From Stylophora pistillata (Eukaryota): DNA of 64,000 bases. The position numbers and the translations under genes are program-made. Under the pieces are notes generated by a model. It was not told the origin of the DNA. It made no database searches and was given only the letters and a program-made list of their open reading frames with translations. The stretch covers positions 14,768 to 78,767 of the forward strand of contig NW_019218102.1 in NCBI RefSeq assembly GCF_002571385.2. The letters run 5' to 3'. Positions 1-64,000 of this stretch are shown here, piece by piece (the stretch's first letter is position 1; the number at the start of each line of letters is the position of its first letter).

Positions 1-93
1 ATTGGCTTGACTACTTGCGGGAAGGTCAAAAGCCAAAGAAAAGTTTGGTTAGTCTTCCATTTACTGATATCACTTTCCGAAACTTTAACTTAA

Positions 94-732
94 AGTGCAC
101 CTAAACCCAAAAATTTTTTTTCGCTTAACGAAATAAGCTTATTTTTTGGAGTATTTCTGTGCAAAAATTTTTTAATTTGCTTAAATCTTAAATTTTCTGT
201 GCCTAGTCAAAATATGGAAAATCGGCCGCCATCTTGCCCCACGACCGAGTTTAAAGAGGAATGGCTCTAGCGGATAATGTGACGTCAAATCGAGAACACG
301 AAAGTCTGCATTTCACACATTTTCGCTTGTTTAGGAAGGTTGTAGTCGATTTTGTCCGAAAATATGCCGACTAAGTGTGTTATAGGAGGATGTAGCAACG
401 TGCGAAATTTGCAAGAGGGTATCACGCTTCATACATTCCTCATACAATACACCTGGTCGGCATATTTCGGACAATATCGACCACAACCTTCCCAAACAAG
501 TGAAAATGTGTGAAAAGCAGACTTTCGTGTTCTCGATTTGACGTCACATTATCCGCTAGAGCCATTCCTCTTTAAACTCGGTCGTGGGGCAAGATGGCGG
601 CCGATTTTCCATATTTTGACTAGGCACAGAAAATTTAAGATTTAAGCAAATTAAAAAATTTTTGCACAGAAATACTCCAAAAAATAAGCTTATTTCGTTA
701 AGCGAAAAAAAATTTTGGGGTTTAGGTGCACT
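94..732. mobile_element. Palindromic non-autonomous DNA transposon (Kolobok-like MITE) with a THAP-domain remnant
   Basis: Arms of about 275 bp are near-perfect reverse complements (AGTGCACCTAAACCC...GGGTTTAGGTGCACT), with TTAA on both sides (90-93, 733-736) and AG...CT termini. ATG at 364 reads MPTKCVIGGCSNVRNLQEGITLHTF, a typical THAP N-terminus. Confidence 0.8.
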
Positions 733-1049
733 TTAAGTTTATCTCAATATGTACACATTATAACTTCATGCTACTCTGCAGTAATTAGGTGTTCATATAA
801 CCAGTATATTTTTCCAGCTCAAAGCACCAAACACCCATAGCTTCAATACAATGTGGATCATAAAATGTACTTCTGTCAAAATAATAGTTGTATGCTGTTA
901 TTGTTCATTATCAGTTGTGTACATTTAAGTCCAGTGACACAACCCAACCAAATATTATCCATGAACCTTTTTACCGTAAACAGCAAGTAAGAATATCACA
1001 ATAATTTCACCTGAATGGGATGCAAGAACAAAATAATTTGCCGATTTCC

Positions 1050-1250
1050 CACAACCAAGACTTGTCCACACCCACGTACCACAGCTTTTCTTAGGGCCAA
1101 GTCAGAAGGCTTTTCCACAGGCCATGTACCAAGGCTTGTCCACAGACCACATACAAAAAGGCTCATCCAGAGGTCAAGCACCAAGGTTCATCCACAGATA
1201 ATTGACCATAAGTTGTCCACAGGGTGCAAACAAGACTTTTCCAGAGTTTC
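1050..1250. repeat. Degenerate ~24-27 bp minisatellite
   Basis: Motif cCAAGgcTTgTCCACAg recurs about 7 times with substitutions. Confidence 0.5.
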
Positions 1251-1917
1251 AGAGTCTAGAATAAAGAACCCACAAATTGATCCTAGAGATCAAGGGGAAA
1301 ATACATGTTTCTTGGACAAGTGGGAGGACTGGAGAGGAAACGAATTAGCTTGAGGTCATGATGTATGGACCAGGCATAGTGTCAGGTCTGCACGTCATAA
1401 CACCGACGGGATGGCTTTTTTCTAGACTAGCTTGCGTCAACATGTCAAGTCCTACAAACCTTGGCTTCCTTTACAGTTTTCCATAGGATGAGCAGCGCTG
1501 TACAAGTCTTGTGATAGACAATCTGGAAGAGCCTGGCCAGATCACTCATAATGTGACCTATCCAACTTACTTTCCTTACTGAAAACAAGATTCAAGTAGA
1601 ATGGAAATGATAGAATCTTCTCTCTGATCAGTATAACATAAAATAACATAAAGCTGACCAAAATTGTACACCTCTCAATAAACAATTATTTTGTTAGTTA
1701 TTATCTAGCTTATATGCTAGCACTGAATTTTATCAAATGAAATACTTCAATGAAAGTCACACAAGTTGTTAGCACAAAACGTCGGTGTGTTGATACCTGC
1801 AGTTGCACCGGGTCTTGTTAGGTGCACCTGATCACAATACTGATAATATAACAGGGTTGCTTAGCTATTTGGAAGAAGCAACCAAATTTATTAAGGATAA
1901 AATCTCGATTATTGACA

Positions 1918-1967
1918 GGGTGTGGACAAAACCTGGCCTAGGCCATGGCCTACCCTATGGCCTATCC
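1918..1967. repeat. Start of a GGCCTACCCTAT-type tandem/interspersed repeat running into an assembly gap
   Basis: ggcctaggccatggcctaccctatggcctatcc immediately precedes the N run 1968-2419. Confidence 0.5.
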
Positions 1968-2934
1968 NNNNNNNNNNNNNNNNNNNNNNNNNNNNNNNNN
2001 NNNNNNNNNNNNNNNNNNNNNNNNNNNNNNNNNNNNNNNNNNNNNNNNNNNNNNNNNNNNNNNNNNNNNNNNNNNNNNNNNNNNNNNNNNNNNNNNNNNN
2101 NNNNNNNNNNNNNNNNNNNNNNNNNNNNNNNNNNNNNNNNNNNNNNNNNNNNNNNNNNNNNNNNNNNNNNNNNNNNNNNNNNNNNNNNNNNNNNNNNNNN
2201 NNNNNNNNNNNNNNNNNNNNNNNNNNNNNNNNNNNNNNNNNNNNNNNNNNNNNNNNNNNNNNNNNNNNNNNNNNNNNNNNNNNNNNNNNNNNNNNNNNNN
2301 NNNNNNNNNNNNNNNNNNNNNNNNNNNNNNNNNNNNNNNNNNNNNNNNNNNNNNNNNNNNNNNNNNNNNNNNNNNNNNNNNNNNNNNNNNNNNNNNNNNN
2401 NNNNNNNNNNNNNNNNNNNTTTTGTGGCTCTAAATGGCGAATTTGAGCGATTTGGTGGGTTTTGCGTCGACTGTTACTGTACGTTATAAGAAGAAGACAA
2501 GAGTGGAAAGCTCATTTTCGACCGCTCTAGCGCGAAGCCGATTTTCACCCAGAAATAAGAATCGCCCGGCTTCCAAATCGAAAACCAGATAAACTGAAAA
2601 GTTGACACTTCTCGTCGCATTCAATCGGAGATCCATTCAAAATCCAAGCGCTAACCGCCAAAAAAATTTCGAGAACTGCAGCTTTCGAAGCGATCAGCAT
2701 CATAGGTGGCCCAAACTCTATCACAGGCTCTTTCACAGTGAATAAATAAAGAGTTTGTATTGCGGTTTAGTTGGACTTGCTTTTGAGCTCCGTAAATGTA
2801 AAGTTGTGTGAAATAATCAAAGAAATAAAGTCTTACCTTCGTAGAGAGTAGTCTGTGTTGTTCTCCTCGCGATTTGAGGCCGTCTTGATGTGTTTTAGCT
2901 TGACGCCCTAAATTACCGTGCTTAAAATACGGTA

Positions 2935-3080
2935 TTTTTATTGGTTCTTGCTTACGATCTATGGGAGAACAGACGCATAGTTGATGTCACCATCAACAAC
3001 ATTTTGCCCCTTTGTTTCACGAAACAAATACTGTTCGTCCGTTCATCAGTACATCACAGAAGTCGCCAAAATGTGGTAAA
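2935..3080. repeat. Fragment of an interspersed repeat also present at about 44400-44750
   Basis: Shared segments between the two sites: gatctatg..gaacagacgca, caacattttgcc/ggcaaaatgttg, caaaatgtg.taa. Confidence 0.5.
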
Positions 3081-4121
3081 ACAGTTATAGGATAATCATA
3101 AACAAGATGTAGTTATGCCAGCTTATCAACGATGTTCAAAAATCTGGTTAAAGAACAGTGTATTTAGCCTCTTTTGCAGTCTTTCTCTGGAATATCACGC
3201 CACGCTCGCCCTCTCCTCCACCTCTCCCACAGAACAGAAGAGGCTTCATTTGGAAATAGCATTTCGGACACCAAAAAGAACGGCTGTAGATGAGATTTTT
3301 AATGTCATAATCTAAGTTACAACTTGTGGATCTGTTCTTCCCTCCCCCCCCCCACCCCCCCTCAAAAGGAGGTGTAGGATAGATGCGATCAGATCTTCTT
3401 TCCGTCAGTGATTAAGATGCATATGAGCCGCATCCAATGAGCGGCTGCTGACACACCACCTTCCCACGGGAGGGCGTGGTACTTAAGAACATCCGGAATC
3501 CATTCAATACTTTATCATCCAATTTAACTTTGGCGTTCAGTTTGGCTTTTTTCATAGCCCAGAATTTGGATTGATCTTGAAAACTAAGCGAAGAAATGAT
3601 TTTGGGATTGGAGAGACATGGGGCTTTTGGTTAAAAGTCTCCTCCAAAAGTAGGTATAGTTAAGATCGAAACTTCCATCTAAATAATTATAAGAAATCTA
3701 CTTTTTGATCTACAAGATCGACCGAGGCGTATGCTCATGCATAGTTGCGTACTTTTAAACCACATATTTTCTATCTATCATCAGTCCACATAAGATGTGC
3801 CTGAGGTGCAAAGCCTCGCTCATTCTTGGCGTATGAAAGAACATCAACTGGGTCAAAAGTTATATAAGAAAAAGATATCCCCACGTATGACCGGAAATAT
3901 TCTTAATTCCCTGGGTCTCCTTGCTCAGCAAATCTATGAGCAGACGGAAGAAAACTTCGAGGTGTCGTCTTTATGAAGAAGGCGCGCGTGCTGCGTGGGC
4001 GGAGATGTCACGTGATCCATTAAAGCCTGCTGACAGTAGTTACACTTTGCGCTGAAACGCATTCGCTTTTTGCGTCAGTGGAGTCCGTGTCAGTGCAGCA
4101 CAAGAAGAAATACACACAGTT

Positions 4122-7100
4122 ATGGCGATCTTCACCACTTCGTTGATTTTGTTGTGTTTCCTTGGCTCATCTGTGGCGGTTGAAGGTGAGGGGAGAATAA
4201 CCCTTTTGTCAGTCGAGAGCTTTGTAAAAGTCAACATTTGATGACTGCTTTGTCTGGTCTCGATCCTCATTAGATTGATCTCCTTGTGATAATTTTAAAC
4301 CTTGTACGTGGTGATGGTGTTTGTGGTGAAGTCACTGTTTTTGAACCCCAAACAAAGCTCCGTTGGGCACTATTCACTGGAAAATTCAACACTGTTTATC
4401 GATTTCGCAATTTGTTCAAGTTATTCGTTTACACTCGACTGACGTTATGTCTCATCAGAACTGATCTCTCACTGCAGTCGATCTCAACTTTTTTGGAATG
4501 GTTTTCAGAAAGACGCCGAAGTATTTTATCAAAGAACGAGAGTAGAATTTTAAAGGTTGTAGAACTCGCCGTTGAAAATTTAAGAGACATTTTTATTTTG
4601 GCTGGTGTGAAAATTTCGTCTCTACCACAGAATAACTCTGTCTTGTGTAACTGGGAAGTGATGACAGTTGGGTCAATCAAAGTTATTATTTAACAGTGAT
4701 TTAATTGGCGATTTCCCGTGGTGCGGCTCCTTATCCTGATATTAGGTTATTGTAAACCGATCTTGACAGCTTGATTCTTTAGGAAGAGGTGCTTATAAAA
4801 TACATGGGCGCTTTCACGTTTTAAAGATAAGAACAATTGCAGAAGTTTGAATCCACGCGCATAAAAAAAGACCAGGAGCCCATGGATCTTGAGCACATCA
4901 AGTAATGGGCTCCTGACAAGACAATTAACGGACTATAAAAAAAGTGGAGGGGTTAAGGGTTTTGAATGATGATAGTGTTTGTTTTTGTATATCCAAGGGT
5001 GAAATCTGTTTTTTTGTTTTTTCGTTTTTAGGGCAGCCTTTATTTTCTACTGATGCATGTGAACCTTTCATACTGAACGGCGTTTTCTTCTGCGTGCACT
5101 TTCGTTTCACCCTTCTCTCCATCCCTTTTTAATGGTCCAACCCTAATAGGGAGTTACTCAGGAAGTGCCTCTTCATTTCACAAACAAGAATCATGAAAGT
5201 GAGAATTTTTTTCGACGAAAAAAGATAACTGATGCTGTCATGAATTTGTTTATGGAAATTAATGGTAGAATTCATGTATAGCCCTGAGATTTTTAACAAG
5301 TGATGACTTCATCGAAGTGTCACATTCAATTATTTTTTCATTCTAATCATTACAGCAGAAAAGTGTGGCGCTGTCCTCAACAATGAAACTGGAGTTATAA
5401 CTTCACCAAATTACCCAAACAACTACCCAAATGGAGTCACTTGTAGATGGAAGATCTCTCCTCAAAAGTCCCATGTGAATATCACTATTGAGGACTTCCT
5501 AGTAAGTAAATAATCTAACGCTTTTCGACATTTACTGCACGAAAGCAAAATGCGCGCAAATATCGCTCGAGTCAAACACCTTTCCGCGCATCAGTGTTGC
5601 CTCTTTATATCTTAAGCGCCTTAGACAAAAGTAAAATGGTGGTGTTACCTTCACTCTAGTTCCCTTGGCATGTACTGGCTAAGGGCTGTAATAGCACACA
5701 TGTAGCTATCCCGACCTCCATCCCCACCAAATTTTTTCACTTGCCTTGCAGGTCAATGCAGCCCGCTTCTCCGTGAGAGAGTCTCTTAACGGTTTTCTTT
5801 TTTTCCATTAAGCTTGAAGGATCTTCAACTTGTGAAGCATTCGACTTCGTTGAAATCAAAGTTAAAAAAGGCACCTATAACAACGAGAGAATTGCTGTTT
5901 GCGGGTCACTGACTCCTCGTGTATTGAGCATCAAACTTGACGGTGAATCAGTAGAAATAACGTTCAAAACCGATGTAAATGTGAACGCAAGAGGATTTAA
6001 AATCAGTTACCGAAGCTTTGGTAAGATTCAGCGACCCTATTTGTGTTCAACTACTGACTCCTACCCCGTAAGGATTTTTTTATAAAACATCGCAAATTCA
6101 TAGTAGCAGTTGATGTTCACATCAGTTATGATGGCGGGAAATGTGACAAGAAATTGTTCGATAGGTTTTAAAGATAGTGTGACCGAGGGAAAGGGTTGGG
6201 CTGTTGCATCCACCCGTCCTCTTACCAAAGTGGGCGTGTCAGTTGGCTTGAACATCAAAGGTGTAAGTACACAAATTAGTTGTCAAGCAGTTAAGCCAAG
6301 ATTGACACGTTTCCTTTCAGACGTCGACCCTTGTGTGAACAAGAATGGAGGATGCTCGCACACTTGCAACTTGGTTAAAGGAAAGCGTGAATGCTCGTGT
6401 CCTGACGGTTACAAACTTGGGTATGACTCGCAGACGTGCAAAGGTTTGTAGTTAATCAAAATTTGTCTTTTAAAATATGTTTAAAAGAAGCTTAAGCTAG
6501 AAAATGTGAAAAAAGAATCAGAAATACGCGGAAACGCTCATCTAGTCCTCGTGAAGCTATAACAAAGACAATACAGGGGGTTGAAAAGCGTTTCTGGAGA
6601 TTCGAATGTGTTTTGTCCCCAGGTTATATAAAGATCCACACCCATTTCTAACTCGTATTGATTTCACAGGCGTCAACAATTGTTACTTTGTGGGACGAAG
6701 AAGGTGTCCTTACAGTAGTAAGTCAACTTGCAAGGACCTCGGATTCGGCAATACCACCTGTGTCTGTTGGAACGGTTACAAGAAAGACTTTGTGGATGGC
6801 GTATGCCGTGGTATGTATTCACTGAGTCTTGGTTAGAGGAGTCATTGATGATTGGGTTCTCTCAAATATTTAAATATATAAATATAGCTTGCACACCTTT
6901 GAAAGATATCCAGATTGCTGTGGGTACTTTCATTTTCTCTTCGTATGAAAATGGCAACTTCGCCATTATTAGCACCAAATTCAAATTCGAAAACAAGGTT
7001 AAACGTTAAGAGAAATTTGAAGGCTTGACTTCCCAAGGGTAAGTAAAACTGAAAAACCTTAGCTGTAAGATTGAGCTCCACGCATACTAAGAATAAACAA

Positions 7101-10100
7101 GTTAATATGAGATAACCATTGATTACAATAAGGCGTACGATGACACATCAAATAAAGCTTATTTTTATGAATCTACACGCCATTTGGACAGGTAAACTCC
7201 AAAATATCATGTGCAAAGAATAACTATTATTTTCTTTTTTCATCAAGACATTAACGAGTGCAATGAAGATCCTAACCGGTGTGGTGTTGGGGTTTGTAAT
7301 AACCGAATAGGTTACTATTACTGTACCTGTCCCAAAGGATACCGAACAGGATACAAAGACGGCAAACAGACATGCCAGGGTAGGGACGTTCATTCCATAC
7401 ATTTCGAAATTGGCCTCTTTTTTTTAACAATTATTTTCCTATCGAACCTTACAAATCTATGTAACTAAACGTTTAGAAATAAAAATACAACTTCCAGTTC
7501 GACACTCGCATTAAACTTTGATATACGTTGGTTAGACATAGCAACTAACCACTCCATATTTCAAGCTTACAAAACTGAGTCTTTTGATCCATCGTCCATC
7601 GTATTTAGCTTCAGAAGTAAGAAATTAGAGAGTTAGGAAGCGACAACGTTCTGCGGGAAATCCACATCCACTCAACTTGCGGGCTCAAAGCAGTCCTTTT
7701 AATGATAAATGGGACCCAGTAAACTTTCACGTTTAACAAACAACTTTTACTTTGACAAGCCTTGTTTCTTTTTTCTCTGAATCAGATAAAGACGAATGCA
7801 GTAGTTACAGACCCCCCTACTGTGGAGAGGCCAGATGTGTTAACACTCCCGGAAGCTATGTTTGTCAGTGCAAACCTGGATATAAGTTCAACGAAACATC
7901 GAAAACCTGTGAAGGTTGGTTAATATGGCTGGCTCCTGAGTTGGTAAAGTGAAGGAAATAATGTGCACTAAATGGCCAACAGAGCATCTTACACGTTCGA
8001 GACGACCCGCTTTGGTCCCACAAAAGTAAAATCTATCGAATATTGAATCTTCTGGCCCTTCACTTGAGTCTACATGAGCTCTGCCTTCTTTGTCACGATG
8101 GATGGATATTAGTTTCCGTTGAAGTGATTCATTTAGATCATCATCATAGTAATTCAAAAACTAGTTGTTTTGTTTTGTTTTTTTTTTTTCACGTTTTCAT
8201 GGATTTCACATTCGACTCGATCCAAAAAAAAAAAAAAAACGCAAAAAAACCCTTAGGCAACATGAAGCGAACTGGCCCCCACGCACAATCAATAACACAT
8301 ACATATCTGACTCACCAGATGACGATGAATGCGCCGCGAGCTCCAGTGGATGTGATCAGGTTTGCTCTAACACAAACGGTTCCTTCAGTTGCAGCTGTCA
8401 TCCGGGATTTTTCCTGGATAGCAATGGCAAAACCTGCCGGGGTAGGTTGAATTTTTCCCTGGTATGCAAATATTATCATCACCGTTATAAGACAACAATA
8501 GCAATGAGAATTTTTCCAAGATGGGAAGAACGGAACGCATGCTGAAAAGCAATGTTAAAGTCTCTACTTTTCCTGAGGAGTTTTCCAGTGATTCCGCTCA
8601 AAAACTTTCCGTTTTCAAAGTGAAAGGGCGGGTTCAAGCTGGAAATGCTAAGGAATGAAAAAACTCATTCGTTGGTATGGCGGCCTGCTTAGTGCGCACC
8701 ACTGTTATTTTGAAATCTGAGGTAAAGTTCGGTTGTCTGAAACATGTTTACTAATATGCGCGCCTGCGTAAACTTTGCTACTTGTTCGACCAGATTTTGT
8801 TCATTTTCAGACGTAAAAATTGAAGGTCTTGGACTCGTTAACAAAGACAAGGCCTGCCACGGAGAATCCCTGAGAATGTCCTGCAAAGATCCTTTGGACT
8901 CGCTCATAATTTACGAAGCAAAGTTTGGTGATACTGGAGATCTAACAATTTGTCCCTACAAACATTTCATCGCTCAAGTCGATAGCAAGGGCCCTGACAC
9001 TTTGCCTTGTTATGAAAACGTGACCAAGAAGATCGAGAGTTTGTGTGGCTGGAGAAGTACGTGTGAAGTCAAAGCCGAGTCTGCCCTTAGCCGTCTTTGC
9101 CGTGGACCCAACAACCACTTATCTGTTATGTATTCGTGCGGTGAGACCTTTGACTCCTGAATCATTAGTCATTAAAACGAATAATCGATGTTTAGCGCCA
9201 CTAAACGGTGCAATTACTTGTTGGTTTGATGCAGTTGTTTTTTTCGTTTATATGAATATACGACCCGGCAACAAAAAAATACACGAGTACTTGACGTTTA
9301 ACTCCTATAAAAGTAAGTAGCGCGAAAATGATCATACGCTCGAGATTTCTTCAAGTCTGCGTTTTGCCCTCCTTTTAATTGTCGTTAGCAATTTCCCTTG
9401 ACTAACCAGGCCCCATCAAATTGTACGGCTTTCAGGGCTTTTCATTACTCTATGAACCTTGGTGTACAAACAGCTTTTTTTTTCTTGGTGGATAGCGCAA
9501 CATTACACTGGACGGTGACCTCTGTAGCTGTACTGTCAACGGATGAGTACGTGTAAACCTAATAAAAACATTCAGCCTCCCCTAAAAGCCAGGAGTCAGT
9601 TAGAAAAGGCCGAGAGTCAGCTATAGTTAACTCTCCTTCATTTACCCGAAGTTCCCACTTGGTGCAGGGCAGTTGTACTCGTAAAATAAAATGTTATGTC
9701 TCAGCTTGATAAATTATCATGTTTTCTTAAGTAAGGGGCTCTGCTTGCGCGCTTTTTGCGCAAGACTTAGACGACTCAATCGCATTTTTTACATCATTAT
9801 GTATGTTAATCACTGTTTTCTGTAGGCAAACCTCTGAAGTGTCCAGCTCTGCCCAAACCAGACAAGTGTGTTGCTCCTGTAAACAACGAGTGCAAGTCAG
9901 ACAAGGATTGCCCCCCGGCTAAAATGTGCTGCTTCGACGGATGTCAGGATGTGTGCTCTAAACCTGTCATGTACACAAGTAAGTGCTGTTAAAACCATGA
10001 CTATTTACTAGGGGGTTTCTTCTCATGAGCTATGAGTTAAACATTTCACAGCAGGTGATGGACACTGCCCCATTTCTTGGTGTAAATAGAGTTCAAGAGC

Positions 10101-10401
10101 ATTCAATGCAATTTTGCTTTTTTTCCATTAGCCAAGAGCAAACCACTTCTACATACCAGTAACTTCTATACCTATGAATAATGATCCTCTCATACATGAT
10201 ACTGTCTTACTATTTTTTACCTTGAATAATATTATGTTCATGAAAGTGCAACAAGACTGAGTTTAAAATTTGACCCAAGGTCGGAGAGTATCAAGCTTTT
10301 TTACCCAATTTACTCATTTAAAGAATGCTTGCATAATAGCCTCTATTCTCATGAATTATTTTTTTGTTTTTCTTTACTAATTGCCCACAGGTGGTTCCTA
10401 A
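4122..10401 (+). CDS. Secreted multidomain protein: signal peptide-CUB-5x EGF/cbEGF-SUEL (Gal/Rha-binding) lectin-WAP
   Basis: Phase-consistent GT-AG exons: 4122-4185 ([21 protein letters not shown]); 5356-5501 and 5813-6020 (CUB: [22 protein letters not shown]...[17 protein letters not shown]); EGF exons 6321-6443, 6670-6810, 7248-7379, 7786-7914, 8319-8441 (DINEC/DKDEC/DDDEC); 8811-9140 ([11 protein letters not shown]...IYEAKFG...LSVMYSC); 9826-9978 (8-Cys [21 protein letters not shown]); micro-exon 10132-10158; last exon 10391-10401. Confidence 0.85.
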
Positions 10402-10933
10402 GGCAACAGGTGTCTTGAGAAACAGACTGCTTGAGATGGATTGGACAATTGGCACAAAACTAAACAAAACTGATCAAGACAATGACAGTAAATTGGGATA
10501 GTTAAATGAGAGCTTTTTCTGTTGTTTAGTGATAGAAAACATGTTTGTATTCCTATGGTAAACAATAACTGACTATTAAAACTTACTGTACACAGATTAA
10601 AAGTTATCAGGTTGAGTTTTTAAACCTAAAACAATGACATTTTCATTATTGAAATTTGAAAATTATAAAACATGCATCCCTTCAAAGCATTTTTCCATTC
10701 AAAGCAATTTGCATTTTTTTCCTATGCACAATTCCAAATCCACTGTGGTTCTACCCTACAATAATGGTGTCTCAAAGGTTCTTTGCCATTTCCTGCAAAA
10801 ACAAGGCGCGTGCACCCTCTTTGAATCTGACACAACACTTGGGTCAGATCCCATTGCCCTAGCAAAATGGGGTGGCACTGTTGACCAAATCCTGTGTGAA
10901 TGATGTGGTACAGTGTAAATCTGAGAAACAGGC

Positions 10934-13900
10934 TTAGTTTTTGGACTTATATGGTGATTTATAGTGTTTTATCCATAACACATATGCTCACCCCACATAC
11001 AACAAGCATCATTCCAAGGAATGTTCCTGCAAATAAAACGCCATTGTTAAGAACTTGATCCAAAGCATGGCATGAAGAAGTAAGATTTTGCACCCTCAAA
11101 CTCTTGCATTCATCCAAATACAAAAAGTTTTTAAAGTAGACTGGATGGCACAGCTGCTAACTAGAGGCTTATCCCAATTTCTGTATTATCAAGTAACTTG
11201 GACCATATTGTAGGTACCAGTCTCTTGCCAGTTTTCTTTTAACCCATTCCTGTTCCTATTCTTATCCATGACTTTAAACTAGAGACTTGGGGTCTGGGAA
11301 CCAAGCCACCAGGCCACCTATTCTCCCATAAAAGTAACTGTGGAGTCACCAGGGAGTGGTGATCACCTGTCACACAAGCTATTTATTATTACTATTTTTT
11401 TCAACTGAGCATGTCTTAACTGAGTCTTTCAAGAGACTTCTTTATCATAAATACCTGCATTAATATTGTCTTCACCTAAAAGCCTCCCAGTCAATGTGGT
11501 GATGATCATAGTCAAAGAGTTAGTAACTGGCACAGCAACAGACAAATCTAGAACATGAATGACATCAATGGACAAAAAATATTAATGATTGTCTTATGGT
11601 TCTTGAGATAAGGACATATTAAGGTTGAAAGTCATCAAAACTTGTTGTTGATCACTGACCTGCAGATGCAAGTGTCAGGTAATAAACCACTGATCCACTC
11701 TGGTTTAACAAAAAGGGAATCAAATACTGTGGGAAAAAAAATTCCATCAGGCATCATGCATTGATCAATAAGCCTGACATAGCTATAACTTATTTCCTAT
11801 ATTAAGCACTCAGGCACTTATTTAAAATTTAGCACTTAATGCACTCATTAAAGCGGGCAAGCAAGAACTACTGGTAGTCTGGAAAGCATTGATTGGTAAG
11901 TAGGTGGTGCCTGTGATCAATTAGACTTGCACATATATATAGATATACAATATACTGAAAAAACTTTGACTTAAAGGTGTTTGTAATGAACAGCAAGACT
12001 GCACAGCTCGCTGGGTACACATTATACTTAATAACCACGATTAGTACATGGTGAATGATGGAAGGTATCTACACTTTCCTGGAAGAAAAGGATTATCATA
12101 ACTAAGGTTTTTCACGAATAGTGAGAAAAGTGAATCACTAGATTAAGTACCTGCACCAACATTTCCCATAAGGCTGTGGGGCCTTGATGCTTTCAGGTGT
12201 TTTTTCAACTTGGTGTATACGTTTTGTTGGAAGGGTATAGGGCTTGGCATTTCTAAAGGATACACTGTACCTCCTGGCCCTGCTGTACTGTCTGGGTATG
12301 TATGGAAACAATGTATTTATTAATACATCCTTTCCCAGGTCATTGTAATGAAATAGCACAATTCGATTGTGAAAAACGTTGGTCTTTCAAACAGCGATAC
12401 ATGTAATGATCAGAAAATGTCCCTCACCTTCCAGTTGGATAGAAGAAAGAGCACTTCTGCAAAAAACTGCCCAATGCGACTTGGTCTGTGAATATCCTCT
12501 ATCCCTTTACTTCCTTTTCTTATAAGAGGATTTGTGGAGCCCCATAACAGTGACACAATGTACAACCAGAATGCATTTGCTACAAGATCAGGCAGAGTAA
12601 TAAAAACATTATTACATAAGGCAAGAGAAACCTAAGTTATTCAATTTGGACCAACGTTTATCCTTGAATTTCCTTTCACTCCTTAGAATGATCAATATAA
12701 AATTTCTCCATAAAATATCAACACATTGTCGAGAAAACATTTGATAAGAATAACGAAAAGTATCGAATCAGGGTGACGGTTCAATTGAAGACAAGGAAAC
12801 ACCTAAACTTTATTATTATTACCCATTCACTAAAATTCTATTCCTACAATATAGTATAAGCTCAATTAAAATAAAATCTGTCATAGGCCTCATTTCACAT
12901 AATTATTTCATTCTAATGATTACAATCTAATTGATTACGTTCTGTTACTTCCTAATCCTATCCTTAACTATTTCCAACTTCAACCCAGCTCAAGAGAAAT
13001 ATCATTGAAAATCAGTTCTTTGAAAATAAGAAAATAAAAAAACATCCATCTTACATATAAAAAGATCTAAAAGTATTCTTAAAAAAGACAAAAACTATTC
13101 TCTAAATCCTGCTTGTTCTCTTTCAATCTCAAAGTCACAGTGCTCAATGTTCAGAGGGACATGCCTAGTGGCGCATGAACCTCTTAGGCAAAGTAAGGCG
13201 GACCTAAGTAGAGCAAAGGACACTTTTGAACATATCCATGAAATTGTTGTGCTATACTCCTCTCCTCTCTTAATAGATATGAGTTCTGCCAGTGGAAACG
13301 CTTGCATTCATCTGCCATGCCTCTGGTAGTAGTGAAGACTAAAAGTGTAAAAGTCCCTCATTCAACTTCCAAAACCCTGTTTGCGTATAACCTCTTCTTC
13401 TTATCTTCATGTTTGCGATAAATCTGCTGGATGGTGAGATCTTTGTAAGACTGCATTTGGGTGAAAAACCCTCACATCAAAAAAGGCAAAGCCTTGCCCA
13501 TACCAGAACCCAAGAGAGTGAACATCCAGTCAGGCATCCGGTGCTAAGTTCGTACCCCTCGTCAGCACTTCTCCCATTATCTCCTGGAGTATGGGTTCCA
13601 CTTGCCCATCGTGGCAAACAATGTTTAGCACATCAGCCTCAAGATCATGCAGCTCGTTATGCCTCTGGATGATGAATCCTCCTTGTTTACACACCATGGC
13701 ATAATCCACCGTAAAAGTATCTTCACAAATACAAGTGGAGGGCGTGTCAGCTATGTGCCAGTCATAGCGGAGATGAACAGCATCCCTGAACTCTCTCTTG
13801 TTTAAAGTAAAGTTCATATCCTTTAATGGGATAACTGTTAGCCAGCTAGACGCATCTTTTTCTGTAGCAAGGATAGCGTCTCTCCTGGTGTTATCAGGGA

Positions 13901-26900: not shown

Positions 26901-27464
26901 TATGAAAAAAAATGATAGTCTTAGAGACACAGGGTATGACTCAACCCCTCAGATCTGTACTAATTGAACGTGGGAAGTTTATATAAGTTGATGAGCAGTC
27001 GATGGAAGATAAACATTAACTTTTAAGTTACTCGCTATTTCTGTGTGCACGCCAGGGAAAATGCTGATGAACTGCGACTGAGAGTTAGGTGAAATCTATT
27101 CAAATTCGATCACGTAAATCGCCTTTAGGCCAACAATTGTTTACTTTAATTCACACTTACCTTCTTGTTGAATTTTAACCACGTAACGATGTCTTTTTTG
27201 TCTACAAACTGCAAACCGAAATACCACGTTTCTCGCACGCCTAATGTTCGCACAACAAGATCAAACAGATCCTTTCCCGTGCAGTTTCTCTACAAAGAAT
27301 ATAGTAAAAACTGCATATATTCACCAAGGAACAGTTGTAACAGAGAATGAAGAGAGTTAATAGATCTCATGTAAACTTCAAAATGTTGTCAATATATCAA
27401 CCTCGACAGAAAACTCCAACTCTGCATCGAGAGTTGTCACGCGAACATCGTACGTCTTCGGCAT
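18099..27464 (-). CDS. NF2: Merlin (neurofibromin 2), FERM-domain protein
   Basis: Exons 27402-27464 ([18 protein letters not shown]), 27161-27289, 25582-25794 ([17 protein letters not shown]), 25164-25232, 24688-24770, 24235-24310, 23516-23650, 23018-23092, 22821-22934, 22390-22512, 21743-21874, 21467-21555, 20652-20760, several small exons at 18.86-19.9 kb, and last exon about 18099-18149 ending RIQFFEEL* (merlin-type C-terminus). Confidence 0.93.
18625..18850. repeat. Interspersed non-autonomous repeat (MITE-like); related fragment at about 22090-22250
   Basis: Both copies share tgtgattggt..a.aaaac..caacca.tcag; this copy ends in actcaatcgaaaagcgctc. Confidence 0.55.
20252..20413. repeat. 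Telomere-motif minisatellite in an NF2 intron
   Basis: About 5 units of CCCTAA-CGCTATATA-CCCTAACCCTAA(AA), each about 27-30 bp. Confidence 0.85.
20818..20933. repeat. (CATA)n microsatellite, probably the tail of the adjacent LINE
   Basis: Direct reading; abuts the LINE 3' UTR. Confidence 0.9.
20935..21350 (-). mobile_element. 3' fragment of an L2/CR1-group LINE
   Basis: ORF 21111-21320, YSLRG..LSLPKP.T..GLNSFSY....WNSLP, is the typical C-terminus of CR1/L2 ORF2. Confidence 0.8.
23385..23473 (+). mobile_element. Penelope-like terminal repeat remnant carrying the 3' half of a hammerhead ribozyme
   Basis: acttccgcacaggttgtcGAAACgtcagtcac..acagtcct..tcaggactac.ctcacccggacgatca; the upstream CTGANGA box is absent. 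Confidence 0.55.
23755..23925 (-). mobile_element. SINE fragment; related pieces at about 20020-20180 and 30075-30170
   Basis: Shared core actcct.ggt..agaga...actgt..gagtaa..gt..t.cccaagaacacaa. Confidence 0.55.
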
Positions 27465-28747
27465 ATTTTCGCACCATTTGGGGCGGCCTCACAAAGAGCA
27501 AACTGCACTTCAGTTTTCCTGAAAATCCACTACATCTCATAAAGATTTTTTTCGACACATATTCGTGCTATGTTCAGAATATTTAGCGTGCCTATCGTGC
27601 TTATCGCCTACGATAAACATTAATTTACTTCAACCGCTGACCATTACATTTATGTCATGTAGATGACATTAAGTGTCTAGCTCCGGTGAATCAGTGATGA
27701 GCGGGCTACAAACGGAAGTGCTACTTAGTGCGTACGTTGGGGTATCCGAGTTTCCGATTTTAATCTATCTGGCACCAAGAAATATGCACCGCACCCTTAG
27801 ATTTTTTAAGATGCTGAACTATAAGAATACTTGAGATTAATATTATAATATTGTCTTAGTTGTTGTACAACACTTGACGGAAAAGAGCCCTAAAATCTTG
27901 GTATGAATCTCCTCTGTTAGCAGACAAACACAATTAATTAAAACTTGCCTAGTTCTTCATATCAGAGTGTCTGTGTTAGGATTATTTCTATGGGAGAAAA
28001 TAAGACTAGTCTTGTCTCAAACCAGCTGAAAGGACATATTTCTAAAATCAATAAGTTTGTTCTTTTTATTAGTATGAAATAAACTTGACTCCAAGTGACT
28101 GTAAGAAATAAACAGAAGAGCAATACTATCACCATGAACCATGGCAAAAAGAAAGGAAATAAAAAGAATGTGATCATGATACTGTCAAAACTCTCATTTC
28201 TGTCACATCTAAATCACTGTTACAAATGCAAGTATTAAAAACTAAACCACATTACTCATTTTGTTCTATGAATTTACTCCTAACTTTCTAGACGTTACTA
28301 GCATACTTAGTGGTTTAAATTTTTTCTTGGTCTAAGATTTTTCAAACCAGTTTGTTTCTTAATTTTCCTTGTTTCAGAATGTCACATCAAATGAAAGAAA
28401 AATGGAAATCAAAATTAAACTGGTTAAAAAAAATTAAACTAAGAAAAAAATTGACTGACAACAATAACATGTACTTCATGCAATGCAAATGCTACATACA
28501 GATTCTCCTCATCTCTGCAAGCTTTCCATTAAAACTGTTTCCCCAATTTTTCTGTACATGAAGCCATTAAAAGTCATTTTAAGGCTAGTGTTGGACATTT
28601 TAGCAGAATGTGAAATCATTAAACCTACATGTAGGTTTAAACAAATTATGTTGATTTTCAGAGTCTTAAGAAGGCAGTGAATAAACACTACGCAGTGGTT
28701 CTTACTTTGACATTACATTGATTTGGTAGAGGTAAGAACTTTCAGTT

Positions 28748-30432
28748 TCAACTATTGTATGTAGGAATCAACCTTGCAATAACACGACGACACACTGGGC
28801 AGTTGTTGACCCGCTGAGCACAGTCTATGCAACAACAGATGTGGCCACAGTCTAAAATAACAACATTACGCTGTCTGTCCATGCAAATAACACAGGCCTC
28901 TTGCTGATCTAATACTTCCCCCTCACCCAAAACATTCACTTCCTCTCTCATTCTCCTAATTAAGTCCAGTTCCACTTCCCTATCACGCCGTCTCTTGAAA
29001 TAAAGAACCAGCGACACCAGGAACAGTATGCCACTTCCAAAAGCAAAGATGGCACTCAAGATTTTCCACACCTTCTTTCCTGACTGCAGCTGTCTCATGA
29101 TTGCATCTAGTGTGAGTTGTGATAGATAATAAGTTAGACCAGACTTCGGGGGTCCAATCTTGATACCATCATCTGTCAGTGTGATTTCTCCAATCCCAGT
29201 GAGAGTTGTACCAACTGGTAACATCTCTTCAATTGTCTGGAATCCTTTGGTCTTATCACCACTGGCCCACTGTACTAAGGACTCTGCCACTGAGCTACTG
29301 ACTGGTTCAAACTTGTCATGAATAACTTTGAGGGTAAGTTGTTCAGCCGACAATGGTTCCATGACTTTAACATTGTCACCATTACCAAACAGACAGAATG
29401 GAACTGAAGATGATGCTGAGCTGATAGTTCTCTCTATGTCATGCCTACAAGTGGATACAAAAAGGATCAATGTGTGTAACATAACTTGAACCCCAAATTA
29501 AGCATGCTCCCTGTATTAAGCACACATGGACAAAAATACTCTGCCTTTCTGTAGCCCTAACTTTTATCACAATATCTCGATACTTTGAGAGGAGTAACAA
29601 TAGACTTTTTATGAAGTTAAAGACTTGTGTTTAGTTTATGTTATGATAATCAAAACTAATTCAACTATAATAGAACTCGATACATCAACAAGGGTTTTTT
29701 GAAGTTGTGTTGCACCAAAATATTAAGTATGTCATAATAGTAAAATTTTACAAGTACCGGTTTTATCATAATCATCATCATCATCACCATTAATATTGTT
29801 ACCTACCACAGCCTTGTCGTTCGACTCCACTCACTCTTATGCTCTCGTGTTTTGACGCGCTGCATGACGCCAGTAACATCTGCAACACGAGAACTTCTGA
29901 TCACTTCATTCGGTTTCTGAGGCTTTGTCTCTCCTCTGATAACGCCATAAGGTATTGAGCGGGTGTCAGAGGCCAAAAGCGCATTCCTCAGTTGTGAGCC
30001 AATTTCAACCTCTACTGCATTCTAAATAAAAACCAAATCATTCAAAAGCATTGCAGGTTATGCCCTTGTGTTTCAACAAGTTTCCCTGACAGTTTGCTGG
30101 TACCCATTTGCACTCCTGAGTGGAGAGAGACACTGTCGGAGTAAAGTGTTTTGCCCAAGAACACAACAAAATTACCCACTAGCCAAGATTAAAAAAAGAC
30201 CTTTGGATATGGGGTCCAGGGTGTCAGCCAAATAGGATATTTATTCTCATGATCTACATTGAAGCACGTCGAAAAATCCCAAACGAAAGCGGTTTTAGTT
30301 ATTAACAGTAACAGAACACGCACAAACCTGCAAGCTTCGTATGGAACCTTCCCTGTTTTTGTACACTCCATAGAATATAGCTGATACAGCAGCGCTTCCT
30401 AAACCAGCGTACAAGTAGAAGTAATCTGACAT
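28748..30432 (-). CDS. MUL1: Mitochondrial E3 ubiquitin ligase MUL1/MAPL (TM-GIDE-TM-RING)
   Basis: Exons 30328-30432 (MSDYFYLYAGLGSAAVSAIFYGVY), 29807-30021, 28748-29444 (EEMLPVGTTLTGIGE; second TM; C3HC4 RING CVICMDRQRNVVILDCGHICCC..CPVCR). Confidence 0.92.
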
Positions 30433-30601
30433 TGTAAATTTAGATGTCTCTCTCTGGGATGGCTTTCAGAAGTTCACAACTCAGAATAGCACATCCGCCA
30501 TATTTTCTCAAGGTTAGGTACCAGGGCTGCCCAAGTTTTGAGTTTCCGGCAGAGGGGAGTTTGTAATAAGTATTTAAACTATACCCTCCCCACCAACCCA
30601 A

Positions 30602-30713
30602 GCTCCCGTAGCACAGTCGGTTAGAGCGTCGTACTTATATGCAGTTACTGGCGTTATCCGCCGAGGGTGCTGAAGTAATGCGAAGGTCGGGGGTTCGAGC
30701 CCCCCCGGGAGCA
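30602..30713 (+). tRNA. tRNA-Ile(TAT) with a 38-nt intron (30640-30677)
   Basis: Acceptor stem GCTCCCG/CGGGAGC, D arm, anticodon stem TCGTA/TGCGA with CT-TAT-A, T arm GGGGG-TTCGAGC-CCCCC; Pol III T-run at 30721-30734. Confidence 0.93.
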
Positions 30714-31440
30714 TGGGGCATTTTTTTTTTTTTTCCCGCATATCTTTTTCTTCTCAAGTACAAGTCGAAGTAGTTCTTAGCTAATACATCCTTGGATTTT
30801 TTTTCAAATTCGACGAGTAACTTCAAAGTTAGACATGTTTGAGCGTTTGACATTTCTGAACTAACATCTGATTTTCTGATCTACCATTTGATTTTCCCTT
30901 CAGTAGTATTTTGATGAAAATTTCTAACTGCCCGGCATTTATTCTCTTTGAGACCATGGTAAGCGGTACACTCTTCATAATTTTATTATCGAACTCATAC
31001 CTCGCGTTAATTCAGTCATTTTCTTCACTGTTGCAATGTCTTTTGTGATCCGATGGAATCTTTCTCCCCTCCTCTTTTGCTTTGATATCACCAATGTAAT
31101 TAATTTCATGTTTTTCTTTCCTAATTACTCGACAAAATCATTTGTCTCTAAGTGGACATTTCAGTTTTACGACTGAAAACATGCTACCATGGTGGCTCTT
31201 TCAAATAATTTCACGGTATAAGAGCAGTCATCCTGGGCGCTAGAAGATGTTAAAATTATGTTAATCAAGAGATTACCTGGACACAAGGAATGAAAATCGT
31301 TCGCATAATATTTTTTATTACCAGAGTAACCTGAAAATAAAGAAGGGTCACATTTTTCTGGGCTATGATATTAACAAATACAACAAGAAAAGTTTTATAA
31401 TTCACTGTCGAGGTACGACTTTGCTCGGTGACGGCTCAGC

Positions 31441-32292
31441 TCAGTCAGTGTTGTAGTTTCGTTCAAGAACTGCAGCTCTTCGCGGAGTGTTCAAGGTGTC
31501 GAAAAGCTTGTAAAGTGCGTTCGCATCATTGGATCTTGTTTTCTTTTCAAGTGGAACATCGGCCAATTCTTTCAATTCCTTTACCGCGGCTTTTAAGGGT
31601 TCCTAAAACAAGTCACGAAAAAGCAAGTGAAACAATTACTTCTTGACGATCTTTCAAGCCTGCTAATTGTTCGAATACAATATGGTTAGCTTTTGACTAA
31701 AAAATCTCAGCGAAAAGGGTCGGTTAGGCCTGGATTTGAAGATTCTCCCCTCAACTAAGAATATACACAGGTTGAAATTTATCAGTTTGTAATATATAGT
31801 TTCGCCAGAGCCTTAGAGTCCAGAAATAACTGAGAGAAAAATAACTTTTTAGCAGGTCAAGCTCACGGAGATCAGAATAATCGAATCAAACACATCTAAC
31901 TCTATAGATAAACTATTTGTAACAGCACATTGTAAACAGATAGTTACCATTATCGAAACATGCGTAATATCGACGAAATGTTCAGTACAGTCAAGAATTC
32001 TGTCTGCTTGCCGAGGCCATAGTTCAACATGAACTCCTTTCTTTGCATAACAGGGTCTGGACGCAGCCCCACCCATTGACTTTTTCTAGTTATTTATGAT
32101 TTCACAGTTTTATAACGCTAATAGTAAACAACCTTGAAACAATCATACCTTGCTGTATGCTGCTGAATCAGAGACGATCGAGCGGCCACTTAAAAAATTA
32201 TGAGTCAGTTGCCCACATATAAACTGAACCTGAAGTACTACAAGAAAACAACACACTAACCAGCTAAAGGACAATTTTAGACCACAACACAT
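31441..32292 (-). CDS. Putative neuropeptide precursor B (predicted pQLTHNFLSamide)
   Basis: Exon 32149-32292: MCCGLKLSFSWLVCCFLVVLQVQFICG-QLTHNFLS-G-R-SIVSDSAAYSK|gtatga. Last exon 31441-31602: EPLKAAVKELKELADVPLEKKTRSNDANALYKLFDTLNTPRRAAVLERNYNTD*. AATAAA at about 31314-31319. Possible internal exon at about 31950-32085. Confidence 0.7.
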
Positions 32293-33170
32293 TTCTAGAT
32301 CTTCACACAACGAACTCGTAAATCTGTTTGAAAGCTTCTAAGATGCGATCCTCTTTAAATCCACACGCATACATTAGATATACAAACGTTAAACTGATAC
32401 AAACATGTCAACAATATAACACAGTAAGATACGGACGGAAGTTTTCATCGAGAAAAAGAAACATGGTGAGTTTCATTTCCCCACGTTGCCTTTAAATTGA
32501 AATAATTTTCTGTTCCTGTTTCCTTCCTCTTTCCTTTCAAATGCTGTTGCGTCTCAATAAGACATCGACAAACGAAATTGATCGAAAGAGAGTGGAACTA
32601 AATAAATCAAATGATTTAAGTATGAAATAGCGGTTATGTAACAATTAATCCGCGCGAAAGTGACAAAAGCTGCGAAAATTCTACGTCCGTAAATTTTCTC
32701 TACAAAACTAGGCACTGCATTTAAACCTGTGTAAATTCGATCGACAGTCTTAAAAATTACAGGTAGGAAAAAAAAGTGTATATTCATATCTACCATCCAG
32801 GCTTCATAATTGTTTGCTACTCACCATTTATAAAATTAATCTTTGAGAATTGACCTTAATATTTCCTTATTTGTCTAATTGTAGAACTGAATCTGGAGCA
32901 AGGTCTAGTCGTACTTCCTTAAATATTTCATCAAAAAGTTACAGAAGAGTAATATAATTTTCCAGAGAGTAGATGAGGCCCACTAGTGGACATAGACGTG
33001 ACATTTACAGTCTGCTGACTTGGGTGTTAATGTGGTAATATGGGACGAAATATTGCGTATTCATTTTATTTCATTTTATTTTATTTTTTCCACTACACAT
33101 AGTAGTAAGTTAAGAGACAAAATATCACCTGATCATAATCATCCCACACTGATATTTATGTCACATTTAA

Positions 33171-33470
33171 GGTGGGGGGGGGGTGATCAAGGCTGTTTTA
33201 ATATCGACGGAAACCAACCCATCCCCTCCCATAAACAGCCAGGCATACAGTTATAAATCTTCAAATAACTGCAGAGTTTCAAAGATTGGTAGAAGACTTA
33301 AGACATTTTTAAAGACATTTTTGTTGCATTGAGGGAGGGGGGACGAGCAAGGCTGTTACGTTTCACTATCGAAGGAAACCAACCCCCCCCCCCATCCCTT
33401 ATAACCAAACAGGCACACAATTTTAAATCATAAAATAATTGTAGAGTTTCAAAGATTGTTGGAAGATTCA
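33171..33470. repeat. Diverged direct duplication of about 135 bp
   Basis: 33171-33300 and 33331-33470 share G-run-caaggctgtt..tatcga.ggaaaccaaccc..caggca.aca.tt.taaatc..agagtttcaaagattg. Confidence 0.75.
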
Positions 33471-33687
33471 ATGGAAGTCGTGGGATAGGCTGACCAATTC
33501 TTATCTGCTTATCAGTGTTGAACTGAACTGACCCTGTTGTAAAAACCAACTGACCGTGATTTCACTGTAATTTAACATTTTATTTCTCTTTTCAATCAGT
33601 CTTTACTGCAATAACTATAATTATTAATAATTATTATCGGTTTCAAGAAAGTACTCTGTGGATTACAATCTTCCTAACTTGTGGAAT

Positions 33688-34450
33688 TTAGTTCTCATCA
33701 TCAGCATCTCTTGCGAGGTTTCTTCCATTAGAAACACTGTTGTAATAATTGTGCAGAGCTTTTCCTCGGCGGTCGACTGTTCTCGCCTCATATTCTCCAG
33801 GGGTCCTCTGATTTTTGTTCATGGAATCTGTGCCTCTCTTTTCGTCATTTCCTACAGTATTCTAAACGATGAAATTAAGGTGTTACTTTTGGCACAACAA
33901 TTCCATGCGTTGAATGTGCGATCTTTCAGGAATAGGTAATGAAACAGACAACCATAAAAAAATGCCATCTTCCTCTACTCTCTCCGAAAAAAGTAAAAAA
34001 CAGAAAAAACAAAAAAAACAAAAACAAAAACAAAACAAAACAATCGGGAAATGATATATTAGGGTCAGATTCTAGAGGAATGAGAAAATTCTGGAAAAAT
34101 ATGTCAGGAATGGACTTGAAGTTCTCCAATCCAGAATTCACCTTTTACTCCTTGGAATTTGGGTTGAAGTGAAGCGATTCCTTGCATACTTTATGTTGTT
34201 TGGAGTAGCTGGTCTGAAGGATTTGCCACAAAAATTAACATTTCATGGGCACGGAAGGAATTCATTGAACAAGAGAAAATCCAATTAGCGTCAAAGTATG
34301 TTAGTACTTAAAAGTTTGTAAACTTACCTTACGGGCGAAAGATCGCAGAATGAAACTTCGTCCCGGCGGTTTGATGGCGCTTAACTGACACAGTGCAAGT
34401 TGAAAACTAAGGCAAAAAACAACCATCAAGCAGACTAGAGACTTCTTCAT
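33688..34450 (-). CDS. Putative neuropeptide precursor A (predicted pQLSAIKPPamide)
   Basis: Exon 34328-34450: MKKSLVCLMVVFCLSFQLALC-QLSAIKPP-G-R-SFILRSFARK|gtaagt. Optional 24-nt exon 34190-34213 (TSYSKQHK). Last exon 33688-33861: NTVGNDEKRGTDSMNKNQRTPGEYEARTVDRRGKALHNYYNSVSNGRNLARDADDEN*. AATAAA at about 33579-33584. Confidence 0.72.
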
Positions 34451-34539
34451 GTTTCCTTCGTCTTACAAATGAAAATTTAGTTTAAAACCTGACCTCTGCT
34501 TTCAAGCGGTTCGAATGTTGAAACTATTTCAAGTACTCC

Positions 34540-34548
34540 TTATATATA
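34540..34548 (-). promoter_or_regulatory. Candidate TATA box of peptide precursor A
   Basis: TATATATAA on the minus strand about 90 bp upstream of the ATG. Confidence 0.5.
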
Positions 34549-34649
34549 CTGGGAAATTCTATACGATGGCATATCACCCAACATGGTTATAAGTTTGGTA
34601 GTTCAACTGAATACAATAAAATTACGGGCGCGGGGCAAGGTAAGAAAGC

Positions 34650-34725
34650 TGAGCCCCATGTGAGCAGGATTCGAACCGCTTATCTTCCGATTTCGCTATC
34701 GGATGCCCAACCAACTGAGCCAGCA
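34650..34725 (-). mobile_element. tRNA-derived SINE head (A/B boxes)
   Basis: Minus strand TGGCTCAGTTGG...GGTTCGAATCC without a closing acceptor stem. Confidence 0.6.
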
Positions 34726-37700
34726 AAAGGTGTCCGTGAGTTCGTAAGAACTGAATAGATTTGTGACCTTCCATTCACATGTCAACAGACTGACCCTTTA
34801 TTGAAGTTGAGTTTAATAGTTTTTATTAGTCGACCACGTCGAGATTTGTTCCTGCGTTTTCCGTTTCTCAGGGGTTATTGTTTAGAGTGCTATTTTAGAC
34901 ACTTCAAATTAAAATTTTACAAAGCGCTCCATGGGTCCAGAACGCGGAAACTACTTTCTGGAGGCTTTTGTTCTGATTTAATGGGATAAGGTAACAGAAA
35001 CACGGGGATATAATTAAAATAATCAAAACCGGAGATTCTCTCACAAAAGATATTAAAGAGAAAGGTGTTGAGGCAAAACAATTCTGTGTTGATCTTTCAA
35101 TCGATGATCGCCGGATGTCTCGATCGCGTTGGAAGCAGATGAAATAGAATTGTAGCGACCATGTGAGAGTTAAGAAAGTATGGCAGCTTAGGGAGCTCAG
35201 CTTAACATCCGGCGCGTTAAAAATAGGTCTGTATTTCGGACACTTCAGAATAACACTTAACTTACATATTTTAGCTGGGACAAGTTATGTGTAAAGCTGA
35301 CTAAATCTGCGATAAAAGAAGAGTTCGCAAAGAAAATAAATGTGGTGGGCTTCTATCGAAAGTCAGAGAAAATACAACGGGTGTTTACTGCTATTAGGCT
35401 ACATTTTCAACACCTAGACCTGTACCTGGTTGTTATAAGGGCATACACGACATGCTTTCCTGACCAGTATTCCAGAGACGCAACTGAGGAGGGAAACAGA
35501 AATCAAAGCTCCCTTATATGGCAAATCAATAAGATAATTTTAACAAACTACCCACAACAAAACCTTTAAAAAATAGATGAAGTTGGTAACAGAACAATTT
35601 TCAAGACTTTCAAATAAGATGTTGTACCAAGTGCTTTCGCGTGAAAATTGTGCAAGGCATTTGGCGCATTTTACCGAAGCACAAGGGCAGCCGGACTAGC
35701 TCGAGAGTTAAATAACCTTCAGTCGCACAATGATTAGAGTTCTAAGGCCGAGAACACTGGACATGAGCTTTGGGTTCAACGAAGACTTTGAGCTACTCAA
35801 CACAAAAATGACCAAAATTTTCTTTTTGATCATCGCACATGTTGCCGTATGCTCACGTGACATTCGCGTGGTCGAGTAATCGTCGTCGTTGTTGTGAGCA
35901 GCCTGAAGTCTCCTCAGTCTGTTTTCAAACCTCTCCTACCCCTTCACAGGAAACTAATCGCACATGATGTAGGTTACGCCATTTCCACAGATTGTAGCTA
36001 TTATGGGGCCGAGAAGGTATAGTGTTGATGTCGATTGGTATAATTTCATTCAATTCACGAACGATTATGTAGTTGCCACAACATTTCATAATTTGATTAA
36101 TAATTGATACATTATTTACAGGGTCAGCGGGTGAGCTGGCTTGTTTTGAATTTTCTCTCTGTTGACGAAACAGTTTCAATACGGTCTGCTCTAGAACCTA
36201 TGGCTGATTGGTTTAGTTGCGCGAAAACAAAGGAACCGAAGGCTTACAACTTGTAAGCGTGTCCAGCACTGTGCTCATTCGATAGACTGCAAAGCGTCCG
36301 ACACAAAGTTACGGCAGTGGATGAGATGTGAGTGCTTTAATCACTGTTTAAAATAAGAACTCCTCTCGAAATTGCCAAACACCTCCTTCTCTTCTTCCCC
36401 AATTGAAAACACTCCCTCACACACTCAAGCTACGTGCCACGGTTAGAACAGAACGACCTAACTTAAATAACTGTAGTTGTTACATCCTTGCTAAGCACAG
36501 TTTCACGGTGTTAGAGCTCCACAGATACAATCTCCTTCAAGATGTGATTTCTCCTCGACTACCAATCATACCACTCGGTGAAAAAGAGCTCCTTAGTCTT
36601 CGAAAAACACTGGCTTTACTCGCGAACAGTAGAAAAAACCTTTCTTTTCTTTATCGCTTAATGTTGTTGCCAGAAAACGATAAGTTTAGCTCCGGCAACA
36701 TGAAATCAATAGTAAGAACTATGATAAAAATTATAACTATTTTCTAGCCCCACAAAATGTTATTGATTGTGTTTACTGAATGATAACTTTGTATTACTTG
36801 TAGCATTAATTAGATCATTTTTCGGTTTTGAGTCAACTGGTTTTGACCCATATATCACTCTCTATCAGTTACGTGCTATTAAAAGCTTAAAAATGTCAAG
36901 AGAACTTGTTTTTAGTTCGTTTGTCATATGTTACTAGGTAATTAATTTCTGTTTTTGATATATGGTGTGTAACATTCGTAACAAATGATTAAAACTAAAA
37001 ATCAGCTCATTTTTCATTAAAATTTGTCAAAGTTAAATGCTCTAAGAAGAAAATTAATCTGTGTAATCCAGCATCTCCGATCCAGTTATTTAATTTGAAG
37101 TGACAACGCCAAATTGCTTTGGCCTAAGGGAAGTGTTTACGACAAAACGCAATCTATTTCGCTTGGCACGATTTTCTCAGCGACTGAAAGCTTTCAAAAT
37201 ATTTCACTCGTCTATCCGTAATGTGTCCGGGAAAGTCATTCGATTTTCTTTGTTATTGAGTTTTTGTGAATCAATTGAAGGCTGTAGTTGCATCACTTTT
37301 AATTTGATTCAAACAGTATTTTATTTACTCCCTGTAAAAAAGGTGATATCAAGACTCTTAATTTAAGGGGGAGCAATTATGACAAAAGACAGTTGCTTAC
37401 GTAAGTTTGATAGCTTTTTAAAACAGCACGCGAAAAAACCGTTGAGCATTTGAAAAAAAAATTATTAATACCTGTTTGCTAAAATAGAATTAACAAACTA
37501 AAATGGAACCAGGGAAAGAGATCATTTTTCCAATCAAATTAACGATTCGACTGACTTTAATTTGTTCTTTAATAATTCGACAACCCGTCCATTCTTAATT
37601 TTTTAAAAATGGGGGCGAAAGACAGTTAGAGAGAATTGTTTACACTGTTAGTGAAACCTAGAAAAAGTGGAACTGCTACAAGATAGCCTTAGACCCGTTG

Positions 37701-40633
37701 CTAAAAGCTCAATTTTCGTCTGACTTCATCATCCACTTATATGTCCTAAAATTCATTTTATTGTAGCGTTCATTTCGTGGTAGGTTTTGGCTCATAAGAA
37801 CTGTAAACAATTTCTCTAGACAGGTGTGAGAACAAAAGCACAGCAGTCGTTAGCAAATACAACTACGAACAGTATTAATTACAAATTTCGCACAAGCAAA
37901 CTAAATTTCAATGCGATGGATATCTGTTAAATTTGCACAACTCAAACTTGTCCGGGACGACTCCTTGGCGACTGGTCCTTTATTTGACAGATTTACAGGG
38001 TAAGAAATCATCAAGTTCTATAAAAAAATGTTTTTGTTTGTTATAAAATCACTATTTTGAATCATAATTATTAAGTCGTGAGGCAAAAGACAACGACAAC
38101 TTCGTTTTTCCGACATCGAAACACCAAAAGGAAGGTTCGTTTTCGTAATTCAGTAACCAAAACCATTCCCAGCCATTGCCGCCTTGATTCATGATGCGTT
38201 ACATTATCCAATTTCTAGACGTGAGTCAACTGAAAAATGTACCAAGCTGTAGTATACTCACCGAAAACCCTTCAGTTCGTCAGAAATTCGTAGAACACCG
38301 CCATGCTCAGTAGCGCTACACTGCTTTTTCTCTTTCGCAGTGAAATGCTTGGGTGAACATGATGTTTGTCAGTTTTCTATGTTTCTTACTGATTATATAT
38401 TTTTATGCGTAAGGTTTCTTCGCATACAGAGGTAGTTTTGTGAAGTTCGTGATCAATTCTACAGTTAAATTAAATTATTTATGCTCATGGTAATTTCGCA
38501 GGTTTTATCCGGCACAGTTTGGTGTGTTCACCACTTAAGTAACAGCAACCGATAAATGGATATTCTGGAGAGATACTTTTCTCGACAGTTCTGATTTTCT
38601 ACCTGTGATATACCGACAACCGTTAAGGTAAAATATAGTTATGCAATTTTAGACCATTTTCTTTGAAATTACACCTTAAATACCAAAAAGCATTCCATTC
38701 TCGCAGGGTATGAGACAAGCACGAATTACAGTTTACATTTCTCTACTGGTGCATTTTTATTATGCCATGAAGTCGTTTAATCCATCCTTTGTTGAGAATT
38801 TTAATAATGTTCCCGCCCTACAGAGTGGCTATTGTTTTTAGAGTTAATCTATTAGACTCAAGCCTGAAGGTAGCACACAGGGACTTGAAAAACTTCAAGT
38901 TCAAAAGTTTACAACATGCGGAATAGCCATGGTAGCGAAATACAGGGAATATTTATCAGATGATAGAAAAAAGAAAGGTTTTGAAAATTGAAGCCATGGC
39001 AACAGGCACGTTATGTTATTTGTAAACACCACATCTTTGAAAATAGAAAATTAATTCACTGACAAATTGATAAAAAATTAACGGATTTGATGCTCTAACT
39101 GAACTGTCTCAGCAAGACAGATTTATCAATATTTCCCAACCGCTGGGTTCTCATACATAGTCATATCTTTTATGAACAAATGTTTGAGAATTCAAATCAG
39201 AGAAATGGGAGAATTTGTTTGTTTTGAAGAAAATATTTTCCAGAAATATTTGGCCATAAAGGTGTAAAAACAATCATGATCAAAGGGTTGGTTGATTGCA
39301 GAGAAAATCATATGAAAATTTAATGCAAAAACATTTTCAAGAGTGGGTTGCGATTCCGCGGGCTTTGCAAGTGGTTGCCAAATATGGCATATCTCTTATT
39401 AATTCAAATACGATGGCATCAGGAGTCGATTTATTGAACAAATAGTCGTTTTTCATTTGTGAAATAAGACAAATTCCATAGTTTGCCAAGACTTGGCTTC
39501 AGCCGGGGAGATTTTCTCTGTAAAATGGCTATAGTGTAAAACATTTACTGAAATCCAAAGAAAAATGATGCTAAATGGAAGTGAGAAAAGGGATCACCAT
39601 CACTGACGGTCCATTCAATTCTCGCCAGGAAAAAACAAATTATATGTCTAATGACCCCTTAATAGCCCCACATTTTATTTACTTTCTGAATGCTAATATG
39701 GGAGTGTTATCGGTAAAAAACACGAACATGAAAACTTCAAGCTATGAAACTGTTATCTTCCGGTGGATGAAATTTAATCGTCATCTGCCATACAATGGTT
39801 GGACATTTTGTACCTGTGACGGCTTTTTCAAAAAACACGGCTAACTGGACAACAAGCTATCAGCAAGACTCCCTGACTTAACTGTTATGTTGCTTGGGAA
39901 TTAAATATGAGTTATGCCATTAATTTAGATGATCATCAAAAAGGCTTTAGACACTGCGAGATCTCCACTATTGGCGAAGATCTATTATATTATTGTTGAT
40001 GTCTTCCCCTCACGAATTAAACCGACTTCATTAGAATAAACAATTGCGTGTTTGGAAAAGGCCAGTAATTACCTCAAAGCTCCGATCTCTGACGACAAAA
40101 ATGGGGAGAGCAGCATAAAAGACGCTAGTGTTTTGGTAAAAGAATCACTTACTTTAGTATAATACTAGTTGCTTCGCTCTCTCTGTTGTGCGTGGTGCCT
40201 CATTAAATGAAGCAGAAATTACTTTTCAATAACAGCTAACGAGTTATTATACCAAGGTATTACAATTTGCACTTTAGTGGTTGATAGTGTTGTAATTGCG
40301 AGGTGATAAATACATGTAAAACTAAGCTTTTACAATAAGAGCCGCGACGAAGAAGTCAGAGTGTCAAAACTACTAGTAGACTAACAGAGGTACTTTAGGA
40401 GGAATAACGTAAGAAGCTTCTGTAAGAAAAAATCTTCTAATTCTACGATGATCTTTTTTTTACCATGATCAATCGCAAATATTTGCAAGTCTTCCACTGG
40501 CGCATATTTATTTCAGACGATTGACTTTGTTTTTAATATACTTTTCAGGACAGACAGAATTTCTGAAGCGACAAGTTCCAAAAGAGATATTCTCGAATAT
40601 CAAAACCACCAAGACAAAAAATCCAGTGAAACT

Positions 40634-43600
40634 ATGGAAATGGAGGAATTAAAGGCAATTCGAGAGAAAAGAGAGAACTGCATGAAAGAAGTAAAAGACG
40701 CGTGGAAATCAGAAACAGGTGAAGCTACGCGTGTTATCAAAGACTTCAGTGGGTACACCACCCTACACGGGTTTCATTTTGTCCTTGACTCTGCCTCCCG
40801 AATACGAAGGATTATTTGGATCACATTGATTTCCCTCGGCATATGCGCACTCTTCTTCCAGTTTCGAGACAACTGGCGTAAATTACAGAGCTATGAAAGC
40901 GTCATTGGCAAAGATATTGATCATGCCGAGAAGCTGTTGTTCCCTGCAATTACTATTTGCAACCAGAATATGATGCGCAAAAGTAAAATTTGGGGAACAG
41001 ACGCGCAAACATTTCTAGACCAACAAGATCAAGTGAAGTTGCATATCTTTGGAAATAAACTATTGGAACAAGAGACGAGCCCTGACTTCGATCCTGGGGA
41101 GAGTGTGATGAAAAACGGTCACAACCTGTCTGAGATGATGAAAGACTGTAAATGGAAAAATCAGCCATGCGCTCCTGCTAACTTCTCCTCGTTTATTTCT
41201 TTCATGGTGAGGTTTACAAACTTTGTTATGACATACTTTACATACTTTGTTGCCACCTCCCCGTTGGGGAGCCATCTACTCTCTAAGTGAGCAGCAGTGA
41301 AGTGTCACTAACATTCGGCAATAGTACATCAACGGTTGGTAAATTTTTCGTATGTACTTAAAATAAAATGCCGACGATGACGATGATGATATACACCACT
41401 TGCAGGATAGATTAAAAATGAGGTCCATACTTATCTGTGATCTAAAACTTTGACAGTTGTTTCTCTGTTTTTCGATCCGCAAAACAACAAAGGCGAAGAG
41501 GGTAAAAAAAAAAGCAGCTTTCACAGATTCAAAACGAATTTGTTCTGGATCGGTCAGTTTTTCTTAAGACTGAGAAAATGCAAGGATTTTAAACCTCCAA
41601 CTGGTATAAATCTAATGAGATATAGATCGAAGCAGATGTTACTTAGTTTGCTCTTGTTGCCAATCGAGAAAAATGGAGTGTATCGTTGAAGAAGGGAGAG
41701 GAAATATAAGAAAACAAGATAGACTTTTTCACTTTGTATAAAAATAATTTTTCTGCCTGCAGCGTGGGGTGTGCTACACGTTTAACTCTGATCGGCGTGG
41801 TCACCAAAAGCTTTATGTGACAACATCAGGAAAAATCCAAGCCTTGTCACTTTACTTGGATGCGCAACCCGAAGAGTATTACGGACCATACAGCTACGAT
41901 GCGACAGGTTTTAAGATTATGATTCACGATCAGAAGGACTTGTATCCAAACATTGAAGACCTTGCTTTGGACATTACTCCAGGGTTTACCACAAACATAC
42001 GCGTGCGCAGAAGCAAGGTTTGTACAACCAAGTTCTTTGTGGAGAGTACTAGGCCCTCTTTATCTTTCAGACATGTCACTAGGCTAGACCATATGTTGCC
42101 CGAGTCCTGTTTCTTTCATATCGCAAGGATTAGCGATGCCCAACATGAGCAATGTACTTTAATGTATAACGATTTCATTAATTTATTTGTCATTTAAGAT
42201 GGTGAGTCTCCCTGCGCCATTTAAATCCGCCTGCAGCGAGAAGAGCTTGGCAGCTTTCAAAGTGTACTCACAGTACGCATGTCTATTAGAGTGTTACACT
42301 AACATAACCCTCGAAGTGTGTGGCTGTCGGCTGCTGTCTATGCCTTCATTTGGTAAGCAATATGCTGTTTAAGATGATACAAATACACACAGATCAAGGA
42401 GTCAATCAGATAAGAAGATAAAGTTTAAGTTAAAAATGTTAATATTCCAACAGATGAGAACAAAACGAGATATTGCTCCGCGAAGGAAATCTTTACCTGC
42501 GTGTTCCCAAAATATGGTAGGTGTAAGCTTTTGACACAACGAAACACATTTTCCCATTCGTACAAATGCATGTGTCAATCACTCTTTCACTAACTCAGAG
42601 GTAAACAATCAACATCTTTACAAAACGTATCATTATCTTTATCGCATTATTAGAGCATTATCGCCACTCTTTCCAAAGTAGTGCCACAACTCTGGTGTGA
42701 AAGTTGAAAAAAAAAATTAAAATTTAGCCAGGTTAAGATGACCTCCCATGTGGCTATCCCAATAGACCGTGTAGGGATGCTAAAATTTCTCTTACTTCTC
42801 TGTTTAGGTAAATTTAATCCAAGCAGTTGTGCCTGCCCGGCACCATGTACGGAGATACGCTATCATGTTCAGGCCTCCATGGCGTACGCTCCGTCAAATC
42901 ACTTATGGGACACAATATTTCCAATGTACAACATGTCAAGTAATGACACAGAGAAAGTTGTTGAGTTCCAGAACTACATCAGGTAAAAAACGCTAAGTCA
43001 CACCCCCACTTTTAGAAGTCCCAAAATCAAGAATGTTGAATATCACAAAACATAATTAGATACCTGTACTCCTACGATACCTGAGGGGTCCTTTTTGTCT
43101 TAGTGTTTGGGATACAGCACGAGCTTCTTCACTAAAGAGACTTTTTTCCACGACTTTATAAAGACTTCTTACGAATGAAATTGTTATCAATAGAATAAGA
43201 AAGATGGTAAAGTTTGATATCTTCCCACGAGCGTAAGAATCGAATCCCTAACTTTCGAATTCTGCGCTCCGATGCTCTATCACTGAGCTACAGAGAACTC
43301 TGCGGTAATTTATATGATCTGGACGTGAAGTCGAACAATTCAGGTGTCCAGTACTGAACGCTGTACGTTGTTCTTTTTGAGCTTTAGTACTATACGACGA
43401 ATTTATTTGACTACTCCTCTAGATTTTTTTTGTATCGTTGCATTGGTAGGCAAAGAATGGCCCAAGTGAACATTTATTACGAAAGTCTGGACACAGAAGT
43501 CACGGAGGAGAAACCTGCGTATGATTTCAATGCTTTTGGATGTGAGTACTGTTTTTGGTCAAGTTCTTACCTCTAAAATACCTCAGTTTATTTGGCGATA

Positions 43601-44237
43601 AAGTTTGGTGAAGGAATACGTTGGTAGCGTCTTCCTTACAGAGCTTACAGCAAGTGCACTAGGAGCGTTTATTGACTTGTATTACAATCCATTAAAGCAC
43701 GACTTGCGCCGTGAATTGCCGGGGAATAATATCTGTATCACTGACCTTTATATAGTAGAAACTAAAAATTATGAGAAACATTCCATTTCTTAACGTACAG
43801 ATGACCATATTAAAGATAGATCTAGCGAGGCCTAAAAGCGGAGCTCCGGATGGGAAATGCTTCATTAGTTTTCCTTCAGCCCGTGTTGTGCCAGCAGCTT
43901 GTCGCGCACACAAACACAAAACGCATAAACATCACGTAACAGCCAAATTTTAAGGGTTTGGTTCACAGACTGGCATATTTTCTTGGCCAGGGGCCTCCGC
44001 GGCTATAGAGGAGCGTAAGAATCGACTATAGAGGAGCGTAGAGGAACATTATTAAGTATTTTGGATGATTGTTGTTTTCTCTTTTCCTCTCTAGCGGACG
44101 TAGGAGGTAACATGGGATTATTTCTCGGCTGTAGTCTGTTGACTTTGTGTGAATTCGTTGATCTGATTGTGATCATGTGTCTTCGTTGCTGGCGGAAGAG
44201 GAACACCGTAGATCTCAAGGCGGATCCATATCAATAA
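40634..44237 (+). CDS. DEG/ENaC (ASIC-like) sodium channel subunit
   Basis: Exons 40634-41206 (TTLHGF, TM1, FPAITICNQN), 41763-42017 (RGVCYTFNS), 42199-42352, 42454-42516, 42808-42982 (CACPAPC), 43450-43541, 44095-44237 (SDVGGNMGLFLGCSLLTLCEFVD...stop). Possible upstream coding exon 37911-37999. Confidence 0.93.
43224..43305 (-). mobile_element. tRNA-derived SINE head in a DEG/ENaC intron
   Basis: Minus strand GTAGCTCAGTGATAGAGCATCGGAGCGC...GATTCGATTC. Confidence 0.6.
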
Positions 44238-44399
44238 AAAATTACTTGAGTATTCAAAACTGTAAATGTGAAGCAGGTAGTTAATATTCGCGCTTATGGA
44301 ATGAAAAAAATGATCAGAATACGCAAACCCAAATCAGTTCAGCCTACTATGATTATGCTCTTTGAGTCTCTCTATACCGTCTGCGCGCTAAAAAAGGTT

Positions 44400-44750
44400 G
44401 TCCATGTGGGGCAATGTTGCTGTGCATCTGTTCAGAAATAGATTGCAGATGACGTCAAAATGTGCTAAGGACAAAAAAGGAGCACACAAAGCGCAGCCGA
44501 GTGTCTCACTTCTCTGATCTATGACTGAACAGACGCACAGCAACATGGAATCAATTTGTTTTATATTATAAAAAGGCAAAATGTTGTTTATGTCCCGTCC
44601 TCCAATAGATCATAGTAAGAGCCAATCAAAAGGTGTGCAATAGATCATAGTAAGAGCCAATCAAAACGTGTGCAATAGATCATAGTAAGAGCCAATCAAA
44701 ANGTGTGCAAAAGTAGTTTCAAAGAGCCAATCAAAAGGTGTGCATGATTC
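44400..44750. repeat. Interspersed repeat with an internal ~35-bp tandem array (about 4 copies, 44603-44743)
   Basis: caatagatcatagtaagagccaatcaaaaggtgtg repeated; short inverted segments gttgctgtgc.tctgttcag / ctgaacagacgcacagcaac. Confidence 0.7.
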
Positions 44751-46810
44751 AGTTTATTATATGAATATTGTAACTAGAGAAAGCCCCCTAACATTTAAAA
44801 ATTCATTAATTTCTGCCAGCGTGACTGAAAATAGGGGTTGAATTTAGAAAAACTAGACTAAAAAGCTTGTGCTTTGCAGATCAGCTTATAAATATCTATA
44901 GTGGCTAAAATCTCTGGATTTATTTGAGAAATCAATTTTGATTCTATGTGGTGTGCTGGGTTCAGAAGTCGTTAAACTCATAGGGAATGGGAAGCCTTCA
45001 TAATACAATCGTTTTCAACATTTTGGAGTTTCTTTTAAAATTAATAAAAACTGGAAAATAGAGAATAAGCGACTATAAACAGACTGATACATACTAAACG
45101 TTTCAGTTAGTAGGGTATTTCAAATCCGATTTCATGATTGGACTGTTGTTTAAATTTACCTTTTCTCTGCCAATCACGCATAATGTTGAAGGTTTGTCCG
45201 AGGTAACTTTAAACTCGCCCCAATATCAAAGTAGAAGACCGAACACATCGTTAAAAATAATTACGGTAAAAAAGATGATTGTTTTCGTGTTTTGGACCAA
45301 AAAAGTTAAAAGTACATGTTTTCACCTGCATAGCGTTTGATGAAATTCTATGCCTTGAGTTTAAAGTTAGTCACTCCGATTAATTCAGCGCTGTATCAAA
45401 TAAAAATCCCGTTTATCACTTTGGATACCTCTTGTGTATCATGCGCTAAAGCAACCAAAACAACCCACGCCAACGATGGCTGAAGAGATGCACTATATGA
45501 CTAACTTCCATATCAACCCAACACCACAGTGAAAAATCCAATTATTTGGAGTAACAGCAACCACAATAGTCAGAGGATTATAAAAGTAACTCTCAGCGCT
45601 AGTGCGCTAGTTTACATGTAATTCGAATAGCAAAGATTTTCTGCACTAATACTTATGAGTAAATAATGCATCAATCTTTCTTATCAATGTCTATAGTCAA
45701 ATTACAAGCCAAATAATTCACGCAAGAAACTGAGATGATACCGGATTTGGTTATATACAGAGCACACGTTCGACCTAATAGTTTAAGCTAACCTAGAAGT
45801 ACAACGACCCAAGGATGGGGGACAGCCAATTCCCAGCAGCAACCCACAGAGCAATATTCTTCAATTAAAAAGACAAAATATTTAAGAAACGGCTCAATCT
45901 TCACGTGACCTATAACTAACGCAACCATCCCACTTCTTATGCTCTCCCAATCATTTACGACAGTAAAACAACTCTTCTGCCTGCGAGCTTCAAAGAGGAT
46001 ATAGTCTAGGAACCCCCTTCCTTTCCCGACAATAACTAATTCAAAAAATGATACGGGCAATTGTTGTTACATACAATTTATTAATTGATGATTACGGCTG
46101 GCAAAAACAGTGGGAATACAACCTCTCATCTGCTGATTATTTCGCCAATCATTGTCTGTCTGAATATCTCCGGACATAATGCGATAACTCATCGAGTACA
46201 TGAACTGTTTCCCTGATTCCAGAGCATAATCTTTCATGCCAGCAGTGATGATTACTTTGAAAAACCTTTCATATGTGTGTGGTTGGATGATAGGTAATGA
46301 AACTCAATTGCTTCCATTTTCCATAAATTACGATTATGGAAATGATCTCAAACCTGTAATAATTCACATGATTACTGAATTGACTGAAGGATTCGGTGGA
46401 TAAATTTACCTCCCCCCCCCCCCCCGATAAAAAAAACCACATTCACGCAGATGGAATAAAACGAACGTGCGTAATAAGGTACTGAAAAGCGAATCATTTG
46501 AAACGGTTGCAAGTCAAGTTAGAGCAAGAGAGAGTCTATAAATGTAGATATTGTACAAGCCATGGAAACTGAAAATGATAACGAAAAAAATAATCAAGTT
46601 TTGAGATTATAACAAATTTGATGATAGTAAAACATGGACATTTGATAATTTGATTGAGAAAAAGCATAACATATGTGATAAAGCCTTTCACTTGATATCT
46701 CATCTTGATTCGAACAGCGCGGGGGTTATCATATTGGCTGGTTACAAGCATGTTCAGATGGTTACAGGACTGGTGCAAACCAATGTCAGAGAGATAGACG
46801 AAGAGTACTT

Positions 46811-49735
46811 TTAAGTTCCTTGCTGTGATAAGTGTGTTGGCTCCTTGACTAAGCAAGATCGATCGTTTGCTGTTACTGCACTTTCAGCAAACATACTTGG
46901 AGATGAGCCAATGACTTCTTTTTTATCTTTGACAATCTCTTGAGAATGTACACCGTTACCAGCGTGACCAATCAAAGGTCTTGCAGTGTCGTGTGACACT
47001 GGATTCTCACGCAAGGTTCCACCATTTTTATGAACCAAATGTGTGCCACTGTCACGCTCTTTGCCATTTACATGATGTAAACCTTCTGGAGACTCGACGT
47101 GTGAACTGTTGCTTGACAATAAAACAGCATTGGCAGTGAGGTTGCTTGCACTTTTAGCCACTTCATTTAAAAGTAATTCTGTTTCGTCAGGGTGTTGTTG
47201 TGTTACCACATTTCCTGTGTTGCTGTCTCCAGTGTTACTGCAGCTTGGTTTCTTTTGTTGTTTTTCGAGTTCTCTACATGGAAGATGTTTTGTCAGGCAA
47301 ATTCTCTGGTTAAATGTTTTGTTGCAAGTGTCACATTTGTAAGGTTTTTCGTCGGAATGAATATAGCTGTGCTCTTGTAAATGGTGCTTTCGTTTGAACG
47401 CTTTACCGCATACCTAAAACAAACGATTCCCTCCATTTGTTATCAATATAACAATTGTAATAAAACCCCTTAGGATTAAAAAATCATCATTAGGTCGGTT
47501 CGGAGAAAAAAAATTAGCAAATTGTACAAGTAATAGGAAAAAACCGTTCTGCTTTCTCAGCAGGCAGTTGAGACACCAAGTTGATTATTATTTAAAGTGA
47601 ACAGATATAGTATATTGACGCAGCGAATTCTGAAAAGCGGACTCTCGAGTTTTCAGCCTTCGGTCAGACTTCAGTGTTGCGGTTGAACGTGTTCATATAT
47701 TAGGGTAATAATACAGCTTTGCTATTCGTGCAAGAAGAGTAACGGATAATACATGAACAAACCAACTATTGATTGTTGATTCCTTGAGAGGTAGGATGCC
47801 GATGTCAAAGATCAATTTTTGTTCTGAAGTTTTACAACTTTCAGAGTTGGCTTGCTGGTTAGAAGCTCCCGCACAACTTTGTTTGGTTTGCAGTCTTGTC
47901 AAAGTGATAAGCAGGTTTTAAAATCTGCAGTTGTTATTTCATCTCTCTGTGGCACTATCGAAATTACCAATGAACAGTATTCTGGTGTGTCACGTGGTAA
48001 CCCCATTCCACACAATAACCCCACCATCACCCAAATAAAAGTTAATAATTGGTAAAAGACAAACAGAGCTTGACTGTGTCATGAAACAGGAACATCAAAA
48101 TTGAGGTTAGGAAAGAGGCACTCAGGAAGTAAATATTACTTTAGTCTGCAGAAAGTCTAGCATGCTCTGCAGACAACAAACTTGGCAGTCAGATGACTTG
48201 GTTGTGTCTGAAAGTTGACATCAGTTTTGAACAATTTGGGTCTTTATTTCTAAGATCAATGAGAGGATAGAAATTGTTGGTAAAGCAGTGGTTGACCTGA
48301 ATGTTATGGAGGAATTCACCAATCTGACCTCACAGTTTTCATCATTACATGAACAAGCATAACCAGTCATAAAGCTAATTTCAGGTTGTACCATAATCTT
48401 ATCCAAATAGAGGACATGTGTTACCTGACATGCATAAGGCCTGTCACTTGCAGTGCTGCTCTTCTTTGTGGACACCTGGTTAGACAGAGCTGGAGGTATC
48501 TTCTGTGGTGCATTCTGGGAATGTTGTCTTGTGACATGTTGCTTTAAGCCACTACTTTTTCTGAATGATGATTCACACTGAGAGCATTTAAAAGGTTTCT
48601 CATCTGAAATTTTACAAGACAAGAAATTTTCACTCTTATGCACAGCTGGTGCTACAAACTAAATATGTTGTGAGACTCACAAAAAAAAGCATGCGCAGAG
48701 GCTTAATGATGCTGATGTCACAGAGTTCTGTAACTGACAGCTGAAAATAAATGTTAGCTGATGTAAGCATGTAATATTACAGCTCAATATATCACTAAGC
48801 CTTGCCACATGTCACAGCAATATATTTTGTGTGAAATTCTTCTTTCTTGCCTCAAAATTTGTCTCTGCACAAAGTCACATAAATCAGGCTTGTGGTCATA
48901 GTAATGGCAGAAGTCATAACAATTTGTGCATTGGAGGCTGCCCACACGAGGCAGTTTGTTGGAAACAATTGCGGCAACTTTTTTTTTAATGTTCATTGTG
49001 AACTTTAAGGTTGTTTGGAGTCAGTATTCAAAGTTATTGGAAACTGTGCATCAGAAGTCAATCTGAGGAAAGTGGCCGATGGGATTACCCAGATCTTACC
49101 AATTGTTTTGTTGTCACTTTGTGGAACATCTGTGGCACCTTCTTTAGAGATGTTTATTTTATCATCTACAAACCAAATCAATTCCAAAGACATAAGATGA
49201 GGTAAACCAATGATTTAAAAGAATGATTGACAACTCTTTTTGAGGTTAGCAGTTACCATAGCATAAGGCATTGATTTATAGGAATTGCAGATACACTAAC
49301 CACCTTGGACTACAGCATACATGAAAGATATTTACAAGTAGTTAGCCCAGCATTTTAAAGCCAGTCACAGTGTCCTCATGCTTTGAAATACATTCTTTTT
49401 TTTTTTACCTAAAAGCAGGGGGGGTGCTGCAAGGAAGAATCATGACCTCTATCTCAGAGTGGGAATGTACAATTTTGAACAAATACATGCAATCATAAGG
49501 ATATTTAACAATTATTCTACAAGCGTGTGTTGAACATCAGATGATAGATAGCCAACAAGGTGCGTAGTGCCAAGTTGGCTATAATCATCTCATATTCAAC
49601 AAGCGTAATTGAAAATATTGTCTTACTAAAAAAACGCCCCAAGATATTAGAAAAATCTTCTCTACTTTCTTTTATAAGAAGAAACCAGATGTTACAATGT
49701 ACAGATATTAGATTATGGTATATCGGCTCGTATAT

Positions 49736-49801
<66 letters not shown>

Positions 49802-64000: not shown

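What the first reader, a model, noticed from the sequence alone, without database searches (positions are those of the whole stretch)
31441..34450. Hidden tandem pair of single-copy pyroGlu/amidated octapeptide precursor genes (pQLTHNFLSamide, pQLSAIKPPamide)
Seen: two neighbouring minus-strand spliced genes missed by the ORF track, with the same layout. Each has a Cys-containing hydrophobic signal peptide, then Q-L-x6-G-R-S, a phase-0 intron 11-12 codons later (K|gt), and a ~55-aa last exon with basic sites and a loosely shared motif (ALYKLFDTLNTPRRAAVLER vs ALHNYYNSVSNGRNLAR), followed by AATAAA. Known: N-terminal Gln cyclises to pGlu, and G-R is the standard cnidarian amidation/cleavage signal. 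One peptide directly after the signal peptide is the layout of bilaterian GnRH/AKH/corazonin precursors and of some anthozoan RPamide precursors. Inference: these are diverged paralogues of a neuropeptide family I do not recognise. The AKH resemblance (pQL.., 8 residues, amide) may be convergent, since the AKH aromatic-4/Trp-8 residues are absent.
Basis: partly seen in the sequence, partly recalled or inferred. Interest (0 to 1): 0.9.

Follow-up and report, generated by a model that had tools for sequence, protein, structure and literature searches.

The report
Two coral pGlu-amide peptide precursor genes
Two small, spliced and expressed neighbouring genes in the coral Stylophora pistillata each encode a secreted precursor that probably releases one short hormone-like peptide; related corals keep both genes, no published neuropeptide catalogue lists them, and the peptides themselves have not yet been detected.

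Summary
Poly(A) RNA-seq contigs from three studies show both predicted junctions, 34328->33861 and 32149->31602. Raw reads also show the gene A junction.

Each gene encodes a signal peptide, then Q-L-x6-G-R-S, then a phase-0 intron after Lys, then a 53-57 aa Cys-free tail.

Orthologues of both genes lie in the same position, between a DEG/ENaC channel gene and a MUL1-like E3 ligase gene, in Pocillopora meandrina and two unnamed coral assemblies. Gene B also turns up in coral metagenome contigs.
- Gene B peptide is conserved: pQL(T/A)H(S)N(F/L)xx-amide. Q, L, H, N and G-R-S are invariant in seven sequences.
- Gene A keeps pQ(L/I)S and the Gly-basic site (GRS, GKR or GRR). The rest varies in sequence and length, even among Stylophora RNA samples (C-terminal P, L or Y).

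The layout matches the known single-copy Antho-RWamide type of cnidarian preprohormone, but these are not RWamide genes. AKH/GnRH signature residues are not met in this species.

Not shown: the mature peptides, neuronal expression and any receptor. A-B paralogy rests mainly on layout (hhalign E 1e-4 on exon 1 only).

Verdict: new members of a known kind, of moderate interest.

The parts
34540..34548 (-). TATA-like box upstream of gene A
   Evidence: The sequence reads tatatataa. X24 raw reads cover 34408-34518 but not 34519-34600. That fits a transcription start about 30 nt downstream of the box.
34328..34450 (-). Gene A exon 1 coding part (41 aa)
   Evidence: Translation. The donor GT directly follows Lys41. 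The junction is confirmed by RNA.
34388..34450 (-). Gene A predicted signal peptide (21 aa, A-L-C before the cut)
   Evidence: It has a basic N-end (MKK), a hydrophobic core, and small residues at -3 and -1. This layout is kept in three orthologues and one extra copy. No SignalP run was available.
34364..34387 (-). Gene A predicted mature octapeptide QLSAIKPP (pGlu ... Pro-amide)
   Evidence: Codons 27 and 29 vary among RNA samples: K27E and P29L in X3, P29Y in X6. Pocillopora has QLSVYRPH.
34355..34363 (-). Gene A G-R-S amidation and cleavage signal
   Evidence: GRS is kept in Pocillopora and L006. It is replaced by the canonical GKR in L007 and by GRR in the extra copy on L013.
33862..34327 (-). 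Gene A intron (466 nt, phase 0, GT..AG)
   Evidence: Skipped in RNA contigs of X3, X6 and X9 and in 3 raw reads of X24.
33688..33861 (-). Gene A exon 2 coding part (57 aa plus stop), Cys-free tail with basic sites
   Evidence: Translation. It is 75-77% identical to the Pocillopora orthologue at L005:8663-8833.
33560..33687 (-). Gene A 3' UTR with AATAAA at 33579-33584
   Evidence: RNA contigs end at 33560-33565. Sequence.
32149..32292 (-). Gene B exon 1 coding part (48 aa)
   Evidence: Translation. The junction is confirmed by RNA.
32212..32292 (-). Gene B predicted signal peptide (27 aa, I-C-G before the cut)
   Evidence: Hydrophobic core, with I/T at -3 and G/A at -1 in all seven orthologous sequences. 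The VLQV.F block is invariant.
32188..32211 (-). Gene B predicted mature octapeptide QLTHNFLS (pGlu ... Ser-amide)
   Evidence: It is unchanged in three RNA runs. Q, L, H and N are invariant across seven sequences from at least five coral sources.
32179..32187 (-). Gene B G-R-S amidation and cleavage signal
   Evidence: Invariant in all seven sequences.
31603..32148 (-). Gene B intron (546 nt, phase 0, GT..AG)
   Evidence: Skipped in RNA contigs of X3, X6 and X9.
31441..31602 (-). Gene B exon 2 coding part (53 aa plus stop)
   Evidence: Translation. K(K/R)T(R/K), KLF and the terminal NY.. motifs recur in orthologues. It matches Pocillopora protein P0002 at 70% identity.
31314..31440 (-). Gene B 3' UTR; AATAAA at 31314-31319
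   Evidence: RNA contigs reach 31334-31361. Sequence. The exact poly(A) site is not resolved.

Best explanation
These are two real, tandem, two-exon genes of Stylophora pistillata. Each encodes a small prepropeptide of about 100 aa with no Cys after the leader.

**Proposed processing.**
1. The signal peptide is removed in the ER, exposing an N-terminal Gln.
2. The Gln cyclises to pyroglutamate.
3. A proprotein convertase cuts after the single Arg of G-R-S.
4. A carboxypeptidase removes the Arg.
5. Peptidylglycine alpha-amidating monooxygenase converts the Gly into a C-terminal amide.

**Predicted products.** pQLSAIKPP-amide from gene A and pQLTHNFLS-amide from gene B. Each would be released with a C-terminal associated peptide and act as a secreted signalling peptide (neuropeptide or peptide hormone).

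**Evolution.**
- Gene B belongs to a conserved family, pQL(T/A)H(S)N(F/L)xx-amide, present in several stony corals.
- Gene A is a fast-evolving neighbour that keeps only pQ(L/I)S at the start and the Gly-basic site.

**Shown here:** the genes, their splicing, expression, orthology, and conservation of the Gln and of the Gly-basic site.

**Inferred:** the signal peptidase site, pGlu formation, amidation, secretion from neurons and action on a receptor.
For: **Genes and expression.**
- Splice junctions and poly(A) RNA coverage come from three studies plus raw reads.
- The frames are open and continuous across phase-0 junctions.
- The coding frame, donor (K|GT) and acceptor are kept in Pocillopora, L006 and L007.
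- Overall dN/dS between Stylophora and Pocillopora is about 0.42.

**Conservation of the processing sites.**
- Gln directly after a (-3,-1)-compatible leader is present in all 12 gene copies seen.
- G-R-S is invariant in gene B.
- In gene A it is swapped for the canonical GKR or GRR in one species. That is the behaviour expected of a processing site.
- In the most distant gene B comparisons, the peptide start plus GRS forms the best-kept block.

**Machinery and precedent.**
- The genome holds PAM-type monooxygenase domains and many proprotein-convertase P domains.
- The same precursor layout is established for cnidarian Antho-RWamide and phenyllactyl peptides (PMC7523074). LRWamides of this layout activate GPCRs in Nematostella (PMC11087051).

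**Soft lead only.** Protein-language-model neighbours of the Pocillopora gene B protein include many small prohormones: PDH, DH31, NPF, GnRH, galanin and spexin. All score below 0.9.
Against: - No mass-spectrometric detection and no cell-type data exist. The Stylophora cell-atlas paper does not mention neuropeptides in its text.
- The single Arg of G-R-S has no second basic residue three positions before it. The monobasic sites confirmed in Nematostella follow the form Rxx-R (PMC11087051).
- Gene A's octapeptide is the least conserved part of its exon 1: 4/8 identical versus 17/21 in the leader against Pocillopora.
- Gene A's amidated end residue differs among Stylophora samples (P, L, Y) and in Pocillopora (H). 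That is unusual for a receptor-binding amide.
- Between Stylophora and Pocillopora the gene B octapeptide (5/8) is also no better kept than its flanks.
- Part of the gene B leader (VLQV.F) is oddly invariant, so the true cut site needs a test.
- No SignalP run was possible.
Confidence: 0.65

Rival explanations
1. The genes encode secreted peptides with a non-neuronal role, such as a gland-cell or epithelial product used in defence, antimicrobial action, or species- or colony-specific chemical signalling. This applies above all to gene A, whose mature region may be under diversifying selection.
For: - Four nonsynonymous changes fall in codons 27-29 of gene A among three Stylophora RNA haplotypes. 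One of them changes all three bases of a single codon. The leader has no amino-acid change in the same haplotypes.
- Length and sequence of the A peptide differ in every taxon: 8, 8, 9, 12 and 9 or 13 residues, depending on the cleavage site in the extra copy.
- Gene A is duplicated again in one coral.
- Expression is readily seen in bulk adult poly(A) libraries.
Against: - The peptides are short, linear and Cys-free, with pGlu and amide signals. That is typical of neuropeptides, not of known cnidarian toxins or of the Cys-rich coral antimicrobial peptide damicornin (own knowledge).
- Gene B's peptide is conserved across corals.
- The counts are too small for a formal test of selection.
Confidence: 0.2
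2. The genes are strongly diverged members of the Antho-RWamide single-copy preprohormone family. That family also has pQL-starting members and G-R-S/N sites in some hexacorals.
For: - The layout and size are the same.
- Some family members read QL(P/L)GIRW-GR(S/N)(F/Y), which resembles gene A's QLSAIKPP-GRSF.
- RWamide genes also occur as linked pairs. Stylophora has two on contig C53, about 16 kb apart.
Against: - No orthologue ends in RW.
- Both Stylophora RWamide genes have an uninterrupted coding exon. They lack the phase-0 intron that every A and B gene has.
- They lie on a different contig.
- There is no significant sequence similarity.
Confidence: 0.07
3. The gene B family is a cnidarian relative of the bilaterian GnRH/AKH/corazonin peptide superfamily.
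For: - It has pGlu-Leu-Thr at the start, 8-9 residues, an amide end, a single copy directly after the signal peptide, an associated peptide, and a phase-0 intron after the peptide.
- AKH and corazonin genes share a common phase-0 intron (PMC5024129).
- Orthologues in coral metagenome contigs read QLTHNFAWE and QLTHNLAWE, with Trp at position 8 as in AKHs (AKH sequences from own knowledge).
- A GnRH precursor cluster is among the language-model neighbours, at a score of 0.85.
Against: - Position 4 is His, not Phe or Tyr.
- Trp8 is absent in Stylophora, Pocillopora, L006 and L007.
- The associated peptide has no Cys, unlike AKH and corazonin precursors.
- Published receptor phylogenies find no direct orthology between cnidarian and bilaterian peptide GPCR systems (PMC11087051 abstract).
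- Short peptides converge easily, and the unrelated RWamide genes share the layout.
Confidence: 0.05

Closest known systems
Antho-RWamide (LRWamide) single-copy preprohormones of Hexacorallia (Koch & Grimmelikhuijzen 2020, PMC7523074)
   Same: - One peptide sits directly after the signal peptide.
- N-terminal Gln gives pGlu.
- Gly plus a single Arg (or KR/KK) follows as the amidation and cleavage site.
- A short 40-60 aa tail without further copies follows.
- Paralogues are often linked.
   Different: - The peptides do not end in RW-amide.
- The coding region is split by a phase-0 intron. The two Stylophora RWamide genes have none.
- The locus is different (C318 versus C53).
- No Rxx-R context precedes the cut.
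Bilaterian AKH / corazonin / GnRH preprohormones
   Same: - pGlu start, amide end and 8-12 residues.
- A single copy directly after the signal peptide, followed by an associated peptide.
- A phase-0 intron downstream of the peptide.
- The QLT start resembles several insect AKHs (own knowledge).
   Different: - No aromatic residue at position 4.
- Trp8 occurs only in some coral orthologues.
- The site is GRS rather than GKR in most.
- The tail is Cys-free.
- No receptor orthologues have been reported in cnidarians (PMC11087051).
Pocillopora 'uncharacterized protein' CAH3111221.1 / RMX38538.1 (pdam_00010240)
   Same: This is the direct orthologue of gene B. It shares the same synteny, exon structure and QL.HNF..GRSIVSDSA block.
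   Different: - It is annotated only as hypothetical.
- Its peptide is QLAHNFYA.
- Its tail ends 6 residues earlier, after the residue aligning with Stylophora's Glu47.
- No paper in the searched library mentions it.

Membership tests
Cnidarian single-copy N-terminal neuropeptide preprohormone (layout class) | Signal peptide followed at once by the single peptide copy | tested here: met
   Hydrophobic leader, small residues at -3 and -1, and Gln at +1 in all 12 gene copies. The cut site is predicted by rule, not by SignalP.
Cnidarian single-copy N-terminal neuropeptide preprohormone (layout class) | Gly followed by a basic cleavage site after the peptide | tested here: met
   GRS in 10 copies, GKR in one and GRR in one.
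Cnidarian single-copy N-terminal neuropeptide preprohormone (layout class) | Mature pGlu/amide peptide present in tissue and made by neurons | not testable with these tools
   This needs peptidomics and in situ or single-cell mapping.
Antho-RWamide family | Peptide ends in (L/I)RW-amide | tested here: not met
   The ends are PP, PH, MP, SV, LS, YA, IS, IG and WE.
Antho-RWamide family | Gene structure shared with the RWamide genes of the same genome | tested here: not met
   Both RWamide genes on C53 have one uninterrupted coding exon. A and B have a phase-0 intron.
GnRH/AKH/corazonin superfamily | pGlu start, amide end, single copy after the signal peptide, associated peptide | tested here: met
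   This rests on sequence prediction only.
GnRH/AKH/corazonin superfamily | Signature residues (aromatic at position 4, Trp at position 8 or 9) | tested here: not met
   His is at position 4 throughout. Trp8 is present only in L018-L021, and absent in Stylophora, Pocillopora, L006 and L007.
GnRH/AKH/corazonin superfamily | Shared phase-0 intron at the family's position | tested here: inconclusive
   The phase is 0 here and 0 in AKH and corazonin genes (PMC5024129). The exact position in those genes is given only in a figure that is not held.
GnRH/AKH/corazonin superfamily | Cognate GnRHR-type receptor | not tested
   Literature reports no direct orthology of cnidarian peptide GPCRs to bilaterian ones (PMC11087051).

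The most novel reading that the evidence does not exclude
The conserved gene B family, pQL(T/A)HN(F/L)..-amide with pQLTHNFAWE-amide in some corals, is a cnidarian homologue of the bilaterian GnRH/AKH/corazonin peptides. That would place the origin of this hormone superfamily before the cnidarian-bilaterian split. It would also give a molecular identity to the old reports of GnRH-like immunoreactivity in corals.
Probability: 0.05. Interest if true: 0.9.

Novelty: new member of a known kind. Interest (0 to 1): 0.5.

Why it matters
Reef-building corals have few known signalling peptides. The standard hexacoral catalogue lists five to ten precursor genes per species, and it misses these two.

- A conserved, single-copy pGlu/amide peptide gives a cheap synthetic reagent. 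It can be tested on polyp contraction, larval settlement, spawning or feeding, and used to deorphanise coral GPCRs or peptide-gated DEG/ENaC channels.
- The gene A / gene B pair offers a natural contrast: a conserved peptide beside a rapidly changing one, with the same gene architecture.
- The case shows that prokaryote-style ORF tracks and repeat-based neuropeptide finders systematically miss single-copy spliced precursors.

Tried and rejected
**Searches that found nothing useful.**
- The search for homologous proteins with gene A exon 2 found nothing. This says little, because records of the window's own genome are withheld and gene A is not called in Pocillopora.
- The first JGI metagenome scan with Stylophora gene B exon 1 alone found nothing. 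The profile scan succeeded.
- BLASTP of A against B found no alignment. Shuffle tests were not significant.
- Pfam gave no family; the only hits were far below cut-off.
- Literature searches for the peptide strings and the Pocillopora accessions returned no relevant paper.
- The Stylophora cell-atlas text has no neuropeptide mention.

**Further paralogues in the genome.** None were found. The weak profile hits on C159, C697, C44 and C529 are leaderless frames, two of them in one repeat.

**Membership of the RWamide family.** Rejected.

**The syntenic interval in other taxa.**
- L008 keeps the ASC-MUL1-FERM order but holds no A/B-like gene by pattern, tblastn or HMM.
- Nematostella (L009), Actinia (L010) and the Tara scaffolds (L011, L012) have other neighbours or too little flank.

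**ESM Atlas.** It gave only sub-threshold look-alikes.

All window searches were exon by exon by reference. The full-length database protein P0002 stood in for whole-protein searches.
- No structure or complex prediction was run.
- N stretches in the window were left untouched.
Full report
**What is in the sequence**

Two short genes lie head to tail on the minus strand between 34450 and 31441.

Gene A:
- Exon 1 CDS is 34328-34450 (41 aa). It reads a 21-residue hydrophobic, Cys-containing leader, then QLSAIKPP, G-R-S, and nine residues ending in Lys. A gtaagt donor follows.
- Exon 2 CDS is 33688-33861. It continues the frame in phase 0 for 57 residues to a stop.

Gene B has the same plan:
- Exon 1 CDS is 32149-32292 (48 aa): a 27-residue leader, QLTHNFLS, G-R-S, then ten residues ending in Lys.
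- Exon 2 CDS is 31441-31602 (53 aa plus stop).

Neither product has a Cys after the leader. AATAAA follows each gene, at 33579-33584 and 31314-31319.

**Are they real genes?**

Yes.
- Poly(A) RNA-seq contigs of three runs from three studies join 33861 to 34328 and 31602 to 32149.
- Three raw read pairs of a fourth run show the gene A junction, with the strand signature expected for a minus-strand RNA.
- Gene A transcript contigs end 15-20 nt after its AATAAA.
- X24 raw reads stop about 30 nt downstream of a TATA-like box at 34540-34548.
- Each exon 1 is single-copy in the 398 Mb assembly.
- Profile searches find no further paralogue. The weak hits are leaderless frames in a repeat.

**Which organism?**

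I checked this in part:
- The RWamide precursor on contig C53 is identical, over the whole stretch printed in Additional file 10 of PMC7523074, to the S. pistillata transcript GARY01002466.1 shown there.
- The nearest named relatives of the locus are Pocillopora meandrina and P. damicornis.

**Orthologues**

An all-against-library HMMER search with gene B exon 2 found a 93-aa 'uncharacterized protein' of Pocillopora (P0002 and P0004). Its P. meandrina locus (L005) is collinear with the window: a DEG/ENaC (ASC) channel gene, then about 6.5 kb, then an uncalled gene A orthologue, then gene B, then a MUL1-like GIDE/RING ligase.

I used the ligase as a synteny anchor and fetched further coral loci.
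- L006 and L007/L013 are unnamed ENA coral assemblies. Their ligase exons are 90% and 81% identical to Stylophora's. Both carry both genes in the same order.
- L013 carries an extra gene-A-like copy.
- A profile scan of JGI metagenomes added three gene B contigs (L018-L020). One of their products recurs in an ENA assembly (L021).
- All exon 1 copies end in Lys|GT (Glu|GT in the extra copy, which was read from the pattern scan, not the donor check). Acceptors and frames are kept.
- A fourth coral locus, L008 (ligase 74% identical), keeps the ASC-MUL1-FERM order but has no such gene by pattern, tblastn or HMM.
- The Nematostella and Actinia loci have other neighbours and no such gene.

**What is conserved**

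Predicted gene B peptides:

| Source | Peptide |
|---|---|
| Stylophora | QLTHNFLS |
| Pocillopora | QLAHNFYA |
| L006 | QLTHNFIS |
| L007 | QLAHSNFIG |
| L018, L019, L021 | QLTHNFAWE |
| L020 | QLTHNLAWE |

- Each gene B peptide is followed by G-R-S. Q, L, H, N and G-R-S are invariant in seven sequences.
- At the largest distances this block is the best-kept part of the precursor.
- The tail keeps K(K/R)T(R/K), KLF and a terminal NY.. motif.

Predicted gene A peptides:

| Source | Peptide and site |
|---|---|
| Stylophora | QLSAIKPP-GRS |
| Pocillopora | QLSVYRPH-GRS |
| L006 | QLSVSPHMP-GRS |
| L007 | QLSQPAGPVGSV-GKR |
| L013 extra copy | QISIHHGNV(GKVK)-GRR |

- Only pQ(L/I)S and the Gly-basic site persist in gene A.
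- The swap of GRS for the canonical GKR or GRR is what a true amidation and cleavage site would tolerate.
- Within Stylophora RNA samples, gene A codon 29 reads Pro, Leu or Tyr, and codon 27 reads Lys or Glu. The leader has no amino-acid change in these samples, and the gene B peptide has no change at all.
- Stylophora-Pocillopora dN/dS is about 0.42 overall. Neither octapeptide is better kept than its flanks at that distance, but the counts are small.

**Are A and B paralogues?**

- Sequence alone is weak. BLASTP finds nothing. Shuffle p is 0.03-0.14.
- hhalign gives E 1.2e-4 at 54% probability on exon 1, and nothing on exon 2.
- Each exon 1 HMM ranks the other gene's exon 1 among its next-best hits, at E 0.03-0.6. 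For the gene B profile, one unrelated Nematostella frame scores above them.
- Other shared features are adjacency, strand, the QL start, GRS, the Lys|GT phase-0 intron 9-10 residues after GRS, and a Q-x3-(C/G)|QL end of the leader.
- I regard tandem duplication as likely but not proven.

**How it most likely works**

Signal peptidase exposes Gln, which cyclises to pGlu. A convertase cuts after Arg, a carboxypeptidase trims the Arg, and PAM amidates. PAM-type and convertase P domains are present in the genome.

This precursor layout is established in hexacorals for Antho-RWamides and phenyllactyl peptides (PMC7523074). Such LRWamides activate specific GPCRs in Nematostella (PMC11087051).

Reservations:
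- The Arg lacks the Rxx-R context seen for monobasic sites in Nematostella.
- Part of the gene B leader is unusually invariant.
- Gene A's variable amide end is atypical for a neuropeptide.
- No peptide, cell type or receptor has been observed.

**Comparison with known families**

- No peptide ends in RW. The two Stylophora RWamide genes on C53 have uninterrupted coding exons. These genes are therefore not RWamide genes.
- They share every generic trait of AKH/GnRH/corazonin precursors, including a phase-0 intron after the peptide. Some orthologues even carry Trp8.
- Against that, position 4 is His, Trp8 is missing in four of the coral sources, and the tail lacks Cys. Published receptor trees find no direct cnidarian-bilaterian orthology (PMC11087051).
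- I treat the likeness as probably convergent.
- Pfam has no family for these proteins.
- The peptide strings and the Pocillopora accessions appear in no searched paper.

**Limits of this work**

- Records of the window's own genome are withheld from the protein collections. I therefore cannot say whether NCBI annotates these genes in S. pistillata. Gene A is not among the called genes of the P. meandrina assembly.
Searches were exon by exon by reference.
- The species behind L006-L008 and L018-L021 are not named by the sources, so the taxonomic breadth beyond Pocilloporidae is unknown.

**Verdict**

These are new members of a known kind, of moderate interest.

Noticed in passing
window 40634-41290 (+): An exon of a DEG/ENaC (Pfam ASC) channel gene lies about 6 kb upstream of gene A, in divergent orientation. 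The adjacency is kept in Pocillopora (L005). ASC-MUL1 synteny is also kept in L008, which lacks the peptide genes. Members of this channel family are gated by amidated neuropeptides in Hydra and molluscs (own knowledge). A ligand-channel link here is only a lead.
   Followed up: partly
window 28748-29482 (-): This is the last exon of a MUL1-like mitochondrial E3 ligase (GIDE plus RING), directly downstream of gene B. It served as the synteny anchor.
   Followed up: yes
window 34650-34740 (-): A tRNA-like stretch (GGCTCAGTTGG ... GGTTCGAATCC) sits upstream of gene A. ARAGORN does not call it. It is probably a tRNA-derived SINE. It may explain why some RNA contigs run on upstream of the TATA box.
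   Followed up: partly
window 33195-33471: Two tandem copies of a unit of about 170 bp, 80-84% alike, each with a poly-G/C tract, lie in the spacer between genes A and B. The Pocillopora spacer matches both copies.
   Followed up: partly
window 55570-56319 (-): A reverse-transcriptase (RVT_1) open frame, that is a retroelement fragment.
   Followed up: no
G000:C53:723895 (-) and G000:C53:739631 (+); L004, L022: The two Stylophora Antho-RWamide-type genes, pQGLRW-amide and (E)QGLPGIRW-amide, lie about 16 kb apart. Each has an uninterrupted coding exon. For S. pistillata, the supplement of PMC7523074 lists only the first.
   Followed up: partly
window 31482 (gene B codon 41 of exon 2); window 33724-33729 (gene A exon 2 G-R): The basic site before the C-terminal tail toggles between R-R and G-R. 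In gene B it is RR in the reference and GR in run X6. In gene A it is GR in Stylophora and RR in Pocillopora. A second, sometimes amidated, peptide may be released from the tail.
   Followed up: partly
L013:3001-3140: One unnamed coral carries a third gene of the cluster, an extra gene-A-like copy. Its leader is 90% identical to that of its neighbour (19 of 21 residues), but its peptide is quite different (QISIHHGNV...).
   Followed up: partly

What the first reader, a model, noticed from the sequence alone, without database searches (positions are those of the whole stretch)
33688..44237. Peptide-precursor pair sits head-to-head with a DEG/ENaC channel: candidate linked ligand-receptor module
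Seen: precursor A (minus, ATG 34450) and the channel (plus, ATG 40634 or 37911) diverge from a shared 3.5-6 kb interval with no other gene I can recognise. Known: Hydra HyNaCs are gated directly by amidated pGlu peptides and lophotrochozoan FaNaCs by amidated peptides, whereas many anthozoan DEG/ENaCs are proton-gated or orphan. Inference: the peptides may gate or modulate this channel, or share its regulatory DNA. Adjacency alone could be chance because this channel family is large.
Basis: inference. Interest (0 to 1): 0.7.

Follow-up and report, generated by a model that had tools for sequence, protein, structure and literature searches.

The report
Orphan coral peptides beside orphan channel
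A stony coral has two small spliced, expressed genes predicted to release short hormone-like peptides that I could not match to any described family, sitting next to an ion channel with no known trigger; the closeness is most likely ordinary coral gene order, not a ligand-receptor pair.

Summary
All three genes are real. RNA reads confirm the introns of precursors A and B (minus strand) and of a 484-aa DEG/ENaC channel (plus). The channel starts at 40634; ATG 37911 is an upstream ORF in the observed 5' leader. The 5' ends lie about 3.1-3.4 kb apart. The order B-A-channel recurs in one non-pocilloporid coral, but the zinc-finger neighbour on the other side is also kept in a related coral, and coral gene order is known to be highly conserved. 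The channel belongs to anthozoan subclade III (with NeNaC5/6/10/11), not the HyNaC or FaNaC clades, and lacks the acidic pocket residues shared by ASIC and HyNaC ligand sites. The predicted amidated ends are not conserved (A: KPP vs GPV/KVG; B: FLS vs AWE), and A's last residue varies between RNA assemblies (Pro/Tyr/Leu). No such precursor lies in the flanks of 13 other channel clusters. A ligand-receptor module is not excluded, because subclade III channels were silent in every published oocyte test, but I give it about 7%. The real gain is two apparently undescribed single-copy pyroglutamate peptide precursors.

The parts
34328..34450 (-). Precursor A exon 1: predicted signal peptide (1-21), QLSAIKPP-G-R, phase-0 donor after Lys41
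   Evidence: splice joint
34358..34387 (-). Predicted peptide of A plus Gly-Arg (would give pGlu-LSAIKPP-amide); codon 29 reads Tyr in X6 and Leu in X3, codon 27 reads Glu in X3
   Evidence: sequence; processing is inferred
33688..33861 (-). Precursor A exon 2 (57 aa + stop), with KR and RR sites and an ALHNYY motif
32149..32292 (-). Precursor B exon 1: predicted signal peptide (1-27), QLTHNFLS-G-R, phase-0 donor after Lys48
32182..32211 (-). Predicted peptide of B plus Gly-Arg (would give pGlu-LTHNFLS-amide)
   Evidence: sequence; homologues; processing is inferred
31441..31602 (-). Precursor B exon 2 (53 aa + stop)
   Evidence: sole genome-wide match of the L004 exon
37785..37918 (+). Conserved non-coding block at the channel's 5' end (likely core promoter and first exon)
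   Evidence: 66% over 137 nt to L004, E 2.7e-10; part of it also in L005, L006
37901..37999 (+). Channel 5' UTR exon 1, holds upstream ATG 37911
   Evidence: contigs X6, X3, X18 and 1 read; uORF
38502..38627 (+). Channel 5' UTR exon 2, holds the stop that closes the uORF
40549..41206 (+). Channel exon 3: ATG 40634, HG motif (45-46), TM1
41763..42017 (+). Channel coding exon
42199..42352 (+). Channel coding exon
42454..42516 (+). Channel coding exon
42808..42982 (+). Channel coding exon (cysteine-rich thumb)
43450..43541 (+). Channel coding exon
44095..44237 (+). Channel last coding exon: DEG site Ser438, GCS filter 449-451, TM2, stop

Best explanation
Two small spliced, expressed genes that likely encode secreted single-copy pyroglutamate peptides and likely arose by tandem duplication sit head-to-head with an orphan subclade III DEG/ENaC channel, and the adjacency is most likely ordinary conserved coral gene order. 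Shown: gene structures, splicing, strands, the 3.1-3.4 kb gap, the channel's clade, the same order in one other coral. Inferred: signal peptidase would expose the N-terminal Gln, which cyclises; cleavage at Gly-Arg (or a later dibasic site) and amidation would release 8-14-residue peptides; these would signal like other anthozoan single-copy peptides, through G protein-coupled receptors encoded elsewhere. The channel would work as a cation-channel subunit, probably needing partner subunits, with a stimulus unrelated to these peptides.
For: Shared layout of A and B: signal, Gln-Leu, Gly-Arg-Ser, phase-0 intron after Lys; A vs B global alignment z 4.2, mature parts only z 2.5. Same layout as RWamide precursors (Koch 2020 Additional file 10). 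Channel groups with NeNaC5/6/10/11 in my tree (14-tip clade, support 1.0; 113 sequences) and in the label order of the published Bayesian tree, apart from HyNaCs and NeNaC1/24. cASIC1 E98, E220, D346, D350, named as shared ligand contacts, align to Met, Ser, Phe, Gly. Predicted amidated ends differ between orthologues; A codon 29 differs in 2 of 4 contig runs. The zinc-finger gene is also kept beside the channel in L005; 56.6% collinearity is reported even between robust and complex corals. 0 precursor hits in 26 flanks (239 kb) of 13 other channel clusters. At least 43 channel gene starts on 14 contigs give a 2-19% chance of such adjacency for an assumed 30-300 precursor loci. Thiel 2024 paired peptides of 14 Nematostella precursors with 31 GPCRs.
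Against: The adjacency is conserved in the only locus long enough to show it (1 of 1; L004), with similar spacing (A ATG to channel ATG 6.2 vs 5.9 kb). The precursor pattern is rare, so the neighbourhood is mildly unusual. The published negative peptide tests are weak: NeNaC5, 6, 7, 9, 10, 11, 12 gave no current with any stimulus, even as DEG mutants, and no tested peptide resembles A or B. Gly-Arg in A and B has no basic residue three places upstream, which Thiel 2024 describes for monobasic cleavage, and residues after Gly-Arg in B are as conserved as those before, so the mature products may be longer or not amidated. Neuronal expression was not tested.
Confidence: 0.6

Rival explanations
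1. A and B are secreted peptides but not neuropeptides (fast-evolving gland, mucus, defence or recognition peptides), and are unrelated to the channel.
For: Mature part of A is barely alignable between orthologues (z 2.1, 37 of 1000 shuffles reach the score); non-synonymous variants fall on the predicted peptide; no known neuropeptide C-terminal motif; non-canonical monobasic site.
Against: Gln directly after the signal and Gly plus basic residue are kept in all orthologues seen; no cysteine in the mature parts; B's 20 residues after the signal are 20/20 and 15/20 identical among homologues against 30/46 and 28/46 for the intron read-through.
Confidence: 0.2
2. The precursors and the channel share enhancers in the 3.3-kb interval and are expressed in the same cell type, with no ligand-receptor relation.
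For: Divergent layout and spacing kept in L004; interval is single-copy and holds no other evident gene.
Against: Conserved non-coding matches cluster at the channel's 5' end (37785-37918, weaker 37515-37653); none at A's promoter or mid-interval. The gap is well above the under-1-kb spacing usual for bidirectional promoters (recalled). Four shallow bulk runs cannot show co-expression.
Confidence: 0.12
3. A linked ligand-receptor module: peptide A or B gates or modulates this subclade III channel, a third origin of peptide gating in DEG/ENaCs.
For: Orphan peptides beside an orphan clade A channel; order conserved in L004; peptide gating arose at least twice in the family; subclade III channels have no known stimulus and the authors allow for unknown peptides, though they say so of NeNaC1/24; the channel lacks ASIC proton-sensor residues.
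Against: Not in the HyNaC or FaNaC clades; amidated ends not conserved while the channel is (446 of 484 identical to Pocillopora); A's C-terminal residue is variable; synteny extends to an unrelated gene; no precursor beside 13 other clusters; one paper search found no title describing a head-to-head neuropeptide-receptor pair (listing only).
Confidence: 0.07

Closest known systems
Anthozoan subclade III DEG/ENaCs (NeNaC4, 5, 6, 9, 10, 11, 12; Aguilar-Camacho 2023, PMC9822975)
   Same: The 484-aa model matches, by eye, the entry labelled Stylophorapistillata15158 in that paper's data; the best full-length Nematostella hit of its Pocillopora orthologue is NeNaC10 at 49%; HG, small DEG residue, GxS filter present.
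   Different: Coral orthologue never tested; single copy here, several copies annotated in Acropora; neighbouring precursors not mentioned in the parts I read.
HyNaC / Hydra-RFamide system
   Same: Clade A DEG/ENaC; cnidarian; pyroglutamate amidated short peptides predicted.
   Different: HyNaCs are subclade II with NeNaC1/24 and other coral genes; peptides end in RFamide; obligate heterotrimers; genomic linkage of HyNaC and its precursor is not known to me (recalled).
FaNaC / WaNaC
   Same: Peptide-gated DEG/ENaCs.
   Different: Clade B; weaker hits than ASICs (FaNaC E 2.8e-36 and 6.4e-19 against ASIC2 6.4e-51).
Antho-RWamide-type single-copy preprohormones (Koch and Grimmelikhuijzen 2020, PMC7523074)
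   Same: About 70-100 aa; one Gln-started peptide right after the signal, closed by Gly plus Arg/Lys.
   Different: No Arg-Trp; no Arg three places before the cleavage Arg; none of the listed precursors resembles A or B by eye.

Membership tests
DEG/ENaC superfamily | ASC domain, two TM helices, pre-TM1 HG, GxS filter, cysteine-rich thumb | tested here: met
   PF00858 on exon 1 and on the orthologue; two hydrophobic peaks, 20 Cys; HG 45-46, GCS 449-451
Anthozoan subclade III | Groups with NeNaC6/NeNaC9 and allies | tested here: met
   Own tree: clade with NeNaC5/6/10/11, support 1.0; published tree label order
HyNaC (peptide-gated, subclade II) | Monophyly with HyNaC2-11 and NeNaC1/24 | tested here: not met
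   Published tree labels place it elsewhere, read from PDF text, not the figure; my own tree had no identified HyNaC
HyNaC (peptide-gated, subclade II) | Pocket residues shared with the ASIC acidic pocket (cASIC1 E98, E220, D346, D350) | tested here: not met
   Align to Met113, Ser220, Phe345, Gly349 via the Pocillopora orthologue; compared with cASIC1 only, not with HyNaC sequences
HyNaC (peptide-gated, subclade II) | Direct gating by an amidated peptide | not testable with these tools
   Needs voltage clamp; anemone relatives silent to all stimuli
ASIC (proton-gated) | His at start of beta-1 and acidic pocket carboxylates | tested here: not met
   The His aligns to Ser89 and the pocket is non-acidic; seven subclade III NeNaCs were pH-insensitive
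FaNaC/WaNaC | Clade B placement | tested here: not met
Cnidarian single-copy amidated neuropeptide precursor | Signal peptide followed directly by Gln | tested here: met
   Hydropathy 3.4 and 3.1, small residue before Gln; no SignalP run
Cnidarian single-copy amidated neuropeptide precursor | Gly before a dibasic or Rxx-R site | tested here: inconclusive
   Gly-Arg present but monobasic without the upstream basic residue in A and B; G-K-R or G-R-K-R in A orthologues
Cnidarian single-copy amidated neuropeptide precursor | Conserved C-terminal motif of the mature peptide | tested here: not met
   A: KPP vs GPV/KVG and GQV; B: FLS vs AWE, though AWE is kept in the three distinct non-pocilloporid exons among the four B hits
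Cnidarian single-copy amidated neuropeptide precursor | Neuronal expression and processed peptide detected | not testable with these tools
   Only bulk RNA available
Antho-RWamide / RPamide families | C-terminal Arg-Trp-amide or Arg-Pro-amide | tested here: not met

The most novel reading that the evidence does not exclude
Subclade III is a third, independently evolved class of peptide-gated DEG/ENaCs, and in stony corals the channel gene is physically linked to its own ligand genes, whose pGlu-L...-amide peptides were missing from every screen so far.
Probability: 0.07. Interest if true: 0.85.

Novelty: new member of a known kind. Interest (0 to 1): 0.36.

Why it matters
Most anthozoan DEG/ENaCs have no known stimulus, and published screens used only known peptides. 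A and B add two expressed candidate coral peptides that I could not find described, cheap to synthesise and add to channel and GPCR screens. If one gated the neighbouring channel it would deorphanise a large anthozoan clade and show ligand-receptor linkage; more likely they just extend the coral peptide inventory.

Tried and rejected
ATG 37911 as start: rejected for the observed isoform. Homologue search with A exon 1 alone: 0 of 1 candidate. The four-exon profile found 5 of 650 candidates, all unnamed exon-1 read-throughs, so no accession-based synteny test was possible. Exact look-ups of three exon-1 ORFs: none in the collection. Own-genome searches found no third paralogue; one search missed even B, so sensitivity is low. 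Of 11 metagenome loci only L004 reaches far enough upstream; L005 and L006 stop about 5.4 kb upstream and show no precursor, which is short of A's position in L004. Pfam: no family for A, B or two homologues. The ESM Atlas gave no result. No repeat joins the genes. Bulk read depths of 4 runs are too shallow for co-expression. No structure or complex was predicted: the peptides are too short and modified for the tool. Thiel 2024 Supplementary file 2 (Nematostella precursor list) was unreadable and files 13-31 were not searched, so an anemone homologue already in print is not excluded. Our earlier findings: nothing.

Full report
1. What is there. The window is from a stony coral: the channel is 446 of 484 residues identical to a Pocillopora protein and matches, by eye, an entry labelled Stylophorapistillata15158 in the data of Aguilar-Camacho 2023. 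Gene order around the finding is: FERM-domain gene (minus), MUL1-like E3 ligase (minus), an intron-bearing tRNA, precursor B (minus), precursor A (minus), DEG/ENaC channel (plus), C2H2 zinc-finger gene (minus). A is 98 aa and B is 101 aa. Each has a hydrophobic leader, then Gln-Leu, six more residues, Gly-Arg-Ser, and a phase-0 intron after a Lys. The channel has seven coding exons and six GT-AG introns.

2. Expression. Of 24 runs listed I laid 8: four raw-read runs and four contig runs. A's intron is joined in 4 of 4 raw runs (18, 6, 3, 20 reads) and 4 of 4 contig runs; B's in 3 of 4 and 4 of 4. All six channel introns appear in X6 and each in at least one raw run. Read orientation is opposite for precursors and channel, as expected. 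Two non-coding leader exons were found; with both, the ORF from 37911 ends after 41 codons, so the coding start is 40634. A's 5' end lies at 34498 (9 molecules) to 34796 (longest contig) and the channel's near 37901, a gap of 3.1-3.4 kb. Raw reads are absent from the middle of the gap and it is single-copy.

3. More than chance? A pattern of signal, Gln and Gly-Lys/Arg, tuned on these genes, hits twice in the window, 0 times in 74 background regions (682 kb) and 0, 0, 1 times in shuffles. With the splice evidence, the precursors are real genes. For adjacency: PF00858 gives 88 exon matches, 43 of them gene starts, on 14 contigs (lower bound). Taking 10 kb each side of 14 clusters, the chance that at least one of 30, 100 or 300 precursor loci (assumed numbers) lies there is 2%, 7% or 19%. 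If any plausible receptor had counted, it would be far higher (inference). The 26 flanks of the other 13 clusters hold no such precursor; gaps inside clusters were not scanned.

4. Conservation. Of 11 metagenome loci, one, L004, reaches 10 kb upstream. It is a non-pocilloporid coral (69% identity in channel exon 1; tree) and has both precursors in the same order, strand and two-exon form. Its B exon 2 finds B as the only match in the own genome (E 0.12). The control weakens it: L005, a close relative of L004, keeps the zinc-finger gene downstream in the same orientation. Ying 2018 (PMC6214176, passages) reports high gene-order conservation among all corals, and the Astrangia paper (PMC12005167, passages) gives 56.63% collinearity with Acropora. 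Non-coding conservation is confined to the channel's 5' end, one intron and weakly B's promoter.

5. The peptides. B's homologues read QLSQNLAWE-GRS or QLTHNFAWE-GRS against QLTHNFLS-GRS here. The 20 residues after the signal are 20/20 and 15/20 identical among homologues, against 30/46 and 28/46 for intron read-through, which suggests selection, but it extends past Gly-Arg. A's orthologues read QLGSPQGPVGKV-GGKR and QLGSPQGTVGQV-GRKR; the mature parts align poorly (z 2.1). Codon 29 of A, the residue that would carry the amide, is Pro in the window, Tyr in X6 and Leu in X3; X9 and X18 show no change. These may be alleles or cryptic lineages. Receptor-locked amidated ends are usually the most conserved part (established knowledge; Ortega-Ramirez 2024 models the C-terminal Phe as the anchor). 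The Gly-Arg sites also lack the upstream basic residue described by Thiel 2024 (PMC11087051, passages). The layout matches RWamide precursors (Koch 2020, section 9, passages and Additional files 8 and 10) but no family motif does. A search for WEamide, AWEamide, KPPamide and FLSamide found no paper; passages of PMC11269664 and PMC12225738 showed nothing similar. The Nematostella precursor list could not be read.

6. The channel. In my FastTree tree of 113 sequences (window, 5 named homologues, 107 of 150 hits kept by length 380-700 aa) it sits in a 14-tip clade, support 1.0, with NeNaC5, 6, 10 and 11. In Aguilar-Camacho 2023 (PMC9822975; Results parts 1-2, Discussion, supplement 2 parts 1 and 3, supplement 4 part 8 and searches) this is subclade III, anthozoan-only apart from PPK17, separate from subclade II with HyNaCs and NeNaC1/24 (label order from PDF text). 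NeNaC5, 6, 7, 9, 10, 11 and 12 gave no response to pH, low calcium or the peptides tried, and none as DEG mutants. So they are orphans and the negatives are weak. Against cASIC1, the beta-1 His and E98, E220, D346, D350 align to Ser, Met, Ser, Phe, Gly; Ortega-Ramirez 2024 (PMC11474038, abstract and passages) names those four as ligand contacts with counterparts in HyNaCs.

7. Verdict. Best reading (0.60): two likely secreted pyroglutamate peptide precursors, probably acting through GPCRs, beside an unrelated orphan channel in a conserved block. Rivals: non-neuronal fast-evolving peptides (0.20), shared regulation only (0.12), true ligand-receptor module (0.07). The channel is already in print; the precursors appear to be new members of a known kind. 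Interest 0.36.

Noticed in passing
window 30602-30713 +: tRNA-like gene with UAU anticodon (Ile) and an insert of about 39 nt in the anticodon loop, Rfam RF00005 52.9 bits; ARAGORN missed it. It lies between the MUL1-like gene and precursor B.
   Followed up: partly
window 33688-33861 - and L004 3947-4090 -: The motif ALH[N/D]YY lies in exon 2 of A here but in exon 1 of the L004 orthologue, each after a basic site; it could be a second peptide or an old internal repeat.
   Followed up: no
window 31441-31602 - and L004 395-556 -: B exon 2 keeps a KLF-x-x-LNT-x-R stretch and a K-K/R-T-R site between the two corals, a possible second product or sorting helix.
   Followed up: partly
window 37901-40633 +: Channel leader of at least 310 nt holds three upstream ATGs with ORFs of 41, 4 and 12 codons; skipping exon 2 would add an in-frame N-terminal extension.
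   Followed up: partly
window 41042: A 3-nt in-frame deletion in channel exon 3 in 5 of 6 reads of X21.
   Followed up: no
window 44275-47500: Reads of both orientations and one contig span the channel's 3' region and the convergent zinc-finger gene, suggesting close or overlapping 3' UTRs.
   Followed up: no
G000 C30, C1, C436, C73, C184, C270 and others: At least 43 DEG/ENaC gene starts on 14 contigs, mostly tandem arrays (10 on C30, 8 on C1), more than the 26 listed for this species label in PMC9822975.
   Followed up: partly
window 13500-15300, 55000-56400, 56800-63400: Broken reverse-transcriptase-like retroelement fragments and two alpha-tubulin genes on opposite strands, recognised by eye from ORFs.
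   Followed up: no
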